This document shows positions 1 through 64,000 of a stretch of DNA of 64,000 bases, in pieces. The translations under genes and the position numbers were made by a program. The notes under the pieces were generated by a model. That model worked only from the letters and a program-made list of their open reading frames with translations, was not told the origin of the DNA and did not search any database. The stretch spans positions 46,433 to 110,432 of the forward strand of contig JAUWAW010000001.1 of NCBI GenBank assembly GCA_030601865.1, written 5' to 3'. This stretch comes from Candidatus Nealsonbacteria bacterium (GTDB lineage Bacteria > Patescibacteriota > Minisyncoccia > Minisyncoccales > JAUWAW01). Within the stretch, counting starts at the first letter, position 1. Every line of letters begins with the position of its first letter.

Positions 1-302
1 GCCTCCAAGATATTAATCCTGTCAATAACCTTATGCCCGACTCTACCTATCCCCCACTCTATATCTGGATGCTGTTTCAAAAATTTGTAAACCTCCTCTC
101 TTTTTTTAGGTGATAATTTTTTACTATCTTTAAGGGTTGTCATCCTGAGCGAAGCCCGCCCAACTTTCTTCGAAAGTTGGGCGGGCGAAGCGAAGGATCC
201 CGTCGTTTTTACTACTACCGCCGCAGCCACCACTGGGCCTGAAAGCGGTCCGCGGCCTGCTTCATCAATTCCCACCATACGTTTATATCTCTTTTTCGCC
301 AT
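1..302 (-). CDS. rnhB: Ribonuclease HII (partial, N-terminal part; runs off the window start)
   Basis: My own translation of the minus strand from the ATG at 302..300 gives MAKKRYKRMVGIDEAGRGPLSGPVVAAAVVV...LKDSKKLSPKKREEVYKFL, the classic RNase HII N-terminus. It carries a roughly 60-nt in-frame palindromic insert at 140..200. Confidence 0.8.
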   Translation of the reverse strand, partial: MAKKRYKRMVGIDEAGRGPLSGPVVAAAVVVKTTGSFASPAQLSKKVGRASLRMTTLKDSKKLSPKKREEVYKFLKQHPDIEWGIGRVGHKVIDRINILE

Positions 303-975
303 TGACTTATTATATCATATTTGCTAAATTCAAAGCGATGGAGGGATAGATCTTTGAAAACAAGGTTGTCCCGTTTGATTGTGTTTCAATGTTTTATTCT
401 CTATGAAGGGAGAGAGTGCAATGAAAAGATTAATTGAAGCAGACGAAGTGTCATTGTAGCCTGTGTGGAGTTTACCAACGGCAACAGAAAATATTAGAAT
501 GTACACCAATGGAATGTTTAATCCGAAGGATTAAACACATTGCTGACTGAAATTTTAGGAAAGGATGAGAAATCTTTGCAGAATAAAGGGAAAAGGAGGT
601 TTATTTCTTATTTCGAATATGGTAAAGGTCGACATTATCATCTTTTTTTACGTTCTCTTAAATTTAAGATAAGATGTTACGTTTTAAAGCTTATTGCCAA
701 AATCCTTAATCTTGGCAAACCGTATTGTCGTATATGCTATCATACTGGAATGTATTGGTGTAAATGTAAACCATGGCAAGTTTCGGGCAATGGACCCAAA
801 CTCTGGAGAAGGCATTGTTATATGAAAGGATTTGAAAAGAAATACTAATTTTAGTTTTTTTGAAGAGGAAAAATAGAACCTTTCACCAAGCGCTAGGAAT
901 AGAAAAGAGGAAAAATTCTTTGGCGCTTTTTTATTTTGGCAAAAAAATCTATATATGATACAATACAACAATTGT

Positions 976-3900
976 ATGAAATTCACTCATCTTCACGTCC
1001 ATAGCCACTACTCCCTACTTGATGGACTTCCCAAAATAGACCAACTTTTGGATTATGTTAAGGAACTGGGAATGGATTCTGTGGCTTTAACTGACCACGG
1101 TGTTTTGTATGGGGCGGTTGAATTTTACAAAAAAGCAAAAGGAAAAGGCATCAAGCCCATTATTGGCTGCGAGGTCTATGTGGCCTACGAAAGAATGCAG
1201 CAAAAACGGCCTAATATTGATGACAAAAGATACCACTTGGTTCTTTTGGCCAAAAACGAACAGGGTTATAAAAACTTGGTTAAACTTGTTACCAAAGCCC
1301 ATTTAGAAGGTTTTTATTACAAACCAAGAATTGACCATCAGCTTCTTGAAAAACACGCCTCAGGTCTAATTGGCCTATCGGGCTGCCTGCAAGGCAGAAT
1401 TCCAAAGTTGGTCATAGCTGGCAAAACTGAAGAAGCAGAAAAACTGGCTCTTTACTATCAAAAAATCTTTGGCCAAGATAGTTTTTATTTGGAAATTCAA
1501 GACCATCCCAATCTCAAAGAGCAGCAAAAAGTAAACAATGCCTTAATTGATTTTTCCAAAAAACTTAATATCCCTTTAGTGGCTACCAACGACTGCCATT
1601 ATTTGAAATCAGAAGATGCCGAAGCCCAGGATATTTTAATGTTAATCAACACCGGCTCCAAGCAGGACGACCCGGAACGGCTCACAATGAAGGCGGACGA
1701 TTTTTCAATGCGCACGCCCCAGCAGATGAGTGAATTCTGCGCAAAACAAGGCGCGGCTGAAGCAGTAGAAAATACAGAAAAGATTAGCCAGATGTGCAAT
1801 TTTGAGTTTAAACTAGGTGAAACAAAATTGCCCTTTTTTGAAACACCCAATGACAAAACCCCAGATGAATATCTAAAAGAACTCTGCTATAAGGGGCTCG
1901 GAGAAAAGAAAAAACAAATTGAAAAGAAAAAACAAGCAATTGAGCGATTGGAATATGAACTGTCGGTAATAAAAGAAACTGGCTTTGCCCCCTACTTTTT
2001 GATTGTCCAGGATTTTGTTAACTGGGCAAAAGGGGAAAGAATTGTAGTTGGTCCCGGCAGAGGGAGTGATGCAAGCTCTCTGGTTTGCTACCTCTTGAAT
2101 ATTACCGAAGTTGACCCTTTGAAGCACGGTTTACTGTTCGAGCGCTTCCTTAATAAAGATCGTATCTCAATGCCCGATTTTGATCTTGATTTTACTGACA
2201 GAAGAAGGGACGAAGTCATTGACTATGTGGCTCAAAAATACGGCCGAGACAGGGTAGCTCAAATCATTACTTTTGGCACCATGGCCGCCAGAGCTGTCAT
2301 CCGAGATGTGGGCCGAGCCATGGGCGTAAGTTATGCCTTCTGCGACCAAACTGCTAAGATGATTCCCTTTGGCTCCACATTAGATGAGTGTTTAGAAAAA
2401 GTTTCAGAATTCCGCCAACTTTACGATACTGACGAGCAAGCCAGAAAACTGATTGACTCGGCTAAAAAATTAGAAGGAGTGGCTCGCCACGCCTCAACTC
2501 ATGCCTGCGGAGTAGTCATTTCCAAAGAACCCTTAACAGAACTTGTTCCTCTGCAGCACCCTACTCAAAACGACGAGAATATTGTGACTCAGTATGAGAT
2601 GCACGCCATAGAGGACTTAGGTCTTTTAAAAATAGACCTCTTGGGTTTAAAAAACCTAGCCATTATTGAAGACACTTTAGCCAAGATTTATGTTATTCAT
2701 AAGAAAAATATTGATATTTCTAAAATCCCTTTTGATGACAAAAAAACTTTCAGAATTTTCCAACAAGCCCAGACCACCGGCGTATTCCAATGTGAAAGTT
2801 CGGGCTTTAAAAGATACTTAAAACAATTAAAGCCCACTGTTTTTGACGATATAGTGGTCATGATTTCCCTTTATCGGCCAGGGCCCATAGAACTTATTCC
2901 TGAATATATTGCCAGAAAACATAAAAGAAAGAAAATAGAATATATCCATCCGTCTTTAAAGCCAGTCTTGGAAGCAACCTACGGATTACCGGTCTTTCAG
3001 GAACAGATTATGCAGATTGCCCGCACTTTGGCTGGCTTCTCCCTTTCTGAAGCCGATGTTTTAAGAAAAGCAATCGGTAAAAAAATTAAAGATTTATTAG
3101 AAGCCCAAAGAGAAAAGTTTATCCAGGGATGCATTAAAAAGAATATTTCTCAAGGAATTGCTGAAAAAGTTTTCCAATGGATTGAGCCGCATGCTCGTTA
3201 CTCATTCAATAAGGCCCATGGTACAGCCTACGGCATGATCGCCTATCAAACCGCCTATCTCAAAGCCCATTATCCATTGGAACTGATGGCTTCGGTTTTA
3301 ACCTCAGAAAAAACAGATGTGGAAAGAGTTGCTTTCTTAATTGAAGAATGCAAAGATATGGGCGTTGAAGTGCTGCCTCCCGATATTAATGAAAGTTATC
3401 GCCATTTCTCAGTGGTCCCCGAAGAAAATAAAATAAGATTCGGGCTTTTGGCCATAAAAAATGTTGGCTCTAATGTGGTGGAAGCCATAGTTAAAGAAAG
3501 AAAAGAAAGAGGAATTTTTAAATCTGTGGAAGATTTTATAAGCCGTATTAGTGCCCGAGATTTAAATAAAAGATCTTTGGAGAGTTTAATTAAAGCCGGT
3601 GCTTTTGATAAGTTAGCAGAAAGAAAACAACTTTTATTCAATTTGGAAAAACTTTTAGAATGGGGCAGGGAAACCCAGAAAACCAAGACCAATGGCCAAA
3701 AAGGACTTTTTGATAATACCACCTACACCGCTACCTTAGTCCTTGAAGAGACTGCACCTGCTTCCAAAAAAGAAAAATTAGAATGGGAAAAAGAATTATT
3801 AGGACTTTTTGTTACCAGCCATCCCCTGGAAGAGTTCAAGCATATCTTTGCCCAAAAAGCCATTTCCTTGCAAAAAATCAGCGATGGATTTATAAATAAA

Positions 3901-4149
3901 AGAGTAAGGGTGGGCGGCATTATTTCTGGCATTAAAAGGATTATCACTAAAAATGGCAAGCCAATGCTTTTTGTCAACTTGGAAGACCAGACCACTAAAG
4001 TTGAAGTCATTGCTTTTCCGGGGGTTCTGGAGAAAAACCCGAGTGTTTTCCAGGAAAATAAAATTGTTTTTGTTTCGGGCAGAGTAGACAGCCGAGACGG
4101 CGTGCCCAAAATAATTGCGGACGAAGTAGAAGAAATCGTGGAGAAATAA
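976..4149 (+). CDS. dnaE: DNA polymerase III alpha subunit
   Basis: 1064-aa ORF with the PHP-domain N-terminus (MKFTHLHVHSHYSLLDG), polymerase core, and an OB-fold at the C-terminus. The start is probably the internal ATG at 976 (MKFTHLH), not 955. Confidence 0.9.
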   Translation: MKFTHLHVHSHYSLLDGLPKIDQLLDYVKELGMDSVALTDHGVLYGAVEFYKKAKGKGIKPIIGCEVYVAYERMQQKRPNIDDKRYHLVLLAKNEQGYKNLVKLVTKAHLEGFYYKPRIDHQLLEKHASGLIGLSGCLQGRIPKLVIAGKTEEAEKLALYYQKIFGQDSFYLEIQDHPNLKEQQKVNNALIDFSKKLNIPLVATNDCHYLKSEDAEAQDILMLINTGSKQDDPERLTMKADDFSMRTPQQMSEFCAKQGAAEAVENTEKISQMCNFEFKLGETKLPFFETPNDKTPDEYLKELCYKGLGEKKKQIEKKKQAIERLEYELSVIKETGFAPYFLIVQDFVNWAKGERIVVGPGRGSDASSLVCYLLNITEVDPLKHGLLFERFLNKDRISMPDFDLDFTDRRRDEVIDYVAQKYGRDRVAQIITFGTMAARAVIRDVGRAMGVSYAFCDQTAKMIPFGSTLDECLEKVSEFRQLYDTDEQARKLIDSAKKLEGVARHASTHACGVVISKEPLTELVPLQHPTQNDENIVTQYEMHAIEDLGLLKIDLLGLKNLAIIEDTLAKIYVIHKKNIDISKIPFDDKKTFRIFQQAQTTGVFQCESSGFKRYLKQLKPTVFDDIVVMISLYRPGPIELIPEYIARKHKRKKIEYIHPSLKPVLEATYGLPVFQEQIMQIARTLAGFSLSEADVLRKAIGKKIKDLLEAQREKFIQGCIKKNISQGIAEKVFQWIEPHARYSFNKAHGTAYGMIAYQTAYLKAHYPLELMASVLTSEKTDVERVAFLIEECKDMGVEVLPPDINESYRHFSVVPEENKIRFGLLAIKNVGSNVVEAIVKERKERGIFKSVEDFISRISARDLNKRSLESLIKAGAFDKLAERKQLLFNLEKLLEWGRETQKTKTNGQKGLFDNTTYTATLVLEETAPASKKEKLEWEKELLGLFVTSHPLEEFKHIFAQKAISLQKISDGFINKRVRVGGIISGIKRIITKNGKPMLFVNLEDQTTKVEVIAFPGVLEKNPSVFQENKIVFVSGRVDSRDGVPKIIADEVEEIVEK

Positions 4150-4174
4150 CCCTACGAATTACGAATTTACAAAT

Positions 4175-5914
4175 ATGTCAAACAAAAAAATAGAAAAAAT
4201 TCGGCATTCGCTGGCGCATATTATGGCTGCAACGGTTAAGGAGCTTTATCCAAGAGTCAAATTCGGTATTGGCCCGGCCATTGAAAATGGTTTTTATTAT
4301 GATTTTGATTTAACCTCTCCTCTGTTCCCTGAAAATCTGCCAAAAATTGAAAAGAAAATACGGGAATTGATTAGAAAAGATTTAAAGTTTGAGAAAGAAA
4401 GTATTTCAAGAACAGAAGCCAAAAAAATATTTAAAAACCAACCATATAAATTCGAATTAATTAAAGAACTAAAAGGGCTACAAGTTTCATGTTTCAAGTT
4501 TCATGATTTCGTTGACTTGTGCAAGGGGCCTCATATTAAATCAACCAAAGAAATAAATCCCAAGGCGTTCAAATTAACTAAAATCGCCGGGGCTTACTGG
4601 CGGGGTGATGAGAAAAACCCCATGCTCACCCGCATTTATGGCGTGGCCTTTGAAACAGAAAAAGAATTAAAAGATTATTTAAAACAAGTTGAAGAAGCAG
4701 AACAAAGAGACCATCGTGTTTTGGGTGAAAAATTGGACTTATTTCATATTGATAAAGCCATCGGCCCAGGCCTTATCCTTTGGCATCCCAAAGGCGCACT
4801 CCTCAAAAAAATCATTGAGGATTATGTGCTTTCAGAATACCTAAAAGCCGGCTATCAACTGGTTAACACTCCCCATATTGCTAAAATTTCCATTTGGGAT
4901 ACCTCGGGCCACACCAAATTCTACAAAGACAGTATGTTCCCAGTCATGCAACTCAAGGAAATGGGCAAGGTAATCCCTTATCAGCTCAAACCAATGAATT
5001 GCCCTTTTCATATCTTGATTTATCAAAAAGAAATTAGAAGTTATCGCCAATTACCTATCCGATACACTGAATTAGGCACGGTTTATAGATACGAGAAATC
5101 AGGCACCTTGCACGGGCTGACGCGAGTGCGTGGTTTTACTCAAGATGATGCTCATATTTTCTGCACTCCTGAACAACTTGGTAAAGAGTTAGTGTCTGTT
5201 TTAAAACTAACTTTAAAAATATTTAAAACTTTTGGTTTTAAAGAATTTGAGATATGTCTTTCCACCCGGCCAAAAAAATATGTTGGCACTTTAAAAAGTT
5301 GGCAGAAAGCCACCAATGCTTTAAAATATGCCTTGGAAAAAGTAAAACTTGCCTATCAAATTGACCCTGGCGAGGGCGTTTTCTATGGACCCAAGATTGA
5401 CATTAAAATCAAAGATTCTTTGGGAAGGGCTTGGCAGTGTACCACCATCCAAGTTGATTTCAATTTACCTGAGGGATTTAATTTAAGCTATATTGATAAA
5501 AAAGGCAAAAAGAAACAGCCCATTATGATTCACCGAGCGCTTCTGGGTTCTTTGGAAAGATTTATTGGCGTTTTGATTGAGCATTATGCAGGCGCTTTCC
5601 CTTTGTGGCTGGCTCCAGAACAGACTTGGATTATTCCCGTAGGTACCCGTCACAAAAAATACGCCCGTGAAACATGCAAACAACTCTACGAGAACAGTTC
5701 TCGTAGTATTGTAAAAGACGCCAATGAAACCGTTTCCAAAAAAATAAGGGAAGGGGAAATCCAAAAAATTCCCTATCTCTTGGTTGTCGGCGACAAAGAA
5801 ATAAAAAGAAAATCAGTTAGGGTCCGCCAGCGAGGCAAGGGCGATATTGGAAAAATGAAACTGAATAAATTTATAGAAAAATGCCAGAATTGTCTTTGCA
5901 AACGCAAAAATTAA
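4175..5914 (+). CDS. thrS: Threonyl-tRNA synthetase (short form lacking N-terminal TGS/N1 domains)
   Basis: Starts in the N2/editing-type region (RHSLAHIMAA) and contains class II motifs including HRALLGSLERFIGVLIEHYAGAFPLWLAP, with the anticodon-binding domain at the C-terminus. Confidence 0.9.
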   Translation: MSNKKIEKIRHSLAHIMAATVKELYPRVKFGIGPAIENGFYYDFDLTSPLFPENLPKIEKKIRELIRKDLKFEKESISRTEAKKIFKNQPYKFELIKELKGLQVSCFKFHDFVDLCKGPHIKSTKEINPKAFKLTKIAGAYWRGDEKNPMLTRIYGVAFETEKELKDYLKQVEEAEQRDHRVLGEKLDLFHIDKAIGPGLILWHPKGALLKKIIEDYVLSEYLKAGYQLVNTPHIAKISIWDTSGHTKFYKDSMFPVMQLKEMGKVIPYQLKPMNCPFHILIYQKEIRSYRQLPIRYTELGTVYRYEKSGTLHGLTRVRGFTQDDAHIFCTPEQLGKELVSVLKLTLKIFKTFGFKEFEICLSTRPKKYVGTLKSWQKATNALKYALEKVKLAYQIDPGEGVFYGPKIDIKIKDSLGRAWQCTTIQVDFNLPEGFNLSYIDKKGKKKQPIMIHRALLGSLERFIGVLIEHYAGAFPLWLAPEQTWIIPVGTRHKKYARETCKQLYENSSRSIVKDANETVSKKIREGEIQKIPYLLVVGDKEIKRKSVRVRQRGKGDIGKMKLNKFIEKCQNCLCKRKN

Positions 5915-7455
5915 TCTCCCGCTATCAAGAGTGGTATCAATCTAAACAACCTCAAGAAGGTGTGCCGACCATCCATGTTGATGAAGTGGCCTCTAAGGTG
6001 GCTGCTTTTTATGAGAGAATCAGAGAGGTAGTGGATTGGAAAGAAGAACATCTGATGAGAAGAGCGGCCATAAGCAGGATGGTCAAAAGAAGGTTGCTTT
6101 TGGGCGAAAACCACCAGGATATGGCTGAATCCTTAATAATGGAATTAATCAGAGGAGGACACTTTCCTAACGATAAAATTGAAGAAAACAAGATTGAAGA
6201 GGTGCAAAAAATAATTGATAAGTATAGATTTATTCTTAAAAAGAGTCCTAAACCGCCCAAGGAAAAATTAAAAATCCAACTTTACAACTGGATTTTGGGA
6301 ATTGCTGCTTGTGAGGTTGAAGAAGCCTTGTCACCTCCCCTGAGAGAAAGAGCCCTGATGAATTATATGACTAAATTGATGCAGGAAAGAATTAGAATCA
6401 GCCAAGGAATTCTTGTCATCGGAGGGATGACAGAAGAAGAAAAAAATATCCAAACATATATCGCAGTGCAGCGGGCTTTATTTAAATTAGACGCGCCCCT
6501 TATCAGTTATAATCTTTTTAAAAAAAGATACCCTAACTACTATAGTGAGAACATTTACTCTGTTTGGGAAAGTGTAGAAAATGACTTAAACCATCCTCTG
6601 GCTGACAAGTTCTATAGAATCTGCGAAAAATATGACACGGCTTATCTACTTTTAGGTGATGTTCTATCTAAAGACCCCATGGGAGTCCAAGAAAAAATCT
6701 CACAACCGGCGGTTTTAGAAAGCGCTATCAAAAATGCCTATAATCAACGACTCAGCACACTCAAATCTCGGCTCTCTCGAGCAGCTGTTTATGCCACTTT
6801 ATCTATATTTCTGACCAATATTGTCTCCCTTTTAGCAGTGGAGATTCCATTTACTTGTTATGTTACCGGCCATTTTAATTTTTGGGCCATTGGCGTAGAT
6901 ATCCTAGGCCCCACTTTTTTAATGGCCTTTTTAGTAGTAACCATTAGGCCTCCTAAAAAAGAAAATTTGACTCATGTAATAATGGAAACGATGAAAATTG
7001 CCTATCAAAAAGAGAGAAAAGACATTTATGAGATTAAAATTAGAAAAAAACGAGGAATTATTCTCAATTTTATTATCAGTCTTTTTTACTTTTTCAGTTT
7101 CTGTCTATCGGTTGGTTTAGTAATTTGGGGGCTTTATAAAGTGCATTTTCCCATACTTTCTTATCCTATTTTTGTTATCTTTATTTCCTTAATTGCCTTT
7201 GCTGGAGCTAAAATCAGAGAAAGAGCCAAAGAATTACATATTATAGAAAAGAAAGAAAGTATGCTCAATATCGTGCTTGATTTATTTTCTGTACCCATTG
7301 TCCATTTGGGAAAATGGTTGTCAATCCGCTGGAAAAAGTATAATGTTATCTCGGTTTTTTTCAGCGCCTTAATAGATATGCCCTTTTTGCTTTTTGTAGA
7401 ATTCTTAGAACAATGGAGATACTTTCTCAAAGAAAAGAAAGAAGAAATCCACTAA
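5881..7455 (+). CDS. Hypothetical protein with soluble N-terminal domain and C-terminal multi-TM region
   Basis: Long ORF with no family I can recognise. The C-terminal 200 aa are strongly hydrophobic (about 4 TM). The 5' end overlaps thrS by 34 nt, so the true start is probably an internal ATG. Confidence 0.45.
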   Translation: MPELSLQTQKLISRYQEWYQSKQPQEGVPTIHVDEVASKVAAFYERIREVVDWKEEHLMRRAAISRMVKRRLLLGENHQDMAESLIMELIRGGHFPNDKIEENKIEEVQKIIDKYRFILKKSPKPPKEKLKIQLYNWILGIAACEVEEALSPPLRERALMNYMTKLMQERIRISQGILVIGGMTEEEKNIQTYIAVQRALFKLDAPLISYNLFKKRYPNYYSENIYSVWESVENDLNHPLADKFYRICEKYDTAYLLLGDVLSKDPMGVQEKISQPAVLESAIKNAYNQRLSTLKSRLSRAAVYATLSIFLTNIVSLLAVEIPFTCYVTGHFNFWAIGVDILGPTFLMAFLVVTIRPPKKENLTHVIMETMKIAYQKERKDIYEIKIRKKRGIILNFIISLFYFFSFCLSVGLVIWGLYKVHFPILSYPIFVIFISLIAFAGAKIRERAKELHIIEKKESMLNIVLDLFSVPIVHLGKWLSIRWKKYNVISVFFSALIDMPFLLFVEFLEQWRYFLKEKKEEIH

Positions 7456-7460
7456 CCTAA

Positions 7461-9419
7461 ATGAAATATCATATTGTTACTTACGGCTGTCAAATGAATA
7501 AAAGCGACAGTGAGAGGATTGCTACACTATTAGAGAATAAAGGATATCAGCCCGCGAAAGATATTTCTCGGGCTGATTTGGTAGTAATTAATATGTGTTC
7601 TGTTCGCCAAAAACCGGTAGACAAAGCCAAAAACCAGATTGCTCGTCTCCGCAATAAAAAAATTATTTTAATAGGTTGTATTTTAGATGCTGACAAAAAA
7701 GAATTTGCAAAAATGGGAGTTAAAATCTGGAGAGGTCTGACCTCTGCAAAACTTGCAGAGGTCAGACCTCTAACTGGTTTTGTGCCCATTATGAGAGGGT
7801 GTAATAATTTTTGTTCATACTGTGTTGTGCCTTACACTCGAGGGCCGGAAAAATATCGCAGTCAAAAAGAAATTATTGGCGAAGTTAAACATCTTCTTAA
7901 AAAAGGAATTAAAGAAATTACTTTGCTGGGTCAAAATGTCGATAGTTATAAATATAAACCACCACGGGATCCTTCGGCTTCGCCTCAGGATGATAACTCC
8001 GTTGTCAATTTTGTAAAATTACTTCAGAAAATTACTGTCTTGCCCGGCGATTTTAAGATTAAATTTATTACCAATCATCCCAAAGATTTTTCTGATGAAC
8101 TAATCGATGAGATTGCTCGGAATGACAAAATAATCAAATATGTTCACTTGCCAGTGCAGTCAGGTGATAATAAAATCTTAAAAAAGATGAACCGCAATTA
8201 TACTGGTGAGCAGTATTTGGCTTTGATTAAAAAAATTAAAAAGAAAATACCTAATGTTGACCTAACAACTGATATTATTGTTGGCTTTCCCGGTGAAACC
8301 GAAAAACAATTCCAAAAGACAGTTAACTTGTTTAAAAAGATTAAATTTGCTACCGCCTACATTGCCAAATACAGCCCCCGCCCCGGCACCGTTGCCTATA
8401 AACTAAAAGACAACGTCCCCCTCGCAGAAAAAAAGCGCCGAGAACAAACCCTGAGAAAATTAATACCTCCTACCCGTCATTCTGAGGCGAAGCCGAAGAA
8501 TCTCAACCAACGAGATCCTTCGGCTCGCTATCACTCGCCTCAGGATGACAATAACAAACTTATTGTTATTTTGGGGCCGACGGCTGTAGGGAAAACAGAG
8601 TTTTCAATAAAGCTGGCCAAAAAATTTAACGGCCAGGTGATTTCGGCTGACTCCCGTCAGGTCTATAAAGGAATGAACATCGGAACAGGTAAAATAAGCA
8701 AAAAAGAAAGGCAAGGTATCCCCCACTATCTTTTAGATATTGCCTCCCCCAGAAGAAGGTTTTCGGTTGCCCAATATCAAAAAAAGGCGATTGAAGTCAT
8801 AAACAAAATTTTAAAAAAGAAAAAAATCCCGTTTTTAGTAGGCGGAAGTCCTTTTTATATTTACTCTATTGTTGAGGGTTGGGTTTTTCCCAAAATGAAA
8901 GCCGACTTAAAACTGAGAAAAGAATTGGAAAAAAAATCAATTGAAGAACTTTTCAACATATTAAAAAAACTCTCTCCGCAGAGAGCCAAAACAATTGAAA
9001 AGAAAAACAAAAGACGGCTTATCAGGGCAATTGAGATTGCCAAGGCTTTAGGCAAAGTTTTGCCTCTGAAAAAAAATCCCCAATTTGATTGTTTGTTAAT
9101 AGGGATTAAACTAACAAAAGAAAAATTACAAAAAAAAGTTTCCCAAAGAGTTGATAAAATGATTGAATTAGGTCTTGAAAAAGAAGTAAAAAAATTATCT
9201 GAAAAATACGGCTTCAATTCTGTGTTGGGAGAAAGTATTGGCTACCAAGAATGGGAAAAAAGCGGCAGCCGGGCTGCCGCTGAAATAGCAGAGGAAATAA
9301 AATTTAATACTTATCATCTTGCCAAGCGGCAAATGACCTGGTTCAAAAAAGATAAAAGAATCCTTTGGGTTGAGAATTATAAACAAGCGGAAAATTTGAT
9401 CAAAAATTTCTTGGTATAA
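7461..9419 (+). CDS. miaB: Fusion protein: MiaB-like methylthiotransferase (MTTase N-domain + radical SAM, no TRAM) fused to MiaA tRNA dimethylallyltransferase
   Basis: N-terminus MKYHIVTYGCQMNKSDSE followed by the radical SAM motif GCNNFCSYCVVP. The C-terminal half has the MiaA P-loop LIVILGPTAVGKTEFSIKLA...ISADSRQVYKGMNIGT. The linker between the two halves is built from palindromic element sequence. Confidence 0.85.
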   Translation: MKYHIVTYGCQMNKSDSERIATLLENKGYQPAKDISRADLVVINMCSVRQKPVDKAKNQIARLRNKKIILIGCILDADKKEFAKMGVKIWRGLTSAKLAEVRPLTGFVPIMRGCNNFCSYCVVPYTRGPEKYRSQKEIIGEVKHLLKKGIKEITLLGQNVDSYKYKPPRDPSASPQDDNSVVNFVKLLQKITVLPGDFKIKFITNHPKDFSDELIDEIARNDKIIKYVHLPVQSGDNKILKKMNRNYTGEQYLALIKKIKKKIPNVDLTTDIIVGFPGETEKQFQKTVNLFKKIKFATAYIAKYSPRPGTVAYKLKDNVPLAEKKRREQTLRKLIPPTRHSEAKPKNLNQRDPSARYHSPQDDNNKLIVILGPTAVGKTEFSIKLAKKFNGQVISADSRQVYKGMNIGTGKISKKERQGIPHYLLDIASPRRRFSVAQYQKKAIEVINKILKKKKIPFLVGGSPFYIYSIVEGWVFPKMKADLKLRKELEKKSIEELFNILKKLSPQRAKTIEKKNKRRLIRAIEIAKALGKVLPLKKNPQFDCLLIGIKLTKEKLQKKVSQRVDKMIELGLEKEVKKLSEKYGFNSVLGESIGYQEWEKSGSRAAAEIAEEIKFNTYHLAKRQMTWFKKDKRILWVENYKQAENLIKNFLV

Positions 9420-9429
9420 CTTTATGTAA

Positions 9430-9451
9430 ATAACTCACGATCGTGAGTTAT
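9430..9451. terminator. 22-bp perfect palindrome (ATAACTCACGATCGTGAGTTAT) between convergent miaB-miaA and gatB; candidate bidirectional terminator
   Basis: Perfect self-complementary 22-mer with a CGATCG core, lying between two converging stop codons. Confidence 0.5.
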
Positions 9452-9456
9452 AAACA

Positions 9457-10914
9457 TTAAAGAAGTTGCTTTAATATTTGATTAACCAGTCCCGGGCTGG
9501 CTTTTCCTTTTGTTTGAGCCATAACTTTGCCCACCAGGAATTGTAAGGCGTTTTCTTTTCCCTTTTTATAATCCTCAACTGGTTTTGGGTTTTTATTAAT
9601 AACTTCTTTTATTATTTTTTCAATTTTTTTCTCATCAGTCATTTGTTGCCAGCCCTTTTCTTCAATAATATGGGAAGGGTCTCCTCCAGTGCCAAACATC
9701 TCTTTGAGAACGGTCTTAGCGATTTTGCTTGAAATCTCACCTTTGTAAATCAAAATAATAAACTCAGCAAAATTCTCGGGAGTGATGAGAAAATCCTCGC
9801 CGACAATAGAGGCCCCCTTCAAAAGACCTTGTAGGTCAGTAACAATATAGTTGACAGCCAATTGGGTGAACTTTTTAGTTTGCTTAATCTTTTCAATCTT
9901 TGCCCAGTTGTCCAGTTCAGACATAACTTTCTCAAGATATTCGCCCAAATTTTTATTAAAAACAAAAATTTCAATTTCCTCATCTTTGAGCGCGTATTCT
10001 CTTTTGAAACGTTCTCTACGGGACTGAGGCAATTCAGGAATTTCTGCTTTAATTTCATTGATAAAATCTTCTTCAAGATGAAGCGGAGGAAGGTTAGGTT
10101 CTGGAGCATGCAGGTCTTCCGTGGAAAACATACCACCTCCTTTTTTTCTCTGAGAAAAAGTCATTCCTTTTTCATCGTCCCATCCTCTTGTTTCGGGAAG
10201 CACTTTTTTACCCTTTTTCAAGAGTTCTCTTTGTCTTTCAATCTCAAATTCTGTTGCTTTTTCTGCTGCCCGGAAAGAATTTAAATTTTTAATCTCTACC
10301 TTTGTTCCTAATTTTTTACTGCCTTTCAGCGCCATTGAGATATTTACCTCCACCCTCATCTGACCTTTTTCCATATTAGCTTCAGAGACATTTAAGTATC
10401 TTAAGAGTATTTGCAATTCTTGGGCGAATTTCCTTGCTTCTCTTGCTGAACTAATATCGGGCTCTGTCACTAATTCTATAAGGGGTATCCCAGCTCGATT
10501 AAAATTAACTAAAGAATAATCTTCTTTATGGATTAACGTCCCCACATCTTCTTCTAAATGGAGTTCATGGATTCGTATTTTCTTAGCATCAATTTTTAAA
10601 AAACCATTCTTGCCCAAAGGAGAAATATCTTTACTTATTTGGTATCCTTTAGGTAAATCTGGATAGAAATAAAGCTTGCGAAAGAATTCGGACTTTCTAA
10701 CAATCTCACAATTCAGAGCTAGAGCAGTTTTAACTATCTTTTTCACCGTTTCTTTATTGAGAACCGGAAGCACTCCTGGGTGACCCATACAAATCGGACA
10801 AATATTGACATTGGCATGACTTTCGTTAACGTTATTCAGGCAAGAACAAAACATTTTGCTCTTGGTATTAAGTTCTATATGTATTTCTAAGCCAATTGTT
10901 GGTTGATAGTTCAT
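9457..10914 (-). CDS. gatB: Asp/Glu-tRNA amidotransferase subunit B
   Basis: N-terminus MNYQPTIGLEIHIELNTKSKMFCSC and a GatB/YqeY C-terminal domain. Confidence 0.9.
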   Translation of the reverse strand: MNYQPTIGLEIHIELNTKSKMFCSCLNNVNESHANVNICPICMGHPGVLPVLNKETVKKIVKTALALNCEIVRKSEFFRKLYFYPDLPKGYQISKDISPLGKNGFLKIDAKKIRIHELHLEEDVGTLIHKEDYSLVNFNRAGIPLIELVTEPDISSAREARKFAQELQILLRYLNVSEANMEKGQMRVEVNISMALKGSKKLGTKVEIKNLNSFRAAEKATEFEIERQRELLKKGKKVLPETRGWDDEKGMTFSQRKKGGGMFSTEDLHAPEPNLPPLHLEEDFINEIKAEIPELPQSRRERFKREYALKDEEIEIFVFNKNLGEYLEKVMSELDNWAKIEKIKQTKKFTQLAVNYIVTDLQGLLKGASIVGEDFLITPENFAEFIILIYKGEISSKIAKTVLKEMFGTGGDPSHIIEEKGWQQMTDEKKIEKIIKEVINKNPKPVEDYKKGKENALQFLVGKVMAQTKGKASPGLVNQILKQLL

Positions 10915-11561
10915 GTTTCCTTTATTATTTCAACACCGGAGCTAGTCCCGATAATATCAGCGCCGGCTTTGACCATGGCTTTGAGGTCTTTTAAGCTTTT
11001 AATTTTTCCTGCTGCTTTGATTAAAAGCCCTGGCACTGCTTTTTTCATAATGGCTAAGTGTCTGGCTTTTTCTTTTAGTTCTCTGTGTTCTAAAGGGTCT
11101 TTAAAGGTGGCTGTTTTAACGCAAATAGCGCCTGCTTTTTTAACAATTTGTGAGGCCTTTTTTATTTCTTCTTCAGTTAAATAGCCCGAACCAATAATCA
11201 CTTTAGTGGACAGAATTTTACAAAGCCCTTTTAGATCTTTCAAAACTTTGTCGTATCTTTCGTACTTCAAGTCAACAATATTCATCACCACATCTAATTC
11301 ATCAGCCCCGTCATTCTTTGCTTTTTGGCACATTTTTACTCTCTTTTGATGCGCGCTTTGACCCATTGGCGGGTCAATTAAAACAACAATTTTAATATCG
11401 GTATCTTTCAACTCCTTCTTCACCAACCCCACCCTTTCTGGATTAATACAAACACTCCGAAAACCGTATTTTTTAGCTTCCTGGCAAGTTTTTTTTATTG
11501 CTTTAGCCGTCGCCAACCGTTTTATATTCGTATGGTCAATAAGTTTTGCTATGTTTCTCAT
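10911..11561 (-). CDS. deoC: Deoxyribose-phosphate aldolase
   Basis: DeoC-like TIM-barrel motifs (GFRSVCINP, LIKAAGKIKSL..AGADIIGTSSG), with the Schiff-base lysine region present. Confidence 0.75.
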   Translation of the reverse strand: MRNIAKLIDHTNIKRLATAKAIKKTCQEAKKYGFRSVCINPERVGLVKKELKDTDIKIVVLIDPPMGQSAHQKRVKMCQKAKNDGADELDVVMNIVDLKYERYDKVLKDLKGLCKILSTKVIIGSGYLTEEEIKKASQIVKKAGAICVKTATFKDPLEHRELKEKARHLAIMKKAVPGLLIKAAGKIKSLKDLKAMVKAGADIIGTSSGVEIIKET

Positions 11562-12340
11562 GTTAAATTAAACTTGCTTTTCGCCTCTTCATACATATCT
11601 TTATAGATATGCATACTCACAGAAAAATGAGTATATGTTCCCACTGCCACGTCGAGCTCGTCTGCCATATGTTTTTGCAAAGCAGTAAAGGCGTAAGCGT
11701 TCTCAGGCCAGGCATTGTATAAATCATTGGTCTTCATCACCACAAACATATGCAGTTTTCCGTCCACCAATTGAGGATAGGCCAAAAGCAGACAGGGAGA
11801 AGATGTATCCTCTCTTTTGGGACCAAACTTCATTAAATCTCTAAAAGGAATCCAGGTGTGCATCACCACTGTTCGACGAGTTGGATCTTTTTTTAAGATT
11901 TGAATTGCTTTATCTACCTGGTCAATACGTTGAACCACGCACTTGCCATCAGGAGAAATCTTCTTTACTGCTGTCGCCAATTCCTCATCAGAATCTGTAA
12001 CACTCGGCAACCAAGCCCTTACTTTACAGTCTGGATAACAACGAAGCCGAGAATAATAAGTGTAATCAAAACTGTTTTCTTGCTCTTTTCCTGAACCGTG
12101 TATTAATTTCTTGGCATACTCATCAGCTTGTTCCCGGTTGGCATTAGCCTTTGAAGAAAGCCTGGGCTCGGAAAAAGGTTCTGAAACCTTTATCATTAAA
12201 GGTAGGTCTTTTGTTTCTATTTTGTATTCCGGGGCCTGGACGTACCTATCATGACCTTGCTTCATTACTAAGACACAGGCCTTTTCCCAGGCCTCGCCTA
12301 ACGTTTTTGCTTCAATTATTGTTGTATTGTACATAAGCAC
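11558..12340 (-). CDS. Thymidylate synthase family protein (archaeal-type ThyA-like)
   Basis: RRTVVMHTWIP aligns with the ThyA SRRIIVSAWNP motif. SPCLLLAY matches the catalytic PCH cysteine region, and WPENAYAF matches the Asn-containing motif (PFNIASY) that distinguishes dUMP- from dCMP-specific enzymes. Overall the match to bacterial ThyA is divergent. Confidence 0.6.
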   Translation of the reverse strand: MLMYNTTIIEAKTLGEAWEKACVLVMKQGHDRYVQAPEYKIETKDLPLMIKVSEPFSEPRLSSKANANREQADEYAKKLIHGSGKEQENSFDYTYYSRLRCYPDCKVRAWLPSVTDSDEELATAVKKISPDGKCVVQRIDQVDKAIQILKKDPTRRTVVMHTWIPFRDLMKFGPKREDTSSPCLLLAYPQLVDGKLHMFVVMKTNDLYNAWPENAYAFTALQKHMADELDVAVGTYTHFSVSMHIYKDMYEEAKSKFNLT

Positions 12341-12365
12341 TTTGCTAAGCTTTTAATTTTTTACT

Positions 12366-13250
12366 TTAGTCGTGCCAGCCGTATTCGTCGGCTGACTCGT
12401 ATTCGTCGGCTGACTCTTGGTTTTCTTTCTCGACCTTTTTGATGAACAGCTTCTGGTCCTGTTCATAATCTAAGCCATTCTTGAGAGCTATTTCAGCCTT
12501 CTGAAGCTCCCGGCCCAAATACATAGCATGTTCCTTGGTCTGTTGGAAATCACCGATTAAGTCAAGATTGACTATTGTTTTACAAATACGTTCTGCTGAA
12601 TCTCCTGTTATTTTACATTTTAATTTATTGTCTTGGAAATGTTCAACGATTATCTTATTCCTTTCTTTATTAATTAAAACAACAAAGAATCCTTTTGGGT
12701 CAGGTATCCAGTCAGGGCAGGAATGAGCTTCTATTTCTGCTACTTTCTCAATTTTCAAAACCTTTGGAGAAAACTCGCTGGGTTTGGTTTGCAAAAGCTT
12801 ATCAATCACTTCTTCAATTTTCTTACCGTCCCTCTCACCTACCATATTGACAGGTGAAATCTGTTTTCTGAATTGTTCAATCAGTTCTTTATCAATACCT
12901 TTTAGATAGGACATATTGCCTTTGGCTCCGATAATCATTTTATCATTGTCTATACCGCTTTTTACAAGACATTCTATTGCTTGAGAGACAAAATGACCTT
13001 TGGAAATTTTCCCGCAAAGAATCAAATACCTGATATTGGGATTGGAAACTATGTTTTGGATTATTTTTTCTATGCCGATGTTCTCTGTAACACATTTACC
13101 CCAGATTGCTACTTTCTGAGGACTGATTTTTATTTCATCAATACTAGCATTAGTGCAAACAGCCACTGGCGAAATTTTATTGCCCACCTCGTATCTTCCC
13201 TGAACTGGCGGCCAATTTTGCAGCTTGCTTTCCATATTGATAAGTCGCAC
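12366..13250 (-). CDS. MtrA-like (tetrahydromethanopterin S-methyltransferase subunit A fold) protein with extra C-terminal domain and acidic ESADEY repeats
   Basis: PVAVCTNAS...AIWGKCVTENIGIEKIIQNIVSNPNIRYLILCGKISKGHFVSQAI matches my recollection of the MtrA/PF04208 signature, including the His in a GH motif. The annotated start is a GTG at 13250; an ATG at 13235 (MESKLQ) is an alternative. The C-terminal ESADEYESADEY comes from an 18-bp tandem repeat. Confidence 0.55.
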   Translation of the reverse strand: MRLINMESKLQNWPPVQGRYEVGNKISPVAVCTNASIDEIKISPQKVAIWGKCVTENIGIEKIIQNIVSNPNIRYLILCGKISKGHFVSQAIECLVKSGIDNDKMIIGAKGNMSYLKGIDKELIEQFRKQISPVNMVGERDGKKIEEVIDKLLQTKPSEFSPKVLKIEKVAEIEAHSCPDWIPDPKGFFVVLINKERNKIIVEHFQDNKLKCKITGDSAERICKTIVNLDLIGDFQQTKEHAMYLGRELQKAEIALKNGLDYEQDQKLFIKKVEKENQESADEYESADEYGWHD

Positions 13251-13864
13251 TAACAGTGCGACGGGTCTGTCGCACTGTTAGTGCGACAATTAGGCCTAAA
13301 TTCTTGGTTTATTTTGCTGGCTTGAGGAGATTCCTGTTTATCGTATTTCTGAGCTTTTTTTTCTGAATAGGAAACCTCGCAAGGACCAGAAAGCGTCTCA
13401 AAAGTCAAGGCGCAAACCCGCATCCCGGCATATAAAATAATGGGCATAATTCCCAAATTCCCCAATTCCATCACTGCTTTTCCCTGCCAACCAGGGTCAA
13501 AGCGAGCGGCGGTTGAATGAACTATCATTCCCAACCTACCCAAAGAACTTCTACCATCCAGTCTTGCCATTATATCATTGGGTAAAATTATTTCTTCTTT
13601 TGTTATAGCAATCACAAATTCTTTTGATTGCAAGATAAAAGGAGCTCCATCTTCTATTTTTACTTCCTCCATTAATTTTTCGAAATTGATATCTCTTTTA
13701 AGGTCTAAATAGGGATATTGAGAGGGCTTAAAAGTTTTAAAAATATTGCCTAAATGTAAATCTAAGGAACAAGGTCCTAATTGCTTTTCAAAATCGGGCT
13801 CAGGCTTGATTGTGATTTTTCCTTCCCTAATATATTTTTTTATGTCTTTGTCTGAGAGAATCAT
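13250..13864 (-). CDS. dcd: dCTP deaminase (Dcd/dUTPase superfamily) with palindrome-encoded C-terminal extension
   Basis: MILSDKDIKKYIREGKITIKPEP...LGPCSLDLHLGN matches the Dcd N-terminus. The last 13 aa or so (..RPNCRTNSATDPSHC) are encoded by the palindrome at 13244..13287. Confidence 0.8.
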   Translation of the reverse strand: MILSDKDIKKYIREGKITIKPEPDFEKQLGPCSLDLHLGNIFKTFKPSQYPYLDLKRDINFEKLMEEVKIEDGAPFILQSKEFVIAITKEEIILPNDIMARLDGRSSLGRLGMIVHSTAARFDPGWQGKAVMELGNLGIMPIILYAGMRVCALTFETLSGPCEVSYSEKKAQKYDKQESPQASKINQEFRPNCRTNSATDPSHC

Positions 13865-14012
13865 TGATGTTTAAGACAGAAAAATTAGTCGTTGTTTTAT
13901 CATAGCACATTTTTGGAAATAAAAAAAATGGAAGGGGCCTTGTTAGACAAGACACCTTCTTGTGAATTGTGGATATTCTCAGATCATTCCTCCTTTTCAC
14001 TACCTCCTCTCA

Positions 14013-14690
14013 TTAGATAACCGGGCATTGGCATTTCTCTTTGAGACAGGTCCGGCATTTTCCAGGATAGGTTTGCCAAGTGACTTCGGAAAGAGATATC
14101 TGCAGTTTATTGCAAGCAGCAACAAGCCAGGCAAAAGCATCAGCCAATTCGGCCTCCAATTCTGCTCTCGGGCCTAATCTAAAGGCTCGGCTTATTTCCC
14201 CTATCTCTTCAAAAAGATGAAACCATATTTGGACTTGGAATTTTATTTTATTCACTCGTCCATAAATCCTTTCAAACATCTGCTGCCAACCGTCAAGGAT
14301 AAAGGGCTTTTGTTTCATTCTGTTCCTGTATTTCTCCAATAGTTCTCTATCGTCTTTGTATTTCAGTTCTTGAGAAATACAAGTACAGTTCTTTTCCTGT
14401 AAACAGTAAGGGCAGACACTCGGATATTTGTGCCAGACGGCATTCTCCAAATCAATCCCTGTTGGCTCGCAAGTATTGCAAAAGGCCAATAGCCAACCGA
14501 AAACATCCGGGATATTCTTTACCACACTTTCTCTGTCTTCCTTGCGCAGATGTTCAGCCAGTTCAGCCATCTCCTCAATAACATGAAGCAAGATATCAGA
14601 GGGACTGTAAATTTCGTCATTCCTTGCTCCATAAATTGAAAAAAATAACCCTTGCCATTGTCTAATACTTTGCGGTTTTTCCATCTCCAC
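14013..14690 (-). CDS. Tandem MazG-like all-alpha NTP pyrophosphohydrolase (two domains, each followed by a Cys4 motif)
   Basis: Two repeats of an EExxEL...D helix motif (IEEMAELAEHLRKEDRE and FEEIGEISRAF...ELEAELADAF), each followed by YPxxCxxCLxEKxCxC. Candidate dimeric dUTPase-like enzyme. Confidence 0.65.
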   Translation of the reverse strand: MEMEKPQSIRQWQGLFFSIYGARNDEIYSPSDILLHVIEEMAELAEHLRKEDRESVVKNIPDVFGWLLAFCNTCEPTGIDLENAVWHKYPSVCPYCLQEKNCTCISQELKYKDDRELLEKYRNRMKQKPFILDGWQQMFERIYGRVNKIKFQVQIWFHLFEEIGEISRAFRLGPRAELEAELADAFAWLVAACNKLQISLSEVTWQTYPGKCRTCLKEKCQCPVI

Positions 14691-14799
14691 ACTCCTTTCG
14701 TTTAAGTTAAAGAACTATGTTACAATCCTTTCGCACTGCGACCAAAGAGTACAAATTGCTACATTACTTTTAAGATTCCCCAGAACCAGCAAGTTCTTT

Positions 14800-15159
14800 T
14801 TATAAATTGGCCACTTCATTTTTTACCTCTAATTGTCGCCGAACAAGAAACGCAAAAAGCAGAAAATAACGTTCAAGGTCTTTAAGGGAACTCTGATAAT
14901 TCTTTCCCCCAAAAACAGCGTCGCAGAACACTTCCCGCACTCTTGCAATCTCCCGAAGACGACCACGCCAGCGAGAATCCGCAAGAGTCAGATCGAAGAG
15001 TTCAAGAGCTCTGTCAACTGCGCCCCAAAAAATATTTTTGTCTTTTCCTTGCCATTTACGCGCTCGTGTTACTTCACTACCAATATTTGCCAATTGCTCT
15101 GCCAAAGAAAGCTGAAACCATCTATTTTTAGCTAACTCTTTGTGAAAAAGTTTCTTCAT
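14800..15159 (-). CDS. Hypothetical small alpha-helical protein
   Basis: 119-aa ORF, co-directional with and overlapping the upstream gene by 4 nt. No family assigned. Confidence 0.4.
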   Translation of the reverse strand: MKKLFHKELAKNRWFQLSLAEQLANIGSEVTRARKWQGKDKNIFWGAVDRALELFDLTLADSRWRGRLREIARVREVFCDAVFGGKNYQSSLKDLERYFLLFAFLVRRQLEVKNEVANL

Positions 15160-15521
15160 CTTGATACGAGTTTTTCTACAATTTTTCTAATTTTTTCTTG
15201 AATCACGGGATTATCCACCTCTCGGGAGCGATTCCCAAAAGAGGGCTTCAGATTAATCACAGAATCAATCTCAATCCAGTCATTACCCGTTTTCTCAGGA
15301 TATAGGTTAATACCCCAGGTATGCTCTCTCTTTGAGTTTTCTTGCTCCATAAGAGAGACCTCTTCATCAGAGTGAAGTTCTCCTCCAACTGCCATAATTC
15401 CTTGCTCTACATCTACCACTGCCTTTACTAAATCACCGAACTGCTCTTTGGCAATACGTTTCAATTCTTCTCGTTTTATTGAATCTTTAATAATTATTAT
15501 TGGCATATATAATTTTCCCAA
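15156..15521 (-). CDS. Conserved hypothetical protein (DUF5674-like, recollection only)
   Basis: The motif ...FGDLVKAVVDVEQGIMAVGGELHSDEE...WGINLYPE resembles a conserved uncharacterised family. Confidence 0.4.
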   Translation of the reverse strand: MGKLYMPIIIIKDSIKREELKRIAKEQFGDLVKAVVDVEQGIMAVGGELHSDEEVSLMEQENSKREHTWGINLYPEKTGNDWIEIDSVINLKPSFGNRSREVDNPVIQEKIRKIVEKLVSR

Positions 15522-15525
15522 TAGC

Positions 15526-15948
15526 CTACTCTACTTCAATACCCATATTCTTGGCAGTGCCTTGTACAATGCGCATGGCCGCTTCAATGTCTTGGGTGTT
15601 GAAGTCAGGCATTTTCTTTTGGGCGATTTCTTTTAACTGGGCTTTGGTGATTTTGGCCACTTTTTTACGATTGGGTTCGCCCGAGCCTTTTTCAATGGCC
15701 GCTGCTTTTTTCAAAAGCTCGGAGGTTAAGGGCTGCTTTAATTTAAAAGTATAGGAGCCGTCTTCATAAACAGTCAGGTCAACCGGAATCTTAAAACCAG
15801 CCATATTTTTTGTTTGGTCATTAAACTTTTGGCAAAATTCAGCAATGTTTATGCCGTGTGGAGCCAAAGCCGGCCCAACCGGAGGAGCAGGGGTCGCTTT
15901 CCCTGCTGGAATCTGTAATTTTACTACTGTCTTGATTGATTTTGACAT
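15526..15948 (-). CDS. rplK: 50S ribosomal protein L11
   Basis: [33 protein letters not shown] is the L11 signature. The likely start is the ATG at 15948 ([12 protein letters not shown]); the ORF-track start at 15987 is an upstream extension. Confidence 0.9.
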
Positions 15949-15950
15949 AA

Positions 15951-16090
15951 TGAAATAACCAATAACCAAGATACAATAACCAAACAAATCTCAATAACCA
16001 ATAATCAATAACCAATTATATAATGTTTGGTTATTGGTGTTTGAAGATTGGTTATTGTTTGGTTATTGTTTCTTGTATCTTGGTGATTGA
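15951..16090. repeat. About 140-bp imperfect palindromic element rich in AATAACCA / TGGTTATT (copy 1 of 2), filling the nusG-rplK spacer
   Basis: Left arm aataaccaagatacaataaccaaacaa pairs with right arm ttgtttggttattgtttcttgtatcttggtgatt. It is about 85% identical to the copy at 56757..56884. Confidence 0.7.
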
Positions 16091-16093
16091 ACA

Positions 16094-16639
16094 TTATATC
16101 TTCTTAATTTGCAGCGAATCCAACTCAACCGGGGTGTCTCGGCCAAACATATTGACTAATACTTTCACTTTGCCTTTCTCGGCGTCAATTTCTGAGACCT
16201 TGCCATCAAAGTCTTTAAAGGGACCGTCAGTAATCTTGACCGGGTCGCCAATTTCAAATTCAATTTTATACTGCGGTTCTTCCACACCCATTCTTTTTTT
16301 CAAAATGTCAATTTCTTCTTTTGACACGGGGACCGGGGTTGTACCAGCCCCCACGAATCCAGTTACATTGGGCGTATTTCTGACCACATACCAGGAATCA
16401 TCAGTGACAATCATTTCCACTAAGACATAACCAGGGTAAATCTTTTCCTCCACTACCTTTCTTTTACCATCTTTAATCTTAATCTTTTTTTCTTTGGGCA
16501 CTAAAACATTAAAAATTTTATCGTCCATATCCAAGGATTCAATCCTTTGTTTTAGATTTTTGGCCACTGCATCCTCATATCCAGAATAAGTGTGAATAAC
16601 ATACCAGTTTTTCTCTTGCGGTAGTCTTTGTTTAGGCAT
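16094..16639 (-). CDS. nusG: Transcription termination/antitermination factor NusG
   Basis: NGN domain (WYVIHTYSGYEDAV) plus a KOW domain (GDPVKITDGPFKDFDGKV). Confidence 0.9.
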   Translation of the reverse strand: MPKQRLPQEKNWYVIHTYSGYEDAVAKNLKQRIESLDMDDKIFNVLVPKEKKIKIKDGKRKVVEEKIYPGYVLVEMIVTDDSWYVVRNTPNVTGFVGAGTTPVPVSKEEIDILKKRMGVEEPQYKIEFEIGDPVKITDGPFKDFDGKVSEIDAEKGKVKVLVNMFGRDTPVELDSLQIKKI

Positions 16640-16650
16640 ATTTGAGCTCT

Positions 16651-16720
16651 AATTCAAGATTATATATTTATACATTAGCGAATCAAGGTTCTAGCGGAGC
16701 GTTAGCGAGGCAGGTTCTTA
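16651..16720. promoter_or_regulatory. Repeat family F copy 1 (AATTCAAGATTATATATTTATACATTAGCGAATCAAGGTTCT...GGTTCTTA), 12 nt upstream of the nusG start; candidate promoter module
   Basis: Four copies occur in the window. Read on the minus strand each gives TTGATT-N17-ATAATC-like -35/-10 boxes pointing into the downstream minus-strand gene. Confidence 0.45.
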
Positions 16721-16918
16721 TAATACAAACTTGTTCAGTAAAGTGCTAAATAAAAAGTCCACGCTCCCCAAAAAAATGGCCACAGCAATTGAGGCGCCAA
16801 TAACAATCAAAGTGTATCTCAAAGTCTCCTGACGAGTAGGCCAGTTAACTTTTTTAATCTCTAGTCGCACTTCTTTCAAAAAAGTGACAATTTTTTTAGG
16901 AAAGGCGCTAATAGCCAT
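16718..16918 (-). CDS. secE: Preprotein translocase subunit SecE
   Basis: 66-aa protein with a single C-terminal TM segment, in the conserved secE-nusG-rplK order. Confidence 0.75.
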   Translation of the reverse strand: MAISAFPKKIVTFLKEVRLEIKKVNWPTRQETLRYTLIVIGASIAVAIFLGSVDFLFSTLLNKFVL

Positions 16919-16922
16919 GTTC

Positions 16923-16993
16923 TTAATTCAAGATTATATATTTATATATTAGCGAATCAAGGTTCTGACGAGCGTTAGCGAGGCAGGTTCTTA
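16923..16993. promoter_or_regulatory. Repeat family F copy 2, 2-5 nt upstream of the secE start
   Basis: Same sequence family as 16651..16720. Confidence 0.45.
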
Positions 16994-17052
16994 AAAACGG
17001 CCTTGCCGGCCATTTTTTATGGTAGCAAGCTAAAAGCAGGATGTCAACCCAG

Positions 17053-17499
17053 CTATCCAGCTATCTCCACTGACTCAATATAATATTGGTTGAGGATTTT
17101 GGTTAAGATGATGGCCTCAATTGTATAACCTATTTCGTCTTTCTCGTATATCTTGACTATGAAGCGGAATTTATCGTCCGTTAACTTTTCACTCTTTAAA
17201 ATCTCGTAACTTGTAAAATCATTAATTAAAGTAAATTGCTCTTTAAGTTTCTGCTCCATTGCTTGTTCAGTAAGATAAAGATTGGCCTGGGCTTCGTTTT
17301 TCTCAACCCGCGCTAAAATAAATCTATCCAGAATATCTTGAGCCGAGCCCTGTTCCATCTCTTGCTGCTGTTTTTCTAATTTTTCTTCAATCAGAGGAAT
17401 TCTTTTCTTTTCCAGCCGATGATACTGCCAAGCCAAAACCACCTCACCCAAAACAACAATCAAAAGAGCAATAACAAATGCTTTGATAACGTCTTTCAT
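17053..17499 (-). CDS. Hypothetical N-terminally membrane-anchored coiled-coil protein
   Basis: 148 aa with an N-terminal TM segment (AFVIALLIVVLGEVVLAW), directly downstream of gyrB. Confidence 0.4.
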   Translation of the reverse strand: MKDVIKAFVIALLIVVLGEVVLAWQYHRLEKKRIPLIEEKLEKQQQEMEQGSAQDILDRFILARVEKNEAQANLYLTEQAMEQKLKEQFTLINDFTSYEILKSEKLTDDKFRFIVKIYEKDEIGYTIEAIILTKILNQYYIESVEIAG

Positions 17500-17500
17500 A

Positions 17501-19480
17501 TTAAATATCTAAATTTTTGACCTTTTTAGCATGGGTTTGAATAAATTTTTTGCGCGGTAAAACCTCCTCGCCCATCAAAATGTCAAAAATTTGGTCGGCT
17601 TCTTTAACGTTCTCAATGGTCACTTGCAGTAAAATTCGGTTTTCTGGATCCATAGTCGTGGACCATAATTCTTCTGGATTCATTTCTCCCAAACCTTTAT
17701 AACGTTGAATTGAGGGAGTTATCTTTTTTCCCAAAGAACTTAAAATCTCAGTTTTATCTCCTTCAGTATAGGCATATTCAATTTGCTTGCCTGACTGAAT
17801 TTTGTAGAGCGGCGGCTGGGCAATGTAGAGATAACCTTCTTCAATAAGCGGTCTAAAGTATCTGTAAAAAAGAGTTAAAAGTAAAGTCCGAATATGATTT
17901 CCGTCAGAATCCGCGTCGCACATTAGGATTATGCGATGGTATCTCAATTTATCAAGATTAAAATCTTCGGCAATGGCGGTACCCAAGGCAATAATTAAGG
18001 CCTTAATTTCTTTGGAGGTTAAAATTCTATCTAAGCGGGTACGTTCAACATTCAAAATTTTGCCTCGCAAAGGTAAAATAGCTTGAAAATGTCTATCGCG
18101 AGCTTGGCGTCCCGACCCGCCGGCTGATTCTCCTTCCACCAAATAAAGCTCAGATTCTTCTGGTTTGCGAGAAATACAATCAGCTAATTTGCCGGGCAGG
18201 GCCAAGCCCTCCAATATTCCTTTTCTTAAAACTGTCTGACGAGCCGCCTTAGCTGCCTCTCTGGCTTTGGCTGATAAAATACAGTTTTCAATAATGGCTC
18301 TGGCATCTTGAGGATTATGTTCTAAGAAGTCGCTCAGGGTTTCAGAAATCACGCTCTCGACGGCCGGCTTAGCCTCCGGATTGCCCAGTTTTCGTTTGGT
18401 CTGACCCTCAAATTGCGGGTCTTTTATTTTAACTGAGATGACAGTAGTCAGGCCTTCTCGAATATCCTCACCTGATAAATTTGACTCTTTTTCTTTAAGT
18501 AAACCATTCTTACGAGCATAATCATTGAGGGTTCTGGTTAAAGCGGCCCGAAAGCCGGTTAGATGGCTGCCCCCATCTGAAGTACAAATATTATTGGCAA
18601 AGCTTTCTTCAAAGCACTCGTATTCCTTGGTATACTGAAAAGCACTCTCAACAATCATGCCATTTCTTTCACCCTGGCCATAGAAAATATTGGTATGACG
18701 AGGGATATTGCCCCGGATTAAATATTTAATGTAAGAAACAAGGCCCCCCTCAAAATAAAAAGTGGAGGATTTGGGAAGAAGGGCCGAGTGCGTGACCCCC
18801 TCTCTTTGGTCTGAAAAAATTATCTTCACTCCTTTCATCAGATAGGCCTGCTGACGAAGATGATTCAAGATTTTTCTCAGATTGAGTTTTATTTCTTTGA
18901 AAATTTCTGGATCTGGTTCAAAAATAATGCTCGTGCCCGACTTTTTACAGCGGCCTAATTTTTTAAGCTTGGTCTTTGCCTTACCTCGAGAGTATTCTTG
19001 AACATATCTAAACCCCTTTCGACAAACCTCCGCCTTTAAATAATTAGACAAAGCACAAACTGCTGAGACTCCCACTCCGTGTAGGCCTCCAGTGGACGCA
19101 TAAACCTTGCCGCCGAATTTAGCTCCTGCATGCAAGGTGGTCATTACTGTTTCCAGGCCCGATTTTTTAGTTTGAGGATGTTTTTCCACAGGAATACCCC
19201 GACCATTATCTTCAACCTTAACCCGGTTTTTGGGCAAGAGTGTGACCTTAATCTCATTACAATAGCCCATCAGCGCCTCGTCGATCGAATTCCCGATAAC
19301 CTCTACGAGTAAATGATGCAGACCTTCGGGTCCGGTTGAACCAATATACATTCCCGGTCTTTTGCGAACCGGCTCCACTCCTTTCAAAACATAAATTTCC
19401 TCAACGCCGTAGTCATCGCGACGTTTCTTCTTCGCTCGGCTACTTGTCTTTTTAGTTTTGGATGTTTTTTTGGGTGGCAT
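17501..19480 (-). CDS. gyrB: DNA gyrase / topoisomerase IV subunit B
   Basis: GHKL ATPase motifs, a TOPRIM domain (LYLVEGESAGGS) and the PLRGKILNVE motif, with a basic N-terminal extension. Confidence 0.85.
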   Translation of the reverse strand: MPPKKTSKTKKTSSRAKKKRRDDYGVEEIYVLKGVEPVRKRPGMYIGSTGPEGLHHLLVEVIGNSIDEALMGYCNEIKVTLLPKNRVKVEDNGRGIPVEKHPQTKKSGLETVMTTLHAGAKFGGKVYASTGGLHGVGVSAVCALSNYLKAEVCRKGFRYVQEYSRGKAKTKLKKLGRCKKSGTSIIFEPDPEIFKEIKLNLRKILNHLRQQAYLMKGVKIIFSDQREGVTHSALLPKSSTFYFEGGLVSYIKYLIRGNIPRHTNIFYGQGERNGMIVESAFQYTKEYECFEESFANNICTSDGGSHLTGFRAALTRTLNDYARKNGLLKEKESNLSGEDIREGLTTVISVKIKDPQFEGQTKRKLGNPEAKPAVESVISETLSDFLEHNPQDARAIIENCILSAKAREAAKAARQTVLRKGILEGLALPGKLADCISRKPEESELYLVEGESAGGSGRQARDRHFQAILPLRGKILNVERTRLDRILTSKEIKALIIALGTAIAEDFNLDKLRYHRIILMCDADSDGNHIRTLLLTLFYRYFRPLIEEGYLYIAQPPLYKIQSGKQIEYAYTEGDKTEILSSLGKKITPSIQRYKGLGEMNPEELWSTTMDPENRILLQVTIENVKEADQIFDILMGEEVLPRKKFIQTHAKKVKNLDI

Positions 19481-19489
19481 AGTTAAAAA

Positions 19490-21181
19490 TTATTTTCTCA
19501 CTTCCCACGATGGCTCCTTTTCCAAGGCTTTAACTATCTTGGCCATCAGTTTATCAATCTCCTCGGCAGTCAAAGTGTGGTCTTCTGCCTGGAAAATAAT
19601 ATGAAAGGCCAAATTTTTCTTTCCAGCTGGAATCTCTTCTCCTCCATACATATCAAAAAGGTCAACGTCTCGAATTAAAGGGCCGCCAGCCGCATTAATT
19701 TTATTTAAAACCTCTTCCACTAAAACTCCTTGGACAATTATAACCGCTAAATCTCGAACAGCAGCAGGGAATTTAGAAATTGGCTGATATTCATGTTCTT
19801 CTGAAGCCAACTTAATCAGTTTTTCAAAATCAAAATCAAAAGCAACTACCTCTTCAGAAGAAATCTTGCCCAGAAAACCAATCTCTTGATTATCTACCTT
19901 TATCTCAGCGCATTCTCCTTTCTGCCATATGTCAATCTTGCTCTGTTCCGGGGTCGGCTGATAACTATCATACCAGATATTACTTAGGCCAAGTTTTTTT
20001 AACATCAAATCAACCACTCCTTTAACTTGGTAAAAGATATCTATTGTCTTATTCTCGGCTGTCATCAATCCGGCAAGCATTTTTTTCTCCTGTCCGCCAA
20101 GAAATATCTTGCCCAATTCAAAGATTTTGATTTTTTTAAAATTATTTAAATTGTCTTTTACATTTTTGAGCAAATTAGGAATTAAGCTGGGCCGTAAATA
20201 TTTTTGTTTTCTGCTAATTGGGTTGGCTACTTCAATCTCTCCGCCTTGTTCAACAAAAGAATAGTTGTAAACTTCAGAAAAACCAAGTTCTTTCAGAATA
20301 TCTTTTATTCTGTCCTCCCAGAAGATATCAATGTTTCTTTGAGGCGGGATTAAAGAAGCTCTTGGAAAGACCGACTTAATCTTTCCGTAGCCATAAATCC
20401 TGCCAATCTCTTCAATTAAATCCTCCGGTAAAGAAACATCCAATCTCCTGGTTGGCACCTCTACCTGAAACATGAAACCCAAACTTCTTAAAATCTTGGA
20501 TATTTCTCTTTTGGGGATTTTAATTCCTAATAATCTTTCAACATAATCTAAATTTAATTGAATCTTTTTCACTAAAACTTTTTTAGGATAGAAATCTACC
20601 ATTCCCCTAAGCACTTTCCCTCCAGCTATCTCCTGAATCAAAGCGCAAACCCTTTCTTGAGCCAAGTCAATTAAATTTGGGTCTATACCATTTTCAAAAC
20701 GCCAGGAAGCATCTGTTTTTAATTTTAATTTTTGACAAGCGCGCCTTGTTAGCAAACGGTTAAAATTAGCTGCCTCAATAACTATATTTTTGGTTTTTTT
20801 ATCAACACCTGTTGTGTCCCCTCCTTTAATTCCGGCAATAGCAATCGGTTTGTTTGAATCAGCAATAACCAAAATATCTTTGTCTAATTTGTAGGTCTTA
20901 TCATCTAAGGTTTTAATTTTTTCTCCTTTTTTGGCTCTCCTGACAATGATTTTTTTACCCACTTTGTCCAAATCAAAAGCGTGAATGGGCTGGCCCATCT
21001 CCAGCATCACATAGTTGGCCGCATCAACAATATTGTTAATCGGCTGAAGGCCACAGGCCTTTAATCTCTGCTGAATCCATTTTGGCGAAGATTTTACTTT
21101 GACTCCAGTAATTACTTTGGCAGTATATCGCGGACAATCTTCTTGATTTTCAATTTGTAATTTAATAAAATCTTTTTTCAT
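19490..21181 (-). CDS. pheT: Phenylalanyl-tRNA synthetase beta subunit (main body: B3/4, B5, catalytic-like, anticodon-binding)
   Basis: EDCPRYTAKVITGVKVKSSPKWIQQRLKACG...HAFD aligns with E. coli PheT from residue 215 or so onward. Confidence 0.85.
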   Translation of the reverse strand: MKKDFIKLQIENQEDCPRYTAKVITGVKVKSSPKWIQQRLKACGLQPINNIVDAANYVMLEMGQPIHAFDLDKVGKKIIVRRAKKGEKIKTLDDKTYKLDKDILVIADSNKPIAIAGIKGGDTTGVDKKTKNIVIEAANFNRLLTRRACQKLKLKTDASWRFENGIDPNLIDLAQERVCALIQEIAGGKVLRGMVDFYPKKVLVKKIQLNLDYVERLLGIKIPKREISKILRSLGFMFQVEVPTRRLDVSLPEDLIEEIGRIYGYGKIKSVFPRASLIPPQRNIDIFWEDRIKDILKELGFSEVYNYSFVEQGGEIEVANPISRKQKYLRPSLIPNLLKNVKDNLNNFKKIKIFELGKIFLGGQEKKMLAGLMTAENKTIDIFYQVKGVVDLMLKKLGLSNIWYDSYQPTPEQSKIDIWQKGECAEIKVDNQEIGFLGKISSEEVVAFDFDFEKLIKLASEEHEYQPISKFPAAVRDLAVIIVQGVLVEEVLNKINAAGGPLIRDVDLFDMYGGEEIPAGKKNLAFHIIFQAEDHTLTAEEIDKLMAKIVKALEKEPSWEVRK

Positions 21182-21417
21182 TTTGCATTTTGTATTTTTA
21201 ATTTAGTTATAGCAGCTATCTCTCTGGCAATGCCCAGATGACAAAAACAATCATGCGCTCTATTGGGCAGAACATCAATATCCAAAATCCAATCTTTGCC
21301 TTTTTTCTCAACGCTCTCCACCTCAAAACTATGCATGGTCAAAAGCTGAGCCAAGTCCTTTGGTTTAGGCAGTTTCTTATTAAAAAAAGATTGTAGCCAA
21401 TTGTAAGAGAAAATCAT
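21178..21417 (-). CDS. pheT: PheT N-terminal fragment (79 aa), overlapping the main pheT ORF by ATGA in a different frame
   Basis: MIFSYNWLQSFF...LPNRAHDCFCHLGIAREIAAI matches the PheT N-terminus and B1 region. The OB-fold tRNA-binding domain is absent. Confidence 0.65.
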   Translation of the reverse strand: MIFSYNWLQSFFNKKLPKPKDLAQLLTMHSFEVESVEKKGKDWILDIDVLPNRAHDCFCHLGIAREIAAITKLKIQNAK

Positions 21418-21460
21418 AACCCTACGAATTACGAATTATTACGAATATACGAATAATTAA

Positions 21461-22303
21461 TTATTTAATTGCTAAATTTTTGTGTCTTTCCAATCCTTCT
21501 GCATAAAGCTTCTGGATTTGGGCAGCGCTCAGGGCTTGGGAATAGATGCGGACGTCGTCGATGAGGCCGTGAAACTTATCACTATCTGTAAGGCTATAAG
21601 CCCCTATTAAACACTTCTTATCTGGCGTCGCTGTTGGCAAAGAAGACTGACCACCCAAGGCTATCTGTTTACCGTCTACATATATCTTTAAATTCGTTCC
21701 ATCAGCGACGCCAACCACATAATGCCAAGTGTTTAACTCCAAAAAACCACTACCAGAATCAAGGGCACCAAAAGTCCCTTTCAATCTAATACTACCATTC
21801 AACTCAATGCTTAGGATATAGTTGTGAACACTGAAAACCGGAGACTGCCCTTTGCTCAAAATAGTTCTCCAATTATTACGTGAAATTTGCTTTATCCACG
21901 CTCCTACTGTTAATCCGTCAGTAATATCTAAAGTTGAATCAGTCCCGCAATCCACATAATTATCTATTCCGTCAAAACTCAAAGCCATGCCACCAGTGCC
22001 TCCGCCAGGAACTTCTACTCCTTGAGCCTGAACAGCTCCATAAATAGTGCCATCATTACCATAGCCAGACCTGTCAGGAGTTTTATTGCCTTCTATTGTC
22101 TCAAAGCTCCAAATACCAACTGCTTCTGCTCCTAAAGCATTCTGAATTGACTGACTGAATTGTAAGGATTTAACAAGTTCGGCTGCTCTTCTTTTTCCCG
22201 GTAAGTCCAAGGCGACCAAAACAATACTGGCCAATAACCCGATAATCGCAATGGCTACTAATAGTTCAATAACAGTAAAAGAATTTTGTGTCTGGAATTT
22301 CAT
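21461..22303 (-). CDS. Type IV pilin-like protein (N-terminal FTVIELLVAIAIIG methylation/cleavage motif) with C-terminal LamG/concanavalin-like domain
   Basis: The N-terminal hydrophobic segment matches the class III signal/prepilin motif. The C-terminal approximately 180 aa have a LamG-like jellyroll pattern (TWHYVVGVADGTNLKIYVDGK). Confidence 0.65.
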   Translation of the reverse strand: MKFQTQNSFTVIELLVAIAIIGLLASIVLVALDLPGKRRAAELVKSLQFSQSIQNALGAEAVGIWSFETIEGNKTPDRSGYGNDGTIYGAVQAQGVEVPGGGTGGMALSFDGIDNYVDCGTDSTLDITDGLTVGAWIKQISRNNWRTILSKGQSPVFSVHNYILSIELNGSIRLKGTFGALDSGSGFLELNTWHYVVGVADGTNLKIYVDGKQIALGGQSSLPTATPDKKCLIGAYSLTDSDKFHGLIDDVRIYSQALSAAQIQKLYAEGLERHKNLAIK

Positions 22304-22305
22304 TT

Positions 22306-23319
22306 TTAAAATTGTTGCAGAAATCTTAAATCGCCGTTGTAAAACAAACGGATGTCGTTAATTTTGTATTTCATCATAGCTAATCTATCCATGCCTATAC
22401 CAAAGGCAAACCCTTGCCAGTTCTTAGGATTTAGGCCAACAGCTTTAAATACAGCTGGATGAACCATGCCCGCTCCCATTATTTCTACCCAGCCAGTACG
22501 TGAGCAAGTGGAGCAACCCTTTCCTCCGCAGACCAAGCAACTGATATCTATCTCAAAACTGGGTTCAGTAAAAGGAAAAAAGCTTGGTCTGAGACGAATT
22601 TGAACCGGCTTGCCAAAGAATCTTTTGAAAAACTCTTCAATAATGGCTTTAAAATTACTAGCTGAAACATTTTTATCCACCATTAACCCTTCAACTTGAT
22701 AAAAGTTAATCTCATGAGAAGCATCAGTTGCTTCATGCCGGAAAATTCTTCCCGGAACAATAATCCTCAGGGGTGGCTGATTCTTTTCCATATATCTAAT
22801 CTGCACCGGCGAAGTATGAGTACGGAGTAAACGTCCGTTCTTTAAATAAAACGTATCCCACATATCTCTGGCAGGGTGTTCTTTGGGGATATTCAAGGCA
22901 TCAAAATTATACCATTCTGTTTCAATTTCCGGACCCTCAACCACTGAAAAACCCATCTGTTGGAAAATCTCCTCTGTTTTTCTTTTTACCTGGGTTAACG
23001 GATGGAGATGGCCGACAATCGGTTTTTTACCGGGCGCTGTCACATCAATCCATTCTTTCTCTTCCATTTCTTTGACCGCTTTTTGCTTAAGTTGCCGAGC
23101 TTTCTTATCAAACAAGATGGTTAAAGAATTCTTAACCTCATTTGCCTTTTTACCCAAGAGCTGTCTTTTTTTGGCTGGTAAATTTTTTAAAGAACGCAAA
23201 ACCTGGGTAACTTCTCCCTTTTTACCTAAATATTTTTTGTAAAGAGTATTGAGGGCTTTCAAATCTTGAGCCCTTTTTATTTCTCCTGAGGCGGTTTTTT
23301 TGAGACGAAAAATGTCCAT
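22306..23319 (-). CDS. pheS: Phenylalanyl-tRNA synthetase alpha subunit
   Basis: Class II core motifs (FRHEATDASHEINFYQVEGL, GIGMDRLAMM). Confidence 0.9.
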   Translation of the reverse strand: MDIFRLKKTASGEIKRAQDLKALNTLYKKYLGKKGEVTQVLRSLKNLPAKKRQLLGKKANEVKNSLTILFDKKARQLKQKAVKEMEEKEWIDVTAPGKKPIVGHLHPLTQVKRKTEEIFQQMGFSVVEGPEIETEWYNFDALNIPKEHPARDMWDTFYLKNGRLLRTHTSPVQIRYMEKNQPPLRIIVPGRIFRHEATDASHEINFYQVEGLMVDKNVSASNFKAIIEEFFKRFFGKPVQIRLRPSFFPFTEPSFEIDISCLVCGGKGCSTCSRTGWVEIMGAGMVHPAVFKAVGLNPKNWQGFAFGIGMDRLAMMKYKINDIRLFYNGDLRFLQQF

Positions 23320-23459
23320 ACATCTGTTCTCATTTTACCCTATTCCTAATGCAAAATCAACCAAAAAGTGTGGATAAAAAAATAGAGCGAATGGCTCAAT
23401 ATATACAAGAAACATGTCAAGCGCTTGACCTTGTTTTAGGTTTTTGTTATCATTAATAA

Positions 23460-23834
23460 ATGTCGTTGCGGAAGTTAGTTTTGCAATTAGGAGTTGGGGT
23501 TTTAGGGCTTTATTTAGCGGTCAGGTTTGTCCCTGAAATTGAGCTTACGAAAGGAATAAAAACTCTAATCTTGGCTGGCCTTGTTTTGGGCTTTCTTAAC
23601 TATTTTATCAAACCTGTCCTCAAAACAATCAGCCTGCCTCTAAGAATTTTAACTCTTGGTCTTTTTAGTTTTGTCATTAATATGGGCTTGATCTGGGCAG
23701 TAGACATTATTTTCCCTGACTTAATAATTAAGGGACTTTTGCCTCTTTTCTGGACCGCGCTCATTATCTGGGGACTGGGACTTCTTTTACCTCTTCTCAT
23801 TCCCAAAAAGAAGACAGTCCCTGTTAACGAATAA
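23460..23834 (+). CDS. Small 4-TM membrane protein (DUF360 / holin-4_2-like, recollection)
   Basis: 124 aa, almost entirely hydrophobic helices. Confidence 0.45.
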   Translation: MSLRKLVLQLGVGVLGLYLAVRFVPEIELTKGIKTLILAGLVLGFLNYFIKPVLKTISLPLRILTLGLFSFVINMGLIWAVDIIFPDLIIKGLLPLFWTALIIWGLGLLLPLLIPKKKTVPVNE

Positions 23835-24049
23835 TGAAACAATATCTTCCTTTGGCACAAATTATCACTGCTATCTTACTTATCGTCTCTATTCTCCTCC
23901 AGCAGCGGGGTACTGCTCTGGGTAGTGCCTTTGGAGGTGGAGGAGGATTTTATGCTACCCGTCGTGGCATCCAAAAAAAACTTCTCTTCGCCAGCGTAGT
24001 TTTGGGCAGCCTTTTTATTCTTCTGGCTTTGTTAAACTTATTAATCTAA
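23834..24049 (+). CDS. secG: Preprotein translocase subunit SecG
   Basis: 71 aa with two TM segments and a glycine-rich loop (GSAFGGGGGFYATRRG). Confidence 0.75.
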   Translation: MKQYLPLAQIITAILLIVSILLQQRGTALGSAFGGGGGFYATRRGIQKKLLFASVVLGSLFILLALLNLLI

Positions 24050-24050
24050 A

Positions 24051-26042
24051 ATGACCTCAAAAATTAAGGATTCCTTAAAGTTATTTTCCCTTGAACGAGG
24101 TAAACAGTTTTTTAAAATCCTGAGTAAAAAAGAGAGAGTAATTTTTTTGGCTCTCGTGGTTTTATTCTTCGGTTCATCTATTTTTCTTTGTTTCAATTTT
24201 TATTTTAAACATAGCGAATTTCGCCCCACGTTTGGAGGAACTTACACCGAAGGTGTAATTGGCCAACCCCGCTGGATTAACCCCATCTACTCGCCCACCA
24301 ATGATGTTGACCGCGACCTGGTAGAACTTATTTTTTCGGGCTTGGTAAAATATAATGGGCAGGGCGAAATTATTCCTGACTTAGCCCGTGAATACAAAAT
24401 TAAAGAAGAAGGAAGGGTGTTTGAGTTTTATTTAAAAGAGAATTTGGTCTGGCAGGATGGCCAACCCTTAACCACCGACGATATAATTTTTACTGTCAAA
24501 ACGGTCCAGAATTCAGATTATAAAAGTCCTCTGCGAGCCAGCTGGTTGGGCGTTCAAACAGAAAAAATTTCCGACCTTGAAATTCGCTTTACATTAAAAG
24601 ACCCTTATCCTCCTTTCCTTGAAACGCTCAGCTTGAAAATCTTGCCCCAACATATCTGGGAGGATGTACCCCCGCAAAGATTTCCTTTGGCTCTCTACAA
24701 TCTTCAGCCTGTTGGCTCAGGCTCCTATAAATTAACAGAAATCAAGCAAGATAAATTGGGCTATATAAAATCTTTAGCTCTTCAAACCAATCAAAAATAT
24801 TTCGGCCAAAAACCATTTATTCCAAAAATCAATTTTTTATTTTTTGACAATGAAGAAAACCTAATTAAAGCTGCTAATCAAGAAGAAATTAATGGCTTCA
24901 GTGTATTTCTTAAAGATCCTTTCTTATTTGAAAACCGTTTCGTCCCTCATAATATAGTTTTGCCCAGGTATTTTGCTATCTTTTTCAATTCCAAACAATC
25001 AAAAATTTTAGCAGACGAAAAAATAAGGCAGGCCTTAAACTACGGCACAGACAAAAAAGCTATCTTAGACAATGTTTTTAGCTCTTTGGGAAAAATCGTC
25101 CACTCCCCTATCCTGCCTGATGTTTACGGCTATTCAAAACCTGAAAAAATTTACGTATTTGACTCCAGAAAAGCCAAAGAACTTTTGGAAAAAGCCGGCT
25201 TTCGGGACCAAGATGGGGATGGCAAAAGAGAAAAAATTCTTACAAAACAAAAAGCATCTGCTTTCAAAAACCAGCTTAAATCCGGAAGTCAGAGTGCTGA
25301 AGTGACGGAATTACAAAGATGTTTGGCTCAAGACCCCCAAGTTTATCCAGAAGGTGAAGTTATTGGCTATTTTGGACCAGCCACTAAAAGAGCGGTTATT
25401 AGATTTCAGGAAAAATACGCTCAGGAGATCTTAGAGCCCTCGGGACTGAAAAAAGGTACGGGAATTGTCGGCCCAAGCACAAGAAGCAAATTAAATGAAA
25501 TTTGCGGAAAAACTTCAGAGGAAATCTTGCCCCTTAAATTCTCTTTAGTCACAGTAGACCAACCGCCTTTAGTCCAAACAGCCCAACTTTTAAAAGAACA
25601 ATGGGGGGCTTTAGGAGTTGAAATTGAAATTAGAACGGTTGGGCTCTCGCAGCTTGAAAAAGATTTTATCAAAAAAAGAAATTACGAAAGTTTGTTGTTT
25701 GGCGAGGTCTTAGGTAGTATGCCCGACCCTTTTCCCTTCTGGCATTCATCTCAAAAAAACGACCCGGGTTTAAATTTAGCTCTCTATGAAAATAAAAAGG
25801 TGGATAAATTACTTGAAGAGGCGCGCCAATCCCTAAATCCAGAGGTAAGGGCGCAAAAATATGAGCAGTTTCAGGAAATCTTGATTGAAGACGCTCCCTG
25901 TGTCTTTTTATACAGCCCTGATTATCTTTATTTGGTTTCCAAAACAATCAAGGGAATAGATATGGAGATGATTGTTGACCCTTCAAAAAGGTTCAGTACC
26001 ATAGAAAATTGGTATATTAAAACAAAAAGAAAATGGAAATAA
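24051..26042 (+). CDS. Extracellular solute-binding protein family 5 (oligopeptide-type SBP) with inserted peptidoglycan-binding-like domain
   Basis: N-terminal signal/TM, an SBP_bac_5-like body, and an internal segment (SAEVTELQRCLA...GYFGPATKRAVIRFQEKY) resembling PG_binding_1. Confidence 0.65.
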   Translation: MTSKIKDSLKLFSLERGKQFFKILSKKERVIFLALVVLFFGSSIFLCFNFYFKHSEFRPTFGGTYTEGVIGQPRWINPIYSPTNDVDRDLVELIFSGLVKYNGQGEIIPDLAREYKIKEEGRVFEFYLKENLVWQDGQPLTTDDIIFTVKTVQNSDYKSPLRASWLGVQTEKISDLEIRFTLKDPYPPFLETLSLKILPQHIWEDVPPQRFPLALYNLQPVGSGSYKLTEIKQDKLGYIKSLALQTNQKYFGQKPFIPKINFLFFDNEENLIKAANQEEINGFSVFLKDPFLFENRFVPHNIVLPRYFAIFFNSKQSKILADEKIRQALNYGTDKKAILDNVFSSLGKIVHSPILPDVYGYSKPEKIYVFDSRKAKELLEKAGFRDQDGDGKREKILTKQKASAFKNQLKSGSQSAEVTELQRCLAQDPQVYPEGEVIGYFGPATKRAVIRFQEKYAQEILEPSGLKKGTGIVGPSTRSKLNEICGKTSEEILPLKFSLVTVDQPPLVQTAQLLKEQWGALGVEIEIRTVGLSQLEKDFIKKRNYESLLFGEVLGSMPDPFPFWHSSQKNDPGLNLALYENKKVDKLLEEARQSLNPEVRAQKYEQFQEILIEDAPCVFLYSPDYLYLVSKTIKGIDMEMIVDPSKRFSTIENWYIKTKRKWK

Positions 26043-26168
26043 ACTTTCCAAAACAATTTAATTATCCACAGTCCCCCCTTGACAAAGATTTTGCTTCTGC
26101 TATACTTAAAATAGTTAACCCCCCCTGCGACATCTTTTTGATCTCGCAGGGTTTAACTTTTATGCTTT

Positions 26169-26711
26169 ATGTCTAAAGTAAAGGTTTTTATTCAAGTTGA
26201 CGGGAGTAATTTTTATCACCGCCTTAAAGAATTAGAGTTAAGAAATCTTTTGGACTTTGATTATCAAAAATTTACACAATTTATTATAAACGAAGAGAAA
26301 GAAGAAATATCTCTGGCAAATTATTATATCGGCTCGATTCGAACAGAAGCAGATAACCCCAAAAGTCAAGAATTATGGAGAAATCAGAGAATTTTATTGG
26401 GCCGACTTCAAAAACAAGGTTTTAAAATCGGCTTTGGCCATATGTTAAAGACAGACACATATCACGAAAAAGGCGTTGATGTTTTAATTGCTGTTGATAT
26501 GTTAATTGCTGCTTATGAAAACTTGTATGATAAGATAATTTTAGTAAGTTCTGATACTGACTTGTTGCCCGCCATTCTCAAGACCAAGGAGTTAGGCAAA
26601 ACTGTTGAATACATTGGCTTCTCTCACAAAGCCAGTCATGCAATGATTGCCAATTGTTCTTCAAGTTATTTACTAAGAAAAGGTGATGTAGAGAAATTTC
26701 TAAAATTATGA
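26169..26711 (+). CDS. NYN-domain (LabA-like) protein
   Basis: VFIQVDGSNFYHRL...GVDVLIAVDMLIAAYENLYDKIILVSSDTDLLPA is the NYN nuclease-fold signature. Confidence 0.7.
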   Translation: MSKVKVFIQVDGSNFYHRLKELELRNLLDFDYQKFTQFIINEEKEEISLANYYIGSIRTEADNPKSQELWRNQRILLGRLQKQGFKIGFGHMLKTDTYHEKGVDVLIAVDMLIAAYENLYDKIILVSSDTDLLPAILKTKELGKTVEYIGFSHKASHAMIANCSSSYLLRKGDVEKFLKL

Positions 26712-26770
26712 CCAAAAACAAAAAAATATTTTATGGGGTTTTATGAAACAATTTGTGAGAATATTATACT

Positions 26771-27403
26771 ATGGAACTCAAAAAACCTGACATCCGTTAT
26801 CTTAATAATATGAAAGAGGTACTTTGTGACCAGGAGTGGGCAAAAGATGCTCCTAATCTTGAGCTTTATTATATGTATCGCTACACAAAACGCGACGGCG
26901 CTTTGAGATATGACATTACTGAAATCCCATTTCAAATGTTAGGCAAAGAATATGTTAAAACAAAAGGCCACAGTCACGCAGGCGCCGAAACCTACGAGGT
27001 TTTACAAGGCAAAGCTATCTTCCTTCTCCAAAAATGTAACGAGAAAAAACCTGACGAGAAGACTTCTCGTCAGGTTGAGGATGTTTATGCGGTTGAGGTA
27101 AAAAGTGGTGATAAGGTATTTATTCCTGCTCATTACGGACATGTAACCATTAATCCCGGACCCGAAGACCTCAAAATGGCAAATTGGGTTTCCGACGCAT
27201 TCAAGTCAGATTATTCCCTTTATCTTGAAAAACAAGGCGCTTGCTATTACTGTATTAAAGGAAATCGGCCCCCATCACTCTGCAAGAGTGAGGGGGTAAA
27301 CTGGATTAAAAACGAAAATTATGGTAAAGTGCCAGAACTAAGATTTGAAAAGCCAAACAAAAATATTCCTGAAGATTTAAAGAAAGCTTTGATGGGAGAA
27401 TAA
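26771..27403 (+). CDS. Cupin-type (archaeal-type) glucose-6-phosphate isomerase-like protein
   Basis: The KTKGHSHAGAETYEVLQGKA motif resembles the metal-binding motif (TKGHYH..E.Y) of Pyrococcus-type cupin PGI. This is a recollection-level match. Confidence 0.5.
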   Translation: MELKKPDIRYLNNMKEVLCDQEWAKDAPNLELYYMYRYTKRDGALRYDITEIPFQMLGKEYVKTKGHSHAGAETYEVLQGKAIFLLQKCNEKKPDEKTSRQVEDVYAVEVKSGDKVFIPAHYGHVTINPGPEDLKMANWVSDAFKSDYSLYLEKQGACYYCIKGNRPPSLCKSEGVNWIKNENYGKVPELRFEKPNKNIPEDLKKALMGE

Positions 27404-27409
27404 AATCTT

Positions 27410-27493
27410 GCCGCGGTGGTGAAACTGGTAAACACGTTAGCTTCAGGAGCTAATGCTTGCAAAAGCTTGAGAGTTCGAATCTCTCCCGCGGCA
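27410..27493 (+). tRNA. tRNA-Leu (anticodon CAG), type II with long variable arm
   Basis: Hand-folded: acceptor GCCGCGG/CCGCGGC, 3-bp D-stem, anticodon stem TTAGC/GCTAA with loop TTCAGGA, a variable arm hairpin GCTT-GCAA-AAGC, T-arm GAGAG-TTCGAAT-CTCTC, discriminator A. No CCA is encoded. Confidence 0.8.
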
Positions 27494-27551
27494 CAAATTA
27501 GGCGGGTGGGAGAAATCCCGTGGGGGTGCAAATCCTCCTGCCCGTACAACT

Positions 27552-29231
27552 ATGCAAAAAGCAAAACAACCCTATTTGCGGATTATTCCGCTGGGCGGCT
27601 TAGGGGAAGTGGGTCGCAATATGATGCTCTTAGAATACAAAAGAGCGATTTTGATTATTGATGTGGGTCTTCGTATGCCGGAAGAAGATATGCCCGGCAT
27701 TGACTATATTATTCCCAACATAAACTATCTCAAGGGAAGAAGCAAAGATGTGTTAGGTGTTGTTTTCACTCATGGACATTATGACCATATTGGCGCTGTC
27801 CCCTATTTGATAGAAAAGATTGGCAATCCTCCAATCTTTGCTTCACGACTGACCAAGGGAATTATTCTAAGAAGGCAAGAGGAATTTCCTCTCCAGCCCA
27901 AATTAGAAATTGAGGAAGTAAAAGACGGCTCTAAAATTCAGTTAGGTCCTTTTAAGATTGAGTTTTTCAAACAAAACCATAATATCCCGGATAATTTAGG
28001 TCTTTTTATTGAAACGCCAGTGGGAAATATTCTGCACACTTCTGATTTTAAGTTTGACCCGCATCCCATTTATGACAGGCCAACTGATTTTAGAAAACTC
28101 AATGACTTAGCCAGACGAAGAATTCTGCTCTTAATGTCTGATTCAACCGGAGCAGAAAACGAAGGTCATTCTTTTTCTGAAAAAACCATTATGGAGAACT
28201 TGGAAGAAATCTTTAAGCAGGCAAAGGGCAGAATAATTGCCGCTACTTTTGCTTCCCTGATTAACAGAATTCAGCAGATTATTACTTTGTCTGAAAAATA
28301 TAAAAGAAAAGTGGTGCTTGAGGGCTATAGTATGAAAAACTATGTAGAACTCGCCAAGACGCTTGGTTATCTCAAAATGGAAAAAAACACTCTTATTAAG
28401 GCAAAAGAAGCAAGAAATTTTCCTGATTCAAGAATCACTATTTTATGCACCGGAGCCCAGGGCGAAGGTTCGGCCGCCCTGATGAAAATCGCCAACAAAG
28501 AGCATAAATATATTCGGCTAAGAAGGGACGACTCGGTTATTCTTTCTTCTTCGGTAATCCCTGGCAATGAAAGAACAGTACAAATTGTCAAGGATGAAAT
28601 TTTGCGGCAAAAAGCCAAGGTCTTTCACTACAAGATGATGGATATTCATGCCGGGGGCCACGGCCAGCAGGAAGAATTATTAGAAATGCTCAAGATTATG
28701 CGGCCGAAATGTTTTCTGCCCATCCATGGCCAAATTTCAATGTTAGTGGCTCATAATGAACTTGCCAAAGCCGCGGGTCTAAGCGAAAAAAATGTGCTTC
28801 TAATAGAAAACGGTCAGATAATTCGGCTTTTCGCTAACGGGATTTCTGTTGAAAAAAAACGAGCGGCTCATTACTATGTCATGGTTGATGGCTTGGGCAT
28901 AGGAGATATTGGCGAGGTTGTTTTGCGCGATCGCCAGATGTTAGCCAAAGATGGTATGTTTGTCATTGTGGCGGTGGTTGATAGGCAAACAGGCAAAGTC
29001 AAAAGTTCTCCCGACATTATCTCCAGGGGCTTTGTTTATTTACGGGAGTCAAAACAACTTTTGGCTGAAACTCGCAAAAAAGTTATTGCCATTGTTAATA
29101 AAGCAGCTGGCAAAGGGGGAGCAGTCAACTGGGCTTATATTAAAGATGAAATCCGCAACAAAATCGGCCAGTTTCTGTATAAGAAAACACAACGTCGACC
29201 CATAATTTTACCCGTTGTTATAGAAGTGTAA
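27552..29231 (+). CDS. rnj: Ribonuclease J (metallo-beta-lactamase / beta-CASP)
   Basis: LRIIPLGGLGEVGRNMM plus HTHGHYDHIGAVPYL and the beta-CASP and C-terminal domains. Confidence 0.85.
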   Translation: MQKAKQPYLRIIPLGGLGEVGRNMMLLEYKRAILIIDVGLRMPEEDMPGIDYIIPNINYLKGRSKDVLGVVFTHGHYDHIGAVPYLIEKIGNPPIFASRLTKGIILRRQEEFPLQPKLEIEEVKDGSKIQLGPFKIEFFKQNHNIPDNLGLFIETPVGNILHTSDFKFDPHPIYDRPTDFRKLNDLARRRILLLMSDSTGAENEGHSFSEKTIMENLEEIFKQAKGRIIAATFASLINRIQQIITLSEKYKRKVVLEGYSMKNYVELAKTLGYLKMEKNTLIKAKEARNFPDSRITILCTGAQGEGSAALMKIANKEHKYIRLRRDDSVILSSSVIPGNERTVQIVKDEILRQKAKVFHYKMMDIHAGGHGQQEELLEMLKIMRPKCFLPIHGQISMLVAHNELAKAAGLSEKNVLLIENGQIIRLFANGISVEKKRAAHYYVMVDGLGIGDIGEVVLRDRQMLAKDGMFVIVAVVDRQTGKVKSSPDIISRGFVYLRESKQLLAETRKKVIAIVNKAAGKGGAVNWAYIKDEIRNKIGQFLYKKTQRRPIILPVVIEV

Positions 29232-29254
29232 AAAAGTTAAGATATATAAAATAT

Positions 29255-30232
29255 ATGCGTGTTTTTTCGGGCATTCGGCCCACCGGCGATATTCATATAG
29301 GCAATTATTTGGGAGCCATAAAAAATTGGGTCAATTTGCAAGATAAAGCAGATTGTATTTTTTGTATTGTTGATTTACATGCTTTGACTACCCCTTACAA
29401 AGCAAAAAAGCTGCAAAAAAACATTTTTGACTTAGCTGTCACTTATTTGGCAGCTGGTCTTAACCCCAAAAGATGTATCTTTTTTGTCCAGTCACAAGTC
29501 AAAGCACACGTTGAATTAGCTTGGCTTCTGTCAACCATTACTCCGCTCGGCGAACTGCAACGAATGACCCAATTCAAAGAAAAATCAACCAAACACCCAG
29601 AAAGCATCAATGCCGGACTTTTAAATTACCCGGTTTTGATGGCCGCTGACATTTTGCTTTACCAAACCGATATTGTGCCAGTAGGCCAAGACCAAAAACA
29701 ACATGTAGAATTAGCCCGAACCATTGCCCGAAAGTTCAACCAACGATTTGGCAAGGTTTTCAAAGAGCCAAAGGTCCAGCTGCAAAAAATCGGAGCTAAA
29801 ATAATGTCTCTGCAAAATCCAAATAAAAAAATGTCCAAAACCGACTCCCCTGCTTCTTATATCGGCCTGTTTGAAAATCCCAGAGAAATCAAACAAAAAA
29901 TAATGGCAGCAATGACTGACTCGGGCAAAGAAATAATATATAATCCCAGCAGAAAACCAGGTATTTCTAATCTCTTAAGTATTTATTCTCTTTTCAGCGG
30001 CAAAACAATTAAACAAATAGAAAAAGAGTTTAAAGGTAAGGGTTATGCTCAATTCAAAAAATCTTTGGCTCAAGTTCTAATAAAATCTCTTGCGCTATTT
30101 CGTGAAAAAAGAAAAGAACTTTTGAAAAACAGAACAAAAGTTCAAAAAATCCTTGAAAACGGCGCCAAAAAAGCCCAGACAATCGCTAATAGCACAATGG
30201 AACAAGCCAAGAAAAGAATGGGCCTTAATTAA
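29255..30232 (+). CDS. trpS: Tryptophanyl-tRNA synthetase
   Basis: The HIGH-region variant (TGDIHIGNYLGA) and KMSKT motif. Confidence 0.9.
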   Translation: MRVFSGIRPTGDIHIGNYLGAIKNWVNLQDKADCIFCIVDLHALTTPYKAKKLQKNIFDLAVTYLAAGLNPKRCIFFVQSQVKAHVELAWLLSTITPLGELQRMTQFKEKSTKHPESINAGLLNYPVLMAADILLYQTDIVPVGQDQKQHVELARTIARKFNQRFGKVFKEPKVQLQKIGAKIMSLQNPNKKMSKTDSPASYIGLFENPREIKQKIMAAMTDSGKEIIYNPSRKPGISNLLSIYSLFSGKTIKQIEKEFKGKGYAQFKKSLAQVLIKSLALFREKRKELLKNRTKVQKILENGAKKAQTIANSTMEQAKKRMGLN

Positions 30233-30247
30233 TCCATAACTTGGTGA

Positions 30248-30296
30248 ATGGTCTAAAACCCGAGGTTGTTTGGTCTAACCTCGGGTTTTAGACCAT
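30248..30296 (+). terminator. Hairpin downstream of trpS (ATGGTCTAAAACCCGAGGTT / AACCTCGGGTTTTAGACCAT, 9-nt loop)
   Basis: Perfect 20-bp inverted repeat beginning 16 nt after the trpS stop. Confidence 0.55.
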
Positions 30297-30368
30297 TGCT
30301 TTGCTTGCCTTGTTTTTTCATCACTGAATAATCTCTAAGTATGTGCGGCAATGAAAGGAGAAGGTATA

Positions 30369-30842
30369 ATGGCTGATTGGACTGATTTTATCAAAGAACA
30401 AGAAAAAGCAATACAAGAATTCGTTGGCGAAGAGAAAGTCATCGTGGCTCTCTCTGGGTGTATGGACAGCTCACTAACTACTATGTTAGTCCATCATGCT
30501 CTAAAGAAAGACCAAGTTTCGATGATCACCATCGACGACGGACTCAGAAGGAAAGGCGAACCTCAATGGGTAGTCAACACCTTTGCCAGCTTAGGCATTA
30601 AAGTAGGAACTCTAATAGTGAATCCTAAGTGGCTATTTTCTTCCTTGGGTCAAGCCAGGAATCCAGAAGTGAAAAGAGCAAGGTTTCGCTCTTTCTTTTA
30701 CAAAACCCTTGCTAGTCACGCTGAAAAAACAGGAGCTAAGGTTCTCTTTCAGGGAACCAATAGGGCCGATGTCCAGGAGACGGTTGGTGGTGTTAAACTC
30801 CAACATAAAAAAGTAAATCATTCCCAATCCTCCTTAGGGTAA
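30369..30842 (+). CDS. PP-loop ATP pyrophosphatase fragment resembling the GMP synthase ATP-PPase domain (truncated; possible gene remnant)
   Basis: VIVALSGCMDSS (the SGGxDS variant) and VLFQGTNRADVQETVGG resemble GuaA, but the ORF stops before the dimerisation domain. The probable start is at 30369, preceded by AAAGGAGAAGG. Confidence 0.45.
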   Translation: MADWTDFIKEQEKAIQEFVGEEKVIVALSGCMDSSLTTMLVHHALKKDQVSMITIDDGLRRKGEPQWVVNTFASLGIKVGTLIVNPKWLFSSLGQARNPEVKRARFRSFFYKTLASHAEKTGAKVLFQGTNRADVQETVGGVKLQHKKVNHSQSSLG

Positions 30843-30903
30843 TATGATAAATTTCTCCATTGACAAATTCGTATCTTCGTTGAGGCATAAAGTTAGTTAA
30901 CAG

Positions 30904-30950
30904 CGTTCCGATCCCTGTAAAATTTACGGGGATCGGAACGTTGTTTTTTT
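30904..30950 (+). terminator. Rho-independent terminator (12-bp GC-rich stem CGTTCCGATCCC / GGGATCGGAACG followed by TTGTTTTTTT)
   Basis: Perfect stem, 13-nt loop and a T-run. Confidence 0.7.
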
Positions 30951-30992
30951 GATTAGCCACTGGTCCAGTTTTCACCGATTTCGGGGACGCTA

Positions 30993-31784
30993 CTATTTAC
31001 TATTTAATAATTTCAGAAATTCATTGTGGATTTTGCCGTTTGTTATAATAAGATGGCTTACGTTCTGGCCATGAAATTTCCCATCCAAGCCAGTAATTGT
31101 AGCGCCGGCTTCTTTGGCAATGACTATGCCTGCCGCTACATCCAGCACTTCCTCTTTCCCGCTTAGGTCAAAATATGCCTCATAGCCGCCCTGCGCAATA
31201 AAGCAACAAGCAAAACCTCCTAAGCCCAGAGCGCGAAAACGATAAGCATGCTTAGAAATTAATTCTAATCTTTTTGAAAACAGTTTATGTTCTTCTACTC
31301 TTAACTTATCACTGGAAGCCATATCCAAATAAATTATTGCTTCTTTGAGATTATCAATATCTGAAACTCTAATTCTTTTGTTGTTACAGAAAGCCCCTTT
31401 GTCTTTCTCTGCCCAATATAAATCGCCTATTGTGAGCAGGTAAATAACGCCAATAATCGGTTCATCTCCCTTCCATAAAGCGATTGAGACATTAAAAAGT
31501 TTGATTCCCTTGGCATAATATTTAGTGCCGCATAAAGCATCAAGTATCCAAAGATAGTCGCTATCGCCTTTAATCCTTCCGTATTCCTCACCGTCAATTT
31601 GGTGGCTAGGATACTTCTGTTTAATTTTTTCTATAATTATTTTTTCGGCCTCTAAATCCATATTAGTCAGAATATCTCGTTTGTCGGCTTTAGTTTTTTC
31701 TACCCTGACTCTATCAAATCCATTCATTAAAATCTCTCCTGCCTCTTTAGCGAGTTCTATAGCAAATTTTAATTCTTCACTCAT
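30993..31784 (-). CDS. Inositol monophosphatase family protein
   Basis: IMPase-fold motifs (WILDALCGTKYY is a variant of WIIDPLDGT; GKEEVLDVAAG). Confidence 0.7.
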   Translation of the reverse strand: MSEELKFAIELAKEAGEILMNGFDRVRVEKTKADKRDILTNMDLEAEKIIIEKIKQKYPSHQIDGEEYGRIKGDSDYLWILDALCGTKYYAKGIKLFNVSIALWKGDEPIIGVIYLLTIGDLYWAEKDKGAFCNNKRIRVSDIDNLKEAIIYLDMASSDKLRVEEHKLFSKRLELISKHAYRFRALGLGGFACCFIAQGGYEAYFDLSGKEEVLDVAAGIVIAKEAGATITGLDGKFHGQNVSHLIITNGKIHNEFLKLLNSK

Positions 31785-33204
31785 AAATTTGGCTCACGCC
31801 TGTGTCGTTTACATATTGACATTCTTCGGCTTTTAATAAATTAATTAGTTCTTTTAATTTCGCTTCAAGTAGTCCCCTATCATTTGCCTCAACGCAAAGC
31901 CGAATCAGCGGGTCATTTGCCGATGGCCGAATATTGAAATTCCAGTCAGGATAGCGCACAGTTAAAGTATCAAAATCAGAAATCTCTCCATCAGAATACT
32001 TTTCTCTAACTTTGTCTAAAACCTTATTCATTACCTCCAGCGCCTCGGGAGTCAAATCATCAGTGATAGCAAAACCGGGCAAAGAAAAATTATATTCGCC
32101 GCTCACTGGATATTGAATACGCGCCTCTCTTGTTAATTGACCTAAACTTTTGCCAGATTCTGAAATTATTTGAAAAATCTGACAAAGGGCTATTAAACTA
32201 TTTTCCACCATATAATTGTCGAAATTATAATATATATGACCGGAACATTCAGCGCCAAATAAAGCGTTTTCTTTTCTCATCCGGTTCTTAAAAAAGGCGT
32301 GGCCTACTAACTCTATTTTAGGAATTCCTCCGCTTTCAATAATCTTCTTTTTGATATAACGAGTGGCTCGTATGTCATACAGAATTACTCGTCCTGGCTC
32401 CTTTCTGCACATCATTTCAGTAATTAAAGTATTGAGATAAACTCCGAAAATAAAATCGCCATTTTCGTCAATAAAAAATATTCTATCGGCATCGCCGTCA
32501 AAAGCCACGCCTAAGTCCGCCTTAACTTCTTGCACTTTCTTTACTAATTGTTCTCTATTCTCTTTCAAAAAAGGATTAGGGGGATGGCCAGGGTAATGAC
32601 CATCTAACTGCCAATTAAGTTTGATAAATTCTATTTGCGGCAGGTATTTTTCTAAATGGTCTATTTCTAAACTGCCAACCGCATTTGAAGCGTCCACTAC
32701 AACCTTCAAAAGTTTTATCTTGTTAACATCAACAAACGATAGAACCCTGGCAATAAAATCCTGCCAGATATTTTTTTGAGTTAATTTCCCTTTTTTTTCA
32801 GCTCCTACCTCTTGATAATTTAGATAATTTTCTTTTAATTTCTCCATGCCAAAGCCCTGGCCAAAAGGAGTTGCCCCGGGCCCAATAATCTTTATGCCGC
32901 TTAAATGGCCGGCGGAATGAGAAGCAGTAATCTCCAGACCAATATCAAATTTATAATGACCAGCGGCAAAATAGACCACATCAGTTCCTGCCAGCCCAAT
33001 ATCAGTAACGTCAGACCCCTGGTCAAGCACTCCTTTAATTAATGCTTTGTGGATTTTGGGCGTAACCAAACTTACATCGCGTCCAACCACTACATTTTTA
33101 GCATTAAAAGTACGCACCAAAATCCTGGCAATAGTATAGACAATATTGTCATTAATATCTTTGGGATACTCCCCTCGGATATCATAAGCGCGAAAAATCT
33201 CCAT
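31777..33204 (-). CDS. Phosphoglucomutase/phosphomannomutase family protein
   Basis: Alpha-D-phosphohexomutase motifs (ITASHS...GIKI, GVAFDGDADRIFFIDENG). Confidence 0.85.
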   Translation of the reverse strand: MEIFRAYDIRGEYPKDINDNIVYTIARILVRTFNAKNVVVGRDVSLVTPKIHKALIKGVLDQGSDVTDIGLAGTDVVYFAAGHYKFDIGLEITASHSAGHLSGIKIIGPGATPFGQGFGMEKLKENYLNYQEVGAEKKGKLTQKNIWQDFIARVLSFVDVNKIKLLKVVVDASNAVGSLEIDHLEKYLPQIEFIKLNWQLDGHYPGHPPNPFLKENREQLVKKVQEVKADLGVAFDGDADRIFFIDENGDFIFGVYLNTLITEMMCRKEPGRVILYDIRATRYIKKKIIESGGIPKIELVGHAFFKNRMRKENALFGAECSGHIYYNFDNYMVENSLIALCQIFQIISESGKSLGQLTREARIQYPVSGEYNFSLPGFAITDDLTPEALEVMNKVLDKVREKYSDGEISDFDTLTVRYPDWNFNIRPSANDPLIRLCVEANDRGLLEAKLKELINLLKAEECQYVNDTGVSQIYE

Positions 33205-33254
33205 AATTCAAAATGGGGTTGATTTTAAGACCATTTTCATTATATACTTAAAAT

Positions 33255-34229
33255 ATGTCGTTTTCAATAGGCATTATTGGTCTGCCCAATGCGGGCAAGT
33301 CCACCCTATTTAAGGCCTTAACCAAAAAAGAGGTTGAAATCGCTCCCTATGCTTTTACCACTCGAGACCCCAATATTGGTATTGTTTCTGTTCCCGATAT
33401 AAGGTTAAAAAAAATTGCTGAAAAGATAAAGCCCCAAAAAATAACCCCCACTTTTATTAAATTTGTAGATATCGCTGGGTTGGTAAAAGGTGCCCATAAG
33501 GGAGAGGGTCTAGGCAACCAATTTTTGGCACATATTAGAAACTGCGATGCTGTGGTGGAGGTGGTGCGAGCTTTTGAAAACGCTGAAATAGAACATGTTG
33601 AGGGCTCTGTTGAGCCAAAAAGAGACATTGACATAATTAAAACAGAACTCTTGATGAAAGATTTGGAAATTTTGGAAAAATGCGGTCTTTTTCCAAAAAT
33701 TAAAGAGCAAGTATCTCAAGACAAACTAATTTCAGAAATGAATCTGTCGGAAGAAGAAAAACTTGCCATCAAAGAGTATCAATTTTTAACTGAAAAGCCC
33801 AGAGTTTTTGTTTTTAATGTATCGGGAGGCCATCCCGATAGGAGCGACGAAACGCTTTCTCTGGATCTCAAGTTAGAAGAAGAACTTTCTGAACTCTCAG
33901 AAGCAGAAGCAGAAGAATTAGGCATGGACTCCCAACTTGATAAATTAATCACCGCCTGCTACAATATCCTTGACCTGATTACTTTTTTTACTGTCACCGG
34001 GGGGAAAGAGACCAGGGCCTGGACTCTAAAAAAAGATTCAAAAGTGTTTGAAGCAGCTGGCTACGTCCATTCTGATTTTGCGGAAAAATTTATCAAAGCC
34101 GAAGTCATTCCCTGGCAACAATTAGTAGAAGCTCAATCCTGGACAGGGGCCCGTGAAAAAGGCTGGCTCAGAACAGAAGGAAAAGAGTATATAGTCAAGG
34201 ACGGAGATGTAATTGAATTCAAAATATAA
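33255..34229 (+). CDS. ychF: Ribosome-binding ATPase YchF (Obg-family) with C-terminal TGS domain
   Basis: GIIGLPNAGKSTLFKALT and FTTRDPNIGIV, followed by a TGS-like C-terminus. Confidence 0.9.
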   Translation: MSFSIGIIGLPNAGKSTLFKALTKKEVEIAPYAFTTRDPNIGIVSVPDIRLKKIAEKIKPQKITPTFIKFVDIAGLVKGAHKGEGLGNQFLAHIRNCDAVVEVVRAFENAEIEHVEGSVEPKRDIDIIKTELLMKDLEILEKCGLFPKIKEQVSQDKLISEMNLSEEEKLAIKEYQFLTEKPRVFVFNVSGGHPDRSDETLSLDLKLEEELSELSEAEAEELGMDSQLDKLITACYNILDLITFFTVTGGKETRAWTLKKDSKVFEAAGYVHSDFAEKFIKAEVIPWQQLVEAQSWTGAREKGWLRTEGKEYIVKDGDVIEFKI

Positions 34230-34316
34230 CCCTACGAATTACGAATTCATACGAATATACCAATAATTATCCCTTATTAAAAATTCGTATATTCGTAAGT
34301 ATTCGTAATTCGTAGG
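34230..34316. repeat. About 87-bp palindromic element built from TACGAAT heptamers (ACCCTACGAATTACGAATTCATACGAATATAC ... ATTCGTATATTCGTAAGTATTCGTAATTCGTAGG); repeat family G full copy
   Basis: Arms are reverse complements. Half-copies occur at 4149..4168 and 21418..21450, each abutting a start or stop codon. Confidence 0.65.
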
Positions 34317-34321
34317 AGAAT

Positions 34322-35273
<952 letters not shown>

Positions 35274-35274
<1 letters not shown>

Positions 35275-35471
35275 TGGAATGTTACTTTTGCCAACGTAAT
35301 ATTAAGGAAATCGATTTTAAGGAGACAATGTTGCTCCGAAATTTTATCTCGGGCTTGGGGAAAATCAGGCCGAGAAAAAAAACCGGCCTCTGCGCTAAAC
35401 ATCAGAGGCAATTGGCAAAGGCCATAAAGAGGGCCAGGCATTTGGGATTGCTTTCATATATCTCTAAATGA
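35274..35471 (+). CDS. rpsR: 30S ribosomal protein S18
   Basis: ...[32 protein letters not shown]. Confidence 0.85.
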
Positions 35472-36464
35472 ACCTTTATCTCTAAATAAACCTTCTTTTA
35501 TCTTCTTGGCTATTTTCGGATTCTCTTTCAAAAATGTCCTGGCGCCTTCCATGCCTTGGCCCAGTTTTGTATTCTCATATTGGAACCAAGACCCGGCTTT
35601 TTTTATGATTCCCTGTTTTAAGCCGGTATTTAAAATATCGCCTAAATAAGAAATGCCTTCGTTGTAATAAATGTCAAATTCAGTGGTCTTAAAGGGAGCG
35701 GCCACTTTATTTTTAACAATCTTAGCTTTGATACGACTGCCAATAATTTCATCTTTATATTTTATCTGGGCAATTCTCCTCAAATTAATCCTAACCGAAG
35801 AATAAAATTTCAAAGCCATCCCTCCAGGGGTTGTCTCAGGATTGCCGAAACGGATTCCGATTTTCATTCTAGTTTGATTCAAAAAGACAACTATGGTTTT
35901 GGTTTTAGACACAATTCCGGCCAGCTTTCTCAACGCTTGGCTCATTAACCTAGCTTGAAGTCCTATATGCTGGTCTCCCATCTCTCCAGCAATCTCTGCT
36001 TTGGGAGTTAAAGCAGCTACTGAATCAATAACAATGACATCAACCGTGCCTGACCTGACCAAGGACTCAACAATCTGCAAGGCCTGTTCTCCAGAGTCGG
36101 GTTGAGAAATAAGCAAATCGTCAGTATTTACTCCAAGACGTTTGGCATAATCAGGGTCTAAAGCATGTTCTGCATCAATAAAGGCGGCCACCCCTCCCTT
36201 TTTCTGAGCTTCAGCAGAGATATGTAACGCCAAGGTACTCTTTCCGGTGGACTCAGGCCCAAATATCTCAATAACCCGACCTCTGGGAATGCCTCCCACA
36301 CCCAAAGCCAAATCAAGAGAAATAGAGCCGGTCGGAATAGCATCTACATCTACTGCTCTGATCTCTTTTAGCTTGACAATCGCCCCTTCTCCAAACCGTT
36401 GTTTTATCTCATCTAAAGTTTCTTGAAGGTTGCCTTTTTCATCTTCTTTTTTTTGTTTTGCCAT
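35454..36464 (-). CDS. recA: Recombinase RecA
   Basis: Walker [10 protein letters not shown], the L1/L2 regions and ...[10 protein letters not shown]. Confidence 0.9.
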
Positions 36465-36470
36465 AATGTC

Positions 36471-38984
36471 TCATAATAGCACTTTAAAGGTCTCGGGGTC
36501 AAGCTCTACTCTATCTCCTTTTTTTAGCTCGCCTGATAAGATGGCTTTAGCTAAAACGTTTTCTACTTTATCTTGGATAACCCTTCTCATTTCTCTTGCT
36601 CCAAAAGTAGGAGAATAGCCAAGCTTCACTATTTTCTCTTTGAGGGCATCGGTAATAATAAAGTCAATGTCTTTTCCTTTGAGGTTTTTCTTTAAGTCCT
36701 GAAACATCAGCTGGGCAATATCTAAAAGGTTATCTTTAGTTAAGGGCCTAAAAACAACCACCGCATCAAACCGATTAATAAATTCCGGTCGGAAGATTTC
36801 CTTCTCAAAAAGTTCATCTAAAAGTTTCTGTTTAACTTGAGACCACTCGGTTTTCTCTCGGAGAGCTTTTAAGATAATTTTATAACCAGCATTAGAAGTA
36901 GCAATAATGATTGAGTTCTGAAAACTTACTTTTCTGCCCTGGCCATCGGTTAAATACCCTTCGTCTAAAACCTGTAAAAACAAATTTAAGATGTTGGGAT
37001 GGGCTTTTTCAATTTCATCCAACAGTATTAGGGAAAAGGGATTTTCCCTAACCGGGGTAGTCAAAAGCCCTTCTTGGCCCAATTCTCCAATCAAACGAGG
37101 TATATCTTTTATGGCTTGGAACTCTGACATATCCAGTCGAATCATCCGTTTCTCTGACCTAAAATAAATTTCAGCTAAAACCTTAGAGGTTTCAGTTTTG
37201 CCCACACCAGTGGGGCCTAAGAATAAAAAGCTACCCATGGGACCCTTTCTAATGGTAATCTTAGCCCTGGCTCTTCTCAACGCCTCAGAAATTTCTCTAA
37301 CCGCTTCATCCTGATTAATGATTCTTTTGTGAATTAATTCTTCTAAATTAAGCAAAAGTTTTTTCTCTTTACCCGCTAATTCTCCTACCGGCACCTCTAC
37401 TTTTTCAGCAATAACTTTGGCCACATGACTGGGCAAAACAACAGGGTCTTTGGTTGAGGTGGCCACAAATGCTGCCACCTCATCTAAAAGGTCTATTGCT
37501 TTTTTAGGAAAAGGAAGGTTGGGCAAGTACTGGGCAGCTAAAGAAATTATCTCGCGGAGGGCAGGCTGTGAAATTAATACTTTATGGGTTTTTTCAAGGC
37601 GGAGACATAAACTTTCTAAAAGTTGGAGGGTTTCTTCTTGAGGAATCTCGGAGACCTCTACTTTTTCAAAAAGATTCAAAATAGAAGGATTCTGCTCAAT
37701 TTTTTGGTGCAGACCAGTATAAGTAGTAATGGCCATGATTTGGAATTGAGGAAGATGTAAATAAGAACCTAAAATCCCAGAAATATCAACCACGCCTGGC
37801 CGAGCTTCCCCACCAACATAATTGTGGAATTCATCAATGACCAAAATAATGTTGCCGGCAGAAACCGTTTCCTGGAAAATCTTCTCTAAATTCTCTTCTA
37901 CTTGCTCTGGGTCTGGCAAACGGGCTAAAAAAGAAGGCATATCTAATTCTACTATCCTTTTATAATTTATCGGCTCTGAACTCTCACCCAAAAAACTCTT
38001 TAAAGCGAGGGCCTGAACAATACTTCTTCTGCCGGTGCCTGCTTCCCCCACCAATAAAACATTATTGATTTTTGTGCGAGACAAAATTGTCTCCACCATC
38101 TTTATTTCTTCTTGATGGCCAACAACCTCGGGCAATCTCTTTTTGACAACATCGGTTAAATCCAGGGAATATTTATCTAAGGTTAAGGTATAACCGGCGG
38201 CCCATTCTTTAGCCAAGGTTCCCATTCTGGCTAAATTTTTGGCAGACCAGAATTTTTTTCTTTCTTTTACCTTCCACTCCAGGTTCTCCAACCACCAAGC
38301 CAAATTTTCAATATCTTCTACCTTAAGATTATTTTCAATTAAAATCTTTTGGAAAATAGAATTGTGTTGAGCCAGAGCAACTATTAAATCGGTTATCTCC
38401 ACTCTCACTCCTCCTCTTTCTTGAGCTCTTTTTAAGGCCCCCAGAATTGTCTTCTGGAAACACTCCGAGAAAGTTGCTCTGTCGGGGATGTTAGCCCCGA
38501 CATTTTTTAAGTGTCCTTCTAATGTTTTTTTAATTTTTTCTAAACTTAAAAGGGCCCTTTGAAAGACAAAATTTAATTTTTGGTTATCTATTAAAAGAAA
38601 ATAGAAAAGAAAGTTGGAATTAGTTTCACACTTTTTTCTTCTGGCCCATTTTATTGATTTTTGAACCGCCTTGGCTGTTTCAAAATTTAAAAACTCTGCC
38701 AAATTCTCTTTGTTTTTAATGGCCGGCTTCTTCAGCTTAAACTTGAAAAACGCCTCAATAAGCACGATTAAACCAGCCAAACAAAAGACAAAAATAGATA
38801 CACCCAAAAAACTGCTAAAAGCGAAATTAAAAAAATTGCCCAGGATACACAAGGAAAGAAATATGACAAAAAATACACTCAAAATCTTGCGCAGTTTTCT
38901 AAGGGTGCCCAAACAGAGAATTCTTTGCCATCTTAACGCCTTATAAATACCTGTTTGTTTTAGATTAAAATTAAACCCAGGCAT
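36471..38984 (-). CDS. Clp/Hsp100-family double AAA+ ATPase (ClpB/ClpC-like) with N-terminal transmembrane segments
   Basis: Two Walker A boxes (LLVGEAGTGRRS and FLFLGPTGVGKTE). The N-terminal 90 aa or so are predicted TM helices. Confidence 0.8.
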   Translation of the reverse strand: MPGFNFNLKQTGIYKALRWQRILCLGTLRKLRKILSVFFVIFLSLCILGNFFNFAFSSFLGVSIFVFCLAGLIVLIEAFFKFKLKKPAIKNKENLAEFLNFETAKAVQKSIKWARRKKCETNSNFLFYFLLIDNQKLNFVFQRALLSLEKIKKTLEGHLKNVGANIPDRATFSECFQKTILGALKRAQERGGVRVEITDLIVALAQHNSIFQKILIENNLKVEDIENLAWWLENLEWKVKERKKFWSAKNLARMGTLAKEWAAGYTLTLDKYSLDLTDVVKKRLPEVVGHQEEIKMVETILSRTKINNVLLVGEAGTGRRSIVQALALKSFLGESSEPINYKRIVELDMPSFLARLPDPEQVEENLEKIFQETVSAGNIILVIDEFHNYVGGEARPGVVDISGILGSYLHLPQFQIMAITTYTGLHQKIEQNPSILNLFEKVEVSEIPQEETLQLLESLCLRLEKTHKVLISQPALREIISLAAQYLPNLPFPKKAIDLLDEVAAFVATSTKDPVVLPSHVAKVIAEKVEVPVGELAGKEKKLLLNLEELIHKRIINQDEAVREISEALRRARAKITIRKGPMGSFLFLGPTGVGKTETSKVLAEIYFRSEKRMIRLDMSEFQAIKDIPRLIGELGQEGLLTTPVRENPFSLILLDEIEKAHPNILNLFLQVLDEGYLTDGQGRKVSFQNSIIIATSNAGYKIILKALREKTEWSQVKQKLLDELFEKEIFRPEFINRFDAVVVFRPLTKDNLLDIAQLMFQDLKKNLKGKDIDFIITDALKEKIVKLGYSPTFGAREMRRVIQDKVENVLAKAILSGELKKGDRVELDPETFKVLL

Positions 38985-39328
38985 AAGCCAACTATTAATA
39001 AAGCTGGCAAGGCAAGCCAGCCAATTAAAATTACTATTCCTGCCAAAAAGAATAAAACTTCTATTAAAAGACCAATGACGATTAAAAAGCTTCTCATCAC
39101 CGCGCCGATAAGACGGGTAATCATATTAAAAGTGAAGGTCTCGAAATATCTCTTCAAATCTAATCCTCGGCCATAAGAGGAGCGGTATCTTCGCCAAGGA
39201 GAAAAAAGAGTTCTCAAAAGCAAGCCCATAGAAAAATATTTCAAATTAAAAGCAAGGAAATTCTTCCAAGCTTTTAAAATTGCCCTGGGCACATCAAAAA
39301 AATGCCATTCTAAATATTTAATCAACAT
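38960..39328 (-). CDS. Hypothetical membrane protein
   Basis: 122-aa hydrophobic ORF overlapping the clp start. Weak support. Confidence 0.3.
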   Translation of the reverse strand: MLIKYLEWHFFDVPRAILKAWKNFLAFNLKYFSMGLLLRTLFSPWRRYRSSYGRGLDLKRYFETFTFNMITRLIGAVMRSFLIVIGLLIEVLFFLAGIVILIGWLALPALLIVGLCLGLILI

Positions 39329-40485
39329 AATTGCTTAGTTATTTTATTGTAGCACATTTGAATTAATTTCTTAATATCTATATTTTTCTCTGCTCTTTCT
39401 ACTTCTTTTAGATTGGCTTTGGTTGTTGGATGCTTTGGTAAGAATCTAACGCAGCAGTCCTGGTCCGGCAAAATGGAAATTTCAAAAGTATTGATTTGTC
39501 TTGCCATTTTAATTATCTCTTGTTTGTCCTGACCAAGCAAAGGCCTTAAAATTGGCAGGTCTGTTACTTGCTCAATAACTTTTATATTCTCTAAAGTTTG
39601 CGAAGCCACTTGGCCAATACTCTCTCCGGTAACAACGGCCAGACATTTTTCTTTTTTGGCGACTTCTTGAGCAATTCTGAACATCATCCGACGATACAAA
39701 ATCACTCTTAATTTGGCCGGGGTTTTAAGTAGAATTTCCTTCTGGATACCGGCAAAAGGCGCTAAATAAAGTTTTGAACCCTGCTGAAATTTGTCTAAAA
39801 CCTTGACTATTTTCTGGACTTTTTCAATTGATGCCTTGTTTGTGTAAGGATAGGCGTGAAAGTGCAGGAAAATTATGGCCACTCCCCTTTTGAGCATTAA
39901 AAAAGCAGCCACTGGAGAGTCAATGCCACCTGATAAAAGAGTCACTGCTTTTCCGCTGACGTTGACGGGCAAGCCACCCTGCCCCTTTATTCTTTCTGTA
40001 TATAAAAAGGCAAACTTCTCTACTATTTCAATAAATAAAGTAATATCCGGGTTCTCCAAATCAACTTTTTTCTTTAATTTCTTTAAAATTTCTGCCCCCA
40101 CTTGTTCATTAATCTCTGTTGAGGTTAATAGAAACTCTTTTTTTGACCGTTGCGTGGCAATTTTAAAAGTTTTAAATTTTTGAGTTTTCAAAACTTCAAG
40201 CGCTTTCTTTTTTATTTCGCCAATTTTTTGTGGGCAGTCTACGGCAAAAGCAAAATAAGCAATGCCAAAGACATTTTTTAATACCCCGGCAATTTTTTTT
40301 CCCTCTCCACTGCCCTTCTCACTTATTTTAACCAAAAGCCGTCCTGAAATCCTTTTAACAAATTCAAAAAACTCTGGCCTTAGCGCCTTTTTAATGTTCT
40401 CCACCAACTTTTCCTCAAAAAACCGCCGATTTTTCCCTTTCAACCCAATCTCTGCGTAGTGACAAATAATATACTCCATTAGCAT
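39322..40485 (-). CDS. thiI: tRNA 4-thiouridine synthase ThiI (THUMP + PP-loop, no rhodanese domain)
   Basis: PP-loop SGGIDSPVAAFLMLKRG with an N-terminal THUMP-like region. Confidence 0.8.
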   Translation of the reverse strand: MLMEYIICHYAEIGLKGKNRRFFEEKLVENIKKALRPEFFEFVKRISGRLLVKISEKGSGEGKKIAGVLKNVFGIAYFAFAVDCPQKIGEIKKKALEVLKTQKFKTFKIATQRSKKEFLLTSTEINEQVGAEILKKLKKKVDLENPDITLFIEIVEKFAFLYTERIKGQGGLPVNVSGKAVTLLSGGIDSPVAAFLMLKRGVAIIFLHFHAYPYTNKASIEKVQKIVKVLDKFQQGSKLYLAPFAGIQKEILLKTPAKLRVILYRRMMFRIAQEVAKKEKCLAVVTGESIGQVASQTLENIKVIEQVTDLPILRPLLGQDKQEIIKMARQINTFEISILPDQDCCVRFLPKHPTTKANLKEVERAEKNIDIKKLIQMCYNKITKQLC

Positions 40486-40488
40486 ATT

Positions 40489-41640
40489 TTAACATATAAT
40501 TATTCCGCCGCCTAAAAGTTTTTCTCCTTTATAGAAAACCACTGATTGACCCGGGGTGACGGCGCGTTGGGGCTTGGCAAAAATTACTTTACAGCGCCTG
40601 CCCGCTATTTTTTTTATTGCTTCAACTTCAATTACTGGCGAACGATACCTTATTTTCGCTTTTATCCCAACTATTGGAGTTGAACTCCAATAGTTTGAAA
40701 TCCAGTTAACATCTTTGACAATCAATTCTTTTTTTTCCAAATGTTTTTCGTTCTTGGTGACAATTAAAGCATTATTTTTGACATCCTTGTCTAAAACATA
40801 GTATGGACCTCCGGCAAGCCCTATCCCCTTTCGCTGACCAATAGTATAAAACCACAACCCCTGATGCTCGCCAATACTACGAGAACAGTTCTCGTAGTAT
40901 TCTAAGATGGGGCCAGGATTTGTTTTAAGATGTTTTCTCAAAAATTCCTCTGTTGTTTTTTTAATAAAGCAAACTTCTTGAGATTCTCTGGCTTCAAGTA
41001 CCGGCAAGTCAAACTCCTTGGCCATCTGTCTTACTTGTCTTTTGGTGTAATCCCCAATGGGAAACAAAATGTGTTTTAATTGTTTCTGGCCCAACTGCCA
41101 TAAAAAATATGATTGATCTTTTTCTTTATCTTTTGCTCTTACCAATGTGTAATTTTGTATTTTTGTGTCAGAATTCTGCGACCTGCCCGTAATGCTTCGC
41201 ATAGCGATACAGGCGGGTCGCAGGATTTTGACACAGTTTAGATCTTTATTTGTATTTTCACATTTACGCGCATAGTGGCCAGTGGCAATAAAATCTGCGT
41301 CCAAGCCCAAGGCTTTTTTCAATAAAAGTCCAAATTTTATTTCTTTGTTGCAGACCACACAAGGGTTGGGGGTTCTGCCTCTTTTATATTCTTTCAAAAA
41401 ATAATTAATGATTTTTCTCTTAAACTCTTTTCTTAAATCCAAAACCAAAAATGGAATGCCTAATTTTTTAGCAATTTTTCTGACTCTTCTCTCACTTTCT
41501 CTGAAATGAGACGACTCATAAAGTTTCATAAAAACTCCTGTTACATTAAAATTAGCCCTTTTAAGAAGGGCTGCTGCTACCGAACTATCCACGCCACCGG
41601 ACATCGCCACTATTACCTTATTTTTTCTTTTTGCTTTCAT
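40489..41640 (-). CDS. mnmA: tRNA-specific 2-thiouridylase MnmA (carries two in-frame palindromic inserts)
   Basis: PP-loop VIVAMSGGVDSSVAAALL and the catalytic Cys regions. The inserts are at 41164..41235 and 40874..40900. Confidence 0.85.
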   Translation of the reverse strand: MKAKRKNKVIVAMSGGVDSSVAAALLKRANFNVTGVFMKLYESSHFRESERRVRKIAKKLGIPFLVLDLRKEFKRKIINYFLKEYKRGRTPNPCVVCNKEIKFGLLLKKALGLDADFIATGHYARKCENTNKDLNCVKILRPACIAMRSITGRSQNSDTKIQNYTLVRAKDKEKDQSYFLWQLGQKQLKHILFPIGDYTKRQVRQMAKEFDLPVLEARESQEVCFIKKTTEEFLRKHLKTNPGPILEYYENCSRSIGEHQGLWFYTIGQRKGIGLAGGPYYVLDKDVKNNALIVTKNEKHLEKKELIVKDVNWISNYWSSTPIVGIKAKIRYRSPVIEVEAIKKIAGRRCKVIFAKPQRAVTPGQSVVFYKGEKLLGGGIIIC

Positions 41641-42007
41641 GGTCCTTGATGGCTGATTTAAGGGCTGTTTCGGCTAATCGGATACAATGAAGTTTTGGTT
41701 TGGGAACTTCGCCCACTTGTTCAGCAATATCGTCAAAAGTAATCTTCTTTGCCTGTTTCAACGTCTTGCCTTCTGCCAAAGCGCAAATCATATCTGAAAT
41801 GGCTATGGCGTGTCCGCATCCGAGCGTTTCAAATTTTGCCTCTTTAATACGTTCTTTTCCATCCTTTTTTTCTACTTTGATATAAATTTTCATCACGTCG
41901 CCACACCTCAAATTTTGGGTATCCCCTACTCCATTTGCATCTTTAATCTTGCCCAAGTGTCTGGGGTGTAAAAAATGCTCCATTATTTTTTTTGAGTAAT
42001 AAACCAT
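41618..42007 (-). CDS. iscU: Fe-S cluster assembly scaffold (IscU/NifU-like)
   Basis: MEHFLHPRHLG...LRCGDVMKIYIKV...LGCGHAIAISDM. Confidence 0.8.
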   Translation of the reverse strand: MVYYSKKIMEHFLHPRHLGKIKDANGVGDTQNLRCGDVMKIYIKVEKKDGKERIKEAKFETLGCGHAIAISDMICALAEGKTLKQAKKITFDDIAEQVGEVPKPKLHCIRLAETALKSAIKDHESKKKK

Positions 42008-42011
42008 AAAA

Positions 42012-43142
42012 TTAATATCTTCCCGAAATCTTTCTCAGCCGTTTTATAACCTCGGGTAAGATTTTTAAAACATAGTCAATTTCCTGTTTTGTCGTATACC
42101 TCCCCAAGGTTAATCTCAAAGAACCATGGGCTTGTTCTGGAGTAAGCCCCAAAGCTAAAAGCACATGAGAGGGCTCTAAGCTTCTTGTAGAACAAGCCGA
42201 GCCAGTGGAGGCGGCAATTCCCTCCTGGTCCAAAGCAATCACCATACTTTCTCCTTCTGCGCCTTCAAAAGTAACATTAACATTGTTGGCAAGGCGATAT
42301 TCTCTTGAGCCATTTAATTTTGAGTTGGGAATTTTTTCTAAGATGCTGTCAATGAGTTTGTCGCGCAGTTCTTGGGTTTTGGGGATGTTGGGGATGTTAG
42401 GGATTTGGCTAATGGCAGTGCCCAAACCAACAATTCCAGCTACGTTCTCGGTGCCAGAGCGCATTCCGTGTTCTTGATTTCCACCATAGATTAAAGGTCT
42501 AATTGAAGTGCCCTTTTTAATATACAAAGCGCCGATTCCTTTGGGTCCGTAAATCTTGTGGGCAGACAAAGTCAAAAGGTCAACACCTAATTTTTGCACA
42601 TCACAATCTAAATAATTTACTGCCTGCACTGCATCAGTATGAAATAGAATTTTTGAGTTTTTTAATAACTTACCAATTTCAGCAATTGGCTGGATACTGC
42701 CGATTTCATTGTTGGCATACATTACAGAAACTAAAACTGTGTTTTCTTTAATGGCTTTCTCAACATCAGAAACTTTAACTATCCCTTCTTTACCTACCGG
42801 CAAATAAGTAACTTCTACTCCTTCCTTTTCTAATGCTTCACAAGGTTCAAAAACTGCGTGATGCTCAATTTTGGTTGTAATGATATGTGAAGGACTTATT
42901 CCAAAAATGGCTAAGTTGTTTGCCTCGGTGGCTGAGCCGGTAAAAACAATTTCTGAAGGAGAACAACTCAAAAAACCGGCCACTCTTTCTCTGGCTTTAT
43001 CAACTGCCATTTGAGCTTTTTGACCGAAATTATGAATTGAAGAAGGATTGCCGCATTCCTCTTTCAAATACGGCAACATCTCCTTCAAAACCTTAGGGTC
43101 AACCGGTGTGGTCGCCGCGTAATCAAGATAAATTGGCTTCAT
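42012..43142 (-). CDS. iscS: Cysteine desulfurase (IscS/NifS family)
   Basis: The PLP-lysine region SAHKIYGPKGIGALYIKKG and an active-site loop with GSACS. Contains an in-frame tandem IPNIPNIPK repeat. Confidence 0.85.
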   Translation of the reverse strand: MKPIYLDYAATTPVDPKVLKEMLPYLKEECGNPSSIHNFGQKAQMAVDKARERVAGFLSCSPSEIVFTGSATEANNLAIFGISPSHIITTKIEHHAVFEPCEALEKEGVEVTYLPVGKEGIVKVSDVEKAIKENTVLVSVMYANNEIGSIQPIAEIGKLLKNSKILFHTDAVQAVNYLDCDVQKLGVDLLTLSAHKIYGPKGIGALYIKKGTSIRPLIYGGNQEHGMRSGTENVAGIVGLGTAISQIPNIPNIPKTQELRDKLIDSILEKIPNSKLNGSREYRLANNVNVTFEGAEGESMVIALDQEGIAASTGSACSTRSLEPSHVLLALGLTPEQAHGSLRLTLGRYTTKQEIDYVLKILPEVIKRLRKISGRY

Positions 43143-43234
43143 ATTATTTCTCTAATTTAACACATTTTCTTGTATTATATTACTTTAACAAAAAAGTTTG
43201 TTTTGGTCAATTTAGGCTTTTTGTTATACTAAAT

Positions 43235-45313
43235 ATGATGACTAAGAAAGCATTAATTTTTTCTTTCTTTGTTTTAGGGCTAACCTCGCTTCTCAGTCAA
43301 GTTATGATTCTGCGGGAATTAACCGTGAGTTTTTACGGTAATGAATTTTTTATTGGTTTGGTTTTAGCTTCCTGGTTGGCCTGGGTGGCGGTGGGCAGCG
43401 GGCTGGGAGGAAAACTCTTAAACAAAATTAAGGAAACCTCGGGTCTTTTAATCAGCCTTTACTTCTTAGTTGGACTTTTCTTTTTTTTGGAAATATTTTT
43501 AATTAGGTTTTTAAAGGGATGGATCGGGATGCCCGGAGAAATTCCCAATTTAATCATAGCCGGTCTAACTGCTTTATTAACTCCTGCCCCGCTCTGTTTA
43601 CTTTTGGGTTTGTGGTGGACCTGTGCCACCAGAATGTTTTCCCAGGGAAAAGCTCAACTTGTTAATCGCGCCTATTTCATAGAAACCCTGGGCTTTATTT
43701 TAGGTGGCATTTTGTTTAGCCTTTTTTTGGTCAATCTCCAGTTTCCCTGGATGGCTAACTTTCAATTCAAAGGACAAAACTTATTAGAATCAGTCAATTC
43801 TCCTTACGGCAATATTGCTGTAACTAAAATTGGGGAACAATATAATTTTTATGAAAGTGGATTGCTTTTGGGCTCTGAAGAAGAAATTCAATTTTCAGAA
43901 GATTTAATCCACCTTTCCCTTTTACAACATCCTTCTCCTCAAAAAGTTCTTTTAATTGGCAATGGTTTTAATGGGGCTGTAAATGAGATATTGAAACACC
44001 AGCCAGAAAAAATTTATTATTTAGAACTTGACCCAAAATTAATTGAACTTTCCCAAAAATATATCTCTCAAGAATTTAAAGAAGTATTGACTCATCCAGC
44101 TGTAAAAATTATCAATACTGATGGCCGTTATTTTCTTCAAGGAACTAAAGAAAAATTTGATGCCATTTTGCTTAATTTACCAGACCCCTCAACCGCTTTA
44201 ATTAATCGCTTTTACACACAAGAGTTTTTTGAAAAAGCAAAAGAGAAATTAGCCCCAAACGGGATTTTTGCTACCTATCTTACCTTCTCCCCCAGCACTC
44301 CGGGTAAAAATTTAGAAAACCTTAATGCTTCCATATTTAGAACCTTAAAAAAAGTTTTCAATCAAGTAATTGTTTTGCCGGAAGAAACCAATTTCTTTTT
44401 GGCTTCCCAGAACGAAAATTTGACTTACAATTTTGAAATCTTGATTCAAAGATTTGAACAAAGGAATATTGAAACTAAATTTCTTACTAAAGAATATATA
44501 ACTTATCGTCTGTCTAATGATAGGATTGAAAAGACACTGGCTTTGTTTGAAAAAAATGAAAAAGCTAAAGAAAATAAAGATTTCAAACCCATTGCTTATT
44601 TTTACCAGACCCTATTTTGGTTAGACCGTTTTTACCCTCAATTTTCTAATTTTTTTAAACAGTTGGTTTCTGCTTTTTGGTTAGTATTTGCTGGCGCTTT
44701 AATATTTTTAACCCTGCTTTTGCTTAAAAGAAGAAAAGGTTGGAGAAAAAACTTTTCTCTATTATCTGTAGCTATAGCTGGATTTTCTTTAATGGCCTTG
44801 GAAATAATAATTATTTTCAGTTATCAAATAACCATTGGTTATCTTTATTACCGAATCGCTTTGTTGATTGCTGCCTTAATGGCAGGCATGGCCCTTGGTG
44901 TTTGGTATGGAAATAAGAAAGGGCGACCACACAAGGTCGCCCCTACATTCCATTTATTATTAATAATGTTCTGTGTAATCTTATTTTTAGCATTTCCTTT
45001 TCTTTCAAAAATTCCTTCTGGTCTGACAGCAGAAATTATCTTTTTAATTTGTGCAGGTGTGGCTGGATTTTTAGGAGCGGCTATTTTTTCCTTTGCCAAC
45101 CAACTATATCTTTCTTCTCAATCGGACCCTCATAAAAAAACCGGCACCATCTACGCAGTAGATTTAGCCGGTTCTTGTTTTGGAGCCCTATTGCCCGGTT
45201 TAATTCTTATCCCGGTTTTCGGCGTTTTCCAAACCTTAATTGTTATTGCCTTGGCCAACCTCTGGATAGTATTAATTTTCTTGGGGTTTAATACGGGCGA
45301 TTTTTCTTTTTAG
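43235..45313 (+). CDS. Membrane-embedded spermidine synthase-like (polyamine aminopropyltransferase) protein with N- and C-terminal multi-TM regions
   Basis: Central SpeE-like domain (VLLIGNGFNGAVNEIL...YYLELDPKLIELS...DAILLNLPDP) flanked by hydrophobic segments. The start is probably 43235; the annotated 43106 overlaps iscS. Confidence 0.65.
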   Translation: MMTKKALIFSFFVLGLTSLLSQVMILRELTVSFYGNEFFIGLVLASWLAWVAVGSGLGGKLLNKIKETSGLLISLYFLVGLFFFLEIFLIRFLKGWIGMPGEIPNLIIAGLTALLTPAPLCLLLGLWWTCATRMFSQGKAQLVNRAYFIETLGFILGGILFSLFLVNLQFPWMANFQFKGQNLLESVNSPYGNIAVTKIGEQYNFYESGLLLGSEEEIQFSEDLIHLSLLQHPSPQKVLLIGNGFNGAVNEILKHQPEKIYYLELDPKLIELSQKYISQEFKEVLTHPAVKIINTDGRYFLQGTKEKFDAILLNLPDPSTALINRFYTQEFFEKAKEKLAPNGIFATYLTFSPSTPGKNLENLNASIFRTLKKVFNQVIVLPEETNFFLASQNENLTYNFEILIQRFEQRNIETKFLTKEYITYRLSNDRIEKTLALFEKNEKAKENKDFKPIAYFYQTLFWLDRFYPQFSNFFKQLVSAFWLVFAGALIFLTLLLLKRRKGWRKNFSLLSVAIAGFSLMALEIIIIFSYQITIGYLYYRIALLIAALMAGMALGVWYGNKKGRPHKVAPTFHLLLIMFCVILFLAFPFLSKIPSGLTAEIIFLICAGVAGFLGAAIFSFANQLYLSSQSDPHKKTGTIYAVDLAGSCFGALLPGLILIPVFGVFQTLIVIALANLWIVLIFLGFNTGDFSF

Positions 45314-46321
45314 TTTTTTGTTGGCTCGATACTCCCCTATCTTTCTCTTTCTTGCCTCGGTCCATCTATCCAAGCCAAGCAGTTTTGACTTGAAAATCCA
45401 AATGGCTGAGAAAGCTATGGCCAAAGGCAGCAAAACAGAATCTAAAATTGTGTTACCTATGCCGGTACTAACTTCAGTAGGAAGTCCGGCTGCTTGAGCA
45501 ACAGGCACACCAACGAACCTTCCCTGCACCATAACTTTACAACTATTGCTGCGAGAGAGGTAATTTGTATAAACTAAGGCAACGGTGATTAAATTATTTG
45601 TGCCATAACCTAAATTCTCTATTGAGGCAACTTTTGCTTCAAAAGTGATTGTTTTCGTCTGCTCAGATAATAAATTGCCTACATTAATGGCTCGAGAACT
45701 AATATTGCGAGTATTAGAAACACCGTCTATCCTCAAATTGTCTTGATAGCTTATATTTGGTGGTAAATTTGCTTTGACCTTTATATTTTGAGCTTTAATA
45801 TTACTGGTTGATTCAAGCCTTATCTTAAAAAGTAATTGGTCAAAAGGCTCGGCTTTCAAAGAGTCATACCAAACTGTATCTCCTCTGGAGAGATTCTTGA
45901 CAGATGTTTTAACACTAAAAGAGGGGCATTTGGTGGTAAATGTCTTGTCTTCCCCATAACCATTCTTTTTAGTGTTATTTTGAGCTACAGCCCGAAAATG
46001 ATATTGGGTGCAGGGAGATAAACCAGAAAGATTCACTGAGAAAGCGCCGATATGCCTTCTTTCTTCCACTGGTGTTGTGCGGCCGTAAGAGGTGTTTTTG
46101 CCATATTGAAACCAAAGTTTTAAGTCCACGCACCCGCCATCGTCAGTCACATCACCTCTCAAAAGAACCGAAGATAAAGTAATATTAGTGGCTGAGCGCG
46201 TGACTACCGTAGCGCGCACCACCATAGCAAAAACACAGATTGGGACAAGTAATCCCAAAATGAGTAAAAAGACAAATTGAGTTTTCGAGTTTCTTTGTTT
46301 TTTAACCAGATATTTATTCAT
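45272..46321 (-). CDS. Secreted surface protein with Fn3-like repeat and C-terminal LPXTG-type sorting signal (LPTEVS + hydrophobic segment + basic tail)
   Basis: N-terminal signal/TM. The C-terminus is LPTEVSTGIGNTILDSVLLPLAIAFSAIWIF followed by a Lys/Arg-rich tail. Sits next to a sortase gene. Confidence 0.55.
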   Translation of the reverse strand: MNKYLVKKQRNSKTQFVFLLILGLLVPICVFAMVVRATVVTRSATNITLSSVLLRGDVTDDGGCVDLKLWFQYGKNTSYGRTTPVEERRHIGAFSVNLSGLSPCTQYHFRAVAQNNTKKNGYGEDKTFTTKCPSFSVKTSVKNLSRGDTVWYDSLKAEPFDQLLFKIRLESTSNIKAQNIKVKANLPPNISYQDNLRIDGVSNTRNISSRAINVGNLLSEQTKTITFEAKVASIENLGYGTNNLITVALVYTNYLSRSNSCKVMVQGRFVGVPVAQAAGLPTEVSTGIGNTILDSVLLPLAIAFSAIWIFKSKLLGLDRWTEARKRKIGEYRANKKLKRKIARIKPQEN

Positions 46322-46350
46322 TGTTTTTAGGTTTTTAAGTTTTTAGGTTT

Positions 46351-46950
46351 TTAGTCTAACACTGCCTCCACGGCAATTCTGTAAAGGTCTTTACCCGGAG
46401 GCCAGCAACTTAATAAGATTAACACGGACTTAGAGTTTGTCAACCCGGAAGGAAGCTCCTCTCCTCGGTCAAGGAAAAACTTGTTGGTCACCCGGTAAAC
46501 ATATTGACGGTTATTAAAACAAACATAAATTTCATCTCCTTCAGCTAACTTATTCAAATCAGTAAAAATTCTATCATAATTGATATCAGGCCAGCCCTCA
46601 GGTGCGCTGTGGCCTAAAATTATTGCTCTACCCTGCTCTCCGGGCAAAGCGGAATCCGGGTAATGCAGAACTCCTTCTTTTAGATATTTTTGAAAATCTT
46701 TGTTGTCAGTGCTTTCGGTAAAAACAATGGGGGCTTCCTCCTCAATTTTAGGGATTGAAATAGTATTTTCTAAAACAGTGCTCTCATTTTCAAAGCTATC
46801 AGGTTCTTGTGTTTGCAGCTTGCCATAAATAACTTTGTAATTAAAAAACAAGGAAATCTCCTGCCAATTTATAATCAAAAAAACCACCAGAAATATAAAA
46901 ACAAAGGGTTTCCAGAACTTTTTAATTGCCTCTGTAAAATTCATTAGCAT
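46351..46950 (-). CDS. Sortase family transpeptidase
   Basis: N-terminal TM and a catalytic region with ILGHSAP... and the C-terminal LILLSCWP (TLxTC-type Cys). Confidence 0.65.
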   Translation of the reverse strand: MLMNFTEAIKKFWKPFVFIFLVVFLIINWQEISLFFNYKVIYGKLQTQEPDSFENESTVLENTISIPKIEEEAPIVFTESTDNKDFQKYLKEGVLHYPDSALPGEQGRAIILGHSAPEGWPDINYDRIFTDLNKLAEGDEIYVCFNNRQYVYRVTNKFFLDRGEELPSGLTNSKSVLILLSCWPPGKDLYRIAVEAVLD

Positions 46951-46997
46951 AATTCAAGATGATATATAATAACAAAATTCACCCGTTTTGTCAAACC

Positions 46998-47028
46998 AAA
47001 ACTATCGAGAACTGTTCTCGATAGTTTT
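46998..47028. terminator. 31-bp palindrome AAAACTATCGAGAAC-T-GTTCTCGATAGTTTT abutting the lepA stop (family D variant)
   Basis: 15-bp perfect arms. Related to the in-frame CDS copies TACGAGAACAGTTCTCGTA. Confidence 0.55.
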
Positions 47029-48833
47029 TAACTTCTAAGGAGTTTCAGGTATATTTCCTCGGGAATAGGGGTGCGGCCGTGTTTTTGGAGAATTTTTTTG
47101 CCTTTGCGTTGTTTGACTAAGAGTTTCTTTTTGCGGGTAAAGTCGCCGCCGTACAGGGGCGCGGTCACATCCTTGCGCAGGGCGCGGATATCCTCACGCG
47201 CGATTATTTTGCCGCCAATTTGGGCTTGAAGCGATTGGGTAAAGTTTTTTGGAGGCAGGACATCCTTTAATCTTTTGAGAAACTGACGCGCCTGCTTGCG
47301 CGCCGCGTCTTTATAAACAATGCGCGAGAAACAGGGCTTCAGTTCGCGCGAAACCAAAAACTCAAGTTTAATAAGGTCGCTTTTTTTATACTCGTCAAAT
47401 TCGTAACTAAAGGAAGCGAACCCCTTGCTAATGCTTTTCAGTTTGTCTAAAAAATCCTCAATAATCTCAGCAAGCGGCGCATAAAACTCTAAAAGCAAGG
47501 TATCTTTATCTAAAACTTGCGAGGAAATAAACTTGCCTCGTTTCTGCTCAACTAATTCATGGATTTTGCTGTTGTGTCTGGTCGGGCTGACAATGTTTAA
47601 TTTAACCCAGGACTCCGCTATATAGTCAATCTCGCCCTGGTCCGGCAGTTCTGCGGCCGAATGGACTAAAATCGGCTCTTTTTGCTTTTTTGTCTTTACC
47701 TTGAAAACAACCGAAGGAGAAGTAAGAACCACTTGGGTGCCATACTCCCGCTTTAACCTTTCCATGGTGATTTCCAGATGAAGCATACCTAAAAAGCCGA
47801 TGCGCAGTCCCCTGCCTAAATAAGGATTGCTCATAGGTTTGGCTGTGAGAGAAGTGTCGTTGAGCCGCAGTTTGTCAAAATTGGCTTTCAGGGTTTCAAA
47901 GTTTTGGCCTTGCCCTTGCCCCTGCCCCGGAAAAACATTGGCAAAAACCAATGGCTTGGGCTCTTTATAGCCAGGCAGGCGAGGACAGTCCTCGCCTGAT
48001 TTGGTTGTTATTGTCTCGCCGATTCTGACGTCTGAAACGTTTTTTATGCCCGTGGCGATGTAGCCGATTTGGCCGGCTATTAGTTTTGGCACAGGACTAC
48101 GTTGCGGTATGAAAATGCCGACTTCTCTTGTTTCGGCGCGGACTTTTTGATTGACAAAATAAATTTGGTCGCCTTTTTTGATTTCGTTGCCAAACAGCCG
48201 CACATAGGCAATTACTCCCTGAAAATTGTCGTAAATTGAATCAAAAACCAGGGCTTTTAATACTCCTCCGCCCTCTGTTTTTGGCTGCGGCGCCTGCTTT
48301 ATCAACGCTTCAAGAACTTTCTCTATATTCTCGCCTGTTTTGGCGGAAATAGTTAAAATTTCCCCTGAATCAATACCTAAAAGATTGGCTAATTCCTGCT
48401 TAACTTTTTCTAATTGCTCCTCGCTCGGACAAACATCTATTTTATTGATAACCGGTATTATTTTCAAACTCTGCGCCTGCGCCAGGCGCAGATTAGCCAG
48501 GGTCTGTGCCTGAATGCCTGAAACCACGTCAACCAATAAAATAACACATTCAACAGCGGCCAAAGACCGTTCTACTTCATAGGAAAAATCCATATGGCCA
48601 GGCGTGTCAATCAAGTTTAATTGGTACTTGCGGCCGGCCAGACCATACTCCATTGCACAGGGCTGCATCTTGATAGTGATGCCGCGCTCTCTTTCCAAAT
48701 CCATCTGGTCCAAAACCTGTTCGCGCATCTGCTCTTTCTTCAAGGTGTTGGTAATTTCCAAAAACCGGTCAGCCAGAGTTGATTTGCCGTGGTTTATATG
48801 CGCGATTATAGAGAAATTTCGTATATTTCCCAT
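47028..48833 (-). CDS. lepA: Elongation factor 4 (LepA)
   Basis: G-domain IIAHINHGKSTLADR and DTPGHMDF, and the LepA C-terminal domain. Visibly GC-richer than its neighbours, and contains a GQGQGQ insert. Confidence 0.9.
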   Translation of the reverse strand: MGNIRNFSIIAHINHGKSTLADRFLEITNTLKKEQMREQVLDQMDLERERGITIKMQPCAMEYGLAGRKYQLNLIDTPGHMDFSYEVERSLAAVECVILLVDVVSGIQAQTLANLRLAQAQSLKIIPVINKIDVCPSEEQLEKVKQELANLLGIDSGEILTISAKTGENIEKVLEALIKQAPQPKTEGGGVLKALVFDSIYDNFQGVIAYVRLFGNEIKKGDQIYFVNQKVRAETREVGIFIPQRSPVPKLIAGQIGYIATGIKNVSDVRIGETITTKSGEDCPRLPGYKEPKPLVFANVFPGQGQGQGQNFETLKANFDKLRLNDTSLTAKPMSNPYLGRGLRIGFLGMLHLEITMERLKREYGTQVVLTSPSVVFKVKTKKQKEPILVHSAAELPDQGEIDYIAESWVKLNIVSPTRHNSKIHELVEQKRGKFISSQVLDKDTLLLEFYAPLAEIIEDFLDKLKSISKGFASFSYEFDEYKKSDLIKLEFLVSRELKPCFSRIVYKDAARKQARQFLKRLKDVLPPKNFTQSLQAQIGGKIIAREDIRALRKDVTAPLYGGDFTRKKKLLVKQRKGKKILQKHGRTPIPEEIYLKLLRS

Positions 48834-50434
48834 TAATATTCTTCTTCAAAGATTTGGGCGGTGAAAGTGTAGAGGTCAATATCTTCTTCTTTCCAGCAGT
48901 CCCAGGGCAGACCGACTTTTTGAAAGCAAAGTTCTCCCATAAATTTTTCTAAATCCCAATTATTGTCAGTAGCTACTTGGGGCAGAAAAACACCATTTCT
49001 CAAGCCCTTTCTAATTTGCACGCCGTGTTTGCCAATCTCAATTCCCTGCCAATTATCAATTTTCTCTAAGGGACTCAAAACCGAAATTTCATAGTCAAGC
49101 TCACCAAGTTCATCCTCTCCCACAGGATAAAATCTTTTATCCTGGGTGGCAGCCGCAATGGCCATTTGAGAAACAACTTGATACAGAGGTATGTCAGTGG
49201 GTGAAAAACGGCCAATGCAGCCCCGTAGCTGGCTCTGCTTCTTTAAAGTAACAAAAGCACCCAAGTTTTGATTTAATATGGATTCTTCAACTTGAAATTC
49301 TGGAATTTTACCTTCTTTGACAAAAGTTTCAACTGAATTCTTAGCGATTTCCAAAAGTTTTTCTTGCTCTGTTTTCTTTAATAAATGACTCTGTCTTGGT
49401 CCAAAAAAGCCAATGGCTGCATAGCCAACCACTTGCGATTTATCACCTATGGGCACGTCTCCGGAATTGGCATATTTTAATAATTTAATTTCTTCAGCAG
49501 CCAATTCTTTGGCTACTAACATGATTGTTTTGATAGCATCTTCTGCGCAAACAAAAGTTACTGCTCCAGGAATATTCTCTTTTTCCAAGTCCTGAATTGT
49601 TTTTTCTAACTCCCCTACCCTACCGGTTAAAATGGCTTCAATGGTTTTGCTATCTGCCTGTTGAGCATCACCATAGCTAGGATAATGCGACAAATCAGAA
49701 CTGGCAATCAGTAAAATATTCTTACCTCTGATATTTTTAACAATGGCTTGAGCTAAAATTTTGTAATCTTCTTCTGGGCTGTTGCCCAAAATAATGGGTA
49801 CAATCCGTGGTACGTGCACGGACAAAGGAGATCCTTCGGCCTTCGGCCTCAGGATGACTTGCAAAAAAGGTAATTCCACCTCAAGGGAATGCTCTCTTTG
49901 ATGAACACTCTCTCTGAAAAAAATTCTTTCGTTTTCTGCAATAATTTTTTCAGCTAATTGAGAATCTATTTCTACTTCTCCTAAGGGAGTTTTATAAAAA
50001 CCTCGTGGGAAAATAGAAATACCTTCAAATCTCTCATAATGGCTGTTGCCAATAAGAATCACCGTAGCAAATTGGTTCAAATCGTGACGATCGTCATAAC
50101 TTGAACCACCCATCAGTTGCTTAAAGCCGTAGGCGGCCACGGGGCCAGAAAATGGATAGCCAGCATGGGGCAGAACTAAAGCAAAAATCTCGCCTTCGGT
50201 TTCTGGCGGACTTGCCTTTTCCAAAAATTGGTCAATCATTTTCTCTAACTCCTCAGGGTCTCCAGGATAAAATTGTCCAGCCACTGCCGGCTGCCGAATT
50301 ATTTTTTCTTCTTTTTCAAAAACGTCTGAAACCATAGCTTTTTGAGAAATATCTTCCCCTCCCTTAAATATTAAAAGTATACTAATCGCACCAACAACAA
50401 AAATTAATAAAGCTATTATTAGAACTTTCTTCAT
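48833..50434 (-). CDS. Fusion of AmmeMemoRadiSam system protein B (MEMO1-like) and protein A (AMMECR1 domain), with N-terminal signal/TM anchor
   Basis: MEMO-like motifs (ALVLPHAGYPFSGPVAAY; the SSDLSHY region) in the N-terminal half. The C-terminal half has the AMMECR1 motif GAFVTL...LRGCIG. Confidence 0.7.
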   Translation of the reverse strand: MKKVLIIALLIFVVGAISILLIFKGGEDISQKAMVSDVFEKEEKIIRQPAVAGQFYPGDPEELEKMIDQFLEKASPPETEGEIFALVLPHAGYPFSGPVAAYGFKQLMGGSSYDDRHDLNQFATVILIGNSHYERFEGISIFPRGFYKTPLGEVEIDSQLAEKIIAENERIFFRESVHQREHSLEVELPFLQVILRPKAEGSPLSVHVPRIVPIILGNSPEEDYKILAQAIVKNIRGKNILLIASSDLSHYPSYGDAQQADSKTIEAILTGRVGELEKTIQDLEKENIPGAVTFVCAEDAIKTIMLVAKELAAEEIKLLKYANSGDVPIGDKSQVVGYAAIGFFGPRQSHLLKKTEQEKLLEIAKNSVETFVKEGKIPEFQVEESILNQNLGAFVTLKKQSQLRGCIGRFSPTDIPLYQVVSQMAIAAATQDKRFYPVGEDELGELDYEISVLSPLEKIDNWQGIEIGKHGVQIRKGLRNGVFLPQVATDNNWDLEKFMGELCFQKVGLPWDCWKEEDIDLYTFTAQIFEEEY

Positions 50435-50482
50435 CTTGGTTTTGTATTATACCTTCTTAAAGGGGATTAGCCAATACCTCTT

Positions 50483-51595
50483 TTATTCCCAAACACCAGG
50501 GATTTTTTCGCCATCGGAGCATTGGCCGTTTTGGAGGTTGTTTTGGGTGACAAAAAAGCCTTGCCTGACAATGGCCGGCTCTCCTGATTCAGGGCAAAAG
50601 GTGGTGCTGCCTTCGGGGTCGTAAATGTTGCCGGTGTAAACATATTTCAGGCCATACTCCTGAGCCATTTGCCGGGCTTTCTGCAAGGTCTCAATAGGAG
50701 TGGGAGGCAGATTAAGTAACTTGTAATCAGGATGAAAACGGGTAAAATGCAAAGGGATATCTGTGCCCAGATTTTCTTTAATCCATAAAATTAAATTTCT
50801 GAAATCTTCTTCCCGGTCGTTTTCTGTGGGAATAACCAAATTGACAATTTCCAGCCAGACACCTTGTTCCTTGATAATCTTCATTGCTTCCAAAACAGGC
50901 CCCACATGGCCAGCTGTCATTTCCTGATAAAATTTGTCATCAAAGCCCTTAAAGTCAATTTTGTAAGCATCAATGTAGGGCAAAAGGTCTCTTAAGGGTT
51001 CGGGGTTAATGTAGCCAGCGCTAATAACCACATTTTTCAAACCGTTTTCATGCGCCAATAGAGCAATGTCTAACATATATTCGTAAAAAGCAGTTGGTTC
51101 AGTATAAGTAAAAGCAATTGATTGGGCGCCTGATTTTAAGGCCTTTTCCACCACTTGTTGGGGCGTCATTTTTATTGATGACACCTCCCAAGGGAAAACC
51201 TGGGCAATCTGCCAGTTTTGGCAAAATTTACACTGCAAATTGCAGCCGGTAGTGGCAATAGAATAAGTTTTAGTGCCGGGCAGAAAATGATAAAGCGGTT
51301 TTTTCTCAATGGGGTCAAGGTGTGAGGCAACAATTTGCCCGTAAACTATGGAGTAAAGTTCTCCCTCTATATTCTTTTTGGCTCGGCAAATCCCAATTTG
51401 ACCCTCAGATAAAATACATCTATTGGGACAAAGATTACATCTCACCATTTTACTGCCCAATTTCTCATAGTACTTGGCTAAATGTAAATCTTGGGGAGTA
51501 ACCCCTCCCCCGCGCTCTCTACCCCAAATAAGAAACACAGCCAAACCAACAATGATGATTAAAAATATAATGGCGCCTATCTTTGCTTTAAGCAT
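50483..51595 (-). CDS. AmmeMemoRadiSam system radical SAM enzyme with N-terminal TM anchor
   Basis: CNLQCKFCQNW (CxxxCxxC), with upstream Cys-rich CNLCPNRC...C. The N-terminus is a hydrophobic helix. Confidence 0.7.
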   Translation of the reverse strand: MLKAKIGAIIFLIIIVGLAVFLIWGRERGGGVTPQDLHLAKYYEKLGSKMVRCNLCPNRCILSEGQIGICRAKKNIEGELYSIVYGQIVASHLDPIEKKPLYHFLPGTKTYSIATTGCNLQCKFCQNWQIAQVFPWEVSSIKMTPQQVVEKALKSGAQSIAFTYTEPTAFYEYMLDIALLAHENGLKNVVISAGYINPEPLRDLLPYIDAYKIDFKGFDDKFYQEMTAGHVGPVLEAMKIIKEQGVWLEIVNLVIPTENDREEDFRNLILWIKENLGTDIPLHFTRFHPDYKLLNLPPTPIETLQKARQMAQEYGLKYVYTGNIYDPEGSTTFCPESGEPAIVRQGFFVTQNNLQNGQCSDGEKIPGVWE

Positions 51596-51609
51596 AAAAC
51601 CCTTTTATT

Positions 51610-51645
51610 TGTGTCAAAATCCTGCGATCGCAGGATTTTGACACA
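51610..51645. terminator. 36-bp perfect palindrome TGTGTCAAAATCCTGCGATCGCAGGATTTTGACACA (family B copy), intergenic
   Basis: Perfectly self-complementary. The identical sequence occurs at 56120..56155, and an expanded variant lies inside mnmA. Confidence 0.6.
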
Positions 51646-51651
51646 GTTTTA

Positions 51652-51966
51652 CTACAAAAAATAGAGATAAAATAAGAATATCAGAATAACTAAACTCAAG
51701 ATAATAACATAAATATTTGTCCATTTTTCGTCCTTGAGCCATCTTCTCAGGGTGAATTTAAGATAAATAAAAACATGCAAAATAAAGAATATAATGAAAG
51801 GAATGGGCAGCCATTTATCGTGCAGTTTCTCTGCTAAAACCGGGTCCATAATGCCTTTGGTCATACCATAACCAGAAATAAAATACAACATCATCAGTAA
51901 AGCCAAAACATAGCCAGAAAACCTGGCTGTTTTAATGAGAATTCTATTGATTTGAGTCTTGTCCAT
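51652..51966 (-). CDS. Small hypothetical membrane protein (3 predicted TM)
   Basis: 104-aa hydrophobic ORF in an operon-like arrangement. Confidence 0.35.
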   Translation of the reverse strand: MDKTQINRILIKTARFSGYVLALLMMLYFISGYGMTKGIMDPVLAEKLHDKWLPIPFIIFFILHVFIYLKFTLRRWLKDEKWTNIYVIILSLVILIFLFYLYFL

Positions 51967-51983
51967 AAATTTAATGCAAATGT

Positions 51984-52610
51984 TTAACTTACGATGTTAA
52001 ACATATTATAAATAGCGTAGGCGAAAAATAGAGTTCCGACAATCAAAGCGGCAATTCGGCCTACCAACTGGAATTCTTTCATTTTATTCAAATAGCCCAA
52101 AAAAACAAGGGGCAGGAAATACAGGGTTGTGCCCAAAAAAAACATTAAAAAATAAACTATACCTTTCAAGGCGCTGTGGAGCGTAAAGACATAGGTTAAA
52201 GACATTAAAAAGGGCGGGCAGATATTGACTCCCATTAAAAAACCCATCAAAAGCGGTATTTTAGCATTGTATTTTTTGATTTTGTGACAAAAACTAAACC
52301 TCTTCCATTTCATCAAGCCCAAAGCATGCAGAATTAAAATAAGAGAAAGCAACATTAAAGCGACCATTAAAATAAGATTGAGGACTTGGTTATTAATCCT
52401 CTGCCCCAAATAGCCAAAGACAGCTCCAAAAGTTACGTAGCCGAGCAATCTGCCAAAAATGAATTTAAGAATAACGAAAAGGTTCTCCCTCCTTCCCCGC
52501 GCCTCGGCAATCATCATTGGAGCAACAAAGGGGATACAGAAAGTTAGACAATATATGCCTGCTGACAGCCCTAAAAGAAATGGTGAAATAAAAATCTCTG
52601 ACATAAGCAA
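51984..52610 (-). CDS. Polytopic membrane protein, CcdA/DsbD-like or TauE/SafE-like (uncertain)
   Basis: About 6 TM. Has a CxxxC pair (CLTFC) in TM1 and a CPP motif in a later TM, reminiscent of CcdA-type thiol-disulfide transporters. Confidence 0.35.
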   Translation of the reverse strand: MLMSEIFISPFLLGLSAGIYCLTFCIPFVAPMMIAEARGRRENLFVILKFIFGRLLGYVTFGAVFGYLGQRINNQVLNLILMVALMLLSLILILHALGLMKWKRFSFCHKIKKYNAKIPLLMGFLMGVNICPPFLMSLTYVFTLHSALKGIVYFLMFFLGTTLYFLPLVFLGYLNKMKEFQLVGRIAALIVGTLFFAYAIYNMFNIVS

Positions 52611-52729
52611 TATCTACTTTCATTTTAAGCAATTTTTTGCTAAAATCAAAGGGAGAGGGCCCGTAGCCCCTCACCCAGATTGCTCTGCGCTTTGCGCAAA
52701 TTTGTTGAAAACAGGGCAATCTGGGTGAG

Positions 52730-52803
52730 GGGCCTATAGTATAATGGCATTACACCGCATTCGCATTGCGGAAATGTGAGTTCGATTCTCGCTGGGTCCA
52801 CCA
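52730..52803 (+). tRNA. tRNA-Ala (anticodon CGC), CCA encoded
   Basis: Hand-folded: acceptor GGGCCUA pairs with UGGGUCC including the G3:U70 alanine identity pair. Anticodon stem CCGCA/TGCGG with loop TTCGCAT, T-arm GTGAG-TTCGATT-CTCGC, then discriminator A and CCA. The D-arm is unusually short. Confidence 0.7.
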
Positions 52804-52856
52804 TAGCCGATTTTCGGGCGGCTGAATTATAGAAAAATTTAAGGATTGAAATTTAT

Positions 52857-53357
52857 ATGAGAGAATACAAATCAAACTTCGCAAAATATTCTTCTTTTTG
52901 GTATTCTTTAATTGTTTGTTCGGTAATAATCCTAATTATTGCCTCAAGGTTTGATTCGTGGTCTGTTATTTCTTCATGTTTAGTAATGGGGCCGTTGATA
53001 TTTTTCTGTGTTTGGGTTGTGCTTATTGTTAAGTTTACTTTTTTTAGGATCACTAACGAGGGTAGATTAGAATGCTTTTTGCCCGGAACTTCTTTTAGAA
53101 AGAAAAGTATAGATATTAAGAGTATTACTTCCATAAGGCGAGAACATGTGAGTAAGGGTTTACGCCTTTTACGTAGATTTTCTGTTCCTGTCTTACGTTT
53201 AAGTTGGCTTAATAGATACAATCAAGAAGAGTTTATAGATGTTTCTTACGCTATTTTTAACAGAAAAACACTGACTCAATTTTTAAGGGACCTAAGGCAG
53301 TTAAACCCGAGCATAGAATTAGATTCATATTATAAAAAAATAACAAAAGATTACTAA
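52857..53357 (+). CDS. Hypothetical membrane protein (2 TM + PH-like soluble domain?)
   Basis: 166-aa ORF downstream of tRNA-Ala. Weak bacterial-PH-like pattern. Confidence 0.35.
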   Translation: MREYKSNFAKYSSFWYSLIVCSVIILIIASRFDSWSVISSCLVMGPLIFFCVWVVLIVKFTFFRITNEGRLECFLPGTSFRKKSIDIKSITSIRREHVSKGLRLLRRFSVPVLRLSWLNRYNQEEFIDVSYAIFNRKTLTQFLRDLRQLNPSIELDSYYKKITKDY

Positions 53358-53480
53358 ATTAACAGAGAGACAATTTTTACAAAACCAAAATAATCCCTGC
53401 TGTTTCACGCGGTAAAAGTTGTTTTAGTAGAATTTATAAACCTGAAAGATATTTATATAAAAGCGGCTCGGAGGCTTTTA

Positions 53481-53990
53481 TTGTGTGAGAGAACCGCAAA
53501 GATTATTTTGGGTAGTAAAAGAGACATGATTTCTGGTGACTCATTTCAAGATTTTAGGGAATTCACTTATCATCTTGAGAACTTTTGGTTACGTGCTTTT
53601 GCATATAGGGAAAAGATATGTCAACTCATAAACTTAATGCTGGATTTAAGATTTTCCGAAAAAGAACCTCTGTTTTTTACACTATTGAAAGATTCAAGAG
53701 TAAGAGAAAGTGGGCTGAAAGTGGAGTTAGAAAAATTCAACAAAAACAAGATTTTCCGAGAGGTATTAATGAAACGAAAATTGATTACGCACAGGATATA
53801 TTATGATTCCTTAATTTCCGGCTATGATAGGCAGTTTAAGCCTTTTCAGAAAAAGAATATTGGCTCAATACAAAAAACATGGTTGTCAAATATGAGAGAA
53901 GAGGTGAGTTTTGCCAAAAAGTTTACAGAGAAGGTAATGGATTTTAATGACATTATAATGCGGAAGTTGATAGATTATAAAAAAAGATGA
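53481..53990 (+). CDS. Hypothetical protein with possible HEPN-type Rx4H motif (RKLITH)
   Basis: 169-aa alpha-helical ORF in the tRNA-adjacent islet. The motif MKRKLITHRIYY fits Rx4-6H. Confidence 0.3.
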   Translation: MCERTAKIILGSKRDMISGDSFQDFREFTYHLENFWLRAFAYREKICQLINLMLDLRFSEKEPLFFTLLKDSRVRESGLKVELEKFNKNKIFREVLMKRKLITHRIYYDSLISGYDRQFKPFQKKNIGSIQKTWLSNMREEVSFAKKFTEKVMDFNDIIMRKLIDYKKR

Positions 53991-54152
53991 TTTTCTGAAA
54001 CCATGGCAAGATTTGAATAGCTAAAAAGGGGTGGGGAAGCGAGGAAAACTAAAAATTGCGTTGGCAATTTTTGCCAAAGGCAGAAAAATTTGGTTTTTCC
54101 GTGCCCGGATTTTGTTTGTAGAAAGTTCTAACTTTCTCTAAAAAACACCACT

Positions 54153-54566
54153 ATGCTAAGTCGCAAACAACTGGGGAAATTTGGTGAAGATATTGCTGTT
54201 AAATATCTCAAAAAGCGCGGCTATAAGATTTTGGCAAGGAATTGGCAAAACAAATGGGGAGAGATTGATATTGTGGCCTCGCCCCCCACCACTTTTCTGC
54301 AAAAAGTGGTGGGGGGTAAAAAGAAAAAAATAATTGTTTTCTGCGAAGTTAAAACAATAGAAAAAAAGCCGGGGTTTAGCCCGGAAGATGAAATTGATTG
54401 GAAAAAAGAAAGGCAGCTTTCAAAAATGGCTCAAATTTATTTATCCAGTAATAAAATTCCTCTGGAAAGCCCTTGGCGGATTGATGTTTTAGCCATAGAA
54501 ATTGACCCTTTCTCTGAAAATCCTTCCATCCGCCACTTTGAAAACGTTATCGAGGATAGTTATTAA
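54153..54566 (+). CDS. yraN: YraN-family (UPF0102) endonuclease-like protein with in-frame hairpin insert
   Basis: GEDIAVKYLKKRGYKILARNW..GEIDIVA...IVFCEVK matches the UPF0102 pattern. There is a 35-nt perfect hairpin at 54282..54316 inside the CDS. Confidence 0.65.
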   Translation: MLSRKQLGKFGEDIAVKYLKKRGYKILARNWQNKWGEIDIVASPPTTFLQKVVGGKKKKIIVFCEVKTIEKKPGFSPEDEIDWKKERQLSKMAQIYLSSNKIPLESPWRIDVLAIEIDPFSENPSIRHFENVIEDSY

Positions 54567-54749
54567 TTTTTTTAAATATATTTTTTATTTCTTCTTTCGC
54601 TTTCAAATCCGTTTCCATTATCGACGTTAAATTGGCAATTGCCGAAGTTCAACTTCGGCAGTTTTTTCAATTTAAAACAATATTATCACACTACAAAATA
54701 AAAAGCTTGTCAAGATTGTCAAAGTTTTTGAAATGGATTACTATTAAAA

Positions 54750-56117
54750 TTGATGAACGGAAATTCCTCAAATGAATTGCCAGACAAGATGCCCCCGCAG
54801 AGCGTGGAGGCGGAGCAATGCCTTTTGGGCTGTTTAATGCTGGACAAAAACGCTGTTATCAAGGTGGCTGATTTTTTAGAGCCACGGGATTTTTATAAAA
54901 GAACGCATCAGCAAATCTATCAAGCTGCTATTGACCTCTTTGAAAAAAGAGAGCCGATTGATGTCTTAAGTTTATCCACTCGCTTAAAAGAAAAAGGAGG
55001 ATTAGATGAAATTGGCGGTAATACTTATTTAACCCAGTTGGTTAATTCTGTGCCTACGGCCAGCAATATTTTAAATTATGCTAAAATTGTGCAGCGCAAA
55101 AGAATTTTGCGTGACCTCATTTCTGCTTCTCAGGAAATAGGCGGGATGGGCTATAAAGAAGCGGATGACGTGGATGAGCTTCTTGACCAGGCGGAAAGAA
55201 GAATTTTCAGTATTGCTCAAAAAAGCTTAAGTCAAAGATTTGTGCTAGTCAAAGATACTTTAGAAGAAGCTTTTGAGAGATTTGATACGCTTTCCAAAGA
55301 AGGAGCCAAGCTGCGAGGCATTCCCACCGGCTTTTCTGACCTTGATAATATTTTAGCCGGCTTGCAAAAATCAGACCTCATAATTTTGGCCTCACGCCCC
55401 AGTTTGGGTAAATCAAGCATGGCCGTGGACATTGCCCGGTATGTGGCCGTGCATGAAAAAATCCCGGTGGGTATATTTAGTTTGGAAATGTCCAACGACC
55501 AGATTGTGGATAGGTTAATTGCAGCTCAAGCCAATGTTGACCTTTGGAGATTGAGAACGGGTCGGCTTTCAAGTGAGGGAGAAAATAATGATTTTGTCAG
55601 AATTCGCAAAGCACTTGATGTTCTTTCCTTAGCCCCTATTTTTATTGACGATGCAGCCACTTCTAATATTTTGCAAATGAGGGCCATGGCCAGAAGATTG
55701 CAGGCAGACCAGGGCTTAGGTTTAATCATTGTTGATTATTTGCAGCTTATGGAACCGAGAAATCCCAATGTCAACATGGTGCAGCAAGTAACTGAAATCT
55801 CTAAGTCCTTGAAAGGGCTGGCCCGAGAACTCCAGATACCGGTTTTAGCCCTCTCGCAATTATCACGTGCTGTTGAACAAAGAACACCCCAGATTCCAAG
55901 ATTATCCGACCTTCGTGAAAGCGGCTCGCTGGAGCAGGATAGCGACGTGGTTTTGTTTATACATCGTGAGGATCGCTACAAGCCCGACACGCCTAGGAAA
56001 AATATCGCTGATATACTTATTGCCAAACACAGGAATGGACCCATCGGCAAAATAGAATTATATTTTGATGAACAAAGGGTCACTTTCCGCAACCTGGAGA
56101 AAAAACAACAAGAGTAA
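54750..56117 (+). CDS. dnaB: Replicative DNA helicase DnaB
   Basis: N-terminal domain (SVEAEQCLLGCLML), Walker A (SRPSLGKSS) and the arginine finger region. Confidence 0.9.
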   Translation: MMNGNSSNELPDKMPPQSVEAEQCLLGCLMLDKNAVIKVADFLEPRDFYKRTHQQIYQAAIDLFEKREPIDVLSLSTRLKEKGGLDEIGGNTYLTQLVNSVPTASNILNYAKIVQRKRILRDLISASQEIGGMGYKEADDVDELLDQAERRIFSIAQKSLSQRFVLVKDTLEEAFERFDTLSKEGAKLRGIPTGFSDLDNILAGLQKSDLIILASRPSLGKSSMAVDIARYVAVHEKIPVGIFSLEMSNDQIVDRLIAAQANVDLWRLRTGRLSSEGENNDFVRIRKALDVLSLAPIFIDDAATSNILQMRAMARRLQADQGLGLIIVDYLQLMEPRNPNVNMVQQVTEISKSLKGLARELQIPVLALSQLSRAVEQRTPQIPRLSDLRESGSLEQDSDVVLFIHREDRYKPDTPRKNIADILIAKHRNGPIGKIELYFDEQRVTFRNLEKKQQE

Positions 56118-56119
56118 AC

Positions 56120-56155
56120 TGTGTCAAAATCCTGCGATCGCAGGATTTTGACACA
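56120..56155. terminator. 36-bp perfect palindrome (family B copy) between dnaB and recR
   Basis: Identical to 51610..51645. Confidence 0.6.
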
Positions 56156-56160
56156 AAATT

Positions 56161-56754
56161 ATGTATCCAAATTCTATTCAAAAACTTATAGATTTGTTCT
56201 CCAAATTTCCCACGGTGGGTCCTCGGACGGCCTCGCGTTTTGTTTTTTATTTAATGTATCTTCCCAAAGAAAAAATTGAAGAACTCGTTCAAGCCATCTC
56301 TAATTTTAAAAACAAGATTAAACTTTGTCAGCTTTGTTTCAATCCCTTGGAAGGCGAAGGAGGCCTTTGCAAAATTTGTTCTGACCCTACCAGAGACAAA
56401 ACCTTGCTCTGTATTGTTGAAAAAGAAACTGATTTGCAAGCCATAGAAAAAATTAAAAAATATAAGGGTCTTTATTTTATTTTGGGAGGCACGGTTTCTA
56501 ATCTGAAACCAGAAGCCCTAAAAAAACTACGGCTCAAAGAATTAGAAGAACGGGTTAAAAGTCCTGAAATCCAGGAAGTTATCCTGGCAACCAATTCTAC
56601 TACCGAGGGTCAAGCCACGGCTTTATATTTACAAAGATTATTAAAACCCTTCAATAAAAAAATCGTCCAACTCGGACGAGGATTACCTATGGGCGGCGAA
56701 TTAGAGTATGCTGATGAAGAAACACTCTCTTCGGCTCTGGAGAGCAGAAGGTAA
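56161..56754 (+). CDS. recR: Recombination protein RecR
   Basis: HhH N-terminus (LIDLFSKFPTVGPRTASRFVFYL), a C4 zinc finger (CQLC...CKIC) and a Toprim domain. Confidence 0.9.
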   Translation: MYPNSIQKLIDLFSKFPTVGPRTASRFVFYLMYLPKEKIEELVQAISNFKNKIKLCQLCFNPLEGEGGLCKICSDPTRDKTLLCIVEKETDLQAIEKIKKYKGLYFILGGTVSNLKPEALKKLRLKELEERVKSPEIQEVILATNSTTEGQATALYLQRLLKPFNKKIVQLGRGLPMGGELEYADEETLSSALESRR

Positions 56755-56756
56755 AA

Positions 56757-56884
56757 CACCAATAACCAAGAAACAATAACCAAACAAATTTCAATAACCA
56801 ATAACCAATTTCCAAACTGTTTGGTTATTGATGTTTGAAGATTGGTTATTGTTTGGTGATTGTATCTTGTATCTTGGTTATTTC
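56757..56884. repeat. About 130-bp AATAACCA/TGGTTATT palindromic element, copy 2, between convergent recR and rplU (overlaps the rplU 3' end)
   Basis: About 85% identical to 15951..16090. Its right arm supplies the last codons of rplU. Confidence 0.7.
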
Positions 56885-57172
56885 TACTTCTGTAAAGGGC
56901 TGTCTATGCCCTGTTTTTTTCTTATACCGTGTTTTAGGTTTGTACTTAAAAACAATTACTTTTTTGCCTTTGCCCTGTTTCAAAACTTTGCCCATAACTT
57001 TGGCTCCTTTAACCAAAGGAGTGCCAATCTCCACTTTTTTATTCTTCTCCACTAATAAAACCTGGTCAAAGATTACTTCTTTGCCCTCTTTCTCCTCTAT
57101 TTTCTCTATTTTGATTTTATCCCCGGGAGCAACAAGATATTGTTTGCCTCCGGTTTTAATGACAGCTAACAT
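56846..57172 (-). CDS. rplU: 50S ribosomal protein L21
   Basis: MLAVIKTGGKQYLVAPGDKIKIEKI...GHRQPFTEVEITKI. Confidence 0.85.
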   Translation of the reverse strand: MLAVIKTGGKQYLVAPGDKIKIEKIEEKEGKEVIFDQVLLVEKNKKVEIGTPLVKGAKVMGKVLKQGKGKKVIVFKYKPKTRYKKKTGHRQPFTEVEITKIQDTITKQ

Positions 57173-57174
57173 AA

Positions 57175-58212
57175 TTATTCTAAACTGGCAGGTCTTTCTA
57201 TTTGTTTAACTTCCATTTTGGACTGGCCGCCAGTTACCTTGAGCACATCTTTATCAATCTTGCCAAATTCTTTGTAAGCATTATTATAGCTGTTTATCGT
57301 GGTACCAAGATGAGTGCCCAGTTTCTCCATATAATTATTGTAGTTTGCCAAGTGGCGGCCGAGCATCTCTACTCTTTTGCGGATTTCCTTGGCCGACTTC
57401 TCAATTTGAAACGCTCTCAAGCCCTGCAAAATTGTCTGTAAATAAGCGTAAAAAGAAGTGGGAGAAACAATATGAACGTGCTTTTCTCGCACTGCATACT
57501 CAATCAAATCCCGGGTGTTGCTTTTAATCGCTCCAATCTTATTAACCAATAAATCATAATAAACTGCTTCAGCTGGAATAAACATAAAAGCAAATCCCAA
57601 AGTGCCTTCCCGGGGTCTGATATACTTGGCTGTTTCTTCAATGCGGTTTTTCAAATCCTGTCTGAAGGTTTTTTCTAATTGTTCTCGTCGGCCCGGGTCT
57701 TTTTCTTCAATAATTCTATTATAATTTTCTAAGGAAAACTTAGAGTCAATGGGAATAATTTTATCTTCTCTAACAAATATGACCGCATCAACAATTTGAC
57801 CGTCTTTAAATTGATACTGCATTTGATACTGACTGGGGCTGAAAACATTTTTTAATAACTCTTCCAAATAATATTCTCCTAAAATGCCACGCTGCTTAGG
57901 ATTTTTTAAGATATTTTCCAAGGACTGCAGCTGCTCAGCAAAACCAACCACTTGCTTGTTGGTTTCATCAAGCTTGGTCAACTTTTCTGTTACATCGCGG
58001 ATAATTTTAGCGCTCTGACTAAATTGCTCTTGGATGGCTTTACCGGATTCAGACAATCTATTATCCAGAACTTGATTAAGATTATTAAGTTGCTGCTGCA
58101 GCATTAACAATGACTGAGTTTCCTTTTCTGGCCTTCTTTTTAATAGCAAAAAAATAACCATGCCCAATCCTATCAAAAGAACCAAAAAAAATATCAAAAA
58201 AAAGTAATCCAT
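57175..58212 (-). CDS. rmuC: DNA recombination protein RmuC
   Basis: N-terminal TM, coiled coil and the RmuC C-terminal domain (GFAFMFIPAEAVYYDLL). Confidence 0.8.
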   Translation of the reverse strand: MDYFFLIFFLVLLIGLGMVIFLLLKRRPEKETQSLLMLQQQLNNLNQVLDNRLSESGKAIQEQFSQSAKIIRDVTEKLTKLDETNKQVVGFAEQLQSLENILKNPKQRGILGEYYLEELLKNVFSPSQYQMQYQFKDGQIVDAVIFVREDKIIPIDSKFSLENYNRIIEEKDPGRREQLEKTFRQDLKNRIEETAKYIRPREGTLGFAFMFIPAEAVYYDLLVNKIGAIKSNTRDLIEYAVREKHVHIVSPTSFYAYLQTILQGLRAFQIEKSAKEIRKRVEMLGRHLANYNNYMEKLGTHLGTTINSYNNAYKEFGKIDKDVLKVTGGQSKMEVKQIERPASLE

Positions 58213-58316
58213 TAGATTACTTTAGCATGAGAAATAAAATGAAGCAAGGAGGGGTGTCAACTCAATACTCCAAGCAAAATCTTCAAATCGTTGCGATCGT
58301 CATAATCTGAAGTATG

Positions 58317-58931
58317 TTATTTTTCCTCCTTTAGTAAGTTAAGTATTTCTTCTGGTCGGTCAACTTTATCAACAGTGAAAATGAAAATATACTTCCTTAG
58401 TCCAGCATCATCTATTTCTTTTATGAAACTGGCAGGAATTGGATATTTACCGACATAGACACTTTTTTGAAGTTGTTGGAACTGCATCAAAAGAAGTTCT
58501 TGACGAATAATCCTTCTCCAATGTTTTCTTTTTTCAGGAATATCAAAAATCACTATTCTTAGTTTTCCGTCCCAAGGTTTTTTTAGAATTAAATATCTGT
58601 TTTCAACATAACTCACAACTTTCTTGCCTTTGTCAGTTAAATGATAAATTTTTTGTTTTGGGTCTTTGCTGATTAAACCATCCTCTATTAAACGATAGAG
58701 GTTTGTCTCTATTGTCTTTTTCTTAAAAGTCAGTTCTTTGTAAGATTTGACACCAAACATCTGCTTCATCAATCCAAAGGCAGGATAAGAGTCGGGCAAT
58801 CCTCTTAAAAAGTCCTTTCCTCCTTCTTTGAGGGAAAACAAAATATAGGAGGCAGCATTCAATCCCTGATTAAATAATCTTTGGGCAAAGTTTCTTTTTT
58901 TAAGTTGAAAAAAATATCTTTTTGTCGGCAT
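58317..58931 (-). CDS. Winged-helix protein with C-terminal Cas2/VapD-like or PaaX_C-like segment (uncertain family)
   Basis: The central LYRLIEDGLISKD...YHLTDKGKKVV is wHTH-like. LRIVIFDIPEKRKHWRRIIRQELLLMQFQQLQKSVYVG resembles the Cas2 beta1-alpha1 signature (hydrophobic strand + RRR..L...G.Q.SV). No CRISPR array nearby. Confidence 0.4.
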   Translation of the reverse strand: MPTKRYFFQLKKRNFAQRLFNQGLNAASYILFSLKEGGKDFLRGLPDSYPAFGLMKQMFGVKSYKELTFKKKTIETNLYRLIEDGLISKDPKQKIYHLTDKGKKVVSYVENRYLILKKPWDGKLRIVIFDIPEKRKHWRRIIRQELLLMQFQQLQKSVYVGKYPIPASFIKEIDDAGLRKYIFIFTVDKVDRPEEILNLLKEEK

Positions 58932-59006
58932 AATAGGTTATTATTACTTCTTCAAATCGTTGCGATCGTCATAAGTTGAAGGAAGGAAAAATTCATTTTA
59001 ATAAAA

Positions 59007-59054
59007 TTTCAACGGCATAAAATCTCAACGGCATAGAATTTCAACGGCAACGAA
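59007..59054. repeat. Three perfect-period 16-bp tandem repeats (TYTCAACGGCAWARAA)
   Basis: tttcaacggcataaaa / tctcaacggcatagaa / tttcaacggcaacgaa. Copies 2-3 overlap the last codons of the cation/Ca antiporter gene. The array lies upstream of the wHTH gene. Confidence 0.6.
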
Positions 59055-59984
59055 AATGATGTAAAGGAAAAGTAAAACCAAGGCTTCTTTTTTGGTGATT
59101 TTTTGGCCGGTGCGAACGATAATTAAGAAAAATATGGCGGCTATGACCAGGAAAATCCGGGCGATAGCAAAAGGAGAAAAGTCCGTAATCTCAATGGGAC
59201 AAATCAAACAAACCACGCCCAAGACCAAGGTGGCAGGCACAATAATAGAACCCATTAGATTTCCCAGGACCATCCAATTCTGACCTCTCTTAGCAGAAAC
59301 AATGGCAAAATAGATTTCGGGTAAGGCATTAACCAAGCCGATGATTAAAATTCCCATTATGGGAATTGATAAGTTAAAGCTCTCAAAAAAATAAATACTG
59401 CTATTAACCAAACCTTCAGCTGCTAAAAACAGAAGGGCTAAAGCTAAAACCATTTTCCCTAAGTCCTTGACAAAGGTCTTAAACTCTCTGATAATTCCTT
59501 CGTCCGCATCTTCATAAACTTTTTTGAATCTTTCTTTTTTAGAAAAAAGCCAAAAAATATAAAGAGTAAAAGCTGAAAGCAAAACTAAGCCATCTCCCCT
59601 GCCCAATTTTCCATCTAAGATTAAAATTAAGGGCAAGATGGCCACCCCGGCGGTAAAAAGAGTGCTGGTCTGAACCATGCGACTGGGGGCAGGGAGAGTG
59701 GCTCCGGCAACCAAAACTGCCAAAGCCACAGCTAAAGTCAAATCAACCACATTCCCTCCCATTATGTCGCCCAAAGAAAGCTGAGGAATCTTATGCAAGG
59801 CAGCATTTATGCCAACAAAAAGATTGGGCAGAGAACCAACCACCGCCATAACAAAGAAAGCCAGCACAAACTCCCGCCAACCCAAATATTTAGCCATTCT
59901 TATTAAAGCGCTGACCAACCACGAGCCCGCACAAAAAAGCATCAGACACGAACCTATGAAAATAAAGATATAAAGCCAAATCAT
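59025..59984 (-). CDS. Sodium/calcium exchanger (CaCA, YrbG-like) membrane protein
   Basis: Two alpha-repeat regions (GSLPNLFVGINAA; GNALPEIYFAIVSA) and about 10 TM. Confidence 0.7.
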   Translation of the reverse strand: MIWLYIFIFIGSCLMLFCAGSWLVSALIRMAKYLGWREFVLAFFVMAVVGSLPNLFVGINAALHKIPQLSLGDIMGGNVVDLTLAVALAVLVAGATLPAPSRMVQTSTLFTAGVAILPLILILDGKLGRGDGLVLLSAFTLYIFWLFSKKERFKKVYEDADEGIIREFKTFVKDLGKMVLALALLFLAAEGLVNSSIYFFESFNLSIPIMGILIIGLVNALPEIYFAIVSAKRGQNWMVLGNLMGSIIVPATLVLGVVCLICPIEITDFSPFAIARIFLVIAAIFFLIIVRTGQKITKKEALVLLFLYIIFVAVEILCR

Positions 59985-62602
59985 ACTGTTTTTTTAGTGA
60001 TGAAAAACCATTTAGTGATTTCAATCAGTAATATATTGAACAATCCCAAGCCGAGAACCAATTGCCAATCAAAAAAGTTCAGGGGCACAGTTTTTAAGAG
60101 TGTTTGTAAAACCGGCAGATAGAGGGCGGCAATGAGGGCAATTACTCCAAAAGTCCAGGCAAAGATTAAAAATTTATTAGAAAAAGGATTTATATGCCAA
60201 AGATTTCTTCTTAAACTTTTGCAAGAGAAAATATAAAACATTGAGTCAATGGTTAAACCAGCAAAGATTATGGATCTAATATGGGGAATTTCATAACCAG
60301 AATACTTTATTAACCAAAAAAATAATCCCAAAAGCAAAATATCAGTTATCAGTCCAATAATAAAAATCAAGGTCTTCATTTCTTTGGTTAAAAGAGGGGT
60401 ATTGTGACCCTGGGGTTTTTGCTTCATTATGTCTTTTTCCTTTGGTTCAAATGCCAAACAAAGACTAAGTGGACCATCTTCAATCAGATTGACCCACAAA
60501 ATTTGGACAGCTAAAATCGGTAAGGGCCAACCTAAAACAAGACTCACCCCAATCAAAATTACCTCGGTAAAACTATCCGAAAGTAAATAGGTAATAACCT
60601 TGCGGATGTTGTCAATAATCACTCTCCCCTCCTCAACTGCCGCCACAATAATATTAAAATTATCAGTCAGCAGAACCAAATCAGAAACCTCTTTGGCCAC
60701 ATCTGTGCCTGAGCCCAGGGCCACGCCAATGTCGGCTTTCTTTAAAGCCGGAGCATCATTGATGCCGTCTCCGGTCATAGCCACCACCTCTCCTCTCGCC
60801 TGCCAGGCCTCAATAATCCTCATTTTGTGCTGAGGTTCAGCTCGAGCGTAAATCTCAATATGTTTTACTTTCTTTTGGAACTCCTCGTCTGACATTGCAT
60901 CCAGGTCCTTGCCCTCAATAATGTTTTCTTTTTTTGTTCTCAAGCCAATTTCTTTAGCCACGGCTTTAGCCGTAAGCAGATGGTCGCCAGTAACTAAAAT
61001 AGGTCTCATGCCTGCTTTTCGGCAAAGATTGATTGCTTCTTTGGCTTCTTTTCGCAAAGGGTCTCTCAATCCAATAAAACCAACAAAGGTTAAATTGTTA
61101 ACTGCCAATTTTTTTGTTTTTTTGTAAGCCACGGCTATCACCCTTAATCCTTGGCTGGTTAAATCCTCCAATTTTTTAAATAATTCTGTCTCCTTTTTTT
61201 TAGTTAATTTGGAAAGGGAAAGAATTTTTTCTGGAGCTCCACAAATATAAAGAATATTGCCTTGCTTTCCTTGGTACAAGGTAGCGATAAATTTATTCTG
61301 AGGATTAAAAGGAATTTCATCAATTTTGGGAAATTCTTCTTCCAAATCTGGTTTTCTTATTCCTATCTCTGCCCCGGCCAAAATCAAGGCTCTGTCAGTT
61401 GGTCTACCCCTAACCTTCCATAAGGGATAGGGTTTTTGAGGATTCTCAATAAAGGCTTCGTTACAAAGAACGGCAATGGTTACGGCTAAAACTTGGTCTG
61501 GGTCTTTTTTAGTTTTAAAAACTTCCGGCCATTTCTTTTTTTCCTCCTCCGCAATCTCTTTTCTTAGAGTTGAGGTTTTAGCCACAACCATTTTGCCTTC
61601 TGTTAAGGTTAAGGTTTTGTCGGTGCAAATTGTTGAAGTGCTGCCCAGGGTTTCCGCGGCCACCAATTTTCTGACCAGACCCTTCTTCTTTAAAATCCTT
61701 TCCATGCCCAAGGCTAAAATAACGGTCATGGCCACGGGCAGGCCTTCGGGGATGGCCGCTACTGCCACGGCCACCGCGGTTTCAAACATTTCCAAGAATT
61801 TCCTTTCCCTTAAGAGCCCTCCTAAAAAAATTAAAATACAAACCAAGGCAATGACCACCCCAATTATTTTACTGAGCCGAGCTAATCTCTTTTGAAGAGG
61901 AGTTTTTTCTTCTTTGGTCTCTTTAACTAAAATGGCGACTTTACCTATTTCGGTACCACACCCAATAGCCGTCACCACTGCCTTGGCTTTCCCATCTTGC
62001 ACCAAACATCCCATATAGACCATATTATCCCGGTCAGCTACGGGAGTGTTCTTTGGTAAAATTTTGAGCGTTTTTTGTGCTGCCAGCCACTCTCCGGTCA
62101 AAGGGGCCTCGTTTATTTTTAAATCACGACTCTCAAGCAATCTTGCATCAGCCGGAACCTTGTTTCCGGCAGAGAGCATGATAATATCGCCTTTAACCAG
62201 CGCCTTGGAACCAATTTCTTTCTGATGGCCATCTCTAATGACTTGGGCTTCAATCTTAACTACTTTCTTCAGTTTTCTTAAAGCACCAGTGGCTTTATTT
62301 TCCTGCCAAAAACCAACCACAGTGTTTAAAACCACAGCCCCAAAAATAACAATGGCATCGGTAAATTTTTGAAAAAGTAAAACTATTATTCCTGCCACCA
62401 CCAAAATATAAATCAAAGGACTCTTGAACTGGGTCAAAAATATTCTTAGTTTTGACAAGGGTTTTTCTTCAGGAAGAACATTGGAACCTGACTTTTTTCT
62501 TCTCTCCCTTACTTCGTCCTCAGTTAAACCCTGCTCAATGTCTGAGTTTAATAACTTTAATACTTTTTGCCTTGAAAGACTGTGCCAACTATTGTTAGCC
62601 AT
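59981..62602 (-). CDS. Cation-transporting P-type ATPase (P2-type, Ca2+-ATPase-like)
   Basis: TGES-type actuator region, phosphorylation site ICTDKTLTLT (an unusual variant of DKTGTLT), the hinge MTGDGINDAPALKKADIGVA and 10 TM. Confidence 0.85.
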   Translation of the reverse strand: MANNSWHSLSRQKVLKLLNSDIEQGLTEDEVRERRKKSGSNVLPEEKPLSKLRIFLTQFKSPLIYILVVAGIIVLLFQKFTDAIVIFGAVVLNTVVGFWQENKATGALRKLKKVVKIEAQVIRDGHQKEIGSKALVKGDIIMLSAGNKVPADARLLESRDLKINEAPLTGEWLAAQKTLKILPKNTPVADRDNMVYMGCLVQDGKAKAVVTAIGCGTEIGKVAILVKETKEEKTPLQKRLARLSKIIGVVIALVCILIFLGGLLRERKFLEMFETAVAVAVAAIPEGLPVAMTVILALGMERILKKKGLVRKLVAAETLGSTSTICTDKTLTLTEGKMVVAKTSTLRKEIAEEEKKKWPEVFKTKKDPDQVLAVTIAVLCNEAFIENPQKPYPLWKVRGRPTDRALILAGAEIGIRKPDLEEEFPKIDEIPFNPQNKFIATLYQGKQGNILYICGAPEKILSLSKLTKKKETELFKKLEDLTSQGLRVIAVAYKKTKKLAVNNLTFVGFIGLRDPLRKEAKEAINLCRKAGMRPILVTGDHLLTAKAVAKEIGLRTKKENIIEGKDLDAMSDEEFQKKVKHIEIYARAEPQHKMRIIEAWQARGEVVAMTGDGINDAPALKKADIGVALGSGTDVAKEVSDLVLLTDNFNIIVAAVEEGRVIIDNIRKVITYLLSDSFTEVILIGVSLVLGWPLPILAVQILWVNLIEDGPLSLCLAFEPKEKDIMKQKPQGHNTPLLTKEMKTLIFIIGLITDILLLGLFFWLIKYSGYEIPHIRSIIFAGLTIDSMFYIFSCKSLRRNLWHINPFSNKFLIFAWTFGVIALIAALYLPVLQTLLKTVPLNFFDWQLVLGLGLFNILLIEITKWFFITKKTV

Positions 62603-62703
62603 ATTACTTTTATTTTAACATTTTAACAAAAATTAACAAAAAAATTGGCTATCTCCAAGCCAATCAAAAAAAACAAACTGTAACAAAATCAAATTTCTTT
62701 TAT

Positions 62704-62828
62704 TTCAAGAATATATGTTTATACATTAGCGAATCAAGGTTCTTGAGCGAAGCGAGAGGTTCTTAATTCAAGAATATGTGATTATTCCTTAGCGAATCAA
62801 GGTTCTCGAGCGAAGCGAGAGGTTCTTA
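62704..62828. promoter_or_regulatory. Two tandem copies of repeat family F (62704..62766 and 62765..62828) upstream of the P-type ATPase gene, overlapping the murF 3' end
   Basis: Same family as 16651..16720 and 16923..16993. Confidence 0.45.
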
Positions 62829-63873
62829 ATTCTTCCACTATCTTGGACATCTCCATTTCTTGGGAGCCGTCGATGAGGATGAGGTCGCCTTGCCTAAGTT
62901 CTTTTTGCAGGGCCAGGCCGGCCTCTTCCGGCTGCATAAACTGGAAAACTTTTCCTTGGCTCATCCCCTGTATGATAGCTCCTTGAGTAATAAACTTGGC
63001 GCGCGCGCCTACTGTAAAAAGCAAATCGCAAGACCCGGCTACTTTCTCACCAATGGCCTCATGTGACTGAGTGGTATATTTGCCAATGCCCAAAACATCG
63101 CCCAAAACAGCAATTTTTCTGCCAGAAGCAGGGATTTTTCCTAAAATTCCCAGAGCCTCAACCATAGAAAAAGGGTTGGCATTGGCACTATCATCTAAAA
63201 TTTGGGAATTTTTTATCCCCTTAATTAGTCGCATCTTGCCGGGAAGGGATTGATAAAACCTGAGGGTCTGAGAGAGTTTCACTAAATTAATATCTAAGAC
63301 CATTCCCACAGCAGTAGCTGCCAGCACGCTATACATCTGTTTTTTGCCAAAAAGATTCTCCAGCCAAATCGGAACAATATTTCCTTTATAATTGAGTTTA
63401 AAATTTGTTCCCTTTTCACTTATATGAATATCACTTGCTTGAAAATCTGTTGCTTCAGAAAGGCCAAAAGTTAAAGCAGGGGTTTTGCTCTCATCCTTTA
63501 TCTCCCTGACCGTCTCATCATCAGCATTCAAAACCAAATGTGCTCGCCTCGCCGAAAACGGCGAGGCGAGGCGGGCCTGCTTTGGCAAAACTTTAGCCAA
63601 CTCTATTACCCTGACCACATCTTTTTTCTCCCCAGCAAACAAAACCTCATCAGCAGGTATCTCGCCTACGGCAGTAATCACTAAAATAGTTTTTCTTGCT
63701 TTTTTCACAAAAAAAAGGTCAGGAATGCCTTCTAAAATTAAAAATTTTGTTTTGCCAAAGTGCTTTTTTAGAACTTGAAAAATCGCCTCAGCCGCACAAG
63801 CCCGACCCTTGCCAGTGACAACGATTAGTATGGGACGTTTAATAAGAAATAAAAGTTTGGTGAGAAAACTCAT
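62797..63873 (-). CDS. murF: Mur ligase family protein, MurF-like (short form) with in-frame GC-rich hairpin insert
   Basis: DDSANANPFSMVEALGIL matches the MurF DDSYNANP motif, with a Mur ligase middle and C-terminal domain pattern. A 28-nt perfect hairpin lies at 63543..63570. Confidence 0.65.
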   Translation of the reverse strand: MSFLTKLLFLIKRPILIVVTGKGRACAAEAIFQVLKKHFGKTKFLILEGIPDLFFVKKARKTILVITAVGEIPADEVLFAGEKKDVVRVIELAKVLPKQARLASPFSARRAHLVLNADDETVREIKDESKTPALTFGLSEATDFQASDIHISEKGTNFKLNYKGNIVPIWLENLFGKKQMYSVLAATAVGMVLDINLVKLSQTLRFYQSLPGKMRLIKGIKNSQILDDSANANPFSMVEALGILGKIPASGRKIAVLGDVLGIGKYTTQSHEAIGEKVAGSCDLLFTVGARAKFITQGAIIQGMSQGKVFQFMQPEEAGLALQKELRQGDLILIDGSQEMEMSKIVEELRTSRFAREP

Positions 63874-63882
63874 ATGTATATT

Positions 63883-64000
63883 TTATTCATAATCCGGTGG
63901 AATTTGCCAATAATCAATGATATATTTGGCTAATTGTTGAAAAATAGGCACAGCCGAGTATTCAGCTGTTCTTGTTTTTGGATTGTTTAGTTTTATTAAG
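63883..64000 (-). CDS. 3' end of an upstream minus-strand gene (partial; product unknown)
   Basis: Open frame ending ...AEYSAVPIFQQLAKYIIDYWQIPPDYE* with its stop at 63883..63885. Too short to classify. Confidence 0.3.
   Translation of the reverse strand, partial: LIKLNNPKTRTAEYSAVPIFQQLAKYIIDYWQIPPDYE

Follow-up and report, generated by a model that had tools for sequence, protein, structure and literature searches.

The window analysed here is a 64,000-nt stretch of a contig from Candidatus Nealsonbacteria, an ultra-small, uncultured member of the CPR bacteria. Between an antiporter gene and rmuC it carries a self-contained module of about 700 bp (58280-58981), in which a single gene lies between two copies of one site (site-gene-site). 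The features of the locus are listed in Table 1. The product of the gene, which we named "mini-PaaX", consists of a winged helix and a PaaX_M/Cas2-like domain and lacks PaaX_C. In the wider neighbourhood we found, besides the antiporter and RmuC, genes for L21, RecR and a P-type ATPase, and rmuC retains its own TTGACA-containing leader (58213-58279) past the module. Across the whole arrangement, the independent assemblies SRR14872663 and SRR34846496 differ by one single-nucleotide polymorphism (SNP) and otherwise agree exactly; it is therefore not an assembly artefact. The GC content reaches a minimum at the module (0.32-0.33 versus 0.35-0.45), although this is not decisive.

Table 1. Features of the module, its surroundings and related repeat copies (positions refer to the window unless residues are indicated)
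Feature	Position	Strand	Remarks
rmuC, downstream neighbour	57175..58212	-	Pfam PF02646
Downstream cognate dyad site	58280..58312	.	Direct repeat of upstream site
mini-PaaX gene	58317..58931	-	204 aa; Pfam PF20803, E = 2.8e-15
mini-PaaX domains	residues ~63-115 and ~118-200		N-terminal helices; PadR/AspA-like winged helix (~63-115); Cas2-like beta-alpha-beta-beta-alpha-beta (~118-200)
Upstream cognate dyad site	58949..58981	.	Centre 34 nt ahead of ATG
3 x 16-bp tandem array	59007..59054	.	Period exactly 16, 3.1 copies, TRF score 84
Na+/Ca2+ exchanger-family antiporter gene, upstream neighbour	59025..59984	-	Pfam PF01699
Right half of second-arm-family dyad	41218..41239	.	Exact, from dyad centre; inside ~30-aa insertion in mnmA
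Third, diverged copy of flanking repeat family	50074..50106	.	Better palindrome; folds at -18.2 kcal/mol
Solitary perfect CGATCG dyad, second arm family (TGTGTCAAAATCCTG...)	51610..51645	.	14 nt upstream of radical-SAM gene start
Second identical solitary dyad	56120..56155	.	Fills dnaB/recR gap

In the orientation of the gene, the upstream site reads CTTCAACTTATGA-CGATCG-CAACGATTTGAAG and fits the tripartite motif CAAW-N5-V-CGATCG-B-N5-WTTG at one mismatch; the downstream site begins 4 nt past the stop codon and is centred 20 nt past it. The two copies lie in the same orientation and agree at 31 of 33 positions, 26 nt of which are an exact match (TCTTCAAATCGTTGCGATCGTCATAA). This confirmed the claim of the earlier note that the gene at 58317-58931 on the minus strand is bracketed by direct repeats, the repeat being 33 nt long with a 26-nt exact core. 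In shuffled sequences, a 25-mer of the flanking repeat was expected 0.00 times. Both copies are poor palindromes, symmetric only at the outer CTTCAA/TTGAAG and at the CGATCG core, and five motif sites were counted in the window in total. The core as such is not over-represented there (8 CGATCG observed versus 8.3 expected). A CGATCG/GATC core is also found in HIP1 (GCGATCGC), the highly iterated palindrome of cyanobacteria, which is an 8-mer with thousands of copies (PMC4390886), whereas CGATCG here sits in 34-bp sites tied to one gene family. Searches of Rfam with the repeats, and of metagenome contigs with the exact window palindrome, yielded no match.

The protein was then compared with known families. 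Its residues 118-192 matched PaaX_M (PF20803) at 56.6 bits against a Pfam cut-off of 24, while Cas2 fell just under the cut-off in both collections, with 22.8 versus 23.8 bits for PF09827 (Pfam) and 20.8 versus 24.5 for TIGR01573. The full PaaX model, TIGR02277, was far from its cut-off (35.5 versus 264.55 bits), and the hhalign alignment with Escherichia coli PaaX extended only over PaaX residues 52-171. The AF2 model has a pLDDT of 76.8 overall and above 90 at residues 121-200, and it places strands and helices at E124-129, H133-148, E152-155, E158-161, H167-175 and E182-187. With this model, Foldseek retrieved PaaX first (8a39, E = 2.6e-5), followed by 3kfw and then many Cas2 chains (probability 0.9-1.0); a match to VapD was weak (3ui3, E = 0.24). 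Thus, the winged helix and Cas2-like fold proposed in the earlier note was borne out by Pfam, the AF2 model and Foldseek, and the Cas2-like part corresponds to the middle domain of PaaX. That note had also considered a protein matching PaaX_C alone; Pfam gave no PaaX_C match at all, and the protein stops at residue 204. PaaX itself, the phenylacetyl-CoA-responsive repressor composed of PF07848, PF20803 and PF08223 (PDB 8a39 and 3l09), has in common with mini-PaaX a winged helix and, next to it, the Cas2-like middle domain through which PaaX dimerises, but mini-PaaX, at 204 aa versus 316 aa, lacks the C-terminal effector domain.

The likeness to Cas2 and VapD extends to details of the ferredoxin-like beta-alpha-beta-beta-alpha-beta fold. 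An aspartate at the end of beta1 (D130 in FDIPE, the Cas2 catalytic position) is invariant in alignment A1, and the Cas2-type Q-x-S-V-Y strand is retained; a conserved His-x-His motif was absent from the same alignment. Besides its sub-threshold scores, mini-PaaX differs from Cas2 in the fusion to a winged helix and in its surroundings. As the earlier note had remarked, no CRISPR array is present: none of the repeat families of the window is regularly spaced in that manner, the immediate neighbours are the non-cas antiporter and RmuC genes, and no cas1 occurs among the identified flanking genes. PADLOC, PHROGs and NCBIfam returned only sub-threshold winged-helix and Cas2 matches and no toxin-antitoxin families, and a search of the PDB by sequence with the Cas2-like half retrieved only spurious designed TIM barrels.

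Homologous loci were surveyed with a core-agnostic test, in which a 20-mer common to both flanks was required with at most two mismatches. A cognate repeat brackets the gene in 46 of the 71 homologous loci versus 5 of 137 control genes at the same loci (Fisher p = 2.9e-22), and at relaxed criteria the gene lies between two CGATCG dyads in 50 loci. Within 150 bp of the gene, dyads occur at a density of 3.37/kb, versus 0.011/kb elsewhere, and the only "far" pair, at locus L018, brackets a second paralogue. The flanking repeats are thus an element conserved across the family, a point that the earlier note had overlooked, and likely represent binding sites. They are specific to the mini-PaaX gene family and are not the common terminators that the same note had allowed for. 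A generic terminator or a chance repeat was ruled out by the control-gene test together with 80 RmuC control loci, in which the exact motif had no match.

In homologues, the typical repeat is a dyad centred on a CGATCG core, and its CAAA/TTTG boxes lie at +/-10-13; the half-site logo shows C/A/A/A at -13 to -10 and never a T at -4. Mismatches that break the symmetry fall mainly at spacer positions 5-10; at positions 12-16 symmetry is nearly always kept. The arms follow the identity of the encoded protein and not that of the genome: co-resident paralogues of 45-72% identity have different arms, and one genome holds three different arm families. Distances between winged helices correlated only weakly with distances between sites (0.07-0.37), no more strongly than was seen for the Cas2-like domain. 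The family is large, with 4980 clusters at 50% identity and several diverged copies per genome, and its members occupy unrelated gene contexts. Neither a conserved partner gene nor linkage to paa genes was found in the homologous loci, where a single gene lies between the sites.

Relatives of the window were informative as to how the module came to its place. In all 13 syntenic relatives the antiporter gene adjoins rmuC and no family member lies in between, which suggests that the module of about 700 bp was inserted at this junction in the window and supports the "mobilised cassette" idea of the earlier note. The empty junctions contain no dyad as a possible target, and no target-site duplication was visible at the insertion, the duplicated 16-mer being in tandem and not flanking the insert. 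Within a conserved 5-kb neighbourhood, the position of the module differs between the window and locus L008.

Copies of the repeats also occur away from the gene (Table 1). The third copy of the flanking family lies in-frame within a Memo domain ORF, at the place where the protein has an insertion of 10 aa compared with MEMO1. Of the two solitary dyads of the second arm family, the one between dnaB and recR is missing from the orthologous 11-nt gap in L008, and the repeat family at 56120 folds at -26.6 kcal/mol. A second mini-PaaX family member that could own these TGTGTCAAAA-type dyads was not found in the window.

What, then, does the module do? The reading that we favour, to which we give an even chance, is that a mini-PaaX dimer binds the sites on either side of its gene, which would serve autoregulation and insulation. 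Mini-PaaX would represent a CPR-specific form of PaaX that keeps the DNA-binding winged helix and the Cas2-like dimerisation domain without the effector-binding C-terminal domain. A homodimer is predicted to occupy a tripartite, dyad-symmetric site of about 34 bp, one copy on each side of the gene, in which an invariant CGATCG core is flanked left and right, at positions 10-16, by outer boxes (consensus ..ACAAA / TTTGT..); in the window sites these boxes read TTCAAA / TTGAAG. The loss of spacer symmetry at many sites whose boxes are kept fits binding better than hairpin chemistry. PaaX offers a precedent in that it is an autorepressor and binds widely spaced inverted hexamers, TGATTC(N27)GAATCA, via its winged helix-turn-helix and a dimerisation motif (PMC9493321). 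The mini-PaaX site differs from it in the extra invariant CGATCG core, the shorter box spacing and the presence of sites on both sides of the gene; furthermore, no paa genes lie near mini-PaaX, and the family is multi-copy, restricted to CPR and relocatable.

Under this operator model, the upstream copy would serve as the operator and probably mediate repression. In a subset comprising many homologues, the gene-proximal box of the upstream site appears to double as the -35 hexamer of the gene promoter. Hexamers resembling a -10 element peak at +33/+34 from the dyad, in the direction of the gene only (19 of 51, versus 3-9 in three control directions), and explicit TTGnnA-17-TATAAT cases were seen at L014, L016, L017, L029 and L008. 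In the window, no sigma-70-like promoter was found on the gene strand between the antiporter gene and the ATG, and no more than 14 nt separate the TTGAAG box from a -10-like TATTAT, which overlaps the mini-PaaX start codon. Here the upstream site, 17 nt ahead of the ATG, may form a roadblock against transcription running on from the antiporter operon. The downstream site, which abuts the stop codon, could be another operator, forming a loop with the first, or could insulate the gene from outside transcription.

Several observations stand as counterpoints to the operator model. Among them are the lack of a sigma-70-like promoter ahead of the gene in the window, the winged-helix distances, which track site distances no better than those of the Cas2-like domain, and the compensated differences and perfect arms described below. 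A plain autoregulator needs no second site past its own stop codon, and the solitary copies are inserted units, some of them in-frame in ORFs, which is unusual for operators. CPR/Patescibacteria have tiny genomes and are known to contain few recognisable regulators. If members of the mini-PaaX family are regulators, their flanking sites would directly give the recognition sequence of each paralogue, and CPR regulons would become predictable without cultivation.

An unlikely alternative is that mini-PaaX makes and moves the palindromes itself, as a Cas2-fold nuclease or recombinase that cuts or joins at the CGATCG core and is targeted by the winged helix, in a selfish system of the REP/RAYT or IS type. 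Several of the above findings speak in its favour, namely, the absence of the module from the same junction in 13 relatives, the presence or absence of solitary 36-nt dyads at orthologous sites, the in-frame copies inside the Memo and MnmA ORFs, the half copy that starts exactly at a dyad centre, and the invariant beta1-end aspartate with the Q-x-S-V-Y strand. In the survey, asymmetric sites occur as near-identical copies on the two sides of the gene, in direct or, less often, inverted orientation, and tandem duplications at L005, L013 and L022 take in the dyad. Between the two sites of one gene, 38 differing positions were compensated and 164 uncompensated, and some dyads are perfect across 23-31 nt per arm; the compensated differences and perfect arms suggest that, in addition to selection for binding, some process creates perfect palindromes. 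The site layout, a 6-bp core between inverted arms, also resembles the core sites of recombinases.

Against such an enzyme stands the lack of near-identical gene copies within any genome (paralogues share 45-72% identity, and a single pair reaches 88%), and solitary dyads are rare, at about 0.01/kb both outside the flanks and in control loci. The frequent loss of spacer symmetry with retention of the boxes likewise argues against it, as does the absence of relatives from 2.9 million viral contigs. We know of no Cas2-fold protein that catalyses transposition or recombination alone. In PaaX, moreover, the same domain is a dimerisation module (PMC9493321).

The module was also compared with described repeat systems. 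With REP/RAYT, reportedly a transposase-like gene flanked by palindromic REP repeats whose solitary copies number in the hundreds, the module shares a single gene between palindromic repeats, as seen in 50 or more loci, a repeat family particular to each gene family, mirrored in the arm family of each paralogue, and genes that are old, diverged and not recently copied. It may also share the solitary intergenic copies, which are present in the window but rare elsewhere. The differences are that mini-PaaX has no HUH/Y1 fold, that its solitary dyads are few (about 0.01-0.06/kb versus hundreds of REPs), and that the conservation of its sites suits a dimer reading duplex DNA better than it suits a hairpin carrying a 5' tetranucleotide. 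Rickettsia palindromic elements, which are said to insert in-frame into ORFs, to measure ~100-150 bp and to have no known associated protein, resemble the copies here in that the Memo and MnmA proteins have in-frame insertions where palindromic copies lie, but the present elements measure 34-44 bp and go with one particular gene family. In its boldest and equally doubtful form, this alternative would make mini-PaaX a new class of palindrome-associated enzyme that cuts or joins at the dyad centre, generates perfect palindromes, spreads them, also in-frame into genes, and relocates its own module, a CPR counterpart of REP/RAYT built on the CRISPR-adaptation fold and possibly coupled to GATC methylation. 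If the Cas2-like domain did act on palindromes, it would be a Cas2-fold protein working on DNA outside CRISPR and would represent a new kind of small mobile element, with a bearing on the origin of Cas2.

It is less probable still that the dyads are core sites of an unlinked host recombinase, e.g., a Xer-like tyrosine recombinase, and that the gene is a cassette which integrates at or excises from solitary dyads, with mini-PaaX as an accessory or directionality factor or as cargo. A single gene between direct repeats with solitary sites elsewhere is what such a system would produce, inverted pairs (L008, L038 and L045) would permit inversion, and a chimeric site at L017 (one arm of another type) and the shifted module position between the window and L008 point the same way. 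However, the empty junctions of relatives lack a target dyad, the arms track the protein and not the genome even where three arm families share one genome, the palindromic core lacks directionality, and no recombinase gene was linked at any locus examined.

We attach a similarly low probability to a single-chain addiction gene of the toxin-antitoxin type, in which a Cas2/VapD-like RNase toxin would carry a winged helix autoregulating it via the flanking operators. The superfamily fold with its conserved beta1 acidic residue, the weak VapD match (3ui3) and the size of the family (4980 clusters) are consistent with it, as are the multiple, diversified and variably located copies, which recall toxin-antitoxin loci. 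Nevertheless, there is no partner gene as in the two-gene operons of type II systems, PADLOC and toxin-antitoxin searches matched nothing beyond sub-threshold Cas2 and winged helix, and sequence does not separate an active RNase from a dimerisation domain. On DNA binding, the toxin reading is compatible with the operator model, to which it adds a selfish function.

That the repeats act as RNA hairpins, be they intrinsic terminators, mRNA-end stabilisers or processing sites of a Cas2-like RNase, is highly improbable: many homologues' dyads are predicted to be very stable (about -26 kcal/mol, z near -9), their left flank is slightly A-rich and their right flank slightly T-rich, and the downstream copy abuts the stop codon, but the sense strand has no G.U excess (33 versus 39; 28 versus 28), no T-tract follows (mean of 4.0 T in 10 nt), mismatches cluster mid-stem, Rfam has no such family, and the invariant core and boxes point to recognition of sequence and not of structure only. 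The window copies, in particular, barely fold (-6.8 and -5.7 kcal/mol, z = -2.4 and -0.8), and this weak fold, the missing T-tract and the gene-family specificity set them apart from intrinsic terminators.

A description of the site-gene-site arrangement was not found in the literature searched, which covered PaaX, Cas2-like proteins and CPR palindromes. Whether the operator or the enzyme reading holds, the site-gene-site rule would provide a simple signature for annotation.

The earlier note had further reported a 3 x 16-bp array with two units in the C-terminal codons of the antiporter gene and took it for an operator or iteron of the winged-helix protein. The array and its placement were confirmed by the coordinates and the position of the antiporter stop codon: this codon lies at 59025-59027, so that unit 59039-59054 is coding throughout and unit 59023-59038 for the most part. 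The proposed function did not hold up and now seems scarcely credible. The array does include TTCAA, a sequence that the dyad carries as its outer box, and at L008 an array of TTCAATAYTGCATTTYA, 3 x 17 bp in size, lies 27 nt past the dyad, but the two coding units form the native end of the antiporter gene on its 3' side, and the encoded C-terminus FVAVEILCR* aligns, at equal length, with IIVQLIFR* of L008 and LLAEIFFT* of L089. Arrays adjoining homologues are of varying type and occur at 30 of 80 loci, an enrichment of about 3-fold over a mostly coding background; unlike plasmid-type iterons, the 16-bp array is mostly native antiporter codons and is not conserved among homologous loci. The remaining unit (59007-59022) is a tandem duplicate across and after the antiporter stop codon, probably a product of slippage, which would leave the array outside the module and its mechanism. 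The sole SNP between the two assemblies falls within this array, at 59007-59054.

At 38.6% G+C, the window belongs to the CPR/Parcubacteria group, as judged from the genes it carries and from what their proteins match. Two repeat copies bracket the gene of mini-PaaX, a 204-aa protein, and they are identical at 31 of 33 positions, with an exact stretch of 26 nt; for a 25-mer of the repeat, 0.00 occurrences were expected from shuffles. Since the same 870 bp is present in two independent Logan assemblies with a single SNP as the difference, an assembly artefact was excluded, and the bracketing repeats that an earlier note had described are real.

Features of the window and of homologous loci (window positions unless a fetched genomic locus, L-number, is named)
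Feature	Position	Strand	Remark
P-type ATPase gene	62602-59981	minus	
Na/Ca-exchanger-type antiporter gene	59984-59025	minus	
3 x 16-bp array	59007-59054		perfect period, TRF score 84
Upstream flanking repeat copy	58949-58981		33 nt, same orientation as downstream copy
mini-PaaX ORF	58931-58317	minus	204 aa
Downstream flanking repeat copy	58280-58312		33 nt, same orientation as upstream copy
rmuC	58212-57175	minus	
L21 gene		minus	after rmuC in minus-strand order
Third, diverged family-C copy	50074-50106		
Identical perfect CGATCG dyads	51610-51645, 56120-56155		36 nt; arm family distinct from family C; the second fills the dnaB/recR gap
Half-dyad in mnmA	41218-41239		22 nt
63-nt repeat family	16649-16711, 16923-16985, 62700-62762, 62763-62825		
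AT-rich long imperfect palindrome, ~130 nt	15953-16109, 56753-56882		89-94% identical
Further two-copy palindrome family	5681-5714, 40872-40905		CTACGAGAACAGTTCTCGTAG, other core
Duplicated or multiple dyads	L005 3640-3900; L013 1-181; L022 4718-4932		
Duplicated or multiple dyads	L021 40-160, 880-1000; L029 8940-9110, 10000-10080		

In Pfam, mini-PaaX matched PaaX_M ("PaaX central Cas2-like domain") with E = 2.8e-15, while Cas2 fell slightly under threshold, several winged-helix families matched residues 63-115, all sub-threshold, and PaaX_C was absent. The NCBIfam PaaX equivalog scored 35.5 bits against a cut-off of 264.55, and cas2 scored 20.8 against 24.5. An AF2 model based on 25 homologues predicts a winged helix followed by a beta-alpha-beta-beta-alpha-beta domain, with pLDDT > 90 across residues 121-200. 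In Foldseek the top hit was E. coli PaaX (8a39), the next was the PaaX-like Rv0674 (3kfw), and many Cas2 chains came after them; hhalign aligned residues 69-187 with residues 52-171 only of E. coli K-12 PaaX. Invariant residues of the family include W120, D121 and D130, the last at the end of beta1 in the Cas2 metal-ligand position, together with the Cas2-like strand LQKSVYxGK. PaaX dimerizes through the domain equivalent to this Cas2-like half (PMC9493321). By the tests applied, the protein is neither Cas2 nor a PaaX orthologue; its designation rests on the PaaX_M match, the winged helix, the Foldseek and hhalign alignments to PaaX and the missing PaaX_C. Sequence and model together suggest a DNA-binding domain joined to the PaaX dimerization domain, without the effector-binding C-terminal domain that PaaX possesses. 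The earlier description as a wHTH protein with Cas2-like or PaaX-like features stands for the winged helix and the Cas2-like/PaaX_M domain; a PaaX_C-only match was not obtained.

The mini-PaaX family comprises 4980 clusters at 50% identity (E <= 1e-3), nearly all top members being 170-210 aa long. Its named members come from CPR lineages, and a search of IMG/VR viral contigs yielded no relative. Long CGATCG-centred palindromes, with arms varying between genomes, were found at one or both gene sides in the first homologous loci inspected, and 80 genomic loci of homologues were fetched for repeat statistics. With strict criteria, the density of CGATCG dyads is 3.37/kb up to 150 bp from the gene versus 0.011/kb elsewhere; under relaxed criteria, 50 loci have one at both sides. 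The only "distant" dyad pair (L018) encloses a second paralogue. When no core was assumed, and 250 nt on each side were compared with 2 mismatches or fewer, the upstream and downstream flanks shared a 20-mer in 46/71 family genes versus 5/137 similar-size genes of the same loci (Fisher p = 2.9e-22). A control set of 80 metagenomic RmuC loci, chosen without regard to the mini-PaaX gene, contained zero exact matches to the tripartite motif CAAW-N5-V-CGATCG-B-N5-WTTG; it had no more than about four weak dyads and a single distant member of the family. This specificity for the gene family rules out both chance and generic terminators as the origin of the flanking repeats. Other palindromic cores, e.g., CGGCCG, occur in some distant subfamilies, and a distant member directly 3' of rmuC in another CPR genome (L150 5127-5732; profile E = 2.8e-16) had no detectable CGATCG dyads. 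Paralogues that share a genome have 45-72% identity and differing site arms, which is the picture expected of orthogonal protein-site pairs. At several homologous loci the dyad lies within 80-120-bp tandem duplications or is present in 2-3 copies at one gene side; both arrangements suggest that the sites may be recombination-prone.

Folding 64 non-redundant dyads onto half-sites revealed C-A-A-A/T strongly conserved at -13..-10 (90, 92, 91 of 128 half-sites), position -4 that is never T, and a variable spacer (-9..-5) and outermost arm. The three family-C copies of the window fit the tripartite motif, as do both TGTGTCAAAATCCTG-CGATCG dyads, and the window holds 5 matches versus 0.46 expected; a third exact match of L008 lies inside its recR region (17200-17225). 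Asymmetries cluster at site positions 5-10, positions 12-16 being almost always symmetric. This pattern fits a symmetric dimer reading the core and two outer boxes on duplex DNA. A transcribed hairpin does not fit, given these asymmetry positions, sense and antisense G.T pairs without bias (33 versus 39, 28 versus 28), no T-tract 3' of the downstream copies and zero Rfam family matches for the repeats. Folded as RNA, the copies flanking the window gene show little self-complementarity (-6.8 and -5.7 kcal/mol; z = -2.4 and -0.8).

The distance from the centre of the upstream dyad to the start codon varies broadly around a median of ~47 nt, and the downstream dyad mostly starts immediately after the stop codon (stop-to-centre peak, 17-22 nt). 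Hexamers resembling -10 elements are most frequent at +33/+34 from the dyad, and this peak is confined to the upstream copy read toward the gene (19/51 versus 3-9 in three control directions), and L014, L016, L017, L029, L008 and others have a gene-proximal TTGnnA box, 16-18 nt and a TATAAT-like hexamer. Such spacing suggests that the site overlaps the -35 of its own promoter in a subset of homologues, the classical autorepressor layout. The window's upstream copy does not have this layout, its spacer being 14 nt, and no gene-strand promoter was found for the window gene; its transcription probably comes from the antiporter operon, in whose path, we infer, the site stands.

L008, the closest syntenic relative, retains the ATPase-antiporter-rmuC-L21-recR order of the window (RmuC identity, 79%), its antiporter stop lies 14 nt from the rmuC start, and its family member (70% identical) is upstream of the ATPase gene, enclosed by its own dyads. 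The mini-PaaX gene is also missing from 12 metagenomic loci in which the antiporter is directly 5' of rmuC; the closest relative, L089, has an unrelated hairpin and the rmuC promoter in its 70-nt gap. From these gene-free junctions, the ~700-bp module of site, gene and site appears unique to the window's lineage here. We read it as inserted, in keeping with the mobilized cassette of the earlier note, precise loss in the relatives being the alternative. In L012 a module adjoins a block syntenic with 23.4-30.2 kb of the window, where the window has none.

Solitary dyads likewise appear to have moved. The dyad filling the dnaB/recR gap is missing from the 11-nt gap of L008, and its twin precedes, by 14 nt, the radical-SAM gene in an AmmeMemoRadiSam-type operon. 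The window holds no family gene cognate to this pair; since a dyad much like these two flanks a 68%-identical homologue in L004, a second paralogue may reside elsewhere in the genome. The third family-C copy, a well-formed palindrome, is in-frame within a Memo/AMMECR1 fusion ORF (48833-50434, minus) and encodes GSSYDDRHDL, exactly the place of a 10-residue Memo-domain insertion relative to human MEMO1; the case recalls Rickettsia palindromic elements, which also insert in-frame. In mnmA (40489-41640, minus), the exact right half of the TGTGTCAAAATCCTG-CGATCG dyad starts precisely at the dyad centre and sits in an inserted stretch of ~30 residues that solved MnmA structures lack; a short inverted repeat (GACCTGCCCG...CAGGCGGGTC) adjoins it. 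Asymmetric site pairs are usually direct repeats of nearly identical sequence (window, L022, L023, L029, L076), inverted pairs also occur (L008, L038, L045), and the two sites of one gene often differ symmetrically (38 compensated versus 164 uncompensated positions). We infer that a copying process of some kind may create the sites as perfect palindromes, after which the spacer would decay while selection keeps boxes and core.

Our leading explanation, to which we give about even chances, is that a mini-PaaX dimer binds its own tripartite site on each side of the gene. Bound upstream, the dimer would keep the gene's transcription down, by covering the -35 in many homologues and as a roadblock in the window; bound downstream, it would occupy a second operator that works by looping or insulation. 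Two-sided sites could make expression independent of where the module lands. This explanation does not account for the initial perfection of the sites, for the insertion of solitary copies into ORFs or for the benefit to the host. A Cas2-fold domain catalytic at the dyad centre, making the module a REP/RAYT-like or IS-like selfish element, is the main rival but rather unlikely: paralogues are old and diverged, solitary copies are rare outside the window, and the same domain dimerizes PaaX. Four further readings are weaker still: recombination at the dyads by an unlinked recombinase, a toxin-antitoxin-like function within a single chain, action of the repeats at the RNA level and the 16-bp array as iteron of the winged-helix protein. 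The fold and the logic of an autorepressor with a dyad operator are of known kinds. The literature searched holds no account of a gene family whose members lie between cognate CGATCG dyads, of paralogue-specific arms, of relocation of such a unit or of a link to in-frame palindromic insertions; still, we doubt that the system is categorically new.

The antiporter stop codon falls inside the middle unit of the 16-bp array, and the antiporter C-terminus (...FVAVEILCR*) has the same length as in L008 (...IIVQLIFR*) and L089 (...LLAEIFFT*). This agreement bears out the earlier assignment of two units to antiporter codons and marks units 1 and 2 as native coding sequence, with GCCGTTGA twice by chance at a distance of 16 nt. 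Unit 3 is a duplicate of unit 2, made across the stop codon, and the sole SNP between the assemblies falls in the array, making units 2 and 3 more similar. No matching copy exists at the insert's other end, so a target-site duplication was ruled out. Tandem repeats near homologues are heterogeneous (30/80 loci, ~3-fold enriched over a largely coding background). On these grounds we read the array as probable slippage rather than the operator or iteron proposed earlier. A 3 x 17-bp TTCAATAYTGCATTTYA array in L008 (10688-10738), 27 nt past the downstream dyad, recalls it.

Other repeats of the window were also recorded. The 63-nt family, copies of which precede the ATPase gene and 16094-16639(-), carries minus-strand TTGATT-16 nt-TATATT promoter-like hexamers and looks like a repeated promoter cassette. 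The ~130-nt palindrome (CAATAACCAA... / ...TTGGTTATTG) is a distinct family without the CGATCG core, and both its copies are intergenic, one between recR and L21.
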